Assembly (NCBI GenBank): GCA_963828885.1
Contig: CAWHGC010000010.1
Coordinates: 28,915-92,914 of the forward strand
From: an uncultured Actinomycetes bacterium
Lineage (GTDB): Bacteria; Actinomycetota; UBA4738; HRBIN12
Direction: 5' to 3'
Length of the DNA: 64,000 nucleotides
Under the pieces are notes generated by a model. It searched no databases. It was given only the letters and a program-made list of their open reading frames with translations, and was not told where the DNA came from. Positions 1 through 64,000 of this stretch are shown one piece after another (the first letter of the stretch is position 1; the number at the start of each line of letters is the position of its first letter). The position numbers and the translations under genes are program-made.

Positions 1-289
1 GGGTCCCGTCGATCGGGTCGACGGCCACGTCGACGCCGGGCCCCTCGCCGGTGCCGACCTCCTCCCCGTTGAACAGCATGGGCGCCTCGTCCTTCTCGCC
101 CTCGCCGATCACGACGGTGCCGTTCATCGAGACGCTGTCGATCATGAGCCGCATCGCGTCGACGGCGGCCCCGTCGGCGGCCAGCTTGTCGCCGCGGCCG
201 ACCCAGCGGCCCGAGGCCAGCGCGGCGGCCTCCGTCACGCGGACCAGCTCCATCGCGAGGTTGCGGTCGGGGCGCTCCTGGGTGCTCAC
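1..289 (-). CDS. glpX: Class II fructose-1,6-bisphosphatase GlpX, N-terminal ~96 codons (3' end beyond window edge)
   Basis: Own translation from GTG 289..287 (GGAGGA upstream): [95 protein letters not shown], a typical GlpX N-terminus. Not in ORF track because no stop lies in the window. Confidence 0.85.
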
Positions 290-314
290 GCGGGTTCCTC
301 CTGGGTCGGTGGGG

Positions 315-1331
315 TCATCCTAGCCGGGCGGCGTCGCATGCGCCCTCGCCGCGTTCGAGCAGCCCCTGCGCCTCGTACCACGCGACGGTGCGCGCGATCG
401 TGTCGCGGATCGGCGTGTACGCGAGGCCGAGCTCGCGCACCGCGCGCGAGCCGTCGTACCGATGGCCGTGCAGGAGGGTGCGCACGAGCTCGCGGCAGAT
501 CGGCGGGTCGCGCCGCGCGACGGCGCCGCCGGCCCCGCCGAGGACGCCGGCGACCGTGGCGGCCGCGCGGGGGACGCGCCGCACCCGGTGGGGCCGGCCC
601 GTCTCCGCGCGCAGGAGCCCGACCGCGTGCCGCGTGTGCAGGCTGACGCCGCTCAGCAGGTAGCGCTCGCCGGCGCGCCCGCGCTCGGCCGCCAGCAGGT
701 GCCCCCGGGTGCAGTCGTCGACGTCGACGATCGACAGGAACGTGTCGACGATCGGCAGCCGCCCGTTCATCAGGTCCAGCAGCAGGCGCGCCGAGCCGCC
801 GGTCCGCCCGGGCCCCTGCACGGAGGACGGGTTCACGCTCACGACCTCGACGCCGAGCTCGCGGCCGAGGGCGAGGACCTCGCGCTCGGCCAGGTACTTC
901 GACTCCTCGTAGTTCGACAGGAACTAGCCCCGGTGCGGGGAGTCCTCGCGGCCGACCGTGCCGGCGGCCTCGCCGATCGCGGCCGCCGACGAGGTGTGCA
1001 CGACGCGGGCGACGCCGGCCTCGGCGGCGGCCCGGACGACGTTCGCCGAGCCCTCCACGTTCGTGCGCATCATCGGTCCGGGGTCGCGCAGGCACATCGC
1101 GTTGACGCCGCCGGCGTGGAAGACGAGGTCGCAGCCGCGCATCGCGTCGGCGAGCGACGCGGCGTCGTCGAGGTCGCCGCGCACCGTGTCGGCGCCGGCG
1201 GCCTCCAGGGCGGACGCGGCCCGGTCGCTGCGCGCGAGCGCCCGCACCTCGCGGCCCTCGGCGAGCAGCCGCGCGACGATCGCGCCGCCCACGAACCCCG
1301 ACCCGCCGGTGACGAGGACCGGCGACGTCAC
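315..1331 (-). pseudogene. NAD-dependent epimerase/dehydratase (SDR family), one frame break near 900-925
   Basis: Rossmann N-terminus VTSPVLVTGGSGFVGGAIVARLLAEGREVRAL in frame of ORF 924..1553. C-terminal half lies in ORF 315..842 (FLSNYEESKYLAEREVL... upstream of its Met, ...YTPIRDTIARTVAWYEAQGLL). The two parts join only with a 1-nt shift. GTG 1331 sits in a GTGA overlap. Confidence 0.8.
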
Positions 1332-1926
1332 GGCAGGCGGCGTTCGCGCCGGTGCCGAGGACGTGGAAGAGAACACGCCGGCGAACCGGGCGAGGTAGTC
1401 GACGGCGGAGCCGATCGTGAACGCGGCGGCCACCAGCATCGCCCACTGGTCGGGGTACAGCGGTCCCAGCTTGCTGGAGGTCCGCACGATCGCGAGCGTG
1501 ATGGCGACGAACTGCACGGCCGCCTTCAGCTTGCCCCAGATCGAGGGCCGCATGACGGTGCCGTCGGCGGCGATCGCGCCGCGCAGACCCAGGATGAGGA
1601 TCTCGCGGCCGATGATGAGGAACGCGATCCACGGCGACGCGCGGCCGACCGAGACCAGGGCGACCAGCGCGCCGGCGACGAGGAGCTTGTCGGCCGTCGT
1701 GTCGAGGAACGAGCCCGAGGTCGGTCGTCTGCTGCCACCGCCGCGCCAGCAGACCGTCGAAGAAGTCGGTGGCGGCGGCGAGCGCGAACAGCACGGCGCC
1801 GATCACGTAGGCGTACTGCACCCGGTCGCCGGCCAGCACCAGCGCCATCACGACGGGCACCAGCGCGATGCGCAGGTACGTGATGCCCTGCAGGAAGGCG
1901 TTGGCTCGTCGGTCCGGCGTGCTCAT
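1328..1926 (-). pseudogene. pgsA: CDP-diacylglycerol--glycerol-3-phosphate 3-phosphatidyltransferase (CDP-alcohol phosphatidyltransferase), frame break near 1728 and probably one in the 3' tail
   Basis: MSTPDRRANAFLQGITYLRIALVPVVMALV...ATDFFDGLLARRWQQTTDLG (frame of ORF 286..1926). It continues in another frame as SFLDTTADKLLVAGALVAL...GREILILGLR...MRPSIWGKLKAAVQFVAITLAI (ORF 924..1553). 3' end is uncertain. Confidence 0.8.
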
Positions 1927-1963
1927 CGAGGTCGAGCGTAACAGCGGGCCCGCGGCGCCCGGG

Positions 1964-4556
1964 TCAGGCCTCGCCGGCGAGCAGCGAGCGCACGGCGGCC
2001 GCGTCGGGCAGACCGAGCGCGGCCGACGCGAGCGCGCGGGCCTCGACGGCGCTCGTCGAGCGCACGGCGCGCTTCACGAGGGCGATCGCCGGCGCCGACA
2101 TCGAGAGCTCGCGCACGCCGAGGCCGAGCAGCAGCGGCGTGGCGGCCGGATCGCCCGCCATCTCGCCGCACACGCCCACCCACCGCCCTGCGGCGCCGGC
2201 GGCCTCGCACGTGGCGGCGATCAACCGGAGCACGGCCGGGTGCATCGCGTCGGCGAGGTCGGCGACACGCGCGTTGCCGCGGTCGGCGGCGAGGGTGTAC
2301 TGCGTGAGGTCGTTCGTGCCGATCGAGAAGAAGTCGGCGAGGGGCGCGAGCGCGCCGGCGATCAGGGCCGCGGCCGGCACCTCGATCATGACGCCGACCT
2401 CGAGGTCCTCGCGCGGCGGCGGGTGACCGGCCGCCTCGAGGTCCGCCCGCGCCCGGTCCAGGGCCTCCCGCGCCTCGCGCAGCTCGTCGCACCGACGCGA
2501 CCATGGGGAACATCAGGCGGATCGGATGGTGCGCGGCCGCGCGCAGGATCGCGCGCAGCTGGGTGCCGAGGACCTCCGGCATCGCGAGACCCAGGCGGAT
2601 GCCGCGCACGCCGAGGAACGGGTTGTCCTCGCGGGGCTGCGCGAGGTACGGCACCGGCTTGTCGGCGCCGACGTCGAGCGTGCGCAGCAGCAGCGGTCGG
2701 CCGCCCAGGGCCTCGCCGGCCGCCTCGTAGGCGGCGGTCTGCTCGTCCTCGTCGGGCATCCGGTCGCGGCCCATGAACAGGAACTCGGTGCGGAACAGGC
2801 CGACGCCGTCGGCGCCGTTCTCGAGCGCCGCCGCGATCTCGACCGGCAGGCCGATGTTGGCGGCGACCTCCACGGCACGCCGTCGAGGGTGACGGCCGGG
2901 CCGGCCGCCTCCCGCCGCGCGGCCTCGAGGTCCTCCCGCCGCCGCCGCTCGCGTGCCGCGCAGCGCCGACAACAGCTCCGGCCCGGGATCCACGACGACG
3001 TCGCCGGTGCCGCCGTCGACGGCGATCGGCGTGCCCTCGGCGACGTCGAGCAGACGCGGGACCGGCGCCGACGACGGCCGGGATGCCGAGCGACCGCGCG
3101 AGGACGGCGGTGTGCGAGGTCGGGCCGCCGGCGGCCGTCGCGATGCCCGTGACGATCTCGGGGTCGAGGCCGGCGGTCTCGGCGGGGGAGAGATCGGCGG
3201 CGACGAGCACACCGGGCCCCTCCGTTCGCGGTGGTCCGAGCGGCGCGCCGACGAGGTGCGCGAGCACCTGGTCGCCGACGCTGCGCAGATCGGCGGCCCT
3301 CGCGCGCAGGTAGTCGTCGTCGAGGTCGTCCCACGTGCGCGCGAGCCGCTCGATCGTGCCGGCCCACGCGCCCTCGGCCGTGCCGCCCCCGTGCACGGCC
3401 GCACGGGCCGGCTCCAGGATGTCGGCGTCCTGCAGGAAGAGCAGGTGCGCGTCGAAGATGGCGGCCTCGTCCTCGCCGGCGCGGGCGGCGACGGTCGTCC
3501 GCTGCGCGGCGATGTCGGCGCGCGCGGCCTCGACGGCACGCTCCAGGGCGGCGAGCTCGCCGGCGACGGGGCCGGCCTCGCGGTCGGGCACGGTCACCGT
3601 CGCCGGGTGCAGCCGACGCGCCGGTCCGACGGCGACGCCCGGCGAGACCGCGAAGCCGCGCAGCCGGCCGTTGGCGGAGCCCGGCGCCGGCTCGGGCACC
3701 GTCGCCGCCGGTGCGCCCGGCGCCTCGTCGAAGTTGCGGGCGGCGAGCGCCGCGACCGCGTCCAGCGCCGCGCGGGCCTGGGGCCCCGAGGCCGACACCT
3801 CGATCTCGTGGCCCGTGCGCACGCCGAGCGTGGCGACCGCATTCAGGCTGTGCGCGTCGGCGGGCCCGCGCGAGGCCGTCAGGTTGCGGACCTCGACGTG
3901 CGCGTCGAACGACGAGGCCACCTGCACCAGCCGCGCCGCCGGTCGCGCGTGCAGGCCGTGCTCGTTGCGGACCGTGATGCGGATCGCATCGGCCGGCTCC
4001 GCCGAACGGCCCGCCGCAGGCTCGGCCGCCGAGGCCTCCTCCACCCCGAGGTGCGCGAGCTTGCCGGCGAGGCCGCCGCGTGCCTCCCGCGCGACGGCCT
4101 CGAGCGGGGAGCCGAGCTTCGCCGTCACGGCGGCGGCGACGGCGCCCTCCACGAGCGGCGCCTCGCAGAGCATGACGCCGGCGCGGCGCTCCTCGGGCAG
4201 CAGCTCCAGCGCCATCTCCGCAGACAGCACGGCGCTGCCGAGGTCCATCAGCACCAGCACGCCCTCGGGCGACCACGCCCGCTCGACGGCCCCCGCTCCT
4301 CGGGCAGCAGCTCCAGCGCCATCTCGGCCGACAGCACGGCGCTGCCGAGGTCCATCAGCACCAGCACGCCGTCGGGCGACCAGGCGCGCTCGACGGCCGA
4401 CATCACCATGACGGCGTCGGTGCCGATCGGGTGGTCGGGCAGGTCGAGGCCGCCGGCGGTCTCGATGCGCACGTCCGGCCCGCCCATCTGCCGCGCGAGC
4501 TCGGCGACGCCCTCGGCGAGCGCGTAGCTGTGCGAGACGATCACGATGCCGACCAT
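1964..4556 (-). pseudogene. dhaM: Multidomain PTS phosphotransfer protein: DhaM-type EIIA(Man)-like + HPr + full-length Enzyme I. Disrupted by a 107-bp tandem duplication and at least 4 further frame breaks
   Basis: MVGIVIVSHSYALAEGVAELARQMGG...LVLMDLGSAVLSAEMALELL (DhaM N-domain). IRITVRNEHGLHARPAARLVQVASSF (HPr). GGPTSHTAVLARSLGIPAVVG (EI His domain). GLFRTEFLFMGR and SIGTNDLTQYTLAADRGN (EI PEP-utilising barrel, ORF 1964..2389). The pieces lie in three frames. Confidence 0.85.
4187..4398. repeat. Tandem direct duplication, two 105-bp copies (4187..4291 and 4294..4398), period 107 bp, 5 mismatches
   Basis: Read directly: cgctcctcgggcagcagctccagcgccatctc[c/g]gc[a/c]gacagcacggcgctgccgaggtccatcagcaccagcacgcc[c/g]tcgggcgacca[c/g]gc[c/g]cgctcgacggcc. 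Both copies encode ERAWSP(E/D)GVLVLMDLGSAVLSAEMALELLPEE. Confidence 0.95.
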
Positions 4557-4930
4557 CACGCCCGCCCCGCCAGCACGCCGATCAGCACCAGCCCGTAGAC
4601 GACCGTGACGACGCCGAGCACGACCACGCCCGGCCGCACGAGGCGCGCGAGCCGCGGCGGCAGGTCGAGGTCGAGCGCCACCGCGCGCAGGCCGAGCATC
4701 GCGTGCCACGTCACGACGACGAGGAACACGGCCTCGATCACGAAGATGACGGGGTTCCCGATGTACTCGAGGACCTGCTCGTACGTGCGAAGACCACCGA
4801 TCTCCTGCACGACGAAGTGGTGCGCGACCATGTGCACGGTCACGAGCACCAGCAGCGCCATGCCGGTGAACGCGGTCGACAGCCACGAACGCGGCCGCCC
4901 GCCCGAGGTCGCGCCCGGCCCGGCCGCCAT
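4556..4930 (-). CDS. Small hydrophobic membrane-anchor subunit, succinate dehydrogenase/fumarate reductase SdhD-like
   Basis: 124 aa, MAAGPGATSGGRPRSWLSTAFTGMALLVLVTVHMVAHHFVV...VTWHAMLGLRAV, three predicted TM helices with His residues. ATGA overlaps on both sides (4928-4932, 4554-4558). Confidence 0.6.
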   Translation of the reverse strand: MAAGPGATSGGRPRSWLSTAFTGMALLVLVTVHMVAHHFVVQEIGGLRTYEQVLEYIGNPVIFVIEAVFLVVVTWHAMLGLRAVALDLDLPPRLARLVRPGVVVLGVVTVVYGLVLIGVLAGRA

Positions 4931-5361
4931 CACTCGGTCCCCAGCAGGTGCAGGGCGGCGCCGATCAGCAGGATGGCGCCGAACGTCATGAGCGACCAGA
5001 AGAGCGCGCGCTGCCGGTCGGCGGCGAGGCCGGACCCCACGAGCGCCACGCGCAGGCCGTTCAGCCCGTGGAACAGCAGCCCGAAGATCAGCAGCACGTC
5101 GAGGCCGAGGAAGGCCGGCGTGGTCGCGAGGCGCAGGAAGCCGTGCCAGGCGGACTGCCCGCGCAGCAGCATCGACAGGACGGCCAGGTGCAGGTACAGG
5201 TAGAAGACCAGGCCGAGGCCGGTCACGCGGTTCAGCGAGAACGCCCAGTGACCGACGGCGCCGCGGCGCACGTCCAGCCACGCGGTGGGCCCGGGCGCCT
5301 TGCGCAGCACCGGCCCGCGAGCGCGGCGGACCTCGCCGGGATCCAGTGGCTCGGAGCTCAC
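4930..5361 (-). CDS. Cytochrome-b-type membrane subunit, SdhC-like
   Basis: 143 aa from GTG 5361 (GTGA overlap with upstream stop): ...GHWAFSLNRVTGLGLVFYLYLHLAVL...LLIFGLLFHGLNGLRVAL..., polytopic. C-terminal part of composite ORF 4930..7032. Confidence 0.6.
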   Translation of the reverse strand: MSSEPLDPGEVRRARGPVLRKAPGPTAWLDVRRGAVGHWAFSLNRVTGLGLVFYLYLHLAVLSMLLRGQSAWHGFLRLATTPAFLGLDVLLIFGLLFHGLNGLRVALVGSGLAADRQRALFWSLMTFGAILLIGAALHLLGTE

Positions 5362-6063
5362 GACGACGCCCCCAGCCGGCGGCGCGTGAGCTCGCGCCGC
5401 AGCTTCATGATGCGCTGCGCCGGGAAGACCTCGGACGGACAGGCCTCCGTGCACTCGAACGCGGCGTGGCACTGCCAGGCGCCGTGTTCGTCGTCGGCCC
5501 ACTCGAGCACCGCGTCCACGTCCTCGCCGCGCGGCTCCTCGAGCACGCGCTGCGCCCACGCGAGCGCGGCCGGCCCGACGTAGCGGTCGTCGGTGGCGGC
5601 GATCGGACACGCCGACAGGCACAGGCCGCACTCGATGCAGTCCTCGAACCGCTCGGGGTCCTCCATCGGTGACCATCGCTTCCCCGCCCACCCGCTCGCT
5701 CAGCCGCAGCAGCGGGTGCTGCGGCGGGAAGCGCTCGACGAAGGGTCGCATGTCGACGACGACGTCGGCGAGCACCGGGATGTTGGCGAGCGGCTCGACC
5801 GTCACGGTGTCGGTCGTCACCGGCGTCACGCACGCGAGACCCTCGCGCCCGTTCACGCGCACGCCGCACGTGCCGCACGAGGCGTGGAAGCAGCTGTGGC
5901 GGATCACGAGCGAGCGGTCCGCGTGCACCTCGATCCAGCGAAGGCCCTCCAGCACCGTCGAGGCCTCCCCGGCCGGGACGTCGAACTCGTCGACGTGGCT
6001 CGGGCCGTCCTCGCGCCGGAAGCGATGCACCCGGAATCGGCGGGTGACGGCGTCGGCGCTCAT
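5358..6063 (-). pseudogene. Succinate dehydrogenase/fumarate reductase-type iron-sulfur subunit (SdhB/FrdB-like), one frame break near 5668
   Basis: N-half MSADAVTRRFRVHRFRREDG...RHSCFHASCGTCGVRVNGREGLAC (2Fe-2S motif). C-half ORF 5358..5666 has FEDCIECGLCLSACP and CHAAFECTEACP cluster motifs. ATGA overlap with glpA stop at 6060-6063. Confidence 0.8.
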
Positions 6064-7238
6064 GCGGCGTACAGCGCCGTGTGGGGGAGCAGCACCGTCT
6101 CTCGCGTCCGGCACGGCTCGTCGACGCCGAGCTTGCGGCAGACGACGTTCGCGCAGTGCTCGGCCATGCCGCGCAGCGTCGTCGCCTTGCCGCCGGTGAT
6201 CGTGACGAAGCCCTCCACGCCCTCGGCGGCGTGGTCGATCGTCTCGAAGGTGCGCGAGAGCTCGCGGCCGGAGTCCGCGTCGTCGCGCGAGCCGATGAGC
6301 GGGCGCGCGGCCGACCACGCGGCGCGGAACGGCGCGTCGCGCACGGCCGGGATCAGGTGCGCGCCCTCCTCGCGCATCCGGCGGACGTGATCCTCGGGCA
6401 CGCCGAGGTCGTCGGGGTCGGTGACCGACCACGAGCTGGTGCCGACGACGCTGAGGGCGCGCTGCGGCACCACGATGTCGCCGTCGCCGGAGCGGTGCAG
6501 CCGGTTCACGACCATCGTGCACAGGCGCCCGCGCAGGGCCACCATCACGCCCGGCGACGGGCGGATCGGCACGTCGACGCCGGCCATCGTCGCGATCTGC
6601 TCCGACCACGGACCGGTCGCGTTCACGACGAGGTCCGCCCGGATCTCGCCGTCGCGGCCGCTCACGCGGTCGTGGTAGGCGATCCCCTGCACCGCGCCGC
6701 CGCCGGTCAGCAGGCCCGTGACCTCGAGGTGGTTGAGCAGTTCGGCGCCGCCGGCGCGCGCCGTCGCGAAGAAGCGGAGCGGCATGCGCATCGCGTCCAT
6801 CGTGGCGTCGGGCACGCGCACGGCCGCCCGCAGGTCCGGGTTCAGCAGGGGCTCCAGGCGCAGGGCCTCGTCGGGCGTCAGCTGCTGCGCGGGGATGTGG
6901 CTGGCCGCACAGCCCTCGAGGAACGCCGGCAGGTAGTCCATGTCCTCGTCGGTGACGGCGACGAACAGCCCGTCGTTCTCCTCGAACGACCCCGGCGCGA
7001 TGCGGCGCAGGATCGTGTTCTCCTCGATGCACTCGACGGCCGACTCGTGGTCGTTGACGGCGTAGCGCGCACCGCTGTGCAGCAGCCCGTGGTGACGGCC
7101 GGTCGTGCCGGACGTGAACTCGCCGCGCTCGACGAGGGTGACCGCGAGGCCGCGCAGCACGAGGTCGTGCGCGAGCGCCCCGCCCGTGCCGCCGCCGCCC
7201 ACGATGAGGACGTGGGCCGGTGCCGAAGAGCTGGACAT
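6060..7238 (-). CDS. glpA: FAD-dependent glycerol-3-phosphate dehydrogenase, GlpA-type catalytic core (392 aa, no C-terminal BFD-like domain)
   Basis: MSSSSAPAHVLIVGGGGTGGALAHDLVLRGLAVTLVERGEFTSGTTGRHHGLLHSGARYAV...ITGGKATTLRGMAEHCANVVCRKLG is collinear with E. coli GlpA as I recall it. Ends soon after the CRKLG...C region. Confidence 0.85.
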   Translation of the reverse strand: MSSSSAPAHVLIVGGGGTGGALAHDLVLRGLAVTLVERGEFTSGTTGRHHGLLHSGARYAVNDHESAVECIEENTILRRIAPGSFEENDGLFVAVTDEDMDYLPAFLEGCAASHIPAQQLTPDEALRLEPLLNPDLRAAVRVPDATMDAMRMPLRFFATARAGGAELLNHLEVTGLLTGGGAVQGIAYHDRVSGRDGEIRADLVVNATGPWSEQIATMAGVDVPIRPSPGVMVALRGRLCTMVVNRLHRSGDGDIVVPQRALSVVGTSSWSVTDPDDLGVPEDHVRRMREEGAHLIPAVRDAPFRAAWSAARPLIGSRDDADSGRELSRTFETIDHAAEGVEGFVTITGGKATTLRGMAEHCANVVCRKLGVDEPCRTRETVLLPHTALYAA

Positions 7239-7281
7239 CGCGCGGAGTATCGCACGGGGCTCCGAGCCGCTCACCGGGGCC

Positions 7282-7533
7282 TCAGTGCTCGTGGTGCTCC
7301 CGCTCCTGGCCCTCGGCGTAGTCGCCGGCCGGCCTCTCGTGGTGTTCCTCGTCGGCCTCGCCCTCGGCGAAGGTGCCCGTGTGCTCGGCACCCCCGGAGG
7401 GATGATCCTCGGCCTCCTGGCCCTCGGCGAAGTCCCCGCGGTGCTCGCGCTCGGGGTGGTGCTCCTCGTCCTCCTGTCCCTCGGCGAAGGTGCCCTTGTG
7501 CTCGTGCTCCTCGTCCGGTGTCCGCTCGGTCAT
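7282..7533 (-). CDS. 83-aa His/Glu-rich repeat miniprotein (four G-[TD]-[FY]-A-E-G-[QE] repeats), unknown function
   Basis: ATG 7533 preceded by GGAGG: [83 protein letters not shown]. It is the tail of composite ORF 7282..9141, between glpK and glpA. Confidence 0.65.
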
Positions 7534-7604
7534 GTCGCCTCCGCTCGTGTGTGGGTGGCCGGGCCGGCGGCGGGCGGGCCCCCACCACCGGCCCGAACCT
7601 CTCG

Positions 7605-9102
7605 TCAGTCGACCCAGTCGAAGGTGCGGGTGACGGCCCTCTTCCACATCGCGTACTGGGCGTCGCGGGTGGCCGCGTCCATCGACGGCGTCCACTCCTT
7701 GTCCTTGCCCCAGTTCGCGCGCAGGTCCTCGACCTCGGCCCAGTACTTCACGGCGAGGCCGGCCGCGTACGCCGCGCCGAGCGCCGTCGTCTCTGCCACC
7801 TTGGGCCGGATCACCGGCACGCCGAGGACGTCGGCCTGGAACTGCATCAGCAGCTCGTCGAAGACCATGCCGCCGTCGACCTTCAGCGCCGTGAGCTCGA
7901 CGCCGGAGTCGGCGTCCATGGCGTCGACGACCTCCTTCGTCTGCCAGGCCGTCGCCTCGAGCACCGCGCGCGCGATATGGCCGGCGTTCACGAACCGGGT
8001 CAGGCCGGCGATCACGCCTCGGGCGTCGCTGCGCCAGTACGGCGCGAACAGCCCGGAGAAGGCCGGCACGAAGTAGACACCGCCGTTGTCGTCGACCGTC
8101 TTCGCCAGCGCCTCGACCTCCTCGGAGGACCCGATCATCTTCAGGTTGTCGCGCAGCCACTGCACGAGCGCGCCGGTGATGGCGATCGAGCCCTCCAGCA
8201 TGTACGCGGCGTCCTGGTCGCCGATCTTGTAGCCGACGCCGGTGATGAGGCCGCTCTTCGACGGGACCGGCGAGGTTCCGGTGTTCAGCACCAGGAAGTT
8301 GCCGGTGCCGTACGTGTTCTTGGCCTCGCCGGCCGAGAAGCAGGTCTGGCCGAACAGCGCCGCCTGCTGGTCCCCGAGGTCGCCCGCGACCGGCACGCCG
8401 GCCGAGCTCGCCCGTCGCCTCGCCGTACACCTCGCTCGAGGACCGGATCTCCGGCAGCACGGCGCGCGGGACGCCGATCGCGTCGAGGTTCGCCTGGCTC
8501 CACTCGAGCGTCTTCAGGTCCATCAGCATCGTGCGGCTGGCGTTCGTGACGTCGGTGACGTGCACGCCGCCGTTGGGGCCGCCCGTGAGGTTCCAGATCA
8601 CCCATGTGTCGATGTTGCCGAACAGCAGCTCGCCGGCCTCGGCGCGCGCCCGCGCGCCGTCCACGTTGTCGAGGAGCCACCGGATCTTCGGTCCCGAGAA
8701 GTACGTGGCGATCGGCAGGCCGGTGCTGGGCCGGAACCGGTCCTGGCCGCCGTCGGCCATGAGCTCGTCGCAGATCTTGTCGGTGCGCGTGTCCTGCCAG
8801 ACGAGCGCGTTGTGGATCGGGACGCCCGTCGCCTTGTCCCACACCACCGTCGTCTCGCGCTGGTTCGTGATGCCGACGGCCGCGAGGTCGCTCGCCTGCA
8901 GCTTCGCCTTCTGGAGGGCGCCCTTCACCACCTCCTGCGTGCGCGTCCAGATCTCGTTCGCGTCGTGCTCGACCCACCCGGCCTTCGGGAAGATCTGCTC
9001 GTGCTCCTTCTGGTCCACGCCGATCACCGTGCCGCCGTGATCGAAGATCATGAACCGCGTGCTCGTGGTGCCCTGGTCGATCGCACCGACGTAGTCAGCC
9101 AT
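7605..9102 (-). pseudogene. glpK: Glycerol kinase, one frame break near 8398-8403
   Basis: [24 protein letters not shown]...[11 protein letters not shown] (frame of ORF 7282..9141), then [18 protein letters not shown]...TRTFDWVD (ORF 7605..8396). An extra C in CTCGGCCGGCGTG explains the shift. Confidence 0.92.
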
Positions 9103-9119
9103 TGCCGGGCCTCCCTCGT

Positions 9120-9761
9120 TCAGTTGTCGGCGTCGCCCCACGTCCGGGCGGCGGTGTCGAGTAGCAGTGTGGAGGAGGTGGCGCCGGGATCCTGGTGCCC
9201 GGCGCTGCGTTCCCCCAGGTAGCTCGCGCGTCCCTTGCGGGCGACGAGCGGGATCGTGGCGAGCATGCCCTCGCGGGCGGCGTCGGCCGAGCGCCGCAGG
9301 CCGTCGGCGAACGACGCGCCGTCGGCGACGGCCTTGTCGAGGGCCTCGACGGCCGGCAGCAGCGCGTCGACCATCGTCTTGTCCTGCGGCTCCGCCTTGC
9401 CACGAGCCTGCACGCCCTGGACCGCCGCGCGCAGCGCGGCGGTCCAGTCCTCGAGCGTGATCTGCGTCTTGCCGGCCGTCGCCGCGCCGAGCTGGAGGAA
9501 CAGCGTCCCGTACAGCGGGCCGCCGGCGCCGCCGACCGTCGACACGAGCGTCATGCCGACGGTCTTCAGCAGCGACCCGATGTCCTCGGGCGCCGTACCG
9601 TCCAGCTTGGCCAGCACCGCCTGCATGCCACGGTCCATGTTGATGCCGTGGTCGGCGTCGCCGATCGCGGAGTCCAGGGCGGTCAGCTCCTCCTTGCGCG
9701 CCGAGATCTCCCCGGCGACCGCCCGGATCCAGGCGACGACGTCGTCGGTGTCGACCGTCAC
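9120..9761 (-). CDS. dhaL: Dihydroxyacetone kinase ADP-binding subunit DhaL
   Basis: GTG 9761 (GTGA overlap with dhaK stop): [45 protein letters not shown]...[21 protein letters not shown]. Confidence 0.9.
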
Positions 9762-10759
9762 ACGCCCCACCGCAGGCCGGCGGTCTTCACCGGCGCGTCC
9801 CACAGCTTCGTGAGCTCGTCGTTCAGCTTCAGCAGCGTGATCGAGCAGCCCGCCATCTCGAGCGAGGTGATGTACGAGCCGATCAGGTTGCGGGTGATCT
9901 TCACGCCACGCCCCTGGAGGTACTTGTTCAGCTCGTTGTACACCACGTACAGCTCGATCAGCGGGGTGCCGCCCATGCCGTTGACGAACGCGAGGACCTC
10001 GTCGCCCTTCGCGAACGGCAGGTCGTCGACGATCGGGCCGGCCATCGTCTCCACGATCTCGTGCACGGGCGCGAGCTTCCTGCGCTCGCGTCCGGGCTCG
10101 CCGTGGATGCCGACGCCGATCTCCATCTCGTCCTCGCCGATGTCGAACGTGGGCTTGCCGGCGGCCGGCACCGTGCACGAGGTGAGCGCCATGCCCATGC
10201 TGCGGCCTCGGGCGTTCACGTCCCGCGCGACGTCCGCGACCTCCTTCAGCGGGCGCCGTTCCTCGGCGGCGGCGCCGGCGATCTTCTCCAGCAGCACCGT
10301 GGTGCCGACGCCGCGGCGGCCGGCCGTGTACAGGCTGTCCTGCACGGCCACGTCGTCGTCGACGAGCACGGACTCGACCTCGACGCCCTCGGCGCGGCAC
10401 AGCTCCGCCGCCATGTCGAAGTTCATCACGTCGCCCGTGTAGTTCTTCACGATGTGCACGACACCGGCGCCGCCGTCGACGGCCTTCGTCGCCGACTCCA
10501 TCTGGTCGGGCGTCGGGGAGGTGAAGACCTCGCCCGGGCAGGCCGCGTCGAGCATGCCCATGCCGACGAACCCGCCGTGCATGGGCTCGTGGCCGGAGCC
10601 GCCGCCCGAGACCAGGGCCACCTTGCCCTGCACCGGCGCGTCGGCGCGCAGCACCGTGTACGGGTCGTACGTGACCTTGATCAGGTCCGCGTGCGCCGCC
10701 TCCATGCCCTGGAGTGCCTCCCGTACGACGTCGGCCGGGTCGTTGATCAGCTTCTTCAT
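9758..10759 (-). CDS. dhaK: Dihydroxyacetone kinase DHA-binding subunit DhaK
   Basis: Intact 333-aa ORF: [20 protein letters not shown]...[20 protein letters not shown]...[12 protein letters not shown]. Confidence 0.93.
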
Positions 10760-10785
10760 CGCTTCGCCTCCTCAGGTCGTCGTGT

Positions 10786-11519
10786 CTAGAAGTGTCCGAA
10801 CGCGGCCGCGCCGAGGATGCCGCCGAGGGCGCCACCGATCAGCGGGCCGACGACGGGGATCCACGAGTAGCTCCAGTCCGAGCCGCCCTTGCCGGGGATC
10901 GGCAGGATCGCGTGGATGATGCGTGGCCCCAGGTCGCGGGCCGGGTTGATCGCGTACCCCGTCGGACCGCCGAGCGACAGCCCGATGCCGAGCACGAGCA
11001 GGCCCACCAGCAGCGGCCCGAGGCCGGCCGACAGGCTCGCCGTTCGGGTCGCCGCCGATCTTGAAGATCGCGTACACGCCGAAGACCAGCACGAAGGTGC
11101 CGATGACCTCGGTGATCAGGTTCGCGACGGTGTTGCGGATCGCGGGGCCGGTGGAGAAGACCGCGAGCTTCAGGCCCGGGTCCTCGGTCTCGCCCCAGTG
11201 CGCGTAGTACGCCAGCCACACGAGGATCGCGCCGATGCCGGCGCCCGCGAACTGGCCCCCGAGGTACTCCGGTACCTTGCTCCACGGCAGGTCGCCGGCG
11301 GCCGCCTGCCCGATCGTGACGGCCGGGTTCAGGTGCGCGCCGCTCTTCGTGGCGGCGAACACACCGATCATCACGCGCGATCGCCCAGCCGAAGGTGATG
11401 ACGATCCACCCGGAGTTCTGGGCCTTGGACTTGTTGAGCAGCACGGCCGCGACCACGCCGTCGCCCAGCAGGATCAGGAGCCCCGTCCCGATCATCTCCG
11501 ACACGAACGTGCTGTCCAT
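10786..11519 (-). pseudogene. glpF: Glycerol uptake facilitator (aquaglyceroporin, MIP family), two frame breaks (~11375, ~11035)
   Basis: Three collinear pieces: [21 protein letters not shown]...ITFGWA / [19 protein letters not shown]...[10 protein letters not shown] / [33 protein letters not shown]. Both NPA boxes are present. Confidence 0.9.
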
Positions 11520-11635
11520 GACACCCCCTTGCTCCGGGCCCGCCGACGGGGCCTCGCCTATCGAGCAGGCTCGGTCGTTCCCACAACCGTCGTCAAGACG
11601 TCACATCGCCGAAACGTATGCGAAACTGCCGCGAC

Positions 11636-11658
11636 GTGTTCGGCATCGCCGAACACGG
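11636..11658. promoter_or_regulatory. Perfect inverted repeat cGTGTTCGGC-ATC-GCCGAACACg in the glpF / dhaL2-iclR divergent intergenic region; candidate IclR-type operator
   Basis: 10-bp arms read directly. A related half-site ATCGCCGAAAC lies about 30 bp upstream (~11604-11616). Confidence 0.4.
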
Positions 11659-11751
11659 GCACGACGGGCGACGACGCCCGAGTTGACAGCGCGGAGGTCC
11701 GAGTCGATGGTGGCCGAACCGGGAGTTCCCGACCGGGCAGGAGGCGCGGCG

Positions 11752-12406
11752 ATGCGCGTGGACGAGGTCGTGCTGGACACCGGCTTCGTCCAACGATGGC
11801 TCGACGAGGCCGCCGCGCAGATCCACCGCAACCGGGACTTCCTGACGCAGCTCGACGCCGCGATCGGCGACGCCGACCACGGCGTGAACATGGACCGAGG
11901 CTTCTCGGCGGCGCGGGACGGCCTCGTGGTCGGGGTGCGCGACGACGCCGGGCGCCCTGCTCGACCAGGCGGGCGCAACGCTGGTGCTGCGGGTCGGCGG
12001 CGCGGCCGGGCCGCTGTTCGGCACCGCGCTGCGCCGGGCGGCCGGCGCGCTCGGCGAGGCCGAGATCCTCGACGGCGAGACGCTGCTGCGCGCGATGCGT
12101 GCCGGCCTCGACGGCATCCAGCGGCTCGGCGCCGCGGTCGAGGGCGACAAGACGATCGTCGACGCGTACGCGCCGGCGATGCTCGCGTTCGAGCGCGGGC
12201 TCCGCGGTGGGCGCGACGTCTCGTCGGCTGCGGTGAAGGCGGCGGCGGCGGCCGACGCCGGTGCGCGGGCGACGGTGCCCATGCAGGCCCGGAAGGGCCG
12301 GGCGTCGTACCTCGGGCCGCGCAGCATCGGGCATCAGGATCCGGGGGCGACCTCGACGGCGCTGCTGTTCGCGGCTCTGGCACACGCCGTCGGCGATCGG
12401 GAGTGA
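11752..12406 (+). pseudogene. Second DhaL-domain (DAK2) protein, one frame break near 11940-11955
   Basis: ATG 11752 after GGAGG: [51 protein letters not shown]. Then ORF 11984..12406: ...LRVGGAAGPLFG...[21 protein letters not shown]. Confidence 0.85.
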
Positions 12407-12425
12407 CCCTGCGGCAGGTGCGGGC

Positions 12426-13231
12426 ATGGTGACGTCGGCGCCGAACCGGCGCGGCACGATCCAGTCGGTCGATCGCGCGGCGCGGATCCTGCGCGAGCTC
12501 GGCTCGGGCACGGCGCGGCTCGGCGTGACGGAGATCGCCGAGCGGCTCGGGATCGCGAAGGCGACGATCTACGGCCTGCTGCGCACCCTCGAGGCGCAGG
12601 AGTTCGTCGAGCAGGACCCCGAGACCGGCAAGTACCGCCTGGGCCCGGCGATGCTCCAGCTCGGCAACGCGTTCCTCGACAACCACGAGCTCCGGTCGCG
12701 CTCCGTGCTGTGGGCGGACTCGCTGGCGACGCGCACCGGCGAGGCCGTGCGCATCGGCGTGCTGAACGGCGAGCACGATGCTGATCGTGCACCACGTCTT
12801 CCGGCCCGACGACTCCGTGCAGATCCTCGAGGTCGGCGCCTCGATCCCGTGGCACGCCTGCGCGCTCGGCAAGGCCAACGTCGCGTACGTGGAGTCGGTC
12901 CGGCGCGACGCCCTGCTGGCGGGCGCGCTGCCGGCGCTGACCGGCCGGACGATCACCGATCCCGCACGCCTGCGCGAGGAACTCGTGGCGGTGACGCGCG
13001 AAGGGTTCGCCCTCGAGGACGAGGAGGCGATCGTCGGCGAGGCCGAGATCGCCGCGCCGGTGTTCGACCATCGGGGCATGGCGGCCGGCGCCGTCGGCGT
13101 CGTCGGGCCCGGTCGAGCGGCTGGCGCCCGGTGGCACGGCCACGGCCGCCCTCTCCGCCGCCGTGCGCGAGGTCGCGCGCGGCCTCTCCCGCGACATGGG
13201 CGCCGGTCGGGTGGCCGCGCGGGGCGGATGA
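12426..13231 (+). pseudogene. IclR-family transcriptional regulator (GylR-like by context), two frame breaks (~12775, ~13105)
   Basis: MVTSAPNRRGTIQSVDRAARILRELGSGTARLGVTEIAERLGIAKATIYGLLRTLEAQEFVEQDPETGKYRLG. Effector domain in ORF 12778.. (ILEVGASIPWHACALGKA...EEAIVGEAEIAAPVFDHRG). Tail ...REVARGLSRDMGAG in a third frame, ending in an ATGA overlap. Confidence 0.85.
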
Positions 13232-14151
13232 GCCCCGAGCTCTCCCGACGTCACGGCAGCCTGCTCGTCCTCGGCGTGCTGGCGGTGTCGTTCTCCGCCG
13301 TGCTCGTCCGGCTCGCCGGCGACACGCCGAAGCTCGCCATCGCGTTCTACCGCTGCGGCATGGCGGCGGCGGTGCTGGTGCCCCTCGCGGTGCTGCGGCA
13401 CGGCGACGAGCTGCGCGGGCTGACCACGCGGCAGTGGCGCCTGGCCCTGCTGTCGGGGGTGTTCCTCGCCGCGCACTTCGCCACGTGGATCCCCTCGCTC
13501 TCGTTCACGAGCGTGGCGGCGAGCTCGGTGCTCGTCACCACGCAGCCCCTGTGGGTGGCGCTGTTCGGCCCGATCATCGGCGAGCGGCCCTCCCGCCGGG
13601 CGCTGGCCGGCATCGGCGTCGCGATGGCCGGCACGCTCGTGATCGCCGGCGGGGACTTCGGCGGGTCCGGACGGGCGCTGCTCGGCGACGCCCTCGCGCT
13701 GCTCGGCGCGATCTTCGCCGCCGGCTACGTGCTGTCGGGCCGGAACCTGCGCCGACACATGTCGGTCGTGCCGTACACGGCGGTCGTGTACGGGACGGCG
13801 GCCGCCATCCTCGCGGTCGTGCTGCTCGTGACCCGCACGCCGTTCACGGGCTACGAGCCGAAGGTGTGGCTGATCTTCGTGCTCATCACGATCGGCCCGC
13901 AGTTCCTCGGCCACACGGTGTTCAACTACCTGCTCGGCCACGTCGAGGCGTCGGTCGTCGCCATCGCCGTCATGGCCGAGCCGGTCGGCGCGACGCTGCT
14001 GGCGCTCGTGATCCTCGGCGAGGCGCCCTCGGCGGCGACGGTGGCCGGCGGCGCCCTGATCCTCGCCGGCATCTACCTGGCCATCGCGCGCAGCAACCGC
14101 GACCGAGCTGCTCGAGTCGCCGGTGGACTAGCGCGCATTTCTACGCGTTGA
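13228..14151 (+). CDS. EamA/DMT-family transporter
   Basis: MSPELSRRHGSLLVLGVLAVSFSAVLVRLAG... about 10 TM segments, two EamA-like halves. Part of ORF 12778..14151. Confidence 0.8.
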   Translation: MSPELSRRHGSLLVLGVLAVSFSAVLVRLAGDTPKLAIAFYRCGMAAAVLVPLAVLRHGDELRGLTTRQWRLALLSGVFLAAHFATWIPSLSFTSVAASSVLVTTQPLWVALFGPIIGERPSRRALAGIGVAMAGTLVIAGGDFGGSGRALLGDALALLGAIFAAGYVLSGRNLRRHMSVVPYTAVVYGTAAAILAVVLLVTRTPFTGYEPKVWLIFVLITIGPQFLGHTVFNYLLGHVEASVVAIAVMAEPVGATLLALVILGEAPSAATVAGGALILAGIYLAIARSNRDRAARVAGGLARISTR

Positions 14152-14219
14152 CCTTTCGGTCCGACACCTCAGTAGGTTCGGAGGTTCAGGTACGGACCCG
14201 AACGAAAGGGAGATGCCAT

Positions 14220-14531
14220 ATGCGCATGAAGACCTGGTTCGTGGCGGTGGTGTGCGCACTCGCCGTCGCGGGTCCCAGTGCAGGTGCCGCGTTCGCCGGT
14301 GAGGTGAAGGGACCTCCGGGCAGCGTCGGGCAACCCCGGTGTGCACGAAGGACGTGACCCACGCGAACTCGATCTGCTCGTTCTCCGGGCTGAACGACTT
14401 ACGTCAACGGTCCGACGGACTTCCACGTGCAGTCGTACGGGCAGGACGTCAGGCTGTACGGCGCGCGCCCGCAGGACGGGGGCTTCCCCGGCGACTCCTG
14501 CCAGGGCGGCAGCAACCCGTACAACCCGTAG
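14220..14531 (+). pseudogene. Small secreted Cys-containing protein (signal peptide), two frame breaks
   Basis: MRMKTWFVAVVCALAVAGPSAGAAFAGEVKGPPGSVG / PVCTKDVTHANSICSFSGLND / VNGPTDFHVQSYGQDVRLYGARPQDGGFPGDSCQGGSNPYNP-stop, assembled from three frames. AAGGGAG SD 8 nt upstream. Confidence 0.6.
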
Positions 14532-14548
14532 TCGTTCCGACTGGTTGG

Positions 14549-14577
14549 TTGGCCCCGGCGCTCAGCGTCGGGGCCAA
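14549..14577. terminator. 13-bp GC-rich stem, 3-nt loop, between convergent genes
   Basis: ttggccccggcgc-tca-gcgtcggggccaa read directly (one G-U pair). Confidence 0.6.
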
Positions 14578-14584
14578 CTGCTGT

Positions 14585-14830
14585 TCAGGGCTCGGGTTCG
14601 GTGCGCCGATCCACGTTCACTCCCCGAGCCGTGAGGATGCGGATGAGGTCGTTGATGGGTTGCACGTATCCCCGTTCCTCAGGCCCCGGGGGCAACGTGA
14701 ACCTGACGCGATCCACCGCCGTGAGTTCCTGGACGATCGCCTCCAACAGATCCGGCCACTCGGGTCCTCGCATGCCCTCGGCGAGGTTCACGTCGAGGCA
14801 ACCGTCCGTGGTCGTCATGGTCCAGGGCAT
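14585..14830 (-). CDS. MPW miniprotein paralog A (81 aa), unknown function
   Basis: MPWTMTTTDGCLDVNLAEGMRGPEWPDLLEAIVQELTAVDRVRFTLPPGPEERGYVQPINDLIRILTARGVNVDRRTEPEP. Start chosen by alignment with paralogs at 19235 and 20589. Confidence 0.6.
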   Translation of the reverse strand: MPWTMTTTDGCLDVNLAEGMRGPEWPDLLEAIVQELTAVDRVRFTLPPGPEERGYVQPINDLIRILTARGVNVDRRTEPEP

Positions 14831-15242
14831 CTCCTTCGAGTCAACAGCGCCCGGCCCTCCCCGCCAAGACCGGTTCCTTATCGGTCGATGGGCCTCTTGC
14901 CCGGCCCGGGAGTTGAGGCCTAACGTCACCACGATGTCCTTCATCGTGGAATGCCTGTCCTGTCAGCAGCCATGGGAGGTCTGCGACGTCCCTGCACACG
15001 ACGCCGGACGCGAGGATCGTCGTCCCGGCCCACATGCTGTTGAACCAGGACACGAGCGGATCGGAAGGGCGCCCCTGCGCGGGAGCGGTCTTCTCGGGGA
15101 TCGGCATGGGCGAGCGCGGACGGTGGCAGCGCGAATGGTCGATGAGGTACATCAACCGTCCGCTTCCTGCGGTGTTGGATGGCGCGACCTCGGTCAGGGT
15201 CGAGCGCTCGAACTGAGCGCACGGAACACGGCGGGACAGCGC

Positions 15243-15563
15243 CTAGGCGTTCTGCCCTGCGGGCTTCAGATCGGTCTTCTCGACGATGCGTTCCACGACC
15301 TGCTGCGGCACGTCCTCCCGGTCCCGCTTCTCCTCCTCCTGCTGCTGGTTCACCTCGACACGGGCGGCCTGCCAGGCAGACCAATGACCCGACACGAGGG
15401 CCCACAGGGAGAGGGCGGCCACGTACGTCACGCTGCTGATCCAGTGCGTGAGGATCGAGACCGGGATCATGACGAGCCAGAAGATGGTCAGCCAGCCGTT
15501 CACCCGCCGCATGAAGACGGGGTCACCTTGCACCGATGCCCACAGAGACTTGACGACACTCAC
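15243..15563 (-). CDS. Small membrane protein (2-3 TM, acidic/Gln-rich tail), unknown function
   Basis: ORF 15243..15563: ...VNGWLTIFWLVMIPVSILTHWISSVTYVAALSLWALVSGHW... followed by QQQEEEKRDRED. Confidence 0.55.
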   Translation of the reverse strand: MSVVKSLWASVQGDPVFMRRVNGWLTIFWLVMIPVSILTHWISSVTYVAALSLWALVSGHWSAWQAARVEVNQQQEEEKRDREDVPQQVVERIVEKTDLKPAGQNA

Positions 15564-15682
15564 CGGCCCCCACTACCCAAGCGTGGCCGGGTTATCCGCA
15601 CTCCCGACAGATTTCAGCCGGATGCCTTCGAAGGTCCGTCGACTGGTATCTGGGCCGATCCGCTCCCGTAGGCTGCACGCCG

Positions 15683-16711
15683 ATGGACCCTGAGCTCCTG
15701 ATCACGCTGGAGGACTACGAGGCGCCGGCACGCGAACGCCTCCCTGCCGACGTCTACGACTACATCGCCGGCGGCGCCGGCGACGAGTGGACGCTCGGCG
15801 AGAACCGCCGGGCCTTCGAGCGCTGGATGATCCGCCCCCGCATGCTCCGAGGCATCGGCGACGCCGACCTCGACACGTCGATCGAGCTCTTCGGCACGCC
15901 GCTCTCCATGCCCGTGATCGTCGCCCCCTGGGCCTACCAGTCCGGCGTGCACCCGGACGGCGAGGGCGGGACCGGGCGGGCCGCCGAGCGCGCCGGCACC
16001 GTCATGGTGGTGTCGACGACGACCGAGGCCTTCCTCGAGGAGGTGGCCGCCGCATCCACCGGGCCCAAGTGGTGGCAGCTCTACGTCTTCACCGACCGCG
16101 GCGTCACGGCCGAGATGCTGCGGCGGGTCGTGGCCTCCGGCTTCCGCGCCATCGTGATGACGGTGGACTTCCAGGACGCCGGCCTGCGCCACCGCGACAC
16201 CCGCCACGGCTTCGTCATGCCGATCGGCCTGTCCTCCTCCGAGCTGACCTACGACTCCGCCATCTCCTGGGACGACCTGCCGTGGATCCGCGAACACACC
16301 CCCGGCCTGCCCCTGCTGCTGAAGGGCATCCTCACCGCCGAGGACGCGGCCCTCGCGGTCGAGGCCGGCGTCGACGGCATCGTCGTGTCGAACCACGGCG
16401 GCCGCCAGCTCGACGGAGTGGCCGCCGGCATCACCGCGCTCCCCGAGGTGGTCGACGCCGTCGCCGGCCGCATCCCGGTGCTGATGGACGGCGGCGTCCG
16501 CCGCGGCACCGACGTCCTGAAGGCGCTGGGTCTCGGCGCGTCGGCGGTGCTGGTCGGCCGGCCCTGTGCATGGGGCCTGGCGGTCAACGGCGAGCAGGGC
16601 GTCGTCGACGTCCTGGAGATCCTGCGCGCCGAGCTGCGGAACGCCATGATCCTGAGCGGCTGCCGGACGCTGGGGGACATCACACCGGAGCTGATCACTC
16701 CCAGCCCGTGA
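15683..16711 (+). CDS. FMN-dependent alpha-hydroxy acid oxidase/dehydrogenase (L-lactate/glycolate oxidase family)
   Basis: Intact 342 aa: ...DYIAGGAGDEWTLGENRRAFERW...WWQLY...VSNHGGRQLDG...DGGVRRGTDVLKALGLGA. Confidence 0.88.
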   Translation: MDPELLITLEDYEAPARERLPADVYDYIAGGAGDEWTLGENRRAFERWMIRPRMLRGIGDADLDTSIELFGTPLSMPVIVAPWAYQSGVHPDGEGGTGRAAERAGTVMVVSTTTEAFLEEVAAASTGPKWWQLYVFTDRGVTAEMLRRVVASGFRAIVMTVDFQDAGLRHRDTRHGFVMPIGLSSSELTYDSAISWDDLPWIREHTPGLPLLLKGILTAEDAALAVEAGVDGIVVSNHGGRQLDGVAAGITALPEVVDAVAGRIPVLMDGGVRRGTDVLKALGLGASAVLVGRPCAWGLAVNGEQGVVDVLEILRAELRNAMILSGCRTLGDITPELITPSP

Positions 16712-16719
16712 CATGCGAA

Positions 16720-16741
16720 GGGCCGGCCCGAAGGCCGGCCC
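16720..16741. terminator. 9-bp GC stem, GNRA-like cgaa loop, between convergent genes
   Basis: gggccggcc-cgaa-ggccggccc read directly, 9 nt after the oxidase stop. Confidence 0.65.
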
Positions 16742-16761
16742 TGTCGCTCGGTGCTGTACGA

Positions 16762-18468
16762 CTACGTGCGTCGGACGGCTTGAAGGTTCCGCCACCCTTA
16801 CCGAAGTTGCACTGGTTCCGCTCGTTGTTGAAGAAGTTGTTCCCGGACGCGCTCGACGCCGCTCCGCCTGGTAGATCAGGAAGCCACACGCGATGATCAG
16901 ACTTGCGGCGTGTAGTTGTTCCCGCTCGACGAGTTCGATCTTCGACAACGTCGCGGTCGCTCCGAAACCAGACCTGGATCCCGTTCTGGGCGATGTAGTT
17001 GACGGACCATCGCCGGTCACCGACGTTGTTCTTGATCGTGGCTGCAACCGTGCCGTTCGCGACGATCCCGGTCTTCTGGTAGTCGCTCACCGTGTTGTCC
17101 GTTGACCGTGACGTTCGGCTTGCATGGAGGAACGACGCGTTCCGCACGTCGATGCGCGTTGCCCTCCTGGCAGCCATCGCCGTTCGCCGCCTGCTCGATC
17201 TCCGTCACGATGTTGTTCGTGATCGAAGCCCCGACACCGTCGAAGAGGATCCCGCGCAGCCGATCGCTGCCAGCCGTCACAGACAGTCCGCGAGGTTGGA
17301 CGCCGTCACCGTCAGTGTTCTTGATGGTGATGGCGCTCGTACCGGCCTGCGGCCTGAAGGACCGCGCCCTGGAAGTGATTCCCAGCCGGGTCGACAGCCG
17401 GTGATCGAGTGGCCGTCCCCGTTGAAGACCGTGGCCGCCGGCGTTCTGCGGCACGAGGATCGTGTGGTCGGTGACGCAGTCGGCCAGCAGCGTGTAGACG
17501 ATACTGGGCTGTGCCGGAGACGCTGACCAGGCACGTCGCCCAGCGACGGTCGCGATCGGGCCGCTCGTGAGGTTCAGGTTGTCCACGAGGAAGCCGTTGC
17601 CCTGGTTGGCCGCGTGAGTGATGCCATCGCGCCACCCTCGCGGAAGAGCAGGGAGTCGACGGTCCGCTGGTGTCAGTCCCTTCGCAGTAGCGGAAGTAGT
17701 CCTCCCACGAAGTACCCGTGTAGTCCAGCGCACCGCCGTCGATGTAGATCTTCACGACGTCGTTGCGCGGGCCGTCCACGAACTTCATGTGGAACCGGAT
17801 GTTGTGGACGCCACTGCGATTGATCGTGGCGATGTCGATGTCCGTGAAGTCGTCTCCAGCGCCGCAGCCGTCAGCAAGGTTGCTGGTCGAGCCGAACGGG
17901 AGCTGACGTCCTGGTAGTCGTCGAAGAAGACGTGGATCCCGTCTGCCTGGTCCTCGAAGCGCAGGTAGCTCATCCGCGCTCCGTCGCCACGGTCGGGGCT
18001 GACCGACATGTACATGTCGTCCTGCTCCGTGAGCTGCGTGGACGCGAAGTCGAACGACGCGTCGAAGGTCGGCTGCCGGGTACCGCCCGACAGGCCGCCG
18101 TTGTCCGCGGTGGTCTCGCCGGCCTCGTCAGCGAGGGACGGGGAGAAGGTCTGGTCTCCGAACGAGCCGCTCGTGATGTAGTTGGACAGGCGCAGAGCCT
18201 GGTCCCCGAACGAGGCGTGTCCGTAGGGGTTGGCGTCCACGACTTCCACGTCGTAGGCGCCGGTCTTGCTCCAGCCCTGCTGACCGTTGATGTTGCCGGT
18301 CGAGTAGGTCGGCGGCTCGAAGTTGATCGAGCTGGTGTCGGCGCTGGCGGCCGGAGCCGCTCCGAGCGTGAACGCTGCGGCGATCACCGTCATGGTGGTC
18401 GCGGCGGCGAGATGCCGCTTGCGTGTTCCGGACGCCAAGAAGGCGCCGAAGAGGTTCCTGACTCTCAT
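16762..18468 (-). pseudogene. Secreted protein: signal peptide + N-terminal beta-sandwich-like domain + right-handed beta-helix repeats; at least 4 frame breaks; 3' end approximate
   Basis: Collinear pieces in ORFs 17785..18468 (MRVRNLFGAFLAS...AAPAASADTSSINFEPPTYSTGNINGQQGW...), 17312..17788, 17017..17733 (GASITNNIVTEIEQAANGDGCQEGNA) and 16695..17177 (TIKNNVG...GNNFFNNERNQCNFGKGGGTFKPS). GC is visibly lower than in the flanks. Confidence 0.65.
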
Positions 18469-18599
18469 ATCTGTCCCTTCGGTCGTGGGCCGACGAACTG
18501 GGTGACGGCAAGGGCCGCCGTCACGGGGGGATCCCTGGTGCGTCCCCGGATGGGGGATGGACCATCGCCGCCGACACTAAGCCTTATGGGGGACAGGCG

Positions 18600-18611
18600 T
18601 CAAACGTTTGA
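18600..18611. promoter_or_regulatory. 12-bp perfect palindrome TCAAACGTTTGA (LacI/PurR-type operator core); related sites at 18690..18701 and 18729..18739
   Basis: Read directly. Site 2 is CAAAGCGTTTGA (one extra base). Site 3 is CGAACGTTTGC and overlaps the -35 at 18736. Confidence 0.4.
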
Positions 18612-18735
18612 GCGCTATGAGCGCGCCTTGCCTCGGAAGGAAAGGGCTGGTGACCAGGTAGAACAGCTCGGAATTGATTTCTGAGGAACCAAAGCGTTTG
18701 AGAGACACGGCACTAGGCATGATTCGAACGAACGT

Positions 18736-18764
18736 TTGCTACTTCGTAGATCCGTGCCTATACT
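18736..18764 (+). promoter_or_regulatory. Sigma-70-like promoter TTGCTA-17 nt-TATACT, 5 nt separating it from ATG 18770 (leaderless-type)
   Basis: Hexamers and spacing counted directly. No SD between -10 and ATG. Confidence 0.55.
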
Positions 18765-18769
18765 GGCTC

Positions 18770-19141
18770 ATGCCCGACCGTCCAGCCCTTCCTCGTTCAC
18801 TCCTTCGTCGGGCTGAGAACGTCGAGCTGTCGTTGGGCTCGCTGGAGGCCATCTCGGAGATCCGTGCCTACCTGGACGAGCTGGAGAAGCTCTCCATGGC
18901 CAGCGCCCGGGACAAGGGGGCCACGGTGGAGGACATCGCCGAGGCGCTCCGGCTCACGCCACAGGCCATCTACTACCGGCTGCGGCACGAGAAGATGAAC
19001 CTGCAGCTGACGCCGGGGGAGCCGAACGTGGCGGAGCCGGTGGTGGAGCCCGCGCTGGCGCCCGAGTCGACCCTCGCGGCCGCGGTGGCCGATCCGGCCG
19101 AGGATGCGGCGCTGTTGCCGGAGCCGAAGCTGCCCGACTAG
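18770..19141 (+). CDS. Small helix-turn-helix DNA-binding protein with Pro/Ala/Glu-rich tail
   Basis: MPDRPALPRSLLRRAENVELSLGSLEAISEIRAYLDELEKLSMASARDKGATVEDIAEALRLTPQAIYYRLRHEK... Internal Met of ORF 18674..19141 chosen because the promoter lies inside the upstream extension. Confidence 0.65.
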   Translation: MPDRPALPRSLLRRAENVELSLGSLEAISEIRAYLDELEKLSMASARDKGATVEDIAEALRLTPQAIYYRLRHEKMNLQLTPGEPNVAEPVVEPALAPESTLAAAVADPAEDAALLPEPKLPD

Positions 19142-19234
19142 CGCCGTTCCGCCGGAACCGCCTGCGCCCAACACGTTATCGGTCGATGCGGAACCGTGAT
19201 TGGCGTTCGAGCACACCCCGTGTTGATTCGAGAT

Positions 19235-19475
19235 ATGCCCTGGACGATCTACCACCGCGACCGCCGCCTGGAGGTGGATCTCGCCGGGGGCGTCCGGGGG
19301 CCGGAGTGGGAGGAGCTCCTGGACGACATCGGGCGGCGGCTGAACGCGATCGAGCGCGTCATCTTCTGATCCCCCCGGACTTCGAGAAGGGGGACCAGGT
19401 CCGAGCACCTCGATCGCCTCGTCCAGGTCCTCACGGGCCAGGGGCGTGAACGTGGAGCGGCGGCACGTCGGCTGA
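19235..19475 (+). pseudogene. MPW miniprotein paralog B, three frame breaks
   Basis: MPWTIYHRDRRLEVDLAGGVRGPEWEELLDDIGRRLNAIERVIF / LIPPDFEKGDQV / EHLDRLVQVLTGQG / VNVERRHVG-stop from three frames, collinear with paralogs A and C. The first break abuts the C6 run at 19371-19376. Confidence 0.55.
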
Positions 19476-19518
19476 CGCGCGGGTGACGGACGACGGTCCG
19501 GTCTGGCACCCTCAGGCG

Positions 19519-20349
19519 ATGCCCGGATACGACATCCACACGCACAGCACCTACTCGGACGGGACGGAGACCGTCGAGGCCAACGTCGCGCGCGCCCTCG
19601 AGCTGGGGCTGGCGGGCCTGGGCGTCACGGACCACGACACCACCGAGGGACTCGCGCCGGCCGCGGCGGCCGCCGAGGGCACCGACCTGGAGATCGTGCC
19701 CGGCATCGAGTTCTCGGCCGAGTTCGACGGGGCGAGCCTGCACGTGCTCGCGTACTGGATCGATCCGGCGAACCCCGAGCTGCGGGCGGAGCTGAAGCGG
19801 CTCACCGACACCCGGTTCCGGCGCGGCGAGATGATGATCGAGAAGCTCCAGGAGCTCGGCTACGACATCTCCTTCGATCGGGTCCGGGAGATCGCCGGCG
19901 ACGACCTGATCGCGCGGCCCCACATCGCGCAGGCGATGGTCGAGGCCGGCATCGTGCAGCAGGAGAAGGAGGCGTTCGACCGCTTCATCTCCGACGACGG
20001 CATCGCGTACGTGCCGAAGCACGCGCTGGCCCCGCAGGACGCCCTCGAGCTGATCAAGGGCGCCGGCGGCGTGTGCGTGCTCGCCCATCCCGGGATGTGG
20101 AAGGGCAACGGCTCGGTGCCCGACGAGCTGATCGAGTCGATGGCGGCCGGCGGCATGGTCGGCCTCGAGGTCGACCACCCCGACCACGACGCGGAGCAGC
20201 GTGCGTACTACGGCGCGCTGGCCGACCGGCTGGATCTGGTGCGGACCGGTGCGAGCGACTGCCACGGCGCCCGGTACGACTACCGGCTCGGGTGCGAGAC
20301 GACGGACGCCGAGCGGTTCGCCGAACTGAAGCGCCGCGCCGGCAGGTAG
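19519..20349 (+). CDS. PHP-domain metal-dependent phosphoesterase (TrpH/YciV-like)
   Basis: MPGYDIHTHSTYSDGTETVEANVARALELGLAGLGVTDHDT...LHVLAYW...VLAHPG...SDCHG. Internal Met of ORF 19483..20349. Confidence 0.85.
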   Translation: MPGYDIHTHSTYSDGTETVEANVARALELGLAGLGVTDHDTTEGLAPAAAAAEGTDLEIVPGIEFSAEFDGASLHVLAYWIDPANPELRAELKRLTDTRFRRGEMMIEKLQELGYDISFDRVREIAGDDLIARPHIAQAMVEAGIVQQEKEAFDRFISDDGIAYVPKHALAPQDALELIKGAGGVCVLAHPGMWKGNGSVPDELIESMAAGGMVGLEVDHPDHDAEQRAYYGALADRLDLVRTGASDCHGARYDYRLGCETTDAERFAELKRRAGR

Positions 20350-20352
20350 CGG

Positions 20353-20589
20353 TCAGGCGGGCACGCGTAGCACGTCGATCCCCTGTGCATTGATCGCCTG
20401 CTCGAGGCCGTTGAGGAACTGGGCCTGACCGCCGGCCTCGAAGCCCTCCGGCACGAGGAACGTGACGAGCTCCAAGGTCGACCGCTGCTTGAGGATGCCG
20501 TTCATCAGCGGCTCCCACTCCGTAGCCTCGACGCCGGGTCGGAGATCGACCTCGAGGTTCCCCGCATAGGTGGACATGACCCACGGCAT
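20353..20589 (-). CDS. MPW miniprotein paralog C (78 aa), intact
   Basis: MPWVMSTYAGNLEVDLRPGVEATEWEPLMNGILKQRSTLELVTFLVPEGFEAGGQAQFLNGLEQAINAQGIDVLRVPA (Met14 of ORF 20353..20628). Confidence 0.6.
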   Translation of the reverse strand: MPWVMSTYAGNLEVDLRPGVEATEWEPLMNGILKQRSTLELVTFLVPEGFEAGGQAQFLNGLEQAINAQGIDVLRVPA

Positions 20590-20699
20590 ACCGTGACTGA
20601 ACAGCGCGCACCGGGGAGCGGCATGCATCGTTTCGTCTCGGTCGATAAGTACGTACCCCGGTCAGGCATGGAGGACGGATGTGGCACGATGGATAGATC

Positions 20700-21552
20700 A
20701 TGAGCGATCAGATCGCGTCCGCAGCAGGCACCGTCACCGTCGGGGACCTGACCGTGAACCGCATGGGCTTCGGCGCCATGCGGATCACCGGGGACGGCGT
20801 GTGGGGACCGCCTGCCGACCCGGACGAGTGCCGGCGGGTCCTGCGACGTGCGCTGGAGCTCGGGGTGAACTTCATCGACACGGCGAACTCCTACGGCCCC
20901 CATGTGAGCGAGGAGTTGATCGCGGAGGCGCTGTTCCCGTACCCCGACGGTCTCGTCATCGCGACGAAGGCGGGGTTCACCCGGCCGGGTCCCGGCCGCT
21001 GGAAGGCCGACGGGCGTCCCGAGCAGATCCGCGAGGCCATCGAGGGGAGCCTTCGCCGGCTGCGGGTCGAGCAGATCGACCTGTACCAGGTGCACACGGT
21101 GGACCGGAAGGTGCCGTACGCGGAGACGGTCGGGGCCTTCCGCGATCTCCAGCAGGCCGGCAAGGTGCGGCACATCGGCGTCAGCAACGTGAACGTGGAG
21201 CAGCTGGCCGAGGCCCGCGGCATCGTCGAGGTCGTGTCGGTCCAGAACCTCTACAACCTCACGGACCGCACGAGCGAGCCGGTCCTGGAGGTCTGCGACC
21301 GCGAGAGCCTGCCGTTCATCCCGTGGTTCCCGCTCGCGAACAGCGAGCTGGCCGGTGCGGCGATCGATCGGGTGGCCGCAGCGGCGCGGCCTCACGCCCA
21401 TGCAGGTCGGGCTCGCCTGGCTGCTGCACCGCTCGAAGATCATGCTGCCGATCCCCGGCACGTCGAAGGTCGCGCACCTGGAGGAGAACACGGCCGCCGC
21501 CGAGGCCGAGCTCACGGACGACGACCTCCACGAGCTCGAGGGCGCCACCTAG
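20700..21552 (+). pseudogene. Aldo/keto reductase, one frame break near 21360
   Basis: ...GFGAMRITGDGVWGPP...NFIDTANSYGP...IDLYQVH...HIGVSNV. Then ORF 21355..21552: [34 protein letters not shown]. Confidence 0.88.
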
Positions 21553-22068
21553 GACGTGGGCGGGACCTCGACGACGCGGTCGTCCTCGAGGCCGAAGTCC
21601 CAGACGTCGATGAACGGCGGTTCGACGCCGAGCGTCGTGAGGGCGGTGCAGATCTGGCTGCGGTGATCGGTGCCGTGGTGCAGCGCCTGCGCGAGCCGGA
21701 TACCGAGCGGGGCGTGCGTCTCGGAGCCGTCATCGCGCTGCCTGGTGAGAACGGTCTCGGGGTCGGGGTCGCTCGCCAGCAGCTGTGACCAGGCGGCGCC
21801 GTGCTCCTCCATGACCGTTGCGGAGCTCCGGCAGTTGCATGACGTCCTCGTCGATGAGCGGCGTTCGGCCTCCGGTCATGACGAACAGGTAGTTGGCGTC
21901 GGCGCCGACCAGATGACGCTGCGTATCGAGGATCGAGCCGTAGGTGCCGGGGACGGAGGTCGCCAGCTGCTCGGGAGTGAGCTCGAGGCACACGTCGATC
22001 AGCCGCAGCGTCGCCCACACGTGGTGCTTGAACCCGTCCTCCAGCAACGACCTGGTCATGCCCGTCAC
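21549..22068 (-). pseudogene. DinB-family (DinB_2-like) protein, one frame break near 21815
   Basis: MTGMTRSLLEDGFKHHVWATLRLIDVCLELTPEQL...DTQRHLVGAD (ORF 21730..22068), joined to ...LAQALHHGTDHRSQICTALTTLG (ORF 21549..21812). Confidence 0.7.
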
Positions 22069-22154
22069 GATAGCAATCCGACATGGTTAGACCGTTGGAG
22101 TCATCTTCGGGCCGGTGAGTTCACTCGTTCGTTCGGCGCGTCGATAGGTGACGC

Positions 22155-22319
22155 ATGAGCGACAGTGACGCGGAGCGCTGCACGAGCTGTGGGTCCGGCA
22201 GGCTGACCCTGCAGGGCCGCGTCGCCGAGGGAAAGCCGGTGCGCGAGCTGGTCTGCCTCGAGTGCACGCATTCCTGGGCCGTCGAGCCGCTGCCGCTCCG
22301 GGAGCTCGCCGGCCCGTAG
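22155..22319 (+). CDS. 54-aa zinc-ribbon miniprotein (CxxC...CxxC)
   Basis: Own translation: MSDSDAERCTSCGSGRLTLQGRVAEGKPVRELVCLECTHSWAVEPLPLRELAGP. Below ORF-track length cut-off; ends 24 nt upstream of the TrmH gene. Confidence 0.45.
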   Translation: MSDSDAERCTSCGSGRLTLQGRVAEGKPVRELVCLECTHSWAVEPLPLRELAGP

Positions 22320-22342
22320 CTCGCGGGTGAGAGGCTCTCCGT

Positions 22343-23146
22343 GTGAGCCCCGCCGAGCGCATCGCCGACCTCGAAGATCCACGCCTTCGTGATTTCGTGG
22401 CGCTCCGCGACGTCGAACTGCGAACGAGGGCCGAGGAGATCGAGGGTCTGTTCATCGCGGAGGGCGAGCGAACGATCCGCCGCGCGATCGCCGCCGGCTA
22501 CGAGGTGCGCGCCGTCCTGCTCACCGAGCGATGGCTGCCGGCGCTCGAGGACGTCCTCGAGGAGACGGGCGCCGACGTCCTCGTCGTCGAGGACCACGTG
22601 CTGACGGCGACGACCGGCTTCCCGGTGCACCGGGGCGCGCTCGCGTCGATGAACCGTCGGCCGCTGCCGCCGCTGGAGGAGGTCCTCGCCGGTGCCGCGC
22701 GCGTCGCGGTCCTGGAGGACCTGAGCGACCACACGAACCTCGGGGCCGTGTTCCGCAGCGCCGCCGCGCTCGGCGTCGACGCCGTCGTGCTGACGCCGCG
22801 CGCGGCCGATCCGCTGTACCGCCGCGCCGTGCGGACCTCGATGGGCGCGGTGTTCGCAGTCCCGTGGACGCGGATCCCGTGGTTCGAGGGGCCGGATCTG
22901 CTGCACGAGGCCGGCCTCGAGCTGCTGGCGCTGACGCCGGCCGAGGACGCCGTGGACATCCGGGACGTGAGCTGGGCCGCGCACCCCCGGCTCGCGCTCG
23001 CGATCGGCAGCGAGGGCGAGGGGCTGTCGGAGCGCTGGCTCGGCGCCGCCGACCTCCGCGTGCGCATCGCCATGCAGGGCGGCATCGATTCGCTGAACGC
23101 CGCCGCGGCCGCCGCCGTCGCGTTTCACGCGTTGGCGCCTCGCTAG
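22343..23146 (+). CDS. TrmH/SpoU-family RNA 2'-O-methyltransferase
   Basis: Intact 267 aa: ...VLEDLSDHTNLGAVFRSAAALGVDAVVL...LALAIGSEGEGLS...IAMQGGIDSLNAAAAAAV. Confidence 0.88.
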   Translation: MSPAERIADLEDPRLRDFVALRDVELRTRAEEIEGLFIAEGERTIRRAIAAGYEVRAVLLTERWLPALEDVLEETGADVLVVEDHVLTATTGFPVHRGALASMNRRPLPPLEEVLAGAARVAVLEDLSDHTNLGAVFRSAAALGVDAVVLTPRAADPLYRRAVRTSMGAVFAVPWTRIPWFEGPDLLHEAGLELLALTPAEDAVDIRDVSWAAHPRLALAIGSEGEGLSERWLGAADLRVRIAMQGGIDSLNAAAAAAVAFHALAPR

Positions 23147-23155
23147 GATGGCGCG

Positions 23156-23852
23156 ATGGCGCCCGAGGTCTCGAACCCGACGGAGCGCGACGGCGAGATC
23201 CGCGTCGTCTTCCTGGACATCGGCGGCGTGATGTACGACGACTCCGTGTACGCCCGGTCGTGGGCGCGGGCCCTGCGCGAGTCCGGCGCCGTCTTCACCG
23301 ATCAGGAGTTCGACGACGGAGTACGCGGCCGCGCGCGCCGCGCAGGCCGGATCGTTCCGGCGACGGCTGACCTCGCGGTTCCTGGGGCCGGACGCCGACA
23401 TCGAGCCGGTGGAGGCGATCGCGAAGGAGCACTGGGCGTACCCTCCCGACGCGCTGTACCCCGACGTGCTGCCCTGCCTCGAGCGGCTGGCCGGCCGCTA
23501 CCGCCTGGGCATCCTCGCGAACCAGCCGAGCCTGGTGCGGCAGGCGCTGGAGCGCGACGGCATCGACCGGTTCATGGAGGTGTGGGGCGTGTCCGACGAC
23601 GTCGGGCTCGCGAAGCCCGATCCCCGGTTCTTCGCGCACGTGCTGTACCTGGCCGGCGAGGCGCCGCCGCACGCGGTCATGGTCGGCGACCGCCTGGACT
23701 ACGACGTGCGGCCGGCGCGGCGGGCCGGCATGCGAACGGTGTGGGTCCTGCGCGGCGAGGCGCCCGACGACCCCACGCCCGAGCAGCTGGCCGAGGCCGA
23801 CGTGGCGATCCGCGGACTGGACGAGCTGCCGGGGGCGTTGGAACGGATATGA
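23156..23852 (+). pseudogene. HAD-superfamily hydrolase, one frame break near 23318
   Basis: IRVVFLDIGGVMYDD (motif I), then the frame of ORF 23409..23852: ...LGILANQP...GLAKPDPRFF...VMVGDRLDYDV. Confidence 0.8.
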
Positions 23853-25151
23853 GCGGTGCGGCGCAGCGGCGGATCCTCATCGTGGGCGGCGGGTTCATCG
23901 GGATGTACGCGGCCCGGCGGCTCGAACGGCTCACGCGCGCCGGCCACCGCGTCACGCTCGTGAACCCCGAGAACTTCATGCAGTACCAGCCGTTCCTGCC
24001 CGAGGTGGCCTCGGGCACGATCGATCCGCGTGCGGTCGTGGTGCCGCTCCGGCAGGTGCTGCGGAAGACCGAGCTGTTGATCGGCGAGGTGGAGCGGGTC
24101 GACCACGAGGCCCGCCTGGCCTCGGTTCGGCTGCCCGACGGCTCGCTGCGCGAGGAGCCGTACGACATCGTGATCCTGGGCGCCGGCTCCCGGTCGCGCA
24201 CGCTGCCGATCCCCGGCCTCGCCGAGCACGGCATCGGGTTCAAGACCGTGACGGAGGCGATCTACCTGCGGAACCGGGTGTTGTCGAACCTCGACACGGC
24301 GGCCGAGACGCCCGACGAGAACCTGCGGCGGTCGCTGCTGACGTTCGTGTTCGTCGGCGGCGGCTACGCGGGCGTCGAGGCGCTGGCGGAGCTGGAGGAC
24401 CTGGCGCGCCACGCGGTGAAGCTGTATCCGCGGCTCGAGGTCGCGGATCTGCGATGGGTGCTGGTCGAGGCGGCCGGGCGCATCCTGCCCGAGCTCGGCG
24501 AGGACCTGGCGGGCTACGCGCTCGCGCGGCTCGAGGAGCGTGGCATCGAGGTTCGCCTGTCGACGAGACTGGAGTCGGCCGTCGACGGGTGGATCGCGCT
24601 GAGCGACGGCGAGCGGTTCCGCGGCGACACGCTGGTGTGGACGGCGGGCGTGAAGGCGTCGCCACTCGCGCGCCGGTCGGGGCTCCCGTGCGACGAGGCC
24701 GGGCGGGTGCTGGTCGACGAGACGCTGCACGTGGCCGGGGTGCCGGACGCGTGGGCCGCCGGCGACGTGGCGGCGGTGCCCGACCGGGTGACGGGCGGGG
24801 TCGCGCCGCCCAGCGCGCAGTACGCGCTGCGCGAGGCCCGGCGGCTGGCCGGCAACGTGCGGGCGTCGATCGAGGGCGGGACCGCGAGGCCGTTCCGCTG
24901 GCGCAACCTGGGCGGGCTGTGTGCCCTGGGGCGCTACCGCGGTGTGGCGAAGGTGATGGGCGTGAAGGTCCGCGGGTTCCCGGCGTGGTTCCTGCACCGT
25001 ACGTACCACCTGGCGCAGATGCCGACGATCGGTCGCAAGGTCCGCATCATGCTCGACTGGACGGTGGCGCTGTTCTTCCCGCGCGACCTGACGCAGCTCG
25101 GGTCGCTGGAGCACCCGCGTGAGCCGTTCGAACGCGCGATCGGGCGACTAG
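23849..25151 (+). CDS. ndh: Type II NADH dehydrogenase (NDH-2); stop is reached only if one G of GGG 25142-25144 is removed
   Basis: MSGAAQRRILIVGGGFIGMYAARRL...TFVFVGGGYAGVEALAEL...AAGDVAAVP...FFPRDLTQLGSLEHPREPFERAIG. As given, the frame reads on antisense through the CBS gene to 26119. Confidence 0.85.
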
Positions 25152-25612
25152 CCCTTGCCGCGCTGGCGCTGGAGGTCGCTCGCGGCCTGCAGCGCCGCGT
25201 GGCTCCGCTCGATGTCGGGCATCTCGTGCCCGCCCGCGAGCTCCTCGGCCGCCCACCGCGTGAGGTCGCGGATCGAGATGATGCCGACGAGCTTGCCCTT
25301 GTCGACGATGGGCAGGTGGCGGATGTTGCGGCTCGCCATGTGATCGGCCGCCTTCGCGATGTCGGTCTTCGAGGAGACGGTCTCGATGTCGCGGCGCGTC
25401 ATGCCGTGGGCGACCTTCACGGACTGCGGGTCGCCCCCGGCCGCCACGAGGTTCACGATGTCGCGCTCGGTCAGGATGCCGGCGAGCTTGGCGCCGTCGA
25501 GGACGACGACCGAGGAGATGCCGTTCGTGCGCATGACCTTCGCGACGTCGGCGAACGTGTCGTCGGCGGCCGCCGTCTTCACGTCCGTGTGCATGATCTC
25601 TCCGACCTGCAT
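25148..25612 (-). CDS. CBS-domain pair protein
   Basis: MQVGEIMHTDVKTAAADDTFADVAKVMRTNGISSVVVLDGAKLAGILTERDIV...HLPIVDKGKLVGIISIRDL. GGAGG upstream of Met18 of ORF 25148..25663. Confidence 0.85.
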   Translation of the reverse strand: MQVGEIMHTDVKTAAADDTFADVAKVMRTNGISSVVVLDGAKLAGILTERDIVNLVAAGGDPQSVKVAHGMTRRDIETVSSKTDIAKAADHMASRNIRHLPIVDKGKLVGIISIRDLTRWAAEELAGGHEMPDIERSHAALQAASDLQRQRGKG

Positions 25613-25816
25613 CGTGTGTGCCTCCTCGTTGGCCCGTGGTGCCCGGGCGCGCGGCGTGTGCATGGTGCCGGGCGCGGCGCTCGGGCCGACAGGGTACCTC
25701 GCCCGGTGGCCGGGACGGTATCGGGCGGCCCCGGGATCTCAGGAAACCCACAGGCGAATCTCCCAGCCCTCCCAGCACGGCCGGGCAACCTCGAACGTGA
25801 CCGGAAGGAGCGACCC

Positions 25817-26119
25817 GTGGCACCGAGTCCGCAGACCCGCGACGCCGGCGTTCGCCGCGTCGCCCGCCTCACGAGCTGGGCCATGGCCGGCGCCGTCGCG
25901 CTCTCGGCCGCCGTCACGTTCGTCGTCGCGAAGGCCCAGAACGGGAGCGCGGCGAACAGCTCGAACACCACTTCCTCCACCGACAGCACCGCGCCGGTCG
26001 TCATCGGGCCCGGCACCGGGACCGATGGCGGCGGCCTACAACCCCCGATCTCGGTGCCCCAGCAGGGCGGCACCGGCGGTGGCAGCGGCGGCGGCGTCGC
26101 GAACTCGGGCGGGTCCTGA
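25817..26119 (+). CDS. Small membrane-anchored Ser/Thr/Gly-rich protein, first gene of the apbE operon
   Basis: GTG 25817 after GGAAGGAG: VAPSPQTRDAGVRRVARLTSWAMAGAVALSAAVTFVVAKAQNGSAANSSNTTSSTDS...GGTGGGSGGGVANSGGS. TGATG overlap with apbE. Confidence 0.55.
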   Translation: MAPSPQTRDAGVRRVARLTSWAMAGAVALSAAVTFVVAKAQNGSAANSSNTTSSTDSTAPVVIGPGTGTDGGGLQPPISVPQQGGTGGGSGGGVANSGGS

Positions 26120-27031
26120 TGGACGAGTTCGGCCGCATCCGGTTCCCCGCGCTCGGCACCACGGCCGTCGTGGTGACGGCCGACGCCGACCGCGTCGTCG
26201 CGGCCGCCCTCGAGGTCCGGCGCGAGGTCGACGCGATCGACCTTGCCTGTAGCCGCTTCCGCGGCGACTCGGACCTCGCGCGCGTGAACGCCGGCGCCGG
26301 CGGCTGGGTCTCGGTCGGTCCGCTCCTGCTCGAGGCCGTCGAGGTCGCGCTGCGCGCCGCCCGTCTCACCGGCGGCGATGTCGACCCGACCGTCGCGACC
26401 TCCATGATCGCGAACGGCTACGACCGCGACTTCGCCGCCATCGCGCCGGATGGTCCGCGGCGACCCGCCCCGGCCGGCGCCCGGCTGGCGCACGGTCGAG
26501 GTCGACCCGGAGCGTTCCCGGATCCGTGTGCCCGCGGGATCCGGGCTGGACCTCGGCGCCACCGCGAAGGCCCTGGCCGCGGATCGGGCGGCGCGCGCCG
26601 CCGCCCGATCCGCCCGGACCGGCGTCGTCGTGAGCCTCGGCGGCGACCTCGCGATCGCGGGTGAGCCGCCGGCAGGCGGATGGCCGCTCGGCGTCGGCGA
26701 CGCGCACCAGGGCGACGCCGACGAGACGGTGCGCCTCGAGGGCGGCGGCCTGGCGACCTCGAGCACGACCGTGCGCCGGTGGCGGCGCGACGGCCGCGAC
26801 GTCCATCACATCGTCGACCCGCGCACCGGCGCGCCCGCCGACGTCGTCTGGCGGACCGTGACGGTGGCGGCGGCCTCGTGCGTGGACGCGAACACCGCGG
26901 CGACGGCCTCGATCGTTCGGGGCGCGTCGGCGCCGGCATGGCTCGGCGGCTTCGGCCTGCCCTCGCGGCTCGTCACGCCCGAGGGCGAGGTGGTCCGCGT
27001 CGCCGGCTGGCCGCGGGAGGCGCCGCCGTGA
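26119..27031 (+). pseudogene. apbE: FAD:protein FMN transferase ApbE, one frame break near 26455
   Basis: MDEFGRIRFPALGTTAVVVT...SRFRGDSDLARVN...DVDPTV, then ORF 26450..27031: LDLGATAKALAADRAA...VSLGGDLAIAG...ATSSTTVRRW...HHIVDPRTG. Confidence 0.85.
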
Positions 27032-28114
27032 CGTTGCTCGCCGTGACCTCGGGCAGCGCCCTGTGGTACCTGACGCGCGCGACCGGCGTGGTCTCGCTGC
27101 TGCTGCTCACCGGTGTGGCCCTGCTGGGGCTCGCCGGCGCGATGCAATGGGCGTCGCCGCGATGGCCACGCTTCGTCACGCAGGGCCTGCACAAGAACCT
27201 CTCGCTGATGGCGGTCGCCTTCGTCGCCGTGCACGTCGCGTCGACCGTGATCGACGGGTTCGCGCCGATCCGCTGGATCGACGCCGTCGTGCCGTTCGTC
27301 TCCGCGTACCGGCCGCTGTGGCTCGGCCTGGGCGCGCTCGCGTTCGACCTGTTCCTCGCGCTCATCGTCACGAGCCTGCTGCGCGCGCGGCTCGGGTTCC
27401 GCACGTGGCGCGCCGTGCACTGGCTCGCGTACGGATGTTGGCCGGTCGCCGTCGTGCACAGCCTCGGGACCGGCAGCGACGCCGGCGAGCCGTGGATGCT
27501 CGCCCTCGTCGCGGCCTGCGTCGGCTCGGTGCTCGCGGCCGCCGTGTGGCGCGCCGGACGCGACCCCGCGCGGCGGGGCGCGCTGCAGGGACTCGCCGTC
27601 GGCGCAGGCGGCGTCGCGTCGGTCGCGCTCGTCGGCTGGCTCGCGGTCGGGCCGCTCGCGACCGGCTGGGCGACCCGGGCCGGCACCCCGCCGAGCCTGT
27701 TGGGCGCTGGATCCGCCGCAACCACCACGGCCGTGCATCACGTCACGCAGCTCGTGCTGCCGGCGACCTCGACCTTCGACGGGACGGCGACGCAGCAGCA
27801 GGGCGCGTCCGGCGGCATGGAGCTCGAGTTCCGCGGCACGCTGTCGGGCAGCTCGGACCTCGTGCTCGACATCCGGCTCACGGGGCAGCTCGCAGCAGAG
27901 CGGCGGGTTCTTCGTGCAGGGCGGGCACGTCACGCTCGGCCCGCGCGACGACCAGAGCCGGTTCACGGGGCAGATCGCCGGCGTCAGCAACGGCCAGATC
28001 AGTTCGAAGCTCGAGGACCACAGCGGCGACGCCGTCACGCTGGACGCCGCCCTCCAGGTGTTGGACGCCGCCGGGACCGCCGGCGGCCGCGTGCAACTGG
28101 CGCTCGCGGGATGA
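27028..28114 (+). pseudogene. Ferric-reductase-like (FRD/MsrQ-YedZ type) six-TM haem-b protein with ~130-aa C-terminal soluble domain, one frame break near 27895
   Basis: GTG 27028 (GTGA overlap): VTLLAVTSGSALWYLTRATGVVSLLLL...HKNLSLMAVAFVAVHVASTV...WRAVHWLAYGCWPVAVVHSLGTG. Tail in ORF 27914..28114. Confidence 0.75.
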
Positions 28115-29412
28115 GCGCCACGCAGATGCTTCGTGAACCGGTGCCCGGCCCGTCGGGCCTGCCCCGGCTGCTCGGGGGACCGATCGTGCACGGCGGATGG
28201 GTGGACCTCGCCGGCCATCGCGCCGCGATGCCCGCCCCGCCGGCGCCGGGCTCCCGTCCCGACGAGCAGCTCATGCTCGAGGTCGAGGCCTCCGGCCTGC
28301 GCGGCCGCGGGGGCGCGGCCTTTCCGACCGCGGTGAAGCTGCGGGCGGTGGCCGCCGGCCGAGGCCGCCCCGTCGTCGTCGTCAACGGCTCCGAGGGCGA
28401 GCCGGCGAGCCGCAAGGACCGGCTGCTGCTGACGACGCGTCCCCACCTGGTGCTGGACGGCGCGCTGGTGGCGGCGGCCGCGGTGGGCGCCGGCCGCATC
28501 GTGATCGGCATCGACGAGGGGGAGGCCGACGCACAGGCGTCCGTGGCCCGAGCGCTCGAGGAGCGCCGCGCCGACCGGCTGCTGGCGGCGGCGACCGTCG
28601 TGCCGATCCCGCACCGATACGTGGCCGGCGAGGAGCGCTCGCTCGTGCGGCTGATCGACGGCGGCCCGGCGATCCCGTGGGCCGCGCCGCCGCGCCCGTT
28701 CGAGCGGGGGGTCGGCGGCCGCCCGACGCTCGTGCAGAACGTGGAGACGCTCGCGCACCTCGCGCAGATCGCGGCGTTCGGGTCCGAATGGTTCCGCGAG
28801 CTGGGCACGACGCACGAACCGGGCAGCCGGCTGGTGACGGTGTCGGGCGCGGTCGCACAGCCGGGCGTGTACGAGATCGCGTCGGGCACGAAGATCTCGA
28901 GCCTGCTCCGAGCGGTCGGCGGTTCGGCCGACGGGTACTCGGCGGTGCTGCTCGGTGGGTACTTCGGCGCGTGGCTGGACGCTTCGCGGGCGGCCGACGC
29001 GCGGCTGAGCGACGACGATCTTCGAACGGTGGGCGCCGGCCTCGGCTCGGGCGTCGTGCACTTCTTCCCGGCCGGCGCGTGCGGGCTGGTCGAGTCGGCG
29101 CGGGTGGCGCGGTGGTTCGCGCGGCAGAGCGCCGACCAGTGCGGCCCGTGTGTCCACGGCCTCGCGGCGATCGGGGGAGGGCTGGCGCAGCTCGCCCGCC
29201 GCGAGGCCGACGCTGCCGTCACCGAACGTCTGCTGCGGTGGGCCGGCGACGTCGAGGGACGCGGCGCCTGCCGGCTGCCCGACGGTGCGGTTCGGTTCGT
29301 GCGCAGCGCGCTGACGGTGTTCGGCGACGAGGTCGCGAACCATCGCGCCGGCGTGTGTTCGGCAACGATGCACGAGCAGGTGCTGCCGCTGGACGCTCGA
29401 GGTTCGCGATGA
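28111..29412 (+). CDS. NuoF-like protein (NADH dehydrogenase 51-kDa subunit family: FMN/NAD(P)H site, SLBB, FeS region)
   Basis: 433 aa inside ORF 26680..29412: ...ASGLRGRGGAAFPTAVKL...VVVNGSEGEPASRKDRLLL...RPTLVQNVETLAHLA...QCGPCVHG...GACRLPDG. Confidence 0.8.
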   Translation: MSATQMLREPVPGPSGLPRLLGGPIVHGGWVDLAGHRAAMPAPPAPGSRPDEQLMLEVEASGLRGRGGAAFPTAVKLRAVAAGRGRPVVVVNGSEGEPASRKDRLLLTTRPHLVLDGALVAAAAVGAGRIVIGIDEGEADAQASVARALEERRADRLLAAATVVPIPHRYVAGEERSLVRLIDGGPAIPWAAPPRPFERGVGGRPTLVQNVETLAHLAQIAAFGSEWFRELGTTHEPGSRLVTVSGAVAQPGVYEIASGTKISSLLRAVGGSADGYSAVLLGGYFGAWLDASRAADARLSDDDLRTVGAGLGSGVVHFFPAGACGLVESARVARWFARQSADQCGPCVHGLAAIGGGLAQLARREADAAVTERLLRWAGDVEGRGACRLPDGAVRFVRSALTVFGDEVANHRAGVCSATMHEQVLPLDARGSR

Positions 29413-29627
29413 CGGCGCCGAGCCGCTTGACCGTGGACCCGATCGCGTGCGACGGCCATGGGCTGTGCGCCGACCTGTTCCCGGAGCGGATCCGCCTGGA
29501 CGACTGGGGCTTCCCCATCATCGAGGGCGGGGAGATCGGCCCCGAGCTCGAGGCCCACGCCCGCCGCGCGGTGTCCGCGTGCCCGGTGCTGGCGTTGCGG
29601 CTCGCGCGCCGCAGCCGGCCGGGCTAG
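29409..29627 (+). CDS. Small ferredoxin (single-cluster actinobacterial type)
   Basis: ATGA overlap: MTAPSRLTVDPIACDGHGLCADLFPERIRLDDWGFPIIEGGEIGPELEAHARRAVSACPVLALRLARR. Confidence 0.75.
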   Translation: MTAPSRLTVDPIACDGHGLCADLFPERIRLDDWGFPIIEGGEIGPELEAHARRAVSACPVLALRLARRSRPG

Positions 29628-30973
29628 TGGTCGCTGCGGCTCGAGAAGTGGAACCGGTCGATCTTCAGCGCCGGCACGCACGACGCGCTGAAGAAGAACT
29701 CGCTCGCGAGCTCTGACTCGCGCCCGATCATCGACACCGCCGACAGCGCCTCCAGGATCGACTGCGTGAACCGGAAGTTCATGACGGGACCGGCGACCTC
29801 GCCGCCGGAGATCAGGAACGTCCCGTCGCGCGTCATGCCCGTGATGCTGGACTCGACCGGGTTCACGACGTTCGAGTAATGGAAGCGAGTCACCAACACC
29901 CCGCGGTCGGTCGACGCGATCATGTCCTCCACCGACGCGTCGCCCGTCGCCATGAACATGTTCAACGGGAACGGTCCGTCGGGGTTCGGCGAGGGCAGCG
30001 CGTGCCCCGTGCTCTTGCGGCCGGTCTGCGCCGCCGTTCGCATGTCGTACACCCCGTCGACGAACACGCCCTCCTTGATGAGATCGACGCGCTGCCGGGG
30101 CACGCCCTCGAAGTCGAACGACAGCCCGAGCGTGCGCTCATCCGTCGCGTCGTCCCAGAGCGACACCGACGGCGCCGCCACCTGCTGCCCCTCGCGACCC
30201 GACAGGCACGAGCGGCCCTCGGCCAGGTACTTCCCACCGAGCCCGATGAACGCGAGGAACCCCACCAGCGTCGAGACCGCCGCCGGCTCCAGGATCACCG
30301 TGAACGTGCCGGGCTCCAGCGGCTGCGGCCGCTGCGACGCCACCGCCTTCTCGGCCGCCCGCCGGCCGATCGCCTCCGGATCCACCGCGGCGACCCCCCC
30401 GGCGAACGTCTCCGCGAACCCGTTGCCGCTCTCGCCGCCGGAGATGACCGTCGTCATCGAGGCCTGCGTCGTCGGCTCCCACACCAGCTGCCCCTCGGTC
30501 GTCGCGACGCCGACCTCGACCGCGGTCGTCTCGTACGCGCCGGCGGCCGTGAAGCCGTCCGGGCACCGCCCGACTAGCTCAGCCACCCCCTCTGCGCGCT
30601 GCTCCGGCGTCGCCGACGCCGTCGCCTCGTCGTAGGCCCGGCGCTCCGCGGGCTGCGCTGGACCGGCGAGGCCGGGGAACTGCGGGTCGGCGCCGACCAC
30701 GCCGACCATCTCCTTCGCGCTCTCGGCCGCCCGGCGCGCGCCCTCGGCGCTGAAGTCGTTCGACGAGGCCACGCCCACCCGGCCCTGCGATACCACGCGC
30801 ACGCTCAGCGCCGTGTCCTCGCGCGACGTGCTCTGGTGGATCTGACTGGACGCGAACCGCGTCAGGCCGCCGAACTCGTGCATGAACAGGACCTCGACGC
30901 CGTCGACGCCGGGCAGCTCCAGTGCCGCCTGCGCCACCCGCTCGAAGCCGTCCCGCCCGATCAGCCCCGGCAT
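29624..30973 (-). CDS. pmbA: TldE/PmbA-family metalloprotease subunit
   Basis: 449 aa from Met251 of ORF 29624..31723: MPGLIGRDGFERVAQAALELPGVDGVEVLF...GMTRDGTFLISGGEVAGPVMNFRF. TGATG overlap with tldD. Confidence 0.85.
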   Translation of the reverse strand: MPGLIGRDGFERVAQAALELPGVDGVEVLFMHEFGGLTRFASSQIHQSTSREDTALSVRVVSQGRVGVASSNDFSAEGARRAAESAKEMVGVVGADPQFPGLAGPAQPAERRAYDEATASATPEQRAEGVAELVGRCPDGFTAAGAYETTAVEVGVATTEGQLVWEPTTQASMTTVISGGESGNGFAETFAGGVAAVDPEAIGRRAAEKAVASQRPQPLEPGTFTVILEPAAVSTLVGFLAFIGLGGKYLAEGRSCLSGREGQQVAAPSVSLWDDATDERTLGLSFDFEGVPRQRVDLIKEGVFVDGVYDMRTAAQTGRKSTGHALPSPNPDGPFPLNMFMATGDASVEDMIASTDRGVLVTRFHYSNVVNPVESSITGMTRDGTFLISGGEVAGPVMNFRFTQSILEALSAVSMIGRESELASEFFFSASCVPALKIDRFHFSSRSDH

Positions 30974-32412
30974 CAGCGCACCCCGACCTGCACGTTGCGG
31001 AACCGCGCCGGCGACGTGCCGTGGCCGACGCGGCCGGTCTGGTTCGGCTGGCCCTTGCCGCAGTTGGGCGTGCCCCAGAGCGTCCAGTCCTCGCGGCCGG
31101 CGACCGCGTCGCACGATCCCCAGAACTCCGTCGTGATGCCGGCGTAGTTGGGGTTGCGGTACATGGTGGTCAGCCGTCCGTTCTCCACGCGCCACGCGAC
31201 CTCGCACCCGAACTGGAAGTTCACGCGCTTGTCGTCGATCGACCACGACTGGTTCGTGCACATGAAGATGCCGTCCTTCGTGTCGCCGATGATGTCGGCG
31301 AGCGAGCCCTCGCGCGGCTCCAGCGAGATGTTCGTCATGCGGATCAGCGGGAAGTGCTGCCAGCCGTCGGCGCGCATCGCGCCCTGTGAGACCTCGCCGA
31401 TCTGCGGCGCCGTCTCGCGGCTCGAGATGAAGTGCTGGAACACCCCGTCGACGATGATCGGCGTCCGCTGCGCCGGCACGCCCTCGTCGTCCCAGCCGAA
31501 CGAGCCCAGGCCGCCGGGCAGCGACGCGTCGGCCGTGATCGACACCAGCGGGCTCGCGTACCGCAGCGTTCCGCGGTCCTCGGGTCGCACGAACGACGAT
31601 CCGGCGTAGGCCTCCTCCATGCCCAGCACGCGGTCGAGCTCGACGGCGTGGCCGATCGACTCGTGCACCTGGAGCTCCATCTGGCCGCTGTCGAGGATCA
31701 GGGTCGTGATCTCGCTCGGGCATTCGGGCGCCGACAGGAGCTCGACGGCCTGCCCGCCGGTGTGCTCGGCCTCCTCGACGAGCCCGAGCGTCCGGATGTG
31801 CTCGTAGCCGCTCGCCTTCACGTGGCCGCGGAACGAGTTCGGGTACGAGCGGCGCTGCATCTCACCGTCGCTGATCGCCGTCGCCTCGATGCCGCCGCCC
31901 GACTGCGTGGTGGACTGCTCGATCGCGGCGCCGTCGCTGGACGCGAACCACGTGCTGCGCCGGAACAGGTCGATGCTCCCCTCCGCGAACGTGACGCCCT
32001 GCACCGACTGCATGCGGCGCGTCGCCTCCATCAGCAGCGCGATCTTCTCCTCCAGCGGCACGGTGAACGGGTCCTCGTTCATGGGGCTCCGCCACGTGCC
32101 GGTGACGGGCTCGACCGGGGACAGCTCGACGGGATCGGCCGGCAGGCGGGCGGCGGCCCTCGCGGTCTGGACGGCGGTGGCGGCCGCGTGGTCGATCTCG
32201 GCCGCGTCCAGCCGCGCCGTGGCGGCGAAGCCCCACCGCCCGTCCACGAGGACCCGGATGCCCAGGCCCGTGGACTCGGCGCGGTCGATCCCCTCCATCT
32301 CCTGATTGCGCACGGTGATGGCCTCGGTGAGATCGGTGCCGACGCGGGCATCCGAATAGTCGGCGCCCGCCTTCACTGCGGCCTCGACCGCCGACCTGGC
32401 GACGTCCAGCAC
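30973..32412 (-). CDS. tldD: TldD-family metalloprotease
   Basis: GTG 32412 after GAGGGGGG: VLDVARSAVEAAVKAGADYSDARV...LQVHESIGHAVELDR (HExxxH)...GKGQPNQTGRVGHGTSPARFRNVQVG. Confidence 0.88.
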   Translation of the reverse strand: MLDVARSAVEAAVKAGADYSDARVGTDLTEAITVRNQEMEGIDRAESTGLGIRVLVDGRWGFAATARLDAAEIDHAAATAVQTARAAARLPADPVELSPVEPVTGTWRSPMNEDPFTVPLEEKIALLMEATRRMQSVQGVTFAEGSIDLFRRSTWFASSDGAAIEQSTTQSGGGIEATAISDGEMQRRSYPNSFRGHVKASGYEHIRTLGLVEEAEHTGGQAVELLSAPECPSEITTLILDSGQMELQVHESIGHAVELDRVLGMEEAYAGSSFVRPEDRGTLRYASPLVSITADASLPGGLGSFGWDDEGVPAQRTPIIVDGVFQHFISSRETAPQIGEVSQGAMRADGWQHFPLIRMTNISLEPREGSLADIIGDTKDGIFMCTNQSWSIDDKRVNFQFGCEVAWRVENGRLTTMYRNPNYAGITTEFWGSCDAVAGREDWTLWGTPNCGKGQPNQTGRVGHGTSPARFRNVQVGVR

Positions 32413-32566
32413 CTGATAACCCCCCTCGTGCGCCCGGCGCGACCGTCCGGGCTGGTGTGCGACGACGCATCCTACTCCAGCGCAGCCCTCCCGCATCGCG
32501 AGGCGACACGGCGCCGCCGGTGGCATGATGCCCGGCACCGTCCGCCGATCGGAACGAGGAGCGCGC

Positions 32567-33758
32567 ATGACCACGTACTTCTCCGACGTCACGCTCTTCG
32601 ACGGGCGCACGGTGAAGACCAAGCAGGGCGTGCTGGTGAGCGACGGCGCCGTCGAGTGGGTCGGCGCGCACGCGCGGGCGCCGCGTGCCGCCCGCGCCGC
32701 CCGCGAGGAGCCCGGCGCCGGCCGGACGCTCACCCCGGGTCTGATCGACGTCCACGTGCACCTCCAGTTCGACGGCGAGGCGGACTTCGCCGCCGAGGGC
32801 CGCGAGCTCACGCCGGGCCTCGCGGCCCTGAAGGCGGCAGCGAACCTGCGCCGTCATCTGGAGCACGGCGTCACGACCGTCCGCGACCTGGGCGGCCTCG
32901 GCTCGGTCAGCTGCGACGTCGGACGCGCCGCCGAGCGCGGCCTGATCCCGGGCCCGCAGGTGTTCGCCGCCGGACGCGCGCTCACGATCACCGGTGGTCA
33001 CGGTCACAACGTCGGGTTCGCGCGCGAGGTCGACGGCGCCGACGAGATCCGCAAGGCCGTGCGCGAGGAGATCAAGGCCGGCGCCACCGCCATCAAGGTG
33101 ATCGCGACCGGCGGCGTGCTCACGCCGGGCATCGGCGCCACGTTCACCGCGTTCACGCCCGCCGAGCTCGAGGCGGCCGTCGACGAGGCGCACACGTGGG
33201 GCCGTCGGGTCGCCGCGCACGCGATCGGCGCCGAGGGGATCCTCGCCTCGGTGCGCGCCGGCGTGGACTCCGTCGAGCACTGCGCCTTCATGACGCCGGA
33301 GATCGCGAAGGAGATGAAGGCGCGCGGCACGTACCGCTCGCCGACGATCTGCGCGCTGCGCGGGATGCTCGACCACGACGACGTGGTGCCGGAGTACGCG
33401 GTCGACGAAGGCGCGCGAGGTCGAGGTCGCCGCGCGCGCCGCGCAGCGCCTGGCCCTGCGCGAGGGCGTGACGCACGTCTGCGGCACCGACGCCGGCACG
33501 CCGTTCAACCCGCACGGCAACGCCCCCCGCGAGCTCACGTACATGGTCGAGTGGGGCATGACGCCGCTGAAGGCGATGCAGGCGGGCACCTCGAACGGCG
33601 CCGCGCTGCTCGGCCTCGAGGGCGTCGGCGTCGTCGAGGCCGGAGCGCGCGCCGACCTCGTGCTCTACGACGGGAACCCGGTCGAGGACATCTCGCACGT
33701 GCTGACACCGCGGCTCGTGCTGCGCGCCGGCGTGGTGGCGGCGGGGGAGCCGTCCTAG
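32567..33758 (+). pseudogene. Metal-dependent amidohydrolase, one frame break near 33407
   Basis: MTTYFSDVTLFDGRT...LTPGLIDVHVHL...IKVIATGGV...RRVAAHA, then ORF 33468..33758: THVCGTDAG...ADLVLYDGNP. Confidence 0.82.
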
Positions 33759-34230
33759 TCGTTCGAGGGAGGTTCGCCCGTGCCGCCCGTCACCCGTTCG
33801 ATCAGCGCCGCGGCCTCGCGCAGGGCGGTGAGCTCCTCCGGTGGCGAGCGCTTCGAGCCGTGCCGCCAGGTCCTCGATCCGCGCGGCGCGCCCGCGCGAG
33901 AGCACGAGCCGGCCGGTCGTCCGTCGCGCGGACGAGGACGGACCGCGCGTCGACGGGGTTCGGCTCGCGCGTGACGAGCCCCTCGCCCTCGAGCCCGTCG
34001 ACCAGGCGCGTCATGGTGGGGGAGCGGACCTGCTCGGCGGCCGCGAGCTCGCCGACGGTGAGCGGACCCGCGAACACGACGACGGAGAGGGCGGAGAGCC
34101 GGGGCCCCGAGAGCCCCAGCTCCACGTCCCGGACGCGCACGCGCCGCAGCAGGTGGATCGCCGCCGAGTGGAGCCGGTCGGCGACCTCCTCTGCCTCCTG
34201 CGCTGGGGAAGTGCCGCTTGACGCGTCCAT
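33755..34230 (-). pseudogene. MarR-family transcriptional regulator, two frame breaks in the 3' third
   Basis: ...LSGPRLSALSVVVFAGPLTVGELAAAEQVRSPTMTRLVDGLEGEGLVTREPNPVDARSVLVRAT, then ...GRAARIEDLAARLEAL and ...PPEELTALREAAALIERV in other frames. Confidence 0.8.
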
Positions 34231-34278
34231 ATGTAGATAGATAGCCTACACATCGAAGTGTGCGTGAGGGAGGGGCCG

Positions 34279-34951
34279 ATGGCAAGCACCGCCGACGAGA
34301 TGTTCGCCGCGATCGAGGCGGGTGACGTGGATCGGATCCGGGCTCTGGTGGCCGCCGACCCGGCGCTCGCCGGCGCCCGGGACGCCGAGGGCGTGTCGGC
34401 GCTGATGCGCGCGCGCTACCGGTCCGACCGCGGCGCCACGCAGGCCCTGCTCGAGGCCGGTCCCGACCTCGACGTCTTCGAGGCCGCCGCGTTCGGCGAT
34501 CTGGACCGGCTGACGGCTCTGCTCGAAGGCGGGGCCGACGTGGACGCGGCCAGCGCCGACGGGTTCGCGCCCCTGCACCTCGCCGCCTTCTTCGGCAAGC
34601 CGGAGGCGGCGACGCTGCTCCTGGCACGGGGCGCCGAGGTCGACGCGCGCGGCCGGGGATGGATGACCGGCACGCCGCTGCACTCGGCGGTGAGCAACCG
34701 GCCACGTCGACGTCGTGGAGATCCTGCTGGCCGCCGGCGCCGATCCGAACGCCCGTCAGTCCGGCGGGTGGACGCCCCTGCACGGGGCAGCGCACAACGG
34801 CGACGTGGCGAGCGTGGCGCTGCTGCTGACCGCCGGTGCGGACCCGGCGGCCGTCAACGACGAGGGCGCGTCGGTCCTCTCATTGGCGGAGGAGCGGGGC
34901 GACGCGGCGACGATCGACGCGGTGCGCCTGGCCCTCGATCAGACGCCGTAG
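34279..34951 (+). pseudogene. Ankyrin-repeat protein, one frame break near 34700
   Basis: MASTADEMFAAIEAGDVDRIRALVAADP...ADGFAPLHLAAFFGKPEAATLLLARGAEVDA...GTPLHSAV, then GHVDVVEILLAAGADPNARQSGGWTPLHGAAHNGDVASVALLL (ORF 34715..34951). Confidence 0.82.
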
Positions 34952-36016
34952 TCGGCGAACGCGTATTCCTGCGCCTGTCGAGTCGCAGGGGTTGCCGCGG
35001 CCGAACGTGATGCGGCCCTCGGTGACGTCGGCCACGCACCAGAAGACGGTCTTCGTGTCCGGCGTGCCGAACTCGGGGTGGCGGCAGAGCGAGTCCGGCT
35101 TCGTCTCGTGGTCGGAGAGCAGCTCGCGCATCCGCGCTCCGGTCATCGAGGCTGCCGGCTCGTTCGCCAGCAGCTCGCGCGCGCGCTCGTACCGGACGTT
35201 CGACCGCTCCGCGTACACGGGGTCGCCCTCGAAGGGCAGCATGCGCTGGCACACGTAGTGGTTCGTGTGCGCGAGATGCCCGTCGTCGTCGAGGCCGGTG
35301 AGCTCGACGTCGGTGGCCGAACCCTCGACGTTGACGGCGCCCCCGTCGGCCGAGGTGAGCACGTTGTTGTAGCTGGACGCCCGGTCGGGACGTACGGCGC
35401 TGGCGACCATGTCGTCGAGGGTCCGCGCCCGCAGCATGTCGAAGACCTGGAGCGAGCGGCTGATGCCGACGCGCTCGTCGTTCGGCGACAGCTCGTTGCC
35501 GGTGAGCGAGAGGCCGGCGCTGTTCCAGCCGACCGACAGCCACGGCGCGCCGCCCAGCTGGAAGGTGACCGGGTCGCCCGGCACCGTGCGCTCGATCGCG
35601 ACGATGTGGTCCTCGGCCGACGGCGACAGGTCGTTGTTGTGCCCGACGATCAGGTGGCCGTCCGCGGTCGCGCGCGGCCCCGCCACGAGGTCGCTGCACC
35701 GGCCCTGCGTGACGCGCTCGCGCGGCAGGTACCAGATCTCCTCGATCGACACGGCGAAGAACGCGAGCGGGTCGACGCCGGCGGCCGCGGCGCACCCGTC
35801 GAGCTCCTCGACGAGCCATGGGAGCTCGCGCTCCGTGACCTCTCGGTACGCGGCCGCAAGCGCGAGTTGCTCCTCGCGCGTGCGCGCCCCCGGTAGCTCG
35901 TCGAAGCCGGTCGCCACCGCCTGGCGGACCTGGTCGCCGAAGGCCTCGCCGATCTGCGCGCCGACCTCGCGGCGGGAGCCGGCGACGCGAAGGACCGGGA
36001 TCTGCGGCGGCGTCAT
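34939..36016 (-). pseudogene. Peptidase C45 / acyl-CoA:6-APA acyltransferase-family protein, frame break near 34975
   Basis: MTPPQIPVLRVAGSRREVGAQIGEAFG...TQGRCSDLVAG...GHLIVGHNNDL...SYNNVL. The natural-looking end ...QEYAFADYGV-stop lies in another frame. Confidence 0.75.
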
Positions 36017-36969
36017 GGCGCGGATGGTACCGCGGGCGGCATGGGCGGAGGCGGTGGCACAGTCAGGGCGCCTGCACCGGCCGCCGGCGTGTCGATCCGG
36101 CCCGCGCGCCGGGCGGCGACGGCGATGGCGCCGAGACCGAACACCGTTGCGAGGAACCACACGAGGCCGCCGAAGCCGGGGATGATCGCGACCACGCGCA
36201 GGATCAACCATCCGGCGAGGAACGCCAGGAGCCGCGAGGTCGGCGGCTTCACCAGCAGCCGTCCGATCGCGATGGCGGCCGCCACGTACCCGATCCAGAA
36301 CAGGAGGCCAAGGGCCAGCAGGAGCCCTGCGCCGAACGGGATGCCGACGAGCGTGATGAGCGCGATCAGGGCCGCGATCGGCAGGCCGAAGAAGACCGCG
36401 AACCCGATGCCGACCGACCGGCCGAACATGCTCGAGGCCGTCGTCGCGACGGCCTCGCCGGCGCGCGGCGCGAAGAGCAGCAGGAGCAGCCCGAGCAGGA
36501 AGCTGGACACGGAGGTGGCGACCCAGACCGCGACGCGGCTGACCGTCACGAACTTGCCGACGTTGAAGTTGGTCGGCAGCCCCGACGAGGAGGTGGTGCC
36601 GACGACCGTCGCCCCCTCGGCGATCGCCGCCGGCTCGCTCGACACGACGTCGCCGCCGACCCGCGCCCCGGACTCGAGGGTGACCTTCCCGTTCAGCGCG
36701 ACGACGCTGCCGAGGACGTCCCCGCTCACCGTCACGTCGCCGTTGAACGCGACAACGTCGTTCAGGACGGTGCCGGCGATCGTGGCGTCGCCGTCGAAGA
36801 TCACGGCGTCCTCGTAGCGCTGACCCTCGGCGATGTCCAGCTGCCCGGTCAGCACGATGAATGACCTGGTGCTGTCGATGGTGGGGGTCTGCGCCGCAAG
36901 GGGCCCGGCGAGCAGGATGACGGCGCCGGCGGACGCAAGGACGACGAGGACGAGCCGGATGAGACGCAT
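36013..36969 (-). CDS. Secreted bactofilin-like (polymer-forming repeat) domain fused to a polytopic membrane domain
   Basis: Intact 318 aa: signal peptide; GDATIAGTVLNDVVAFNGDVTVSGDVLGSVVALNGKVTLESGARVGGDVV; then ~5 TM; Pro-rich tail. Confidence 0.65.
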   Translation of the reverse strand: MRLIRLVLVVLASAGAVILLAGPLAAQTPTIDSTRSFIVLTGQLDIAEGQRYEDAVIFDGDATIAGTVLNDVVAFNGDVTVSGDVLGSVVALNGKVTLESGARVGGDVVSSEPAAIAEGATVVGTTSSSGLPTNFNVGKFVTVSRVAVWVATSVSSFLLGLLLLLFAPRAGEAVATTASSMFGRSVGIGFAVFFGLPIAALIALITLVGIPFGAGLLLALGLLFWIGYVAAAIAIGRLLVKPPTSRLLAFLAGWLILRVVAIIPGFGGLVWFLATVFGLGAIAVAARRAGRIDTPAAGAGALTVPPPPPMPPAVPSAP

Positions 36970-37037
36970 GGGACCTCCATGTGGACGGCGTGCGCGAAGG
37001 CTACCCCGACCGAGGTCCGGCGTGCTGAGGGCGGAGG

Positions 37038-37820
37038 CTAGGCAAGGTCCTCGATCAGATCGGCGACCGACTCCACGATCCGACCGGGCCGGAACGCGTG
37101 CCGCTCGGCCTCGGCGCGCTCGGTCACGCCGGTCAGTACCAGGACGGTGTCGAGTCCGGCCTCGAGTCCGGCCACGATGTCGGTGTCCATGCGGTCGCCG
37201 ATCATCGCCGTGGTCTCCGAGTGAGCGTCGAGGGCGTTCAGCGCGGAGCGGATCATCAGCGGGTTCGGCTTCCCGACGAAGTACGGGTCCACGCCCGTCG
37301 CCCGGCTGATCAGCGCGGCCACCGACCCCGTTGCGGGCACGATGCCGCCGAGGGAGGGTCCGGTCGTGTCGGGATTCGTCGCGATGAACCGTGCGCCCGA
37401 CGCGATCAGCTGGATGGCCTTCGTGATGCGCTCGAAGCTGTACGTCCGCGTCTCACCGAGCACGACGTAGTCCGGCGTTCGGTCCTGGAGCGTGTACCCG
37501 ACCTCGTAGAGGGCAGTGGTGAGGCCGGACTCGCCGATCACGAATGCCGAGCCGCCGGGGCGCTGATCCTCGAGGAAACCGGCGGTCGCGAGCGCGGAGG
37601 TCCAGATCGCCTCCTCGGGGACGGCCAGTCCGTTGGCGGTGAGCCGCGCGGCAAGGTCGCGCCGCGTGTACATCGAGTTGTTGGTCAGGAGCATGAACGG
37701 GATCTCGCGCTCCTGGAGTCGGGCGACGAACTCGACGGCGCCCGGGATCACGTGCTCCTCGCGCACGAGGACGCCGTCCATGTCCATGAGCCACGCGCGG
37801 GTCGTCTCTCGGTGGGTCAC
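37038..37820 (-). CDS. HAD-IIA family hydrolase (NagD-like)
   Basis: Intact 260 aa: [19 protein letters not shown]...MLLTNNS...VGKPNP...[10 protein letters not shown]. Confidence 0.85.
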
Positions 37821-37845
37821 GCCCGCAGCCTAGCCGCCGGGCGAG

Positions 37846-39217
37846 CTACGCGGTCAGCTCGCGCAGCAGCGCGGTGTACGCGTCCAGGTAGCGGTCCACG
37901 TCCTCCTCGGTCGCCGGCACCGAGCAGGTGGGACCGGCGCCGACGATCGCCTCCCAGACGCCGCGGTTCGCCAGGTAGACGCGCGCGGTGACGAGCAGTT
38001 CCACGTCCATCGTGGCGGAGGCTTCGACGAAGTTCCGCGGCATCGTCGGCGCGAACGTGACGCCGGAGCGCGGCCAGAACCGATGCGTGGTCCACGGCAG
38101 GCCGGCCTCGGCGATCGCCTTCTCGAGGCCGTCGGCGAGCCGCGCCCCGAGCACGTGCGTGTGCGCGTACGCCTCGTCGGTGAGGACCTCGCCCATGGCG
38201 GCCCGGGCGGCGGCCATCGACAGCGGGTTGCCGAACAGCGTGCCGCCGGTCGCGACGAGGCCTGCCTCGTCCTGCCGGCCGGACGGTCGCTCGAGCACGG
38301 CGGCCACCTCTTCGGTCATGCCGTACGCGCCGAGCGGCACCCCGGCGGCGATCGACTTGCCGACGGTCACGACGTCGGGTTCGAGGTCCCACATCCTCGT
38401 GAGGCCGCCGGGGCCGACCACCTGCGTGTGCGTCTCGTCGTAGCAGAGCAGGGTGCCGGTCTCGCGCGTGATCGCGCGGAGCTGCGCGTGGAAGCCCTCC
38501 TCGGGCAGCAGTAGCCCGACGTTGTTCGTCGGACCGGCTCGGTGATGACGACCGCCACGTCGCGCGGCTCGAGCGCAGCGCGGAGCGCCTCGGGGTCGTT
38601 GAACGGGACGAGCTTCGTGCGGTGCGTGACGTCGGCGGGCAGGCCGTCCTCCTCGGGCACGATCCGGCCGTCTGTCGTCCCGGTTCGACGAGCACGTCGT
38701 CGAAGTGGCCGTGGTACTTGCCCTCGAAGAACAGGACGTGCTCGCGGCCGGTCAGCGCGCGGGCCGTGCGGATCACCTCCGTGTTCGCGTTCGTGGCGGC
38801 GAGCGTGAACTGCCACTTCGGCAGTCCGTAGCGGCGGCCGAGCTCCTCGGCGACCCAGATCGCGTCCTCGTTCGGCAGCAGGAACTGGGTGCCCATCGCG
38901 GCGCGGCGAGCGAGTGCCTCGACGACGGGCTCCGGCGCGTAGCCGCAGAACATGCTCATGTCGGCGATGTTGAAGTCGGCGTACTCGTTGCCGTCCACGT
39001 CGCGGAAGCGCGCGCCGCGGCCCTCGGAGACGAACAGCGGCGGATGGTCGTAGGAGTTGCGGAGCCACGACATGGGCACGCCGTTGGGCATCGAGGCCTT
39101 CGCCTGCTGCCAGAGCTCGGCGCTGCGCGGGCGTGCCGCCACGAACGCGGCGTCCTCGCGCGCCTTGATCTCGCGGAGCTTCCCGCGGTCGATGTCGCCT
39201 GCGGCCGTGCCTGACAT
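37846..39217 (-). pseudogene. Class-III (PLP) aminotransferase, glutamate-1-semialdehyde aminomutase-like, two frame breaks (~38670, ~38535)
   Basis: MSGTAAGDIDRGKLREIKARED...FFEGKYHGHFDDVLVE / DGRIVPEEDGLPADVTHRTKLVPFNDPEALRAALEPRDVAVVITEP / LLCYDETHTQVVGPGGLTRMWDLEPDVVTVGKSIAAG. Confidence 0.8.
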
Positions 39218-39311
39218 GCGCGCATGATACGGGCGCGCGGCAGCCGTGTCGGACCCGGTGGCTACGGTCATCCGACATGCCCTCGTCGAGGGCCTTCCCT
39301 GGAGGTTGCGG

Positions 39312-40305
39312 ATGGACGGGATCGGGTTCGTGGTGCTCGCGCTGTTCATCGGGCTCGGCATCGGGCTGGCCGTCGTGGCGATCCGGCCGCGAGCGGAGGC
39401 CTCCGACGGCGGGGCGGTCGCCCTCGTGCAGGCGCGGCTCGACGCGCAGTCGGCGGAGCTGCGCCGGTCTGGCCGACGCGGCGGCGGGGCGCGATCTCAC
39501 CGGCGAGCAGCTGCGGAGCGGCCTCGAGGGTGCTCGCCGCGCGCTCGAGGAGCTGACAACCCGCGATCAGGAACGCCGCAGCACCGACGCCGAGCACCGC
39601 GAGGTCGTGCGGCGGCTCGCGACCGTGATGGCCGGCGGCTCCGGCACGGGTCGCGCGGGGGAGAACGTCCTGCGCGAGCACCTGTCGTCGCTGCCGCCGT
39701 CGATGCTCGCGACCGACTTCCGCGTCGGCGGCAAGGTGGTGGAGTTCGGCCTCGTGCTGCCGGACGGGCGGCGCCTGCCGATCGACTCGAAGTGGACCGG
39801 CCTCGCCGAGCTCGAGGCCCTCGAGGCCGCCGCCACGCCGGTCGACCGCGAGGCGTGCGCCCGCCAGGTGGAGCGGGCCGTCGCGATCCGCGCGCGCGAG
39901 GTCGCGCAGTACCTCGACCCGGCGCTGACGGCGCCCGTCGCCGTCGCCGCGATCCCCGACGCCGCCTACGGCGTGCTGAAGCGCGCGCACGCCGACGCGT
40001 TCTCGCACGGCGTCGTCGTGGTGCCGTACTCCACGGCGCTGCCGGTCGTGCTGTTCCTGTACGCGCTCGTGCAGCGCTTCGGCGACGCGGCCGACGTCTC
40101 CGCGAGCCTGGCCGAGGTCGGCACGCTGCTCGCCGCCATGGAGGGCGTGCTGGAGAACAAGTTCGCGCGCGCCGCCACCATGCTCGCGAACGGCTCCGAC
40201 GAGCTGCGTTCGCAGCTCGGCAAGGCGCGCGGCTCCATCGCGCGCGCCCACGCCGCCGAGGCGCTGCCCCGGACCGGCGAGGAGCCGCTCTCGATCGTGC
40301 GGTGA
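39312..40305 (+). pseudogene. rmuC: DNA recombination protein RmuC, one frame break near 39465
   Basis: MDGIGFVVLALFIGLGIGLAVVAI...LVQARLDAQSAELRR, then ORF 39277..40305: ...GRAGENVLREHLSSLPPSMLATDFRVGGKVVEFGLVLPDGRRLPIDSKW. Confidence 0.8.
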
Positions 40306-40323
40306 GCGCGTAGGCTGCGCCCC

Positions 40324-40669
40324 ATGGAGTTCGGCGAGGCGCTCGTCGCGAACGGCTTCCGCGAGATCGACGAGCGGGGCGTGGGATCCACCCGCAGCCG
40401 GCAGTTCGTGGCGACGCCGAACCGGTTCATGACGTACTCGATCCACGCGTACGAGGACGGCACGGCGATCTTCAGCTGGGAGTTCGCGATCGCCGACTAC
40501 CTGGCGGGCCACGCGATCCAGATCGGCTCCGACGAGGCGCTGAACCAGTTCATGTTCCCGCGCGAGGACGTGCGCGGCCCGCAGGACGCCGTGTGGCTCG
40601 ACAGCGTGATCGAACGCACCGAGCTCGAGCTGGCGTCGCTGCGGTTCGAGCAACCCGAACCCTGCCTGA
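40324..40669 (+). CDS. Hypothetical cytoplasmic protein; 3' end uncertain
   Basis: MEFGEALVANGFREIDERGVGSTRSRQFVATPNRFMTYSIHAYEDGTAIFSWEFAIADYLAGHAIQIGSDEALNQFMFPRED... After about residue 113 the open frame turns Arg/Ser-rich and overlaps the GH114 gene. Confidence 0.45.
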
Positions 40670-40711
40670 CCCGGTTCAGGGCGGAGGCGCCCTGCGGCCG
40701 ATACCTCGACC

Positions 40712-41549
40712 GTGGGTCGGCATTCGAGGATCGCCATCACGCTGTCGCTGGCCGCCGCGTTGGCCGGCGTCGCCGTGCCTCCGGCGAGCGCGTCGACAGG
40801 TGCGCCGATCCAGCATCGATCCCTTCCCGACCCCGGTGCCGTGCGAGGGCTGCTGGGCGCCCGACCTCGTCACGAGCTGGCAGTGGCAGCTGCAGGACGC
40901 CATCGACACGTCGGTCGACGTGCAGATGTACGACGTCGACGGCTTCGAGGTGTCGGGCGCCACCGTCCAGGAGCTGCACGACGCGGGCCGGGCGGTCGTC
41001 TGCTACATCAGCGCCGGCTCGTGGGAGAACTTCCGGCCCGACGCGAAGGACTTCCCGGATTCCGTGAAGGGCGCCAGCAACGGCTGGCCGGGGGAGCGCT
41101 GGCTCGACATCCGCAAGCTCCGCGTCCTGCGGCCGATCATGCGGGCGCGCATGGACATGTGCGAGGCGAAGGGCTTCGACGCCGTCGAGTTCGACAACGT
41201 GGACGGGTACCAGAACCACACGGGCTTCCCGCTGACCGGCGCCGACCAGCTCCGCTACGACATCTTCCTCGCGAACGAGGCGCACCGCCGCGGCATGAGC
41301 GCGGTGCTGAAGAACGACCTCGGGCAGGTCCGAGACCTGCTGCCGTACTTCGACGTCGCCCTGGACGAGCAGTGCTTCCAGTACCACGAGTGCGATCGGC
41401 TGCGGCCGTTCGTGGCCGCCGGCAAGGCCGTCTTCACGGTCGAGTACAAGCTGGAGCTCTCGGACTTCTGCACGCAGGCGGCCGACCTCGGCTTCAACTC
41501 GATGAAGAAGAAGCTCAGCCTGCGCGTCTGGCGCGACCCCTGCCCGTAG
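40712..41549 (+). pseudogene. Secreted endo-alpha-1,4-polygalactosaminidase-like glycoside hydrolase (GH114), one frame break near 40810
   Basis: Signal peptide GRHSRIAITLSLAAALAGVAVPPASAS, then ORF 40593..41549: TSWQWQLQ...YDVDGFE...CYISAGSWE...GFDAVEFDNVDGYQNHTGFPLT. Confidence 0.8.
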
Positions 41550-41575
41550 GTTCGACCCGCTGATCCGTGCCTCGG

Positions 41576-41610
41576 TTGCCGGTTCTATCCATCTTCTGCA
41601 TACTTATGCG
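41576..41610 (+). promoter_or_regulatory. argC promoter TTGCCG-17 nt-CATACT, overlapped by ARG-box-like palindrome TGCATActTATGCG (41597..41610), directly abutting ATG 41611
   Basis: Hexamers, spacing and dyad read directly. No SD before argC. Confidence 0.45.
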
Positions 41611-42670
41611 ATGGGCGCTGCCGTGACCGACGTCGCCGTGCTGGGGGCCTCCGGGTACGCCGGGGGCGAGCTGGTCCGCCTGCTCGGCCAGCACCCAGGC
41701 GTGCAGATCACGCATCTGGCCTCGCACGGCTCGGCCGGCAAGACGCTCGCCGACGTGCATCCCCACCTGGCCGGCACGCCGCTGGCCGGCACGGAGCTCG
41801 CGTCGGTCGAGGACCTCGAGGCCGTGACGGCCGCGGCCGGGTTCGCGTTCTGCGCCCTGCCGAACGGCGTCGAGCGGCTCGATCGTGCCGCACCTCGTCG
41901 AGGCCGGCCTGCGGGTGGTCGACCTCGCGGGCGACTTCCGGCTGCCGGCCGAGGCCTACCCGGAGTGGTACGGGTTCGAGCATCCCGCGCCGGCGTGGCT
42001 CGACCGGGCCGTGTACGGGCTGCCCGAGCTGTTCGCCGACACGATCGCCGGCGCGGAGCTCGTCGCGAACCCCGGCTGCTACCCGACGCCGGTCGCGCTC
42101 GGGCTCGCGCCGCTGCTGGCGCTCGGGCTGATCGCGCCCGGACCGATCCTCGTCGACGGCAAGACCGGGCTGTCGGGCGCCGGGAGGTCGCTGAGCGAGG
42201 CCGGCCTGTTCACGGCCACCGAGGAGTCGATCCGTCCCTACCGCGTGCCGCGGCACCAGCACACGCCGGAGATGGAGCGGTCGCTCACGCTCGCGACCGA
42301 CCAGGAGGCGCAGGTGCTGTTCGTGCCGCACCTCGTGCCGACCGTGCGCGGCGTCCTCACCACCTGCTACGCGCCCATGACCGGCAACGACACCACCGAG
42401 GAGCTCACGACCGTCCTGGCCGACGTGTACGCGGCCAGTCCCTTCGTGCGGGTTCTGCCGCCGGGCGGCATGGTCGACTCGAAGCGGGTCCGGGGCTCCA
42501 ACACGGTCGAGCTTCAGGTGGTCGCCGACCCCCGGACCGGCCAGGCGATCGTCGTCGGCGCCGTCGACAACCTCGTGAAGGGCGCCGCCGGGCAGGCGGT
42601 GCAGAACATGAACCTGATGCTGGGGCTCGACGAGGCCGCCGGCCTGCCGGCGACGGGGCTGTACCCATGA
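41611..42670 (+). pseudogene. argC: N-acetyl-gamma-glutamyl-phosphate reductase, one frame break near 41875
   Basis: VAVLGASGYAGGELVRLL...FCALPNG, then ORF 41885..42670: ...LVANPGCYPT...VDNLVKGAAGQAVQNMNLMLG. Confidence 0.92.
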
Positions 42671-43869
42671 GCGTCACGTACCCGCGCGGGTTCCGGGCGG
42701 CCGGCATCGCGGCCGGTCTCAAGCCGAGCGGCCGGCCGGACCTCGGGCTGCTCGTTGCCGACGAGGGCGCCACGGCCGCCGGGCTGTTCACGACGAACCG
42801 CGTCGCGGCGGCGCCGGTCGTGCTGGGTCGCGAGCGGCTCGCCGGCGGCGGCGCCGACGGCGGTGCTCGTGAACACCGGCCAGGCGAACGCGGCGACGGG
42901 GGAGCGCGGCCTCGCCGACGCGGCCGCCGCCACCGAGGCCGCCGCGGCCACGCTCGGGCTGGATCCGGCGGCGTGCTGCCGTGCTCGACGGGCGTGATCG
43001 GCGAGCCGATGCACATGACCGAGCTCCTGGCCGGCGCTGCCGGGCTCGTCGCCGTCGCTCGATCCGGACGGGCGGGCCCGCGTTCGCGACCGCGATCATG
43101 ACGACCGACACCGTCGACAAGCAGGCGACGGCCGACGCGCGGGCCGTATCGCGTCGGCGGCTGCGCGAAAGGCGTCGGGCATGATCAGCCCGAACCTCGC
43201 GACGATGCTCGTGTTCGTGACGACCGACGCCGCGGTGGCGCGGGACGATCTCCACCGGCTCGCAGCGGAGCAGCTCGGCCCACGGTTCAACGCGCTCACC
43301 GTCGACGCGTGCACGAGCACGAACGACACCGTGCTGCTGTTCGCGAGCGGCGCCGCCGGCGAGCCGGTCGCTGCCCGGCACCGCCGGCTGGGACGAGCTC
43401 GCGGCCGCGATCGGCGAGGTCGGGCGAGTCGCTGCTGCACCAGCTCGCCGCCGACGCCGAGGGGGTCACGCACGTGCTGCTCGTCGAGGTGCGGGCGCGG
43501 CGACGGAGCGCGACGCGCGCGCGCTGGCGAAGGCCGTCGCGGACTCGCCGCTCGTGAAGACCGCCGCGTTCGGCGCCGACCCGAACCCGGGCAGGATCCT
43601 GCAGGCGGTGGGCGCGGCCGGCGTGGCGTTCGATCCCGGGCGGCTGGACGTCGCGATCGGCGACGTCGAGGTCGCGGCGCGCCGGCGTCGATCCCGCCGG
43701 CGTACTTCGAGCCCGGCGGCGAGCTGCACGCGGCGGCGTCGACGGCGATGAAGGAACCCGAGATCGGCATCGGGGTGGACGCGTCGGGGACGGTCCGGCC
43801 CGGAGCCGGGCCCTCGGGTGCGACCTGTCGTACGAGTACGTGCGCATCAACGGGGAGTACACGACCTGA
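42667..43869 (+). pseudogene. argJ: Bifunctional ornithine acetyltransferase/N-acetylglutamate synthase, at least 5 frame breaks
   Basis: MSVTYPRGFRAAGIAAGLKPSGRPDLGLL... / VLVNTGQANAATGERG / PCSTGVIGEPM / FATAIMTTDTVDK / GMISPNLATMLVFVTTDA / ...CDLSYEYVRINGEYTT-stop, spread over three frames. Confidence 0.88.
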
Positions 43870-44765
43870 TGGCCGCCGAGCTGCCTCCGCAGATCCGCCA
43901 GCGCACCGTCGCGAAGGCCCACACCCTGATCGAGGCGCTGCCGTTCATGCGCGAGCATCGCGGGAAGGTGATCGTCGTGAAGGTCGGCGGCGCGGCGATG
44001 GACCGTGCGCCGCTCGCGAGGCCGTTCGCCGAGGACGTGGCGCTGCTCGTGCACGCCGGCATCAGCCCCGTCATCGTGCACGGCGGCGGCCCGCAGGTGA
44101 CGAAGGTCTCGCAGCGCCTCGGCATCGAGACCACGTTCGTCGACGGGCTGCGCGTGACCGACGCCGAGACGCTCGACGTCGCGACGATGGTGCTGGCCGG
44201 CACGCTGAACACCGGCGTCGTGTCGTCGCTCGTCACGCACGACGTGCCGGCGGTGGGGCTGAGCGGCGTCGACGGCGGCCTGCTGATGGCGCGCCGGCGC
44301 TCGGCGCCGGACCTCGGGTTCGTCGGCGAGGTCGTGCACGTGAACGCGGAGGTGCTGCGCACGCTCGTCGCGAAGGGCTTCGTGCCGGTCGTCGCGTCGA
44401 TCGCGATGGACGAGAACGGGCAGGCCTACAACGTGAACGCCGACGTGGTGGCGAGCGAGCTCGCCGTCGCCATGGAGGCGGAGAAGCTCGTGTACATCAA
44501 CGACGTGCCGGGGCTGATGGGCCCCGGAGGCGAGCTGATCTCGGAGCTGTCGGCGGCGCAGTGCCTCGACCTCCTCGGCCGCGAGGGCGTCGTCGACGGC
44601 GGCATGATCCCCAAGCTCGAGTCGGCCGTGAACGCGCTGAAGGCCGGCATCGCGCGCGTGCACCTCGTGGACGGCCGCGTCGAGCACTCGCTCGTGCTGG
44701 AGCTGTTCACGCCCGAGGGCGTCGGCACGATGATCACGCCGGACGCCGGCGAGGAGGAGCCGTGA
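43869..44765 (+). CDS. argB: Acetylglutamate kinase
   Basis: Intact: ...GKVIVVKVGGAAM...VIVHGGGPQV...YNVNADVVASELA. Met18 of ORF 43818..44765, TGATG overlap with argJ. Confidence 0.93.
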   Translation: MAAELPPQIRQRTVAKAHTLIEALPFMREHRGKVIVVKVGGAAMDRAPLARPFAEDVALLVHAGISPVIVHGGGPQVTKVSQRLGIETTFVDGLRVTDAETLDVATMVLAGTLNTGVVSSLVTHDVPAVGLSGVDGGLLMARRRSAPDLGFVGEVVHVNAEVLRTLVAKGFVPVVASIAMDENGQAYNVNADVVASELAVAMEAEKLVYINDVPGLMGPGGELISELSAAQCLDLLGREGVVDGGMIPKLESAVNALKAGIARVHLVDGRVEHSLVLELFTPEGVGTMITPDAGEEEP

Positions 44766-45953
44766 CCGTCCCCGCCGGCGAGGCCGCCGTCATGCCGACG
44801 TACGTGCGTTACCCGCTCACGCTCGTCCGCGGCGAGCGGCTGACGGTCTGGGACGACGAGGGCACGCCGTACCTCGACTTCGCCGGCGCGCTCGGCGCGA
44901 ACCCGCTCGGGCACGGCCACCCGGCGTGGAGGGCCGCGATCCACGAGCAGGTCGACACGCTCGACATCACGACGAACCTGTACTCCACCCTGCCGCAGGC
45001 CGACCTCGCGCGGCGGCTGGCCGAGCTCCTGCCGGTGCCCGACGCGCGCACCTTCTTCTGCAACTCCGGCGCGGAGGCGAACGAGGCCGCGCATCAAGAT
45101 CGCGCGCAAGCACGGTCTCGCCGCCGGGCGACCGGCGATCGTCGCCCTCGAGGGCTCGTTCCACGGCCGCACGGTCGCGGCCCTCGCCGCCACCGGCCAG
45201 CCGGCGAAGCGGGCGCCGTTCGAGCCGCTCGTGGACTGGTTCCGCTTCGTGCCGCCGAACGACGTCCGGCGCGCTCGAGCGCGAGCTCGGCGACGGCGAC
45301 GTCGGCGCCGTGCTGCTGGAGCCGGTGCTGGGGGAGGGCGGCGTGCGGCCGCTGACGCCCGAGTTCCTGCGCGCGGCGCGCGCCGGGTGCGACCGGCACG
45401 GCGCGATCCTGATCGCCGACGAGGTGCAGTCGGGCCTCGGGCGGTGCGGCGACTGGCTGGCGATCAGCCATGCGGACGTGGTGCCCGACGTCGTGACGCT
45501 CGCGAAGGGGCTCGGCGGCGGCCTGCCGATCGGTGCGTGCGTCGCGCGCGCCGACCTCGCGTTCGGACCGGGCGAGCACGGCTCCACGTTCGGCGGCGGC
45601 CCGATCCCGTGCGCGGCCGCCCTCGCGGTGCTCGCCGCCATCGAGGACGAGGGGCTGCTGGCGCGGGCCCGCGAGCTGGGCGGCCGGCTCCGCAACGAGA
45701 TCGCGCGCCTCGTCGCCGCCCGAGCTCGTCGCCGAGGTGCGGGGCCGCGGGCTCCTGCTCGGCGTGCAGCTCACCCGCCCCGTCGCGCACGAGGTCGTGC
45801 TGGCCATGATCGGCGAGGGCGTGCTGGCGACCGAGGCCGGCGCCGACGTCGTGCGGATGTCGCCGGCGCTCGTCGTCGAGCCCGAGGAGGTCGACGTGGC
45901 CGTGAAGGCGTTCGCGACCGCGCGTCCAGCACGTGGCGGAGGCGGCGCCATGA
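44762..45953 (+). pseudogene. argD: Acetylornithine aminotransferase, 3-4 frame breaks
   Basis: ...MPTYVRYPLTLVRGERLTVWDDEGTPYLDF...FFCNSGAEANEAA / IKIARKHG...SFHGRT / LLEPVLGEGGV...ILIADEVQSGLGRCG...LAKGLGGGLPIG / EVRGRGLLLG. Probable end ...VQHVAEAAP-TGA overlaps the argR ATG. Confidence 0.88.
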
Positions 45954-46430
45954 CCCGGACGAACGGCTCGGTGAAGTCCAAGCGGCAGCACGCGATCCTG
46001 TCGCTCGTCGCGCGCGAGCGGCTCGGCACGCAGGAGGACATCCGCGCCCGCCTGGCCGGGATGGGTCTGGAGGCCACCCAGTCGACGATCAGCCGCGACA
46101 TCGAGGAGCTCGGCCTCGCGCGCGTGCACGCGCACGACGGCGTTCGGTACGTGGTGCCCGGCGAGGGCGACGCGCCGGCGCCGCTGCCGCATGCTGCAGC
46201 ACCTGCTCGACGAGTTCGCGCTCTCGTTCGCGCGCGCGAGCGCCGGCGTCGTGATCCGGACGCCGCCCGGCGCGGCGGCGGCGCTCGCGGAGAGCATCGA
46301 CCGCGTCGGGTTCGCCGACGTGGCCGGCACGATCGCCGGCGACAACACGATCCTCGTCCTCGGCCGCGAGGGCGTCACGCCCGACCGGATCGAACGGTCC
46401 CTCTCACAGATCATGGAGGCAACGACATGA
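45950..46430 (+). pseudogene. argR: Arginine repressor, one frame break near 46190
   Basis: MTRTNGSVKSKRQHAILSLVARERLGTQEDIRARLAGMGLEATQSTISRDIEELGL, then ORF 46191..46430: ...VVIRTPPGAAAALAESIDR...GTIAGDNTILV. Confidence 0.88.
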
Positions 46431-47617
46431 AGCGCGCGGTGCTCGCCTACAGCGGCGGACTCGACACGTCGGTCGGGATCCACTGGCTCACCGACCAGGG
46501 GTACGAGGTGCACGCGGTCGCGGTCGACGTCGGCCAGCGCGAGGACTTCGAGCCGATCGTCGCCCGCGGCCGCACGGCCGGCGCCGCCGACGTGCGCGTG
46601 GTCGACGCGACCGACCGATTCGCCGCCGAGTACCTGACGCGCGCGATCAAGACGAACGCGCTGTACGAGGGCAAGTACCCCATGGTGAGCGGCCTCGCGC
46701 GCCCCTGCATCGTGGAGGAGGTCGTGCGCGTCGCCCGCGAGGTCGACGCGCAGGTCGTCGCGCACGGCTGCACCGGCAAGGGCAACGACCAGGTGCGGTT
46801 CGAGGTGACGTTCGGCGTGCTGGCGCCCGACCTCGAGGTCCTGGCGCCGATCCGCGACGCGAACATCCCGCGCGACAAGGCGATGGCGCTGGCGGCGGAG
46901 TGGGGCATCCCGATCGCGAACATCGTGAGCAGCTACTCGATCGACGAGAACCTGTGGGGGCGCACGGCGGAGTGCGGCGTGCTCGAGGACCCCTGGGTGG
47001 CACCGCCCGAGGACGCCTTCGACCGGACGGCCGCCGCCGCCGACCGGCCGACCGAGCCGGCCGAGGTCGTCGTCACGTTCGACCGCGGCCTGCCGGTCGC
47101 GCTCGACGGCGAGACCCTGCCGCTGCCGGCGCTGATCCGCTCGATCGACGCGCTGGGCGGCAGCTACGGCTTCGGCCGCGTCGACATGATCGAGAACCGG
47201 CGCGTCGGCATCAAGTCGCGCGAGCTCTACGAGGTGCCGGGCGCGCTCGCGCTCATCACGGCGCACCGGGCGCTGGAGGACACGACGCTCGAGCGCGACC
47301 TCGCGCACCACAAGCCGCTGATCGAGCAGCGGTGGGCGGACCTCGTGTACGACGGGCAGTGGTTCAGTCCGCTGCGGCGGGCGCTGGACGCCTACGTCGA
47401 CGCGACGCAGACGCACGTGACGGGCGAGGTCCGGCTGCGGTTCGAGGCCGGCTCGTGCACCGTCGTCGGCCGGCGGGCCGAGCGATCGCTGTACGACCTG
47501 TCGCTCGCGACCTACGGCAGCGACGACGCGTTCGACCAGTCGCACGCGGAGGGCTTCGTGAAGCTCTGGGGCCTGCCGCTCAAGGTGTGGTCGTCGGTGC
47601 AGGGGCACGAGGAGTGA
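46427..47617 (+). CDS. argG: Argininosuccinate synthase
   Basis: Intact: MKRAVLAYSGGLDTSV...AHGCTGKGNDQVRFE...ENRRVGIKSRE. Confidence 0.95.
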   Translation: MKRAVLAYSGGLDTSVGIHWLTDQGYEVHAVAVDVGQREDFEPIVARGRTAGAADVRVVDATDRFAAEYLTRAIKTNALYEGKYPMVSGLARPCIVEEVVRVAREVDAQVVAHGCTGKGNDQVRFEVTFGVLAPDLEVLAPIRDANIPRDKAMALAAEWGIPIANIVSSYSIDENLWGRTAECGVLEDPWVAPPEDAFDRTAAAADRPTEPAEVVVTFDRGLPVALDGETLPLPALIRSIDALGGSYGFGRVDMIENRRVGIKSRELYEVPGALALITAHRALEDTTLERDLAHHKPLIEQRWADLVYDGQWFSPLRRALDAYVDATQTHVTGEVRLRFEAGSCTVVGRRAERSLYDLSLATYGSDDAFDQSHAEGFVKLWGLPLKVWSSVQGHEE

Positions 47618-49022
47618 GCTGGGCGGGCGGGGCAGGCGAGACCGGCCGCTCTGGGCCGGGCGGTTCGCGGCGCCGCCGGCGCCGGAGGCGCACGCGCTCG
47701 GCCGCTCCCTGCACTACGACGTCCGGCTGGCCGCGCACGACGTCCGGGCCGGCATCGCGCACGTGGGCGCGCTCGAGGCCGCCGGCCTGCTGAACGGCGG
47801 AGGACGCCGCGCGACTCGGCCGGCGCTCTCCGCGAGGTCGGCGCCGCGATCGCCGACGGCACGTTCGTGTTCGACGACGCCGACGAGGACGTGCACTCGG
47901 CGATCGAGCGCGGCGTGACGGACCTGCTCGGCGACCTCGGCGCGCGGCTGCACGCCGGCCGCAGCCGCAACGACCTCGTCGTGACGGACGTTCGCCTCTG
48001 GCTGCTCGAGGCCGGCCGCCGCATCGACGGCCTGACGGCGATGCTCGTGCGCACGCTCGTGGCGCGGGCGCGGGAGCACGCCGAGACGATCGTGCCGGGC
48101 ACGACGCACGCGAGGCTCGCGCAACCCGTCACGCTCGGCCATCACCTGCTCGCGCACGCGTGGGCGCTGGCGCGCGACCTCGAGCGGTTCGGCCAGTGGT
48201 CGGTGCGCACGGCCGTCAGCCCGCTCGGCGCCGGCGCGCTCGGCACGTCGACCCTCGGGCTGGATCCGGCCGCGACGGCGGAGCGGCTGGGCCTGCCGGC
48301 CGCGTTCGCGAACTCGATCGACGCCGTGAGCGACCGGGACTTCGCGCTCGAGTTCCTGCGGCCACGCGTCGATCCTCGCCATGCACCTGTCGCGGCTGGC
48401 GGCCGACCTCGCCCGGTTCACCGACGAGTCGCTCGGGTGGGCGGAGCTCGACGAGGGCTACGCGACCGGGTCGAGCATGATGCCGCAGAAGCGGAACCCC
48501 GATACCGCCGAGCTCGCTCGCGGGAAGGCCGCGCGCGTGGCGGCCGGCCACGCGCGGCTGGCCGCCGTGCTGCAGGGGCTGCCCCTCGGGTACCACCGCG
48601 ACCTCCAGGAGGACAAGGAGCCGCTGTTCGACGCGGCCGACACGCTCGAGCTCGTGCTGCCGGCGCTGATCGGCGCCGTCGAGACGATCCGGTTCGACGC
48701 GGAGGCGATGCGGGGCGCCGCCGACGCCGACGGGCTGTACGCGACCGACGTCGCCGAGGCGCTCGTGCTCGAAGGCGTGCCCTTCCGCGAGGCCCACCGC
48801 CGCACCGGCGAGCTGCTGAAGGAGCTCGCCGCCGCGAAGCGCTCGATGCGCGACCTCACGGCGGAGGAGTGGACGGCGTTCGGTGTCCCGAACGGCGCCT
48901 CGCTGCTGGACGCCGACCATGCCGTTCGTGCGCGCGGGGGCGCCGGCGGCCCCTCGCCCGAGTCCGTGCGCGCGCAGGCCGACGCGCTGGACGCCCTGCT
49001 CGGCGCACGCCGCCCGGCGTAG
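47614..49022 (+). pseudogene. argH: Argininosuccinate lyase, at least 3 frame breaks
   Basis: LWAGRFAAPPAPEAHALGRSLHYD... / HAGRSRNDLVVTDVRLWL...PGTTHARLAQP... / ORF 48381..49022: GSSMMPQKRNPDTAELARGK. Confidence 0.9.
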
Positions 49023-49036
49023 CATCGAACCGTACG

Positions 49037-49074
49037 TCGAAGGAGCCGAACACGAGCGTGTCCGGCTCCTTCGT
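49037..49074. terminator. 17-bp stem (one mismatch), 4-nt loop, between convergent argH and the SHOCT gene
   Basis: tcgaaggagccgaacac-gagc-gtgtccggctccttcga read directly. Confidence 0.7.
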
Positions 49075-49124
49075 CGAGTTCTGAGATGCCTTCCGTGTTC
49101 GCAGCGGGTCCGCCGCGTCCCGGT

Positions 49125-49493
49125 CTACTGGAGTGCCCGCGCCTTCATGGACTCGTACTCCTCGGGCGTGATCTTGCCCTCGTCGCGGAGCTTGCCGAGC
49201 TTCTCGATCTCGTCGGCCGCGGAGTAGCCCGAGACCCGGCGCTGCATCTCTTCGGCTTCCGCGATCTGGCGCCGGTCCTGCTCGGTCATCTTCGGCCGGG
49301 CGATCATGTAGATCAGGCAGCCGAGGAACGGCAGGATGATGATGAGGATGATCCATCCGGCTTTCGCTCCGCCGCCCAGATCCTCGCGGCCGAAGATGTC
49401 GGCGAAGATCCGGATGAAGATCCAGATGAACATGAACCAGAAGTAGAAGACGAGGAACGACAGGAACACGTCGCCGAACGACCAACTATTCAC
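49125..49493 (-). CDS. Small membrane protein with PLD-nuclease-N-type TM domain and C-terminal SHOCT domain
   Basis: Intact 122 aa: ...FWFMFIWIFIRIFADIF...GWIILIIILPFLGCLIYMIARP...ADEIEKLGKLRDEGKITPEEYESMKARAL. Locally lower GC. Confidence 0.75.
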   Translation of the reverse strand: MNSWSFGDVFLSFLVFYFWFMFIWIFIRIFADIFGREDLGGGAKAGWIILIIILPFLGCLIYMIARPKMTEQDRRQIAEAEEMQRRVSGYSAADEIEKLGKLRDEGKITPEEYESMKARALQ

Positions 49494-49612
49494 CGCAACT
49501 CACCTTTCGATCGGGAACCAACGCTGCGCATCCTGGCAGCGACTTCGAGGACTGTCAAAGCCGGCGCCGTGGGTGAATCATGACTGGAGACCATCGGCCC
49601 CCCAGGGCACGC

Positions 49613-51001
49613 TCAGGGCTGAGGCGTGCCCGGGGGTGGGGCGACCTCGCCGCCCACGTCGCTCCTCGGGCCGGCCGTCGCGACGCGATACACGAACAGC
49701 TCACACCCGCCCAGGAGCAGTGCGACGAGCAGGAGCCCCCCGATCGTGAGGTCCACGAGGAGCAGGATGATCACGCCGACGGCGGCGATCGCCATCATGA
49801 CCGCGTCTCGGTGTGCCGTCACCCACGCGGCCTCGCGCGGGCGGGCTCCCTCGCGGAAGGCACCGCCGGCCGCGACGCCCAGCTCGCGGACCCAGGTGCG
49901 CCCGCGGACCGCCCAGGGATACGGGCCCGTCACGAGCGCCACGACCAATACGACGAGCGCGATGGCGAGGAGCCAGGCCGTGTAGGTCAGCAGGCTGCCG
50001 AGCACCTGGTCGACGACGGCCTTGGCGGCCGCGCGGTTCTCCTCGCGCGCCTGATCCACCACACGGTTCGAGGCGGCGATCGCGAACCGCCGCTCGAGGA
50101 CGAGCACCACGGCGAACGCGGCCGAGAGCTGCACGAGCGTCCGCCGCTTCCGGACGGACAACGCGATCGCCGCTGCGCCGAACGCGACGAAGAGCAGCAC
50201 GAACAGGACGACGCTGCGCCCGAAGATGTCCACCGCGCGCTGCGCCGTCGCCAGTTCGTCGCCGTCGTAGATCACGATGGTCCCGAACTGGTCCGGCAGG
50301 TTCACGCCGAGCGCGGCCTCCAGCTTCGGGATGACCTCGGAGGGCACCTCCTGCGCAGAGATCGCGGGCAGCGAGACGTCCCGCCCGATCAGCTCCGTCG
50401 CGACGCTCGACACCTGCCGCAGCGCCTCGTTCACGAGCGGGAGCAGGTTCAGGACGACCTGTCCGTCCTTCGTCGCGAGCGTCCCCTCCTCACCCTCGAG
50501 GGCGGCGATCAGCTGGCCGTGGACGAAGCGATTGGCCTCCGTCCAATAGGTGGCGAACGCGTCGCTCGAGACGAGCGCCTGCACCTTCTCCTGCACGAAG
50601 CCACGGACCGAATCGGTGATCGGACCCGCGAGGAAGGCGAGACGCGCGTCCCGCTCGGTCAGCGCCGCGCTGAGCCGATCCTCGACGGAGAGTCCGTCGA
50701 ACACGGCGGACGTGATCGTCCTCGTCAGGTATTCCTGGACCGCCGGGTGCTGGGCGAGCGGCCCCACCACGGCGACGTACCGATCCGTATCGAGCAGGGT
50801 GCGACGAGCCCAGGCGCCGGGGACCGCCGCGGCGAAGGAGACGACGGCGAGGACGACGAGGAGCGGAGCGAGGATCCGGCGCGTCCGCTGCCTGCGCTCG
50901 GGCCTCGCCTCCAGGCGCTCGACCTGCTCCCGCAGACGGTCGCGCTCGGCCTGGAGCTCGTCGATGTTCGGTTCGGTGGGGTCGGCCGGCGGCTGGGACA
51001 T
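49613..51001 (-). CDS. Large integral membrane protein (coiled-coil N-terminus, extracytoplasmic domain, C-terminal TM bundle), unknown function
   Basis: Intact 462-aa ORF with protein-like composition and several TM stretches. Confidence 0.6.
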   Translation of the reverse strand: MSQPPADPTEPNIDELQAERDRLREQVERLEARPERRQRTRRILAPLLVVLAVVSFAAAVPGAWARRTLLDTDRYVAVVGPLAQHPAVQEYLTRTITSAVFDGLSVEDRLSAALTERDARLAFLAGPITDSVRGFVQEKVQALVSSDAFATYWTEANRFVHGQLIAALEGEEGTLATKDGQVVLNLLPLVNEALRQVSSVATELIGRDVSLPAISAQEVPSEVIPKLEAALGVNLPDQFGTIVIYDGDELATAQRAVDIFGRSVVLFVLLFVAFGAAAIALSVRKRRTLVQLSAAFAVVLVLERRFAIAASNRVVDQAREENRAAAKAVVDQVLGSLLTYTAWLLAIALVVLVVALVTGPYPWAVRGRTWVRELGVAAGGAFREGARPREAAWVTAHRDAVMMAIAAVGVIILLLVDLTIGGLLLVALLLGGCELFVYRVATAGPRSDVGGEVAPPPGTPQP

Positions 51002-51085
51002 GAGCGGGATGCTATCCCAATGCTCCGATGACTCGCTCGCCCGAGCGATGCCCGGCGTGCCTGGCGGCTGCTACGTTCCGAGCCG

Positions 51086-51571
51086 ATGGTTCGTCCAGAT
51101 TGGATCCAGCGCGAGCACTTCGCGGCCGGCGCGATCTACGGCACGGTCGTCTACGTCTCGATCCTCGTGCTCCTGGAGGAGGACGGGACCGATCCTGCCA
51201 ACGCCGCGGCGATCCTCGCCGGGACCGCCCTCGTGTTCTGGCTCGCCCACATCTACGCGCACCTCGTCCCGCGGATCGCCGCGGAGGGTCGTCTGCGCAC
51301 GGGGCGCTTCCTCGAGACGGCACGGGAGCAGGCGGGGATCCTGGCGGCGGCCGCGATCCCCATGGTGCCGCTCGTCCTCGCGATGCTGGGTCTCCTGGAC
51401 GATCGGACCGGGATGTGGGTGGCCACCGCGGCCGGCCTGGCGTCCCTGGCCGGGTTCTCCGTCATGGAGGCCCGGGCGGCGGGGGCCGGGTGGTTGCGGT
51501 CGTTCTGGATCGCCGCGGTCCTGCTCGCCGGGGGCCTCGTCCTGCTGAGGCTCGAGGTCGCCCTGCACTGA
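51086..51571 (+). CDS. Hypothetical polytopic membrane protein
   Basis: Intact 161-aa ORF, 4-5 TM: ...GTVVYVSILVLLEE...ALVFWLAHIYAHLVPR... Confidence 0.55.
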   Translation: MVRPDWIQREHFAAGAIYGTVVYVSILVLLEEDGTDPANAAAILAGTALVFWLAHIYAHLVPRIAAEGRLRTGRFLETAREQAGILAAAAIPMVPLVLAMLGLLDDRTGMWVATAAGLASLAGFSVMEARAAGAGWLRSFWIAAVLLAGGLVLLRLEVALH

Positions 51572-51680
51572 CGGCCCGTCTGCCGACTGCGATTGATTGT
51601 CGGCGCAGGACGGGTGATGATTCGCGCCTGGAACCTGATCCCGGTGAGGGATCAGGGACGATCGAGGAGGGGGATACGCC

Positions 51681-52073
51681 ATGCAACGGAAGAGCAGCTG
51701 GGCGATCGGCTTCACGATGTTCGCCGCGGTCATCCTGCTGATGGCCGGGTCAGCCCAGATCATCGCCGGGCTGGCGGGGATCTTCGAGAACAAGTTCTAC
51801 GTGCCGACGCCGAACTACTGGCTCGAGTTCGACGCGTCCCTGTGGGGATGGTTCCACCTGGGATGGGGCGTGCTCGTGCTGGTCGGAGGCCTGGGACTGC
51901 TCCAGGGGTCGATGTGGGGCCGGACGCTCGGAGTGATCGCCGCGGTGGGAAGCGCGATCATGAACTTCGCGTTCATCCCGCACTATCCGGTGTGGTCGAT
52001 CGTCATCATCGCGCTCGACGTCGCCGTCATCTGGGCGCTGACCGCGCACGGGACGGATATCGCCGCTCCGTAG
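51681..52073 (+). CDS. Conserved actinobacterial 4-TM membrane protein (DUF7144-like as I recall it)
   Basis: Intact 130 aa: MQRKSSWAIGFTMFAAVILLMAGSAQIIAGLAGIFENKFYV...WGWFHLGWGVLVLVGG...; GAGGAGGGGG SD. Confidence 0.6.
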   Translation: MQRKSSWAIGFTMFAAVILLMAGSAQIIAGLAGIFENKFYVPTPNYWLEFDASLWGWFHLGWGVLVLVGGLGLLQGSMWGRTLGVIAAVGSAIMNFAFIPHYPVWSIVIIALDVAVIWALTAHGTDIAAP

Positions 52074-52196
52074 ATCGTCGTTCGTCCGTTCGCCGACGGT
52101 GCCGGGGCACCGTCGGCGAGGCCGACCGCCCTGCTCCCGTTCTGAGCGGGAGGGTACGCTGAGTTGAACGCTCTGCATCTCAGCGAGGGAGGTGCC

Positions 52197-54412
52197 ATGG
52201 ACGAGCACGCCACAGCCACGGAGGGAGCGGCGCGCCGACCGACCCCGCTCGACCCGTACCCCGAGCCCCGGCAGGAGGAGGGGAGCGGGGACGAGAAGTC
52301 GTACCCGCCGGAGATGGGCACGGACGCCATCGCGATCCTGGAGGGGCGCACGTTCATGCTGTCGGATGCGTCCGGCAACGTGCCTCCGGGATCGACCGGC
52401 GGCCTGCTCCACGACGACACGCGCTTCGTGAGCCGGTGGGAGCTGACCCTCGACGGTCAGCCACTGTCGCTGCTGAAGTCGGGGACGGTCGACTACTACT
52501 CGGCGTCGTTCTTCCTCAGCAATCCCGATCTCCCGAAGATCCGCGCGAACGGCCTCGCGGTCCGGCGCCTGCGCTTCGTCGGGGGTGGCGTGACGGAGCA
52601 GATCGCCGTGGTGAACGCGTCGTTGGAGACCGTTCGGTTCGAGTTGCGTCTGGCGTGCGGTGTGGACTTCGCCGATCTGTTCGAGGTGAAGAGCAAGGTC
52701 CGCGATCGGAGCGGGAGCACCAGCATCGACGGCTCGTCGGACGACGACTCCCTGCGGTTCCGGTACGAGGTTCCCGGCTTCCTGGCGGAGACGACCGTCC
52801 GGGTCGACCGGAGCGACATCGGGGATGCCGCGACCGAGGAGGTCATCGGTCACGCGCCGGTCCGCGTCGAGGGCACCGATCTGGTGTGGGACGTGGAGCT
52901 GGCACCCCGCACCCTGCTCCTGACGATCGTCAAGGTGGGGCTCCGCCTCAACGACCAGGCGCTCGAGCCCACCCACGAGGGGTTCGGGGAGCGGCAGGAG
53001 CCGGTCGACGGACCGCTCAGCCGGTGGCTGGAGAGCGTCCCGAGCTTCGAGTCGGACGGCGCCGTGCTCAAGAGCGTGTTCGACCGGTCGGTCATCGACC
53101 TCGCAGCGCTCCGGATCACCGACGAGGTCAAGGGAGAGCCGGTCGTTCTGCCGGCCGCCGGGCTGCCGTGGTTCATGACGCTGTTCGGTCGCGACACCCT
53201 CATCACCTCGCTCCAGACGCTCTGGGTGGGACCGCAGCTGTCGCGGGGCGCGCTGCACCTCCTGGGGGAGCTCCAGGGGACGAAGGTGGACGAGTTCCGC
53301 GACGAGGAGCCCGGCCGGATCCTGCACGAGGTCAGGAGCGGCGAGCTGACGCTCTCCGGGGAGAAGCCGCACAGCCCGTACTACGGGACGGCCGACGCGA
53401 CCCCGCTCTGGCTGATCCTGCTGTCGGAGTACTGGCGATGGACCGGCGACGACGCGTTCGTGCGCGACCGGTGGCCGCGGGTGCTCGCGGCGCTCGAGTG
53501 GATCGACCGGTACGGCGACCGCGACGGCGACGGGTACCTCGAGTACGGCACCCGGTCGTCACAGGGCCTCGGCAACCAATGCTGGAAGGACTCGTGGGAC
53601 GGGATCCAGTTCTCCGACGGACACATCCCGTACCTCCCGATCGCCACGGCGGAGATCCAGGGCTACGTGTACGACGCGAAGGTGCGGATGGCCGAGCTCG
53701 CCGAGCGCGTGATGGACGACCTCGAGGCCGCCGCCGGACTCCGCAAGGAGTCGGAACAGCTGTACGAGCGCTTCAACCGGGACTTCTGGTCCGACGATCG
53801 CGGCGGCTACTACATCGTCGGACTGGACGGTGACAAGCAGCCGATCGACTCCATGACGTCGAACATGGGTCACCTGCTCTGGTCGGGGATCGTGCCCGAG
53901 GACCGCGCCCGCATCGTCGCCGACCACCTCATGTCCGACCAGTTGTTCTCGGGATGGGGTGTGCGCACGATCTCGCGGCAGGACCGCGGCTACAACCCGA
54001 TCGGGTACCACGTGGGGACGATCTGGCCCCACGACAACGCGATCGTGGCGATGGGGCTCGCCCGCCACGGGTTCCGCGACGAGGCGAATCGGATCGCACT
54101 GGCGCAGATCGAGGCCGCCTCGCACTCCGCGTTCCGCCTGCCCGAGGCGTTCGCCGGGTTCGAGCGCTGGATCAGCAGGTTCCCGGTCCCGTACCCCACC
54201 GCGTGCAGTCCGCAGGCGTGGGCGACCGGGGCACCGTTCATGTTCGTGAAGACGATGCTCGGGCTCGACGCGAGCGAGGGCGAGATCCGACTCGACCCCC
54301 ACGTGCCCGATGAGATCGGGCGCATCGCCGTGCACGGCCTCTCCGCGTTCGGCGCGATCGTGGGACGTGGAGGCGGTGGGCGCAGAAGGGCCACGTGCGG
54401 CTGGCGCGCTGA
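52197..54412 (+). pseudogene. Amylo-alpha-1,6-glucosidase / glycogen-debranching-enzyme-type protein (N-terminal GDE domain + six-hairpin glucosidase domain), frame breaks in the last ~60 nt
   Basis: ...LPWFMTLFGRDTLITSL...EPGRILHE...YYGTADATPLWLILL...GNQCWKDSWD...GYHVGTIWPHDNAI. Tail ARSWDVEAVGA / EGHVRLAR-stop in other frames. Confidence 0.82.
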
Positions 54413-54465
54413 CGGCTGGCGGCGCCCCGGTCGACGGAACGCCCCGCCCAGGGGATGATGCGGGG

Positions 54466-55428
54466 ATGCGAGAGGTCGCTCAGGCACCCGCGAGCGGGTC
54501 GAACCGGCAGGAACGGACCGTCCTCGCGGTTCGTCCCGTGACGGCCCCGGCCGTCGAGCTGGGCAGGATCGTCGAGTTCGGGCTGCGGATCGCCGTCGGG
54601 GCCGCAAGCCTCGCGACGGCCGTCGTGATCGCAGCCCTCGATCGCAGCGGATCGACGACCGGCGAGACCCCCCAGCGTGATGCGGGGCCGCCCTCGGGCC
54701 TGCCGCTGCTCGCCGGCGCCGTGCTCGGCCTCACGACCCAGGCCGCCCGGCTCGGGATCCGCGCGGTGGGCGCGATGACGGCGGTGGCCGAACCGTTCGT
54801 CTCCGCGGTCTCGCTGTTCGCGCCCGGCCTCGACGCGCTCGATCGCCGCACCTCGAGCCTGAATCGCCGGTGGCTGATCGAGCGGGCCAGGAACGAGGAG
54901 GCCGCGCTGGCGTTCGCGTCCGAGGTGATGCCCGAGCTCGTGTCGAGGATGCTCGACCAGCTGGATCTGACGGAGATCGTCCGGACCCGCGTGGACCTCA
55001 ACCGGATCGTGCAGGAGGTGGACATCGACGCGATCGCCGCCCGCATCGACCTCGACCCGATCCTGGAGCGCGTGGATGTGGACGAGATCGCCGCCGACCT
55101 CGACGTGGACGCCGTGGTGGCGCGGGTCGACATCGAACGCGTCGTCGATCGGGTGGACGTCGACGCGGTGGCTGCCAAGCTCGACCTGGACGCGGTCGTC
55201 GGGCGGATGGACCTGGCGGCGATCGCGACCCGGGTCCTCGACGAGCTGGATCTCCCCGCCATCATCCGCGGGTCCTCGGCCGACATGGCCACCGAGACGG
55301 TCGACGGGATCCGGATGCAGAGCATGAACGCGGACCGCCTCGTCGCACGTCTGGTGGACCGAGCGCTCCATCGCACCGGCAACGGACGGGGGACCGCGCC
55401 GCCCGCTCCCGCGGGGGAGGCGGATTGA
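54466..55428 (+). CDS. Hypothetical protein with hydrophobic N-region and ten tandem 9-residue (V/L)D(L/V/I)Dxhxxx repeats (h = hydrophobic)
   Basis: Met53 of ORF 54310..55428: ...LDLTEIVRTR VDLNRIVQE VDIDAIAAR IDLDPILER VDVDEIAAD LDVDAVVAR VDIERVVDR VDVDAVAAK LDLDAVVGR MDLAAIATR... Confidence 0.65.
   Translation: MREVAQAPASGSNRQERTVLAVRPVTAPAVELGRIVEFGLRIAVGAASLATAVVIAALDRSGSTTGETPQRDAGPPSGLPLLAGAVLGLTTQAARLGIRAVGAMTAVAEPFVSAVSLFAPGLDALDRRTSSLNRRWLIERARNEEAALAFASEVMPELVSRMLDQLDLTEIVRTRVDLNRIVQEVDIDAIAARIDLDPILERVDVDEIAADLDVDAVVARVDIERVVDRVDVDAVAAKLDLDAVVGRMDLAAIATRVLDELDLPAIIRGSSADMATETVDGIRMQSMNADRLVARLVDRALHRTGNGRGTAPPAPAGEAD
54961..55233 (+). repeat. Ten tandem 27-bp coding repeats (first unit 30 bp)
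   Basis: Period counted directly at both nucleotide and peptide level. Confidence 0.9.
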
Positions 55429-55916
55429 CGGCCTCGGTCGTTCCGGCGGCCGACACGAACGAGAGAGCCGGCCTGGTCTCCCGGACCGTGGCGGCAGTGG
55501 TCGATATCGCCGTCGTGCTGCTGGCGGTCCTCGTGGGCTACCTCGGAGTGGCCGGCGCCAGGCTGGTGGTCCGGCCCCGAACGTTCGCCTGGCCGGAGCC
55601 GGGCTCCGCCGCGCTGACCACGATCGCCGTCCTCGTGATGGTCGTGTACCTCGGGGCCCTCTGGTCCACGACCGGACGAACCGGCGGTGATCAGCTCATG
55701 GGCATCCGGGTCGTGAACGACCGCGGCGAGCGCATCGGCATGGCGCGGGCGCTGGCGCGGTCGGCGCTGTGCGTGGTCTTCCCCGTCGGCCTGCTGTGGT
55801 GCGCGGTCGACCAGCGCCGACGCTCGGTGCAGGACGTGCTCATCCACACCACCGTCATCTACGACTGGCGGGCCCGGATCCTTCCTCAGGCCGGGGCGAC
55901 CCGAGCAGACGCATGA
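55425..55916 (+). CDS. RDD-family membrane protein
   Basis: TTG 55425 (TTGA overlap, GGGGGAGG upstream): ...RAGLVSRTVAAVVDIAVVLLAVLVGYL...GGDQLMGIRVVNDRGERIG...VQDVLIHTTVI. Confidence 0.72.
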   Translation: MTASVVPAADTNERAGLVSRTVAAVVDIAVVLLAVLVGYLGVAGARLVVRPRTFAWPEPGSAALTTIAVLVMVVYLGALWSTTGRTGGDQLMGIRVVNDRGERIGMARALARSALCVVFPVGLLWCAVDQRRRSVQDVLIHTTVIYDWRARILPQAGATRADA

Positions 55917-56638
55917 CCCCAGCGACGGAGGACGACGCACAGGAACCTGCCGCGATCGGGGCTCGACGCGGTTGGTCGTTGAAGCGTCGCCTCGTGGAAC
56001 CGGATGCCTACGGCGCGTTGCTGATCCTCGTGCTGCTGTCCATCATCGTCAGCGCGTTCGCGGGCGACCCCATCACCTCAGCGCTCGTCATCGCCTTCCA
56101 GGCCGCAGTGCTGACGTTCGCGATGTGGACGTCGCGAGCACCACGTCGGCTCGTCATCGTCTTCGGCATCGGATCCGGGGCCGCCGTCATCGCCGGTGTC
56201 ATGTCGAACTTCACCGGACACACCACGGGCGACGTCATGAGCGGCATCGCCAGCATGACCCTGTCGCTCGCCGCCATCGTCGCCGTCGTGCGACGCCTCG
56301 TCTCGCATCCAGTGGTGGACGGCGCCACGGTCCTCGGCGCCCTGTGCGTGTATCTGCTCCTCGGTCTGTTCTTCGCGTCGGTCTACGGCGTCGCCGCGGC
56401 GATCGGTCCCGGCCCGTTGTTCGCCCAGGAGGGGCTCGGGGACGGTTCGTCGGTCGACCGGATCTACTTCAGCTACGTGACGATCACCACGGTCGGGTAC
56501 GGGGACATCACGGTCAGCGCCGACGTCTCCAGGATGCTGGCGATCTCCGAGGCGTTGCTGGGACAGATCTATCTGGTGACCGTGGTCGCGCTGCTCGTGA
56601 GCAACATGGGACGGCAGCGCCGCGGACGATCCACGTGA
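55913..56638 (+). CDS. Potassium channel family protein (TVGYGD selectivity filter)
   Basis: ATGA overlap. 241 aa: ...IYFSYVTITTVGYGDITV...LLGQIYLVTVVALLVSN. Confidence 0.85.
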   Translation: MTPATEDDAQEPAAIGARRGWSLKRRLVEPDAYGALLILVLLSIIVSAFAGDPITSALVIAFQAAVLTFAMWTSRAPRRLVIVFGIGSGAAVIAGVMSNFTGHTTGDVMSGIASMTLSLAAIVAVVRRLVSHPVVDGATVLGALCVYLLLGLFFASVYGVAAAIGPGPLFAQEGLGDGSSVDRIYFSYVTITTVGYGDITVSADVSRMLAISEALLGQIYLVTVVALLVSNMGRQRRGRST

Positions 56639-56639
56639 C

Positions 56640-57619
56640 CTAGGGCGCTCTCAGCGTCTTCGCCACGACCAGCCATCTACGCCGCAGGCGCATGCCCGCT
56701 CGTTCGTAGAGGCGCGTTGCGCCCGTCGTGTTGTCGCGGTCGACGTTCAGCATCACGGTCGCCACGTCTCGGCCGCGGAACGTCGCGAACGCCGCGTGCA
56801 GGAGTGCCTCGCCGATGCCGCGCCGGCGCCAGGCGTCCCGCACCGCGAGCGAGCCGACCCATCCCCGGCCGTCCGTCACGTTGCCCTGCAGGGCCCCGAC
56901 GATCTCGTCGCCCTCGAGGGCGACGAACCAGAGCGTCGGGTCGAAGGTGGCCGACACGTGCCATTGCTGCAGCCACTCCTCGTAGGGCTCCGGGCGGTAT
57001 CCCCAGTGCTGCCGGAACCCCTCGTCCATCACGGTGAAGATCCCCGGATCGTCGCCCTCGGTGCGCGGCCGGATCGCGATGCCGGCCGGCGCATCGCCCG
57101 CGTCGAGACCCGTCCCGCACGTCGATCTGCATGTGCATGAACTCGCGCTCCGGCCGGTACCCGAGGCGCTCGAACAGCGCGCGGGCCCCCGATGAGTCGG
57201 GAGCACGGGCGCCGGACGCGTCGGCGTCGAAGGACTGGTGCACGCGCAGCGCGGAGCCGGCCGGCACCTTCTCCAGGTCGCGGGCGGCCCGGCGCCTCCA
57301 CCGCCAGCACGAGCGCGGTGCCGATCCCCAGCCCCCGGGAGCGTGGGTGGACCCAGCCGGCGGAGTCGAAGATCGTGAACGGCTCCTCGTCCCACGTGTA
57401 CGCGAACGCGACGATCTCGCCCGCCGGCTCCATGACGACCCAAGTGTCGGTCGTCACGTCGAAGCGCGGGCGCACCCAATCGTCGCGCACCCAATCCTCG
57501 TGCATGTCGACCTCACCGAAGTCCTCGAGGTCGCACGCCCTGCCGACCGCGACGACGGCCGGGGTGTCGTCGAGGGTCGCCGCACGCATCGCGTAGCCGT
57601 CGGGAAGGATGCTCTGCAT
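56640..57619 (-). pseudogene. Two-domain GNAT acetyltransferase (MshD-like architecture), at least 2 frame breaks
   Basis: MQSILPDGYAMRAATLDDTPAVVAV...WVHPRSRGLGIGTALV / ...ALFERLGYRPEREFMHMQIDV / ...VGSLAVRDAWRRRGIGEALLHAA...ATRLYERAGMR. Confidence 0.75.
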
Positions 57620-57674
57620 CGAGGCATCGTATCGGCGGATCCCACGCCGGGCCCCGCCGTGGGACCCTGGGCGC

Positions 57675-59016
57675 ATGGCGTCCGCACCGCAGCGTGGGTC
57701 CGTTCCGCCGGGCCCGGCCGTGTCGGGCCTCGCCGCGCTCCGCCGCTTCCGCCGCGACCCGATCGGCCTGCTGGAAGAGGCCGCGGCGTACGGCGACGTC
57801 TCGGCCCTGCGCCTGCCGAGGTTCCCGGTCGTGCTGCTGAACCACCCGGACCTCGCGCGCGAGGTGCTCGTCGGCTCGAACCGGGCGTTCCGCAAGGGGC
57901 CGACGATGCAGGCGGCGAAGCGGATGATCGGCGACAGCCTGCTCACGACCGAGGGCGAGGAGCACCGTCGGCAGCGGCGGCTGATCCAGCCGCTGTTCCA
58001 CCACGAGCGGATCGCCGGGTACGCGGACGACATGGTCGAGCTCGCGGACCGCGCGGCCGACGGCTGGCTCGACGGGCAGCCCCTCGACGCGCATGCGGAG
58101 ATGGGGCGCCTGACGCTCGCGGTCGTCTCGCGCACGCTGTTCGGCACGGACCTGCCGGCCGAGGAGTCGCGCGCCATCGCCGGCGCACTGAGCGGGACGC
58201 TCGCGCAGTTCGACCGCGTCTTCTCACCGCTGCTGCCCATCACCGAGCGCCTGCCGCTGCCGGCGACGCGCCGGTTCCGCGCCGCGCACGAGACCTTCGA
58301 CCGCCTGGTGTACGGGCTGATCGAGCGCCGCCGCGCCGAGGGCGCGACCGGCGACGACCTGCTGTCGATGCTGCTGCGCGCGCAGGAGGCCGGTGCCGGC
58401 ATGACCGACACCCAGGTCCGCGACGAGGCCATCACGCTGTTCCTCGCCGGTCACGAGACCACCTCGAACGCCCTCACGTGGACCTGGTACCTCCTCTCCC
58501 GGCACCCGGACGTCCGCCGCGCGTGGCACGCCGAGCTGGACGAGGTCCTCGGCGACCGGCCGCCGGCCGCCGCCGACCTCGCGCGCCTGCCGCTCACCGA
58601 CGCGGTCCTGCACGAGGCGATCCGCCTGTACCCGCCCGCCTGGGCGATGGGCCGGACCGCCCTCGAGGTCCACCGCGGCCGGCGGGTTCGAGATCCCGGC
58701 CGGCACCACCGTCGTGGTGTCGCCGTGGCTCCTGCACCACGACGCTCGCTGGTTCCCCGACCCGCTGTCGTTCCGTCCCGAGCGGTGGCCGGACGGTCCC
58801 GAGCCCCGGCACGCCTACGTCCCGTTCGGAGCCGGGCCTCGGATGTGCATCGGGGAGCCCTTCGCGTGGATGGAGGCGGCGCTGCTGCTGGCGACGATCG
58901 GACGGCGGTGGGAGCTGGACCTGTCGCCGGACGCCCGCGTGGAGCTGCAGCCGGTCGTCACGCTCCGGCCGCGGCACGGGATGGCGATGATCGCCCGGCC
59001 TCGCCGAGCAGCCTGA
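57675..59016 (+). pseudogene. Cytochrome P450, one frame break near 58672
   Basis: ...FLAGHETTSNALTW...EAIRLYPPAW, then ORF 58714..59016: ...FRPERW...YVPFGAGPRMCIGEPFA. Confidence 0.88.
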
Positions 59017-60060
59017 GGTACTCGTCGCGCGCGGCGAAGGTCTCGCGCATCTCGTCGATGATGCCGGTCACGAGCTCGTCCCGGTAGTTCGAGTCCACGA
59101 CCATCGCGACCGTGTAGTACAGACCGGAGAACGCGGCCGTGCCGGTCGCCACACGCAGCAGCTCGTGCGTGAGGCCCAGCCGCGTGCCGACCAGCGGCAG
59201 GTCGTAGAGCCGCACCGGCGAGCCCAGCGCGGTCCAGACCTGCTGCGTGGCAGGCAGCACCAACAGCGTGCCGAACACGACGAAGAACACCCAGACGGCG
59301 AGCGTCACGAACAGCACCTGCAGCGCCTGGCTGACGAAGATCACCACGCCCACGTTGACGCGCTGCGCGCGCTGCAGCGGGACCTCGAGCCGGGATCCCC
59401 GCTCGAGGTCGCGCACCCCGGTCGGGATGCGGACCGACAGGAACAGCGAGCCGAGGAGCGCGAACAGCGCCAGCGCGAGCCCGTACCGCGCACCCTGCAC
59501 GCTCGCGAACATCTGCCAGTACTCGTTCGTGAAGAACGTGACGAGCGCGAAGAACAGCAGCAGCGGCAGCGCCCGCACCATGAGGCCCAGCGAGTCGCGC
59601 AGCTGCCCGACGAACCGCTCGCCGGCCCACCGCACGATCGCGAACACGCCGTAGGCGACGACGACGTACACGACGCCGAGCAGGACCAGCTGCGCCGCGA
59701 GCGTGACGAGGGCACTCCGCCACTGCCCGCCGAACACCAGGGGCAGGAGCGCCGGCAGCACGACGAACGCCACGAGCTCGGGCGTGCCCACCTTGCGCGG
59801 GATCGAGGCGAAGGGGCGGCCGCGGAGCACGTTGAGGACGCCCAGCGCGCCGAGCATCAGCGCGACGCCGCCGGCGAACGCGCCCACGTTCGCGAGCGCG
59901 GAGTCCCACGAGAGATTGATCGCGCCGAGCATCTCGACGACGAACACGAGTCCCAGGAAGGGAGGGCATGCGTGAAGACGTCCTCGGTGGCCGAGTAGCC
60001 CTCGATCAGGTTCGGCAGGCCGGCGCGGCGGAACCTGCGCTCGAGGTCGGGCACGCTCAT
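58958..60060 (-). pseudogene. Polytopic membrane protein, unknown function, one frame break near 59965
   Basis: MSVPDLERRFRRAGLPNLIEGYSATEDVFTHALP (ORF 59857..60138) joins FLGLVFVVEMLGAINLSW... (ORF 58958..60235). 3' end overlaps the P450 3' end. Confidence 0.55.
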
Positions 60061-60128
60061 GGCCGTATCCAACCACGAGGGCGCCCGCGTGCGGCGACGT
60101 TCGGCCCGGGCGGCGGTAGCGTAGGGCC

Positions 60129-60872
60129 ATGACGGCATCGCCCCGGTTCGCCACCGCGCTCATCCTGTTCGCCCACCCCGACGACGGGGAGTTCATGTGC
60201 GGCGGCACGGTGGGCCGCTGGGCCCGCGAGGGCACGCAGGTCCACTACGTGATCGTCACCGACGGCTCGGCCGGGTCGAACGAGCCCGGCGTCACGCGCG
60301 AGCAGATGCGGCCGATCCGCGAGCGCGAACAGCGCGCGGCCGCCGAGGTCCTGGGCGTCTCGAGCGTCACCTTCCTGGGCGAGGTCGACGGCGAGCTCGA
60401 GGTCACCCTCGACACGCGGCGCAAGGTCTGCCGCGAGGTCCGCCGCCTGCGGCCCGACGTGATCGTGGCGCCCGACCCGCAGCGCCTGTGGTCGGGCACC
60501 GGCTACATCAACCACTCCGACCACAAGGCCGCCGGGGCCCTCGCGCTGTCGGCCGTGATGCCGGACTCGCCGACCCGCCTGATGTTCCCCGAGCTGCTCG
60601 ACGAGGGCCTGGAGCCCTTCGAGGTGCCGGCCCTTTGGCTCGTCACCTTGGAGCCCGATACGTACGTGGACATCACGGAGACGATGGAGTTGAAGATCCA
60701 GGCGCTCGCCAGGCACCAGAGTCAGGGCACGGCGGAGTCCGAGCCCTGGGTCCGCCTGCGCGCGAAGGAGACGGCGGCCGAGGCCGCGAAGGCGGGGGCC
60801 GAGATGGAGTTCGCCGAGTCGTTCCGGGCGTTCAGCTTCACCGACGACGAGTCCCCGCTCGACGAGGAGTAG
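60129..60872 (+). CDS. PIG-L/LmbE-family N-acetylglucosaminyl deacetylase-like protein
   Basis: Intact 247 aa: ...LILFAHPDDGEFMCGGT...VTDGSAG...INHSDHKAAG. TAGCGT -10-like hexamer 6 nt before the ATG. Confidence 0.82.
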   Translation: MTASPRFATALILFAHPDDGEFMCGGTVGRWAREGTQVHYVIVTDGSAGSNEPGVTREQMRPIREREQRAAAEVLGVSSVTFLGEVDGELEVTLDTRRKVCREVRRLRPDVIVAPDPQRLWSGTGYINHSDHKAAGALALSAVMPDSPTRLMFPELLDEGLEPFEVPALWLVTLEPDTYVDITETMELKIQALARHQSQGTAESEPWVRLRAKETAAEAAKAGAEMEFAESFRAFSFTDDESPLDEE

Positions 60873-60884
60873 GCGAGGAGAGAG

Positions 60885-61407
60885 ATGGACGAGGACGCGA
60901 TGGACCCCATCGAACCCGGAGAGCCGATCGACCTCGGCCCGCACGAGCGCGCCGACATCGCGGCCGACCTCGAGGACCTCGGTTCCATGCGCTCGATCTT
61001 CTCCCCGCAGGGCGTGAAGGGCGTCGTCATCGAGTGCGAGGACTGCGGCGCGAACCACTTCTACGAATGGGAGCTGCTGCGCGACAACCTCGACCACATG
61101 CTGAGGACCGGCGAGCCGCGCATGCACGAGCCCGCGTTCCAGGTGAACGAGGACGAGTACGTCGTGTGGGACTACGCGAAGGGATACGTCGACGCGCTCG
61201 CCGACAGCGGCCTCGAGCCCGGGCGGCTGATCGAGGTCACGCAGTGCCCGTGGTGCCAGACGCCGGCGGAGCCGTACTTCCAGTTCTGCCCCCGATGCGG
61301 CCGGTCGCTCGGCGCGGTGCGCGTGTACCAGGAGCTCCTCGAGCGCGGCATCCCCGAGCGCGAGGCCCGCGCCCTGCTCGTGCGCGTCGGGCTACGAGCC
61401 CTTCTAG
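60885..61407 (+). pseudogene. DUF5319-like protein with extra C-terminal zinc-ribbon segment, frame break near 61385-61392
   Basis: ...VKGVVIECEDCGANHFYEWELLRDNLDHMLRTGEPRMHEPAFQVNEDEYVVWDYAKGY...CPWCQTPAEPYFQFCPRCG...ARALLVRVG / YEPF-stop. Confidence 0.65.
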
Positions 61408-61457
61408 CGGTCCCCGCGTGGTTGGTTCGCCGGAGCGAAACGAGTAGCCTCCGCGCG

Positions 61458-62928
61458 ATGCGATCGGCTCGCCTCCGGCACGGACCCCTCCGCTCGGCAC
61501 GCCCGACGGGTCGCCCTGGCCGCCACCCTGCTCCTGGTGGTGGCGGCGATGCTCGGGCCGAGCCCGCGCTCACGGCCGAGGCCGGCACCGATCACGGCCG
61601 GCGCGGCGCCCACGCCGCCGAACATCGTGCTGATCCTCACCGACGATCAACGCTGGGACACGCTGCGCTTCATGCCGCACGTGCGCCAGGACCTGATGTC
61701 GAACGGGATGACCTTCCAGAACGCCTTCGTCTCCAACTCGCTGTGCTGCCCGTCGCGCAGCTCGATCCTCACCGGCAACTACAGCCACACGACCGGCGTG
61801 TACACGAACGTCGCCGCCGACCGGTGGATGGCATGCGTTCCACGACCTGGGCGCGGAGACGTCGACGATCGCCACGTGGCTGCACGACGCGGGCTATCAC
61901 ACGTCGCTCATCGGCAAGTACCTGAACGAGTACGGACCGGACAACCCGTTCGTCCCGCCGGGATGGGATCACTGGGTGGCCTTCGAGGAGCGAGAGCGCG
62001 TACTACGACTACACGCTGAACGTCGACGGCTCGTTCGTGTCCCTACGGGCACGCGGCGGCCGACTACTCGACCGACGTCCTGGCCGATTACGCGGTGCAG
62101 CGACATCGAGCAGACTCCCCACGACCAGCCGCTGTTCCTGTATCTGGCGCCGACCGCTCCTCACGGTCCGGAGCACGCCGGCTCCGCGCGACATCGGCAC
62201 CGTGCTCGGTGGCAAGACCGCACTGGCCCCCGAACTTCAACGAGCGCGACGTGCGGCGACAAGCCCCGGTACCTGCGCGCCCTGCCGCTTCGTCGACGAG
62301 CGGAAGCATGTCCGGACGGTACGTGAGGATGGTGGAGACCCTCCGCGCGGTGGACGACGCGGTGCACGACGTGGTCGTCGCGCTCCGCTCGACCGGCAGG
62401 CTGGACAACACGCTGATCATGTTCGCGTCCGACAACGGGATCGCGTTCGGCGAGCATCGCTGGACGTACAAGCTGGTCCCGTATGAGGAGTCGATCCGGA
62501 TCCCGCTCGTGATCCGCTGGGACGGCGTCGTGCCGCCCGGCTCGATCGACCGCCACCTGGTCGCGAACATCGATGTGGCGCCGACCTTCGCGGAGGCGGC
62601 CGGCGTCGTCCCACCCCCGGTCGAGGGCCGCTCCCTGGTCCCGCTCCTGCGGGGCGACGACGTCTCGTGGAGGCAGTTGTTCCTCCTGGAGCACCTCAGG
62701 TACTCCGCGACCCACCGCAACACTCCGCCGACCTACTGCGGCGTCCGCAGTCAGCACCGCGTCTTCGTCCACTACGCCTCGGGCTTCGAGGAGTACTACG
62801 ACCTGCGTTCGGATCCCTACGAGCTCCACAACGCGATCGAAGAGCCGTCGAGCGGGTGGATCACGCGGTTGCGCAACGCCACCCGGCGTCTGTGCCAGCC
62901 ACGTCCACCCGGCATGCCGCCCTTCTGA
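61458..62928 (+). pseudogene. Sulfatase (formylglycine-dependent, CxPxR), at least 6 frame breaks
   Basis: PNIVLILTDDQRWD...SNSLCCPSRSSILTGNY / FHDLGAETSTIATWLHDAGYHTSLIGKY / PLFLYLAPTAPHGP / ...IMFASDNGIAFGEHRW...YYDLRSDPYELHN, from three frames. Confidence 0.82.
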
Positions 62929-62935
62929 GCCGCCC

Positions 62936-64000
62936 TCACGCCGTGCGGCTGCCGGCGACCGGCTCCAGCACGCACTCGTCGGGCGTCTTGTCGGGACGCA
63001 GGCCCTTGAAGCTCGGCGCCCGCATCTTCTTCGTGCTCTTCGTGATCTCGAGGTAGGAGACCTCGCACACCACCTGCGGCTCGACCCACGTGGCGCCCTT
63101 CACGGCGGCGAGCTGCGGGTCGTCGATCGGGGGCGTGTCTCGGACGAGCGGCCGCAGCTGCTCGAGCAGCGCCGTCAGCATGCCGTCGGTGAAGCCGGTG
63201 CCGACCTGGCCGATCCAGACCCAGCGGTCGCCGTCGAGCGCGCCGACCAGCAGGGCGCCGAACGTGCCGGCGCGGCCGCGCTCGCCGGGCGTCCAGCCGA
63301 GGATCACGCAGTCCTGGGTGTTCATGAGCTTGATCTTCCGCCAGTCGGGGGAGCGCCGGCCGGGCAGGTACCGGGAGCCCTTCCGCTTGGCCATCACGCC
63401 CTCGAGCTGGAGCGTCCGCGCCGCCTTCGTGAACTCCACGCCGTCGCCCTCCACGTGCGTCGTGAGCTGGAGGCGGTGGTCGGTCTCCACGATCAGCTCC
63501 AGCAGCTCGCGCCGCTCCTCCAGCCCGAGGCCCGTCGTGTCGCGGCCGTCGAGCCACAGCAGGTCGAACGCGACGAGCGTGACGGGGATCTGCGAGACGA
63601 TGCGCTTGATCTCGCGTTCGTTGCGCAGGTTCATGCGTGACTGGAGGGCCTCGAACGAGTTCTTGCCGTCGGCGTCGAACGCCACGATCTCGCCGTCGAT
63701 GACCGCGTTCACCTGGTCGACGAGCTCGTGGATCATGTGGATCTCCGGGTACTGGGGCGTGGCGTCGCGGCCGGTGCGGCTGCGCAGCACGGTCTCGCCC
63801 GTGGACAGGTAGGCGAGGCAGCGGATCCCGTCGAGCTTGGGCTCGAACCACCAGTCCGGCGAGTCGAAGGCCGCCCACCCGCCCTCCGCCAGCATCGGCT
63901 GGAAGCTCGGCGGATCGGGGATCATCGGCGCGGTCTGGTCGCTGGCGAGGATCGCGAGCCAGTCCGTCCGCGTCTTCACGAAGTGGTACTCGATGCCGGG
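62936..64000 (-). CDS. ligD: ATP-dependent DNA ligase domain (LigD-type); reading frame continues upstream past the window edge
   Basis: ...WWFEPKLDGIRCLAY (KxDG)...IDGEIVAF...EGVMAKR...WRKIKL... The frame is open through 64000 (PGIEYHFVKTRTDW). Confidence 0.85.
   Translation of the reverse strand, partial: PGIEYHFVKTRTDWLAILASDQTAPMIPDPPSFQPMLAEGGWAAFDSPDWWFEPKLDGIRCLAYLSTGETVLRSRTGRDATPQYPEIHMIHELVDQVNAVIDGEIVAFDADGKNSFEALQSRMNLRNEREIKRIVSQIPVTLVAFDLLWLDGRDTTGLGLEERRELLELIVETDHRLQLTTHVEGDGVEFTKAARTLQLEGVMAKRKGSRYLPGRRSPDWRKIKLMNTQDCVILGWTPGERGRAGTFGALLVGALDGDRWVWIGQVGTGFTDGMLTALLEQLRPLVRDTPPIDDPQLAAVKGATWVEPQVVCEVSYLEITKSTKKMRAPSFKGLRPDKTPDECVLEPVAGSRTA

Follow-up and report, generated by a model that had tools for sequence, protein, structure and literature searches.

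A predicted glycerol-3-phosphate:menaquinone oxidoreductase combining a truncated GlpA with complex-II-type subunits in uncultured Actinomycetota and Chloroflexota

Respiratory oxidation of sn-glycerol-3-phosphate (G3P) in bacteria is taught as the task of either GlpD or GlpABC. In the window analysed here, i.e. the whole 64,000-nt stretch of DNA from an uncultured Actinomycetes bacterium, the gene for a GlpA-like flavoprotein is followed by three genes that resemble those of succinate dehydrogenase, which raises the question of what these four genes encode together. We favour, with a probability of roughly 0.78, a four-subunit membrane-bound sn-glycerol-3-phosphate:menaquinone oxidoreductase, GlpA-SdhBCD, as predicted from sequence. 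A preliminary description of this locus had already proposed a G3P:quinone oxidoreductase built on a succinate-dehydrogenase chassis; profile matches, conserved gene order and substrate motifs now lend support to such an enzyme.

The genes placed below lie on the minus strand, and the operon has the layout glpF-dhaKL-glpK-...-dhaM. The glycerol kinase gene glpK (7608..9102), the context gene supplying G3P, is followed by a gene for an 83-aa His/Glu-rich repeat protein (7282..7533), the glpA-like gene (6060..7238), the sdhB/frdB-like gene (5358..6063), the genes for an sdhC-like (4930..5361; 143 aa) and an sdhD-like anchor (4556..4930; 124 aa), and a dhaM-HPr-EI fusion (1973..4556), i.e. the PTS phosphoryl donor for dihydroxyacetone kinase. 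Neighbouring genes are tightly coupled: glpA and sdhB share an ATGA overlap at 6063/6060, sdhB and sdhC a GTGA overlap at 5361/5358, sdhC and sdhD meet in GTGATG at 4933-4928, and the sdhD stop overlaps the dhaM-HPr-EI start in TGATG at 4558-4554. The coordinates and overlaps first given for the four central genes were reproduced. For the His/Glu-rich protein no Pfam or NCBIfam match was found; a protein of this kind is encoded at the equivalent position in 18 of 80 related loci.

These 80 genome loci, from Actinomycetota and Chloroflexota MAGs, served as the comparison set. The order glpA-sdhB-sdhC-sdhD is present in about 75 of them, comprising all loci with enough downstream DNA except one (L058), and glpK is located directly upstream of glpA in 72. 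Start and stop codons overlap by 4 or 1 nt at 46/78, 64/76 and 42/75 junctions. A sediment relative with 48% identity and 53% GC has the same gene order, including glpK. The carriers are about 75 Actinomycetota and Chloroflexota species, many of them uncultured and from soil, groundwater and sludge, plus a distant sediment lineage. The preliminary description had named two observations that would speak against its proposal, namely a gene order not kept in relatives and downstream proteins from families unrelated to complex II; we found the order kept down to the 48%-identical relative, and profiles place all three downstream proteins in complex-II families.

The sdhB/frdB-like gene is frame-broken as assembled. 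Its 2Fe-2S half (6063 to ~5668) is read in one frame and its 4Fe-4S/3Fe-4S half (~5696 to 5358) in the +1 frame; the frame has to change at about 5697-5662, and compared with intact relatives there is a net gain of 1 nt in a variable acidic linker at 5691-5662. With the frame restored, the protein reaches 170 bits against the SdhB/FrdB model TIGR00384 (cut-off 88) and matches Fer2_3 and Fer4_8. The family assignment made at the outset stands, while the single open reading frame does not, the two halves having been joined there without mention of the break. The best PDB matches of the subunit are 6LUM_B (2e-32) and 1KF6_B (8e-32), and a further match is to the TfrB model NF004898 (E 1.3e-35). 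The FeS motifs noted earlier were all recovered (CFHASCGTCG(x11)C, CIECGLCLSACP and CHAAFECTEACP; spacing Cx4Cx2Cx11C, Cx2Cx2Cx3CP and Cx5Cx3CP). Every cluster ligand aligns to an E. coli SdhB ligand, H199 aligns to SdhB H207, and each of the 11 cluster cysteines is retained by 75-76 of 76 relatives.

The frame break might indicate that the operon is decaying in this genome, with real breaks in sdhB, glpK, glpF and dhaM-EI that leave pseudogenes without function. In favour of decay, sdhB, glpK, glpF and dhaM-HPr-EI are all broken when compared with the intact genes of L081, a relative with 93% identity: in a tblastn search, the complete 498-aa GlpK of L081 retrieves glpK in two pieces in different frames (break near 8403), dhaM-HPr-EI contains several frame breaks, and dhaM is disrupted by a 107-nt tandem duplication, a length that is not a multiple of 3. 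However, genes unrelated to glycerol are broken as well (IclR twice, and a CDP-alcohol phosphatidyltransferase gene at 1350-1926), giving ~11 breaks within 14 kb; the amino acid identity within frames is 71-97% and there are no in-frame stops, which is the indel-error signature of a high-GC assembly. Moreover, all operon genes are intact in the 93%-identical relative, as are the genes of a 94%-identical one (L082). As the relatives are intact and the breaks widespread, the sdhB frame break is most likely an assembly indel and not biology, and we regard decay as unlikely; should the FeS gene truly be broken, the copy in this window would be non-functional.

The flavoprotein gene runs from an ATG at 7238 to a TGA at 6060 (392 aa); an alternative GTG start at 7274 would yield 404 aa and is the start picked by gene callers in relatives. 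The product has the GxGxxG motif of a DAO-fold FAD domain and a GlpA-type sequence. It matches TIGR03377 at model positions 1-378 of 530 (E 1.5e-129, 433 bits), is 41% identical to residues 26-386 of E. coli GlpA (362 residues), and ends at the equivalent of E. coli GlpA residue ~395. No match to Fer2_BFD (PF04324) was found in the window GlpA, compared with one at 432-484 in E. coli GlpA. It therefore comprises the DAO-fold FAD/G3P domain only, in agreement with the original reading of a GlpA-like core that stops ahead of the BFD-like domain. An AF2 model (pLDDT 94.7) has GlpD and GlpO as its top PDB folds (TMq 0.82-0.86).

The flavoprotein might instead oxidise another substrate, such as a different phosphorylated polyol or a 2-hydroxy acid, with the complex-II module as its quinone reductase. 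DAO-family enzymes are diverse in substrate, more distant pairs of truncated GlpA and SdhB sit in non-glycerol contexts, and the window protein scores below the GlpA equivalog cut-offs (433 vs 552.8 bits for TIGR03377; 370 vs 425 for NF008313). Yet the shortfall on TIGR03377 arises because the 150-residue C-terminus is missing: the match yields 1.15 bits per matched position, the cut-off corresponding to ~1.04 per position. In an alignment with E. coli GlpA and GlpD, H54/R58/Y59, R312-P-L and G349-G-K351 show no substitutions, so that the motifs H-x-G-x-R-Y, R-P-L and G-G-K are common to all three proteins; the GlpD counterparts (H50/R54/Y55, R317 and K354) are reportedly its substrate-binding residues. 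In addition, the gene directly follows glpK within glpF-dhaKL-glpK-...-dhaM at 72 of the 80 loci. Taken together, the GlpA profile match, the invariant motifs and the position next to glpK support G3P as the predicted substrate, and a different one seems improbable.

A tblastn search with E. coli GlpB gave no match in the 64-kb window or the 80 related loci, and the corresponding search for GlpC found no true GlpC, the only similarity in the window falling in the ferredoxin region of the SdhB-like gene. An SdhA/FrdA homologue was found neither in the window nor within 6 kb in the 80 loci; the flavoprotein adjoining the SdhB-like gene is of the DAO/GlpA type. The absence of glpB, glpC and an SdhA-like flavoprotein, as initially described, was thus confirmed for the window. 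That the SdhB-, SdhC- and SdhD-like proteins, all bona fide complex-II family members, serve an SdhA encoded elsewhere as a succinate or fumarate enzyme, with the glpA adjacency incidental, is very improbable in view of this missing SdhA, the conserved start/stop overlaps with glpA, a linkage to glpA that spans two phyla and persists at 48% identity, and the coincidence of the loss of the BFD 2Fe-2S from GlpA with the gain of a 2Fe-2S-bearing partner.

Both small hydrophobic subunits match Pfam Sdh_cyt above its gathering score of 25.8 (35.9 bits for the SdhC-like and 37.3 bits for the SdhD-like protein), which bears out their earlier description as SdhC/SdhD-like anchors, and the hydropathy profile of each shows three hydrophobic segments, read as three TM helices. 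Like the model matches of the flavoprotein and the FeS subunit, these scores are far higher than chance would produce. For the haems we used as reference the axial His ligands of bP and bD in M. smegmatis Sdh2 (6LUM; PMC7447783). The SdhC-like anchor aligns ungapped with 6LUM_C (E 2.7e-11), H58 falling on C47, the distal-haem position, and H98 on C87, the proximal-haem position; together with R45 and R104, both histidines are invariant in 75/75 relatives. In the SdhD-like anchor, H33, H38, H76 and D87 are invariant (76/76 relatives). E. coli SdhD H71 and D82 align to H76 and D87, respectively, and in an alignment with the paralogous 6LUM_C, H33 and H76 fall on haem-ligand positions. Between them, the first and second helices of the two anchors would supply four axial histidines, as in type A anchors. 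As four and not two anchor histidines are invariant, a dihaem anchor of type A, binding two b haems, is expected from the sequence. At the proximal quinone site of E. coli SQR, two residues lack a conserved counterpart, SdhB W164 aligning to A156 and SdhD Y83 to L88, so the quinone site is uncertain.

We infer a single complex of all four proteins. In such a GlpA-SdhBCD enzyme, G3P made by GlpK would be oxidised to DHAP on the FAD of the truncated GlpA. As this GlpA has neither the BFD 2Fe-2S nor a GlpB/GlpC partner, the electrons would pass from the FAD to the 2Fe-2S cluster in the N-terminal ferredoxin domain of the complex-II-type FeS subunit and, within that subunit, on to the 4Fe-4S and 3Fe-4S clusters. 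From there they would enter a heterodimeric anchor of type A, with six helices and a pair of bis-His b haems, where menaquinone would be reduced. The hand-over from FAD to 2Fe-2S, the occupancy of the haem sites, the quinone species and its site, and the physiological direction of the reaction are presumed in this scheme. Docking of GlpA onto the FeS subunit is an assumption, since GlpA and SdhA belong to different flavoprotein families.

Variants of the locus show that the anchors do not always accompany the first two genes. In a sister variant (L058), the same truncated GlpA stands beside a fusion of an SdhB-like half with a CCG domain, and two further loci (L086 and L090) encode the GlpA core and the SdhB-like protein without anchors, so SdhCD is apparently dispensable for the pair. 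It is conceivable, though we put this forward tentatively, that truncated GlpA and SdhB-like protein form a portable two-gene cassette with at least three outputs, the three seen being a dihaem SdhCD anchor, a fused CCG domain and none. If so, the complex-II FeS subunit would serve as a general docking unit for flavoproteins other than SdhA, and an unrecognised class of respiratory G3P dehydrogenases would exist in Bacteria.

The predicted GlpA-SdhBCD arrangement places a DAO-family flavoprotein where SdhA would sit on a complex-II FeS/haem module, its own BFD 2Fe-2S being swapped for that of a partner. Its occurrence in Actinomycetota and Chloroflexota MAGs affects the annotation of glycerol and lipid-derived carbon use. 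At present the genes carry only the names 'FAD-dependent oxidoreductase' and 'succinate dehydrogenase' subunits, and the latter can inflate the apparent TCA/complex II content of abundant MAG lineages. Succinate:menaquinone enzymes are thought to need their transmembrane dihaem wire for pmf-driven catalysis. Electron transfer from G3P to menaquinone is exergonic, that from succinate is not; as the anchor nevertheless keeps a dihaem wire, the wire may have a different energetic role in GlpA-SdhBCD.

Compared with known systems, the window system shares with E. coli GlpABC a 41% identical catalytic domain, the same G3P/FAD motifs and, as predicted, electron delivery to the quinone pool. It differs in lacking the BFD-like 2Fe-2S domain of E. 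coli GlpA and any counterpart of GlpB (Pfam FAD_binding_2) or of GlpC, which has two 4Fe-4S motifs and CCG domains but no TM helices. The type A dihaem succinate:menaquinone oxidoreductase Sdh2 of M. smegmatis (6LUM) provides the best PDB matches for the FeS subunit and SdhC and agrees with the window system in its three clusters, its pair of three-helix anchors and its four axial histidines for haems bP and bD, albeit at low identity (SdhC E 2.7e-11; SdhD not detected directly); unlike the window system, it uses an SdhA flavoprotein, succinate as substrate and an extra SdhF helix. TfrB/type E complex II, in which SdhB is fused to or paired with CCG-domain proteins, resembles the SdhB-CCG fusion of L058 and agrees with the NF004898 match, whereas the window system has no CCG domain and has classical haem-binding SdhC/SdhD anchors. 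GlpA-CoxG of S. acidocaldarius (Saci_2032/2031) likewise contains a truncated GlpA-type flavoprotein without BFD cluster, which oxidises G3P experimentally and needs a separate protein for membrane attachment; there, however, a small CoxG-like protein with neither FeS cluster nor haem serves as anchor, and electrons pass directly from FAD to quinone. A close likeness, compared by description, is found in Thermofilum pendens, where a GlpA-clade flavoprotein almost without C-terminal extension (Tpen_1127) is followed by SdhB-, SdhC- and SdhD-like genes. Schmerling et al. 2025 (Commun Biol, PMC11962113, Fig. 9 and supplement) drew this 'GlpA-SdhBCD', a prediction from synteny, and proposed that it gives electron transfer and membrane anchoring; they described bacterial glpA as consistently co-occurring with glpB and glpC, and GlpA-SdhBCD as restricted to Thermofilum-type archaea. 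Thus, the view that the architecture was not recognised as characterised is right in that it is uncharacterised, but the arrangement itself had already been drawn. T. pendens is an archaeal hyperthermophile, in contrast to the bacterial system of the window with its glpF-dhaKL-glpK-...-dhaM operon. The architecture is therefore not a first; new are its bacterial distribution, the predicted dihaem anchor and the sister variants.

The flavoprotein at the head of the glpA-sdhBCD genes (392 aa, minus strand, ATG 7238 to TGA 6060; an alternative in-frame GTG at 7274, the start picked by gene callers in close relatives, gives 404 aa) is a GlpA core that lacks the BFD-like domain, as the preliminary description had proposed. 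Against the GlpA equivalog model TIGR03377 it gives an E-value of 1.5e-129, over model positions 1-378 of 530 only, and because of this partial coverage its score of 433 bits falls below the cut-off of 552.8. The protein is 41% identical to residues 26-386 of E. coli GlpA, whereas the BFD-like 2Fe-2S domain of the E. coli enzyme (432-484) has no counterpart. Its motifs H54-x-G-x-R58-Y59, R312-P-L and G-G-K351 recur unchanged in both GlpA and GlpD of E. coli; the GlpD equivalents are H50/R54/Y55, R317 and K354, and we take R54, R317 and K354 to be substrate-binding residues of G3P dehydrogenase. For the AlphaFold2 model (mean pLDDT 94.7) the best PDB fold neighbours are GlpD and GlpO, with TM-scores of 0.82-0.86 relative to the query and ~0.6 relative to the longer targets. 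A solved GlpA or GlpABC structure was not found in the PDB by sequence or fold, only these GlpD and GlpO relatives.

Downstream, on the same strand, follow the FeS (sdhB-like) gene (ATG 6063 to TGA 5358, ATGA overlap with the glpA stop), an SdhC-like hydrophobic protein of 143 aa (GTG 5361 to TGA 4930, GTGA overlap), an SdhD-like hydrophobic protein of 124 aa (4930 or 4933 to TGA 4556) and a dhaM-HPr-EI fusion (1973-4556), whose start ATG at 4556 shares its A with the sdhD stop. The overlapping starts and stops described earlier, at 6060, 5358, 4930 and 4556, are thus borne out. Once its frame is repaired, the FeS protein carries the domains Fer2_3 and Fer4_8 and scores 170 bits against the SdhB/FrdB model TIGR00384, above its cut-off of 88. 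Its best PDB relatives are SdhB of the Mycobacterium smegmatis Sdh2 complex (6LUM_B, 2e-32) and E. coli FrdB (8e-32), and the match to GlpC is restricted to the ferredoxin stretch (E-value 1.4e-10). All cluster ligands align with those of E. coli SdhB, all 11 cysteines are kept in 75-76 of 76 relatives, and from the Cx5Cx3CP motif a 3Fe-4S cluster is predicted, like that of classical complex II. W164 of E. coli SdhB, a proximal quinone-site residue, is not retained.

Both anchor proteins pass Pfam Sdh_cyt and have three hydrophobic segments each, so that profile searches keep all three downstream proteins in complex-II families and the two small His-containing subunits are SdhC/SdhD-like, as first described. 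The SdhC-like protein aligns without gaps to chain C of 6LUM, a dihaem (type A) complex II (2.7e-11), with H58 opposite His C47 and H98 opposite His C87; H33 and H76 of the SdhD-like protein occupy the equivalent positions. In 6LUM, haem bD is ligated by His D65 and His C47 and haem bP by His D107 and His C87 (PMC7447783). In the comparison with E. coli, SdhD H71 and D82 correspond to H76 and D87, and SdhC R31 and H84 to R45 and H98, while the proximal quinone-site residue Y83 of SdhD is not retained. Among relatives, R45, H58, H98 and R104 of SdhC and H33, H38, H76 and D87 of SdhD are invariant. Since the histidines of both anchors fall on the ligand positions of 6LUM, the anchor looks to be of the dihaem (type A) rather than the single-haem kind.

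The FeS gene had been presented as a single frame, having been silently repaired; the quoted motifs are all present, but as assembled the gene occupies more than one frame. Its 2Fe-2S half shares the frame that runs on into sdhC, and the +1 frame, open only beyond a TGA near 5699, holds the 4Fe-4S/3Fe-4S half. Alignment to two contigs, L082 (94% identical, from a soil metagenome) and L081 (93% identical), shows a net surplus of one base in the window, located in a short, length-variable acidic linker (5691-5662); a 98%-identical contig (L095) stops 180 nt into sdhB, short of this linker. Comparison of all L081 proteins with the window revealed ~11 frame breaks in 14 kb (positions 1-14000) in functionally unrelated genes that are intact in L081: two in the IclR gene (~12768 and ~13108), one in a second Dak2 gene (~11942), two in glpF (~10962-11274), one in glpK (~8403), the one in sdhB, three in dhaM-HPr-EI (~2500, ~3054 and ~4290) and one in a CDP-alcohol phosphatidyltransferase gene (~1714). 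Given their number, the unrelated genes affected and the 71-97% amino-acid identity of the pieces on either side, the breaks look like indel errors of a high-GC assembly (the window has ~73% G+C) and not like pseudogenes or programmed frameshifting. Programmed frameshifting in sdhB is rejected, as relatives of 94%, 93% and 88% identity encode the protein in a single frame and the linker that holds the break varies in length. Two separate FeS polypeptides are likewise rejected: the upstream frame runs ~100 out-of-frame codons into sdhC with no stop, and no relative has a split gene. A tandem duplication in dhaM (4187-4398; 107-nt unit, 2.0 copies, 95% match) repeats the segment '...VLVLMDLGSAVLSAEMALELLPEER' and causes a frame shift; its absence from L081 makes it probably an assembly artefact as well. 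With indel errors of this kind, ORF-based readings of the window need care.

We scanned one genome per species, found 161 relatives and retained the best 80. These are without exception MAGs (59 Actinomycetota/Actinomycetes, one 'uncultured bacterium' and 20 Chloroflexota from Ardenticatenaceae, Anaerolineae and Chloroflexia), and no cultured carrier was seen among them or the named protein-search matches, which include Candidatus Promineifilaceae. In these best 80 loci glpA is followed by an sdhB-like gene in 79, sdhC in 77 and sdhD in 75, so that the gene order is conserved in relatives; apart from L058, genes are missing only where a contig ends. Overlaps of 4 or 1 nt occur at 46/78, 64/76 and 42/75 of the successive junctions, counts that are upper estimates because start choice favoured starts close to the upstream stop. 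Searches with the E. coli proteins detected no hidden glpB, glpC or sdhA in the window or the best 80 of 161 loci, in agreement with the earlier claim. The operon glpF-dhaK-dhaL-glpK-(83-aa protein)-glpA-sdhBCD-dhaM/HPr/EI is kept in both phyla, with glpK in 72 and dhaM-EI in 73 of the best 80 loci. As this ~9-kb operon has the same gene order in MAGs of the two phyla, whose GlpA proteins are 71-74% identical, transfer of the whole cassette between phyla is suggested.

The operon joins the kinase route (glpF, glpK, glpA-sdhBCD) to a PTS-dependent dihydroxyacetone kinase (dhaK and dhaL; 9123-10759), whose phosphoryl donor is the triple fusion DhaM-HPr-EI (1973-4556; in L081 it has 833 aa). A second DhaL-like (Dak2) gene (11752-12403, plus strand) is divergently transcribed and adjoins the IclR regulator. 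Within positions 1-14000, the stretch set against L081, we saw no glycerol dehydrogenase, and Rfam at gathering threshold gave no riboswitch or other RNA element across the whole window. Between glpK and glpA, and preceded by GGAGG, lies the gene of a very acidic, His-rich protein of 83 aa (7282-7533, minus strand) in which the unit G-(T/D)-F-A-E-G-Q/E-x-(D/E)-E-H-H is repeated about four times (period 57 nt). It has no match in Pfam or NCBIfam, is kept at the same position in L081, L082, L095 and 18 of the best 80 genome loci, and might serve the dehydrogenase as an accessory of the metal-binding or chaperone-like kind.

A search of 50%-identity protein representatives, with contexts looked up where possible, returned many further GlpA-like clusters (379-411 aa, 39-54% identity) along with canonical BFD-bearing forms of ~520-560 aa. 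One representative (P0123, 48%) lies in a glpK-glpA-sdhB-sdhC-sdhD order on a 53% GC sediment contig and has the same four His. SdhB-like partners without anchors accompany P0121 (50%; L086 5001-6937), which adjoins a GFO/IDH/MocA oxidoreductase gene, and P0127 (45%; L090 4001-5883), where oxaloacetate decarboxylase genes follow. The SdhB-like partner is followed by the contig end for P0122 (52%) and by a protein of unknown kind for P0129 (46%); P0124 (47%) precedes the start of another DAO-family gene at a contig end. In L058 (5998-8795 of the Actinomycetota MAG contig CAVOHJ010000004.1) a truncated GlpA of 75% identity precedes one ~533-aa protein, in which an SdhB-like half (Fer2_3, Fer4_8) is fused to a CCG domain (TfrB/GlpC-like), with no SdhC/SdhD downstream and no glycerol genes close by. 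As the partner sets thus vary between SdhCD, a CCG fusion and no anchors, the GlpA-core and SdhB-like pair resembles a cassette for which several alternative outputs exist.

These results support the proposed reading as a G3P:quinone oxidoreductase on a complex-II chassis. GlpK would provide G3P, which the GlpA core would oxidise on FAD; electrons would then pass through 2Fe-2S, 4Fe-4S and 3Fe-4S to haem b and menaquinone in the SdhCD anchor. The path through the partner's 2Fe-2S cluster is the simplest one, because the core lacks the BFD 2Fe-2S domain and is translationally coupled to a 2Fe-2S ferredoxin-domain protein. Gene content and ligand conservation are observed directly, and we infer that the proteins form a physical complex, that FAD contacts the 2Fe-2S cluster, that the haems are bound and that there is a quinone site. 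With midpoint potentials of ~-190 mV for G3P/DHAP and ~-74 mV for menaquinone, the G3P:menaquinone reaction is exergonic, unlike succinate:menaquinone, so that the purpose of the conserved distal haem becomes an interesting question.

The architecture had at first not been recognised as characterised. This holds for the enzyme but not for the architecture, which is already published as a prediction: full-text searches yielded one work describing it, that of Schmerling et al. (bioRxiv 2024; Commun Biol 2025), who draw a 'GlpA-SdhBCD (T. pendens)' complex in their Fig. 9 and report that canonical bacterial glpA is consistently accompanied by glpB and glpC (PMC11962113). The operon described here is, judging by its predicted proteins, a bacterial case of this GlpA-SdhBCD kind; its bacterial distribution, conserved operon context, dihaem signature and sister variants are new relative to the literature.

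Follow-up and report, generated by a model that had tools for sequence, protein, structure and literature searches.

Genomic context and organization of the operon

The window (the whole 64,000-nucleotide stretch of DNA that was analyzed, from an uncultured soil Actinomycetes bacterium) was found to possess an operon of five plus-strand genes tied together by four overlapping stop/start junctions. These are real and can be read from the sequence where the first-pass annotation of this DNA had placed them, namely TGATG at 26117, GTGA at 27028, ATGA at 28111 and ATGA at 29409. The first gene (25817..26119) starts with a GTG at 25817, 6 nt after the Shine-Dalgarno sequence GGAAGGAG (25803..25810), and encodes a small tail protein of 100 aa which was also recovered by independent gene calls in relatives. 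It is followed by genes for ApbE, an FAD:protein FMN transferase with no signal peptide (26119..27031), an MsrQ-like ferric-reductase-domain membrane protein predicted to bind two haems (27028..28114), a predicted NuoF-like NAD(P)H-binding FMN/FeS protein (28111..29412) and a single-cluster ferredoxin with a CxxHxxC...CP motif (29409..29627). Pfam analysis of the products returned ApbE (PF02424, in two pieces), Ferric_reduct (PF01794), Complex1_51K, SLBB and NADH_4Fe-4S (PF01512, PF10531 and PF10589) and Fer4_15 (PF13459), the last confirming the small ferredoxin reported earlier as the fifth protein. On gene content and Pfam matches, the parts list put forward at first pass, running from NAD(P)H over FMN/FeS and ferredoxin to two haems and the outside, is right. 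The operon is flanked by a divergent CBS gene on one side and a convergent pmbA gene on the other.

A type-II NADH dehydrogenase gene (Ndh-2; 23849-25150, Pyr_redox_2 by Pfam) had been described as lying immediately upstream. This does not hold, as a minus-strand CBS-pair gene (25148-25663, Pfam) and a 150-bp promoter gap intervene before the small-protein gene, and Ndh-2 does not belong to the unit. Ndh-2 forms a separate transcription unit that is syntenic only in the nearest clade; of 40 genome loci, 38 lack it next to the module, and at one locus (L045) a further gene separates the two. The suggested likeness to extracellular electron transfer (EET) loci of Firmicutes is likewise not supported, with Ndh-2 outside the unit. 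In Listeria, FmnB is exported, and the lipoprotein PplA, whose FMN_bind domains are folded, is fed by Ndh2 and a quinone pool. The co-operonic arrangement of Ndh2 with PplA, EetA/B and an exported FmnB was not found here, and no FMN_bind protein is encoded in the cluster.

Frame breaks in the ApbE and cytochrome genes

In this assembly the ApbE and cytochrome genes each contain a frame switch with one extra base, near 26445-26465 (frame plot) and near 27893, respectively. These two breaks are most likely assembly errors. Both genes are intact in relatives (ApbE, for instance, in locus L001). One-base breaks in two neighboring genes could also be real mutations, in which case the module would be decaying, and non-functional, in this genome. 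Such decay is improbable given that (i) contigs of near-identical soil strains (95–99% identical) have one base fewer at both sites (26459/26464 and 27893/27916), (ii) GC3 does not drop below 0.9 to the left or right of either break, with no other damage found, and (iii) frame switches are spread throughout the window, with similar breaks in several unrelated genes, e.g., an aldo-keto reductase gene near 21350 and a HAD hydrolase gene near 23300.

The ferric-reductase-type cytochrome

The third product was correctly recognized at first pass as a six-TM FRD/MsrQ-type protein with paired histidines. The H..13..H pattern occurs twice (H55, H69, H131, and H144), and these four residues are unchanged in all 125 homologues compared. 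The calculated net charge is +2.2, +3.9, and +2.7 for loops 1, 3, and 5, respectively, against approximately zero for the N-tail and loops 2 and 4, and the predicted topology therefore places the N-terminus and the tail outside. The transmembrane part of an AlphaFold2 (AF2) model of the L001 orthologue matches SpNOX and STEAP (Foldseek). As in NOX, STEAP and SpNOX, a dihaem transmembrane core with two His pairs 13 residues apart would have NAD(P)H as its ultimate donor; however, the dehydrogenase of those proteins is a fused FAD/NADPH domain, whereas here it would be a separate NuoF-like protein and a ferredoxin, and the cytochrome has an extra sixth helix and a predicted outside beta-barrel.

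That barrel accounts for most of what had been described as a C-terminal soluble domain of ~130 aa. A soluble part is indeed present, but it consists of a linker and an eight-strand beta-barrel of about 115 aa (about 27770-28111 on the plus strand, from the same model). The fold is an eight-strand meander with streptavidin, PloI4 and designed barrels as its nearest structures (TM 0.45–0.59, E > 0.03). An FMN_bind domain (PF04205) was considered for this region and rejected, there being no Pfam match at E ≤ 1 and the fold being a meander barrel. The sequence FDGTATQQ in the tail, which had been offered as a flavin site, can be set aside since its positions vary freely among homologues, and no [ST]G[AS][ST] motif is conserved in ApbE, the FRD protein, the NuoF-like protein or the ferredoxin.

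The NuoF-like protein and the ferredoxin

As first reported, the fourth product is NuoF-like with its FMN and NADH motifs retained (E = 4.9e-50 against Thermus thermophilus Nqo1). Identity as the NuoF of complex I was rejected: the protein scored 197 bits against a cut-off of 559 for TIGR01959 (NCBIfam), the four-Cys N3 motif is incomplete, and no NuoE-like gene is present in the operon. Just three cysteines are left in the N3-type cluster motif, where CGPCVHG stands against CGKCTPC in Nqo1, so that the third Cys is absent in all 34 sequences covering this stretch. For the ferredoxin, the nearest solved structures are the small ferredoxins of Mycobacterium tuberculosis, Rhodopseudomonas palustris and Pyrococcus furiosus.

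The small protein and its C-terminal motif

The small, anchored Ser/Thr/Gly-rich protein proposed for the first gene is real and is kept in relatives; no Pfam or NCBIfam family matched it. Its N-terminus carries a basic motif, TRDAGVRRVARLT, then one hydrophobic helix (about 25877-25930) and A-K-A; a linker rich in S/T/G/P with an LQPP motif leads to the C-terminus ...VANSGGS. A Tat signal peptide was considered for the N-terminus and discarded, RR being found in just 51 of 137 representatives, with variants such as ALHN, GLEK, and GLYL. Of the 27 loci that contain FRD and any sequence upstream of it, 26 have a small-protein gene ahead of ApbE or FRD. The sole exception, L028, is a locus cut inside ApbE.

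An HMM search for the small protein identified 1202 representative clusters. Among 150 representative homologues, 137 end in [ST]-G-x-[ST] (112 in SGGS and 17 in SGAS, with SGAT and TGAS also found). The counts in these 137 best representatives are S135/T2 at -4, G137 at -3, G113/A19 at -2 and S136/T1 at -1, and are somewhat biased as the family HMM took in the C-terminal columns. At the motif, synonymous variation is seen in the codons for Gly and Ser. The SG[GA]S end is not a by-product of a Shine-Dalgarno sequence, because the motif stays where the next start codon is 19–35 nt away.

Compared with the flavinylation motif D-x-x-[S/T]-G-A-[S/T], the window's C-terminus (V-A-N-S-G-G-S-COOH; terminal Ser-Gly-Gly-Ser codons at 26105..26116, plus strand) matches in S, G and the terminal S, with Gly in place of Ala and the Asp absent. 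The same departures mark the family: 82% of the 137 representatives have Gly at -2, and -6 is occupied by V/A/I and in no case by Asp. It has been reviewed that a 7-residue tag suffices for ApbE and works best at a terminus, and that the Asp is dispensable and Ser accepted (PMC12052999). At first pass no canonical ..SGAT.. motif had been found in any of the five proteins; a near-canonical SGGS closes the small protein. This end, rather than its S/T richness, makes the small protein the better of the two ApbE substrates first suggested (the other being FDGTATQQ), with the last Ser as the candidate flavinylation site.

ApbE and the proposed compartment of flavinylation

The second product belongs to the ApbE family by fold and sequence. 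It aligns with PDB 1vrm, 3pnd, and 2o18 (E = 1e-16 to 1e-26; 2.9e-26 for 1vrm) over HH-x-DPRTG, GATAK, GGD, and DA..T, and it retains the HH-x-DP and DA..T motifs, the catalytic His, the metal/FAD motifs and an aromatic CSRF residue; it is a putative transferase. No export signal (signal peptide or lipobox) was found in 23 of 23 relatives, where the protein starts 0–10 residues before the domain, and in several an in-frame stop lies just upstream.

A location of both ApbE and the FRD tail in the cytoplasm had been named as an objection to the scheme, and half of it applies: ApbE has no signal peptide, but the FRD tail is predicted outside. With ApbE predicted to be cytoplasmic and the end of the small protein's tail predicted outside, flavinylation would have to take place before export, for which we know of no precedent. 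Cytosolic ApbEs do exist (PMC12052999). That of Klebsiella pneumoniae (cited in PMC12052999) is likewise without a signal peptide and acts on the product of a neighboring gene (the soluble NADH:fumarate reductase), but its substrate is a folded FMN_bind domain of a cytoplasmic enzyme, whereas the candidate here is fold-less with its tail predicted outside.

Considering (i) the lack of an FMN-binding domain, (ii) the unconserved FDGTAT, (iii) an ApbE with no export signal and (iv) the SG[GA]S-COOH family, the small protein is probably a fold-less ApbE substrate carrying flavin on its terminal Ser, as judged from sequence. None of these four features was encountered in the literature searched. 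The candidate resembles the engineered Flavin-tag, in which a short unstructured terminal S/T-G-A-S/T peptide suffices for ApbE (Tong et al., 2021; PMC12052999). However, that tag is synthetic with a canonical D-x-x-S-G-A-T, whereas the motif here is natural, ends in Ser, has Gly in most cases at -2 and V/A/I at -6, and sits on a protein predicted to be membrane-tethered and disordered.

Two other assignments for ApbE were weighed. In one, the electron conduit holds and the small protein is just a structural or assembly subunit (e.g., with its C-terminus plugging the cytochrome or the barrel), while ApbE flavinylates a protein encoded elsewhere, such as an FMN_bind, DUF2271 or NqrB/RnfD-type protein. 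Such a role would suit the four loci (L008, L014, L017, and L020) in which the small protein accompanies FRD, NuoF and ferredoxin with no adjacent ApbE, the Acidimicrobiales relatives, which keep ApbE although their small proteins end in ...C-T-T-T-P-S-G-x-x-T-C-x rather than SG[GA]S, and the non-canonical motif with mostly Gly at -2 and no Asp. It is nevertheless rather unlikely, as the ApbE gene and the small gene show translational coupling in 23 loci, the C-terminal variants (SGGS, SGAS, SGAT, and TGAS) all stay inside the flavinylation motif, and this ApbE clade is leaderless, unlike the ApbEs serving exported FMN_bind proteins.

In the other, the leaderless ApbE would work on the cytoplasmic donor side, either as an FAD pyrophosphatase or FMN supplier or by covalently fixing FMN in the NuoF-like protein, with the small protein having nothing to do with flavin. 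The missing export signal agrees with this, as do a Treponema pallidum homologue with metal-dependent FAD pyrophosphatase activity (PMC4767422) and engineered “flavin-fixing,” which locks FMN into existing FMN sites (PMC12052999). However, neither the NuoF-like protein nor the ferredoxin nor the FRD has a conserved Ser/Thr motif, and the residue separating transferases from pyrophosphatases appears, from the alignment and PMC4767422, to be aromatic (CSRF) as in transferases. A donor-side role would also leave the conservation of SG[GA]S-COOH without explanation, and is considered very unlikely.

Distribution and relation to known systems

The survey of relatives proposed at first pass showed the module to be strongly syntenic, with ApbE, FRD, and NuoF adjacent in 23 of 40 relatives' loci and a small-FRD-NuoF-ferredoxin arrangement in 4 further ones. 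The ApbE/cytochrome/NuoF-like/ferredoxin core is kept across Actinomycetota, Dormibacterota, and Chloroflexota, also in independent gene calls. This arrangement has already been catalogued as MsrQ-like/NuoF-like clusters (Meheust et al., 2021; eLife, PMC8238504), and because the core matches these clusters the general reading is already known. Structures of MsrQ-like clusters have been discussed by Huang et al. (2024; bioRxiv 10.1101/2024.03.13.584918).

The operational definition of Meheust et al. (2021) applies here, the PF01794 gene (27028-) standing directly after PF02424, as it does in 23 relatives. A PF10589 protein in the cluster (28111-29412) identifies the NuoF-like subtype, and six long helices (AF2 model) with invariant His at predicted haem sites agree with a six-TM, four-His protein. 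By sequence, the operon belongs to this catalogued class of NAD(P)H-driven systems, predicted to move electrons over the membrane via a two-haem protein. Shared with those clusters are the PF01794 six-helix dihaem protein beside apbE, the NuoF-like PF10589 protein as presumed NAD(P)H entry, the mostly actinobacterial distribution and the proposed direction from cytosol to outside (PMC8238504). In contrast, the published clusters “typically” include an FMN-binding-domain gene, while PF04205, which is not obligatory for the MsrQ-like class, was found in none of the five products or the relatives' products. The survey kept signal-peptide-bearing components only, whereas the ApbE here is leaderless; it counted only 31 clusters of the NuoF-like subtype and does not describe the SG[GA]S-ended small protein, the ferredoxin or the C-terminal barrel (PMC8238504).

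Proposed electron transfer and its significance

Gene content, synteny, motifs and predicted fold and topology are what the analysis shows; all of the redox steps, as well as flavinylation and where it takes place, are inferred. On balance, the reading that is slightly favored is that the five genes form a conduit of the “MsrQ-like, NuoF-like” type that moves electrons from NAD(P)H across the membrane, with the terminal Ser of the small protein as FMN carrier. The cytoplasmic NuoF-like protein would oxidize NAD(P)H on FMN and pass electrons via its FeS cluster to the ferredoxin, which would deliver them to the inner and then the outer haem of the cytochrome. The acceptor on the outer face would probably be FMN held covalently on the last serine of the small protein, which may be anchored (or secreted) via its N-terminal hydrophobic segment and whose disordered S/T/G/P tail ends in S-G-G-S-COOH. 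The operon's ApbE would attach this FMN, presumably in the cytoplasm, which provides FAD, and while the unfolded tail still awaits export. The barrel of the cytochrome may offer a docking site for the flavin or for the terminal acceptor, be it Fe(III), O2 or some other oxidant.

This proposal has in common with Listeria EET (Ndh2, EetA/B, PplA, FmnB) a monoderm host, ApbE-type flavinylation and a flavinylated carrier outside. It differs in that Ndh-2 is a mere neighbor here and that the membrane step would be performed by a dihaem FRD fed by a NuoF-like protein and ferredoxin.

More tentatively, the small proteins may represent naturally occurring “flavin tags” and be the first ApbE substrates without a flavin-binding fold, with FMN esterified to the last serine by the signal-less ApbE in the cytoplasm before export. 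The flavin would then sit on a leash of 50–130 residues anchored beside the dihaem cytochrome, whose outside avidin-like barrel may be its socket, and the leash would carry NAD(P)H electrons through the cell wall to outside acceptors. As the modified tail would be unfolded, it could be threaded out.

The window itself adds modestly to this, being one more member of the system, with probable assembly errors. Some apbE genes were still without a known substrate after the survey of Meheust et al. (PMC8238504). If the flavin-tag proposal is true, part of this gap would be closed by a peptide that lacks a domain and bears a C-terminal tag, and covalent flavinylation would need no flavin-binding fold. 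Attachment of flavin before export would also explain how monoderm soil bacteria place flavin on their outer face with no need to export FAD. With >5000 cytochrome homologues and >1000 representative clusters of the small protein, the family is a large one, found in uncultured soil Actinomycetota, Dormibacterota, and Chloroflexota. Whether its function is iron reduction, extracellular respiration or the production of oxidants, it may therefore be of consequence for redox chemistry in soils.

Organization of the Operon

The region has a G+C content of 74–78%, and coding frames were assigned from the third-position GC plot. Five consecutive plus-strand genes were identified, encoding a small protein of 100 aa (25817–26119), the flavin transferase ApbE (26119–27031; PF02424), an MsrQ-like ferric-reductase-domain (FRD) protein with a C-terminal tail (27028–28114), a NuoF-like protein (28111–29412) and a small ferredoxin (29409–29627). 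Their four junctions, TGATG, GTGA, ATGA, and ATGA, lie exactly where the first-pass annotation had placed them. The first gene starts at a GTG codon (25817) behind a 150-bp gap that ends with GGAAGGAG and a 6-nt spacer. A scan for terminators and promoters found nothing on the plus strand.

The type-II NADH dehydrogenase gene upstream (Ndh-2, 23849–25150, plus strand; Pfam Pyr_redox_2) was also considered as a part of the module. Its best solved relatives are indeed type-II NADH dehydrogenases (9mqy at 2e-52, followed by the Staphylococcus aureus and Caldalkalibacillus enzymes). Its membership was rejected, as a minus-strand CBS-pair gene (25148–25663) stands between it and the small gene, and only in the nearest clade are Ndh-2 and the CBS gene found beside the module, with a FAD_binding_4 gene additionally separating Ndh-2 from the module at locus L045. 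The minus-strand CBS gene upstream and pmbA downstream, which is convergent with the ferredoxin gene, thus limit the transcription unit to the five genes and exclude Ndh-2. The position of the CBS-pair gene, divergent from the operon, is conserved in the nearest relatives (loci L001 and L044–L046); its product could act on the module as regulator or sensor, or have nothing to do with it.

Apparent Frame Breaks

In the ApbE gene, frame 1 gives way to frame 2 around 26445–26465, and the FRD gene shows the same kind of switch near 27893. That these breaks reflect real decay of the two genes is improbable. Both orthologues are intact in the closest genome (L001, ~81% amino-acid identity), and contigs from four independent soil runs with 90–99% identical DNA have one base fewer at 26459/26464 and 27893/27916. 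Frame switches without a stop are also found in many unrelated genes across the window, for example in an aldo-keto reductase gene near 21350 (within 20700–21790) and a HAD hydrolase gene near 23300 (within 23156–23852), a pattern which suggests an indel-prone, perhaps long-read, assembly. Both breaks were taken as assembly errors.

Conservation of the Module

The NuoF-like protein was searched in one genome per species, giving 40 loci onto which the proteins of the window were mapped. ApbE, FRD and NuoF genes are adjacent in 23 of the 40 (19 complete with the small gene and ferredoxin, four ended by contig edges), so the module recurs with the synteny that the first-pass annotation had proposed to survey. 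Four loci hold the small, FRD, NuoF and ferredoxin genes with no adjacent ApbE, three have FRD, NuoF and ferredoxin genes where the contig start cuts the locus, and ten have NuoF alone or with ferredoxin. Third-party gene calls on further contigs give five genes and Pfam content identical to those of the window. The hosts belong to Actinomycetota (Solirubrobacterales, Gaiellales, Acidimicrobiia), Candidatus Dormibacterota and Chloroflexota, almost all being soil MAGs. The Chloroflexota loci L008 and L009 possess two FRD paralogues each, one within a small-FRD-NuoF-ferredoxin arrangement and the second behind a small-ApbE pair ~2 kb downstream.

The Cytochrome and its C-Terminal Domain

The L001 orthologue of the FRD protein was modeled by an AF2-type method with 125 homologues (mean pLDDT 84.8). 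The model has six long helices, a short surface-helix region carrying a conserved GP..GWA.RAGTP motif, a low-confidence linker and an eight-strand beta domain (pLDDT >90). All 125 sequences share four invariant His residues, arranged on helices 2 and 4 as two pairs of spacing 13, and by Foldseek the membrane part matches SpNOX and STEAP1/2. Net charge is +2.2, +3.9, and +2.7 in loops 1, 3, and 5 and about 0 in the N-tail and in loops 2 and 4, and under the positive-inside rule this pattern predicts an outside location for both the N-terminus and the C-terminal domain.

Modeled alone, the tail gave an up-and-down barrel (pLDDT 93) whose nearest solved neighbors are streptavidin, the cyclase PloI4 and designed barrels (TM 0.45–0.59, E >0.03). 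The tail matched no Pfam family, and the Pfam search and the predicted fold together rule out a divergent FMN_bind domain. The sequence FDGTATQQ within the tail, which the first-pass annotation had put forward as a flavin site, did not hold up, as the aligned positions of relatives read LTGTAAQ, LAGSVRQ, LSGRISQ, and FQGRVHE; nor is the GATVC motif of certain Dormibacterota tails conserved. Moreover, the Acidimicrobiia versions (193–236 aa) lack both the tail and the sixth helix, and the tail therefore cannot be the universal ApbE target. The FRD family as a whole includes >5000 members carrying PF01794 alone.

A Leaderless ApbE

ApbE is normal in sequence (PF02424; 1vrm at 2.9e-26) and retains the motifs HH-x-DPRTG, GATAK, GGD, and DA..T. 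In each of 23 relatives the protein starts no more than a few residues ahead of the domain, and several of them have an in-frame stop just upstream, which indicates an ApbE clade without signal peptide or lipobox. Cytosolic ApbE is known, for example, from Klebsiella (PMC12052999). The first-pass annotation had named a predicted cytoplasmic placement of ApbE and the FRD tail as evidence against its reading; the tail is predicted to be outside and ApbE inside.

The Donor Side

The NuoF-like protein retains three NuoF motifs (GLRGRGGAGFPT, NG.EGEP..KD, and YVAGEE) and aligns with Thermus thermophilus Nqo1 at E = 4.9e-50. It differs from true NuoF in scoring 197 bits, far below the family cut-off of 559 bits, and in reading CGPCVHG against CGKCTPC in Nqo1; none of the 34 sequences covering the stretch has the N3 motif's third Cys. 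The family (29132–29152 and 29264–29284 in the window; L001–L039) thus has three Cys only of the four-Cys N3 motif (QCGxC...RGAC). The residues after the last of these are His-His in many members and Arg-Leu in the window. The ferredoxin has the pattern CxxHxxC...CP and most resembles the small ferredoxins with a single cluster from Mycobacterium tuberculosis, Rhodopseudomonas palustris, and Pyrococcus furiosus. Since the NuoF-like/ferredoxin pair is also found without FRD or ApbE (L012, L025, L027, L029–L031, and L034, including Amycolatopsis, Streptomyces, and Mycobacteriaceae), it is a donor unit from NAD(P)H to ferredoxin that is portable and serves in other contexts as well. Soil-metagenome contig depth rises 10- to 50-fold over 28246–28379, the GLRGRGGA/NGSEGEP region, where the conserved motifs presumably recruit contigs of many organisms; the jump is thus not a copy-number signal.

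The Small Protein as Candidate ApbE Substrate

ApbE, FRD, NuoF-like protein and ferredoxin all lack a conserved [ST]G[AS][ST] motif. In 26 of the 27 FRD loci with upstream sequence, the gene directly upstream of ApbE, or of FRD in loci with no adjacent ApbE, encodes a homologue of the small protein, which ends in SGGS; the sole exception (L028) is cut inside ApbE. No Pfam or NCBIfam model matches this family, annotated as "hypothetical protein" by its sources, and a profile run against 1.84 billion representative proteins returned 1202 clusters at E ≤0.001. Among the best 150 of these, 137 end in [ST]-G-x-[ST] (SGGS in 112, SGAS in 17, SGSS in three, and SGAT, TGAS, TGGS, SGTS, and SGQS in one each), counts that are affected by the inclusion of C-terminal columns in the collecting profile. 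By position, the 137 have S135/T2 at −4, G137 at −3, G113/A19 at −2, and S136/T1 at −1, with V/A/I at −6, V/S/T at −5 and Asp absent. The N-terminus carries a basic motif, RD.GL.R[VI]...T.W, and in 101 of the 137 the single hydrophobic segment precedes A-x-[AS]-x-[PS]-G, where signal peptidase may cut. From there to the conserved end the chain is disordered and rich in A/P/S/T/G, frequently with an LQPP motif.

Compared with the ApbE motif [S/T]-G-A-[S/T], the small protein usually has Gly for Ala and places the motif at the extreme C-terminus. It has been reported that a seven-residue tag suffices for ApbE, that the terminus is the best tag position, that the leading Asp is almost dispensable and that Ser is tolerated for Thr (PMC12052999).

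Other explanations of this gene and its ending were considered. That the small ORF and ApbE are one gene, split by a frame error, programmed frameshift or read-through, was rejected; from one relative to another, the frame of one gene with respect to the other takes all three values, and a stop codon always separates them. The origin of SGGS as a by-product of a GGNGGN Shine-Dalgarno sequence of apbE was also rejected; the motif draws on all four Gly codons and on several for Ser, SGAS variants occur, and in the four loci where FRD follows, the SG motif is kept 19–35 nt from the next start. Hitch-hiker export of ApbE by way of a Tat signal is unlikely, given that just 51 of the 137 carry the twin arginine, which is thus not a conserved feature.

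Acidimicrobiales loci (L016 7381–8399, L023, L037, and L040) have two tandem paralogues of the small protein; ApbE is kept, and the proteins end in ...TTTVCTT[TS]PSG..TC. instead of SG[GA]S, likely forming a disulfide loop. Together with the frequent Gly at −2 and the missing Asp, this ending weakens the case for the small protein as the ApbE substrate. In relatives with such a Cys-loop end (L041 5875–7919, L042, and L043), the operon is immediately preceded, on its own strand, by genes for a response regulator of the OmpR type and a HAMP/HisKA kinase, which hints at two-component control.

Proposed Mechanism and Relation to Known Systems

From the gene set, the motifs and the fold and topology predictions, we infer a route in which electrons would pass from NAD(P)H through FMN and FeS of the NuoF-like protein to ferredoxin, the inner haem and the outer haem, and then, via FMN on the terminal Ser of a tethered or released tail protein, to an outside acceptor. 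The FRD barrel may be a docking site for flavin or acceptor. With ApbE inside and the tail end outside, flavinylation would have to precede export of the unfolded tail, a plausible order given the cytoplasmic location of FAD and the disorder of the tail; to our knowledge, such a sequence of events has no precedent.

The general electron-transfer reading of the first-pass annotation is right, as judged from the description of the class by Meheust et al. (2021; PMC8238504), where it is already published as a prediction. "MsrQ-like" flavinylation-associated systems are there defined by the clustering of a PF01794 gene with apbE or with genes for FMN-binding proteins; most are actinobacterial, 31 clusters include a NuoF-like PF10589 protein, and NAD(P)H is the cytosolic donor proposed for that subtype (PMC8238504). 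No experiment on the subtype was found in the literature searched. The operon is a member of this known MsrQ-like/NuoF-like class, but differs from its published description in the absence of an FMN-binding domain, in its leaderless ApbE, and in the addition of a small, unnamed protein whose end resembles a flavinylation motif.
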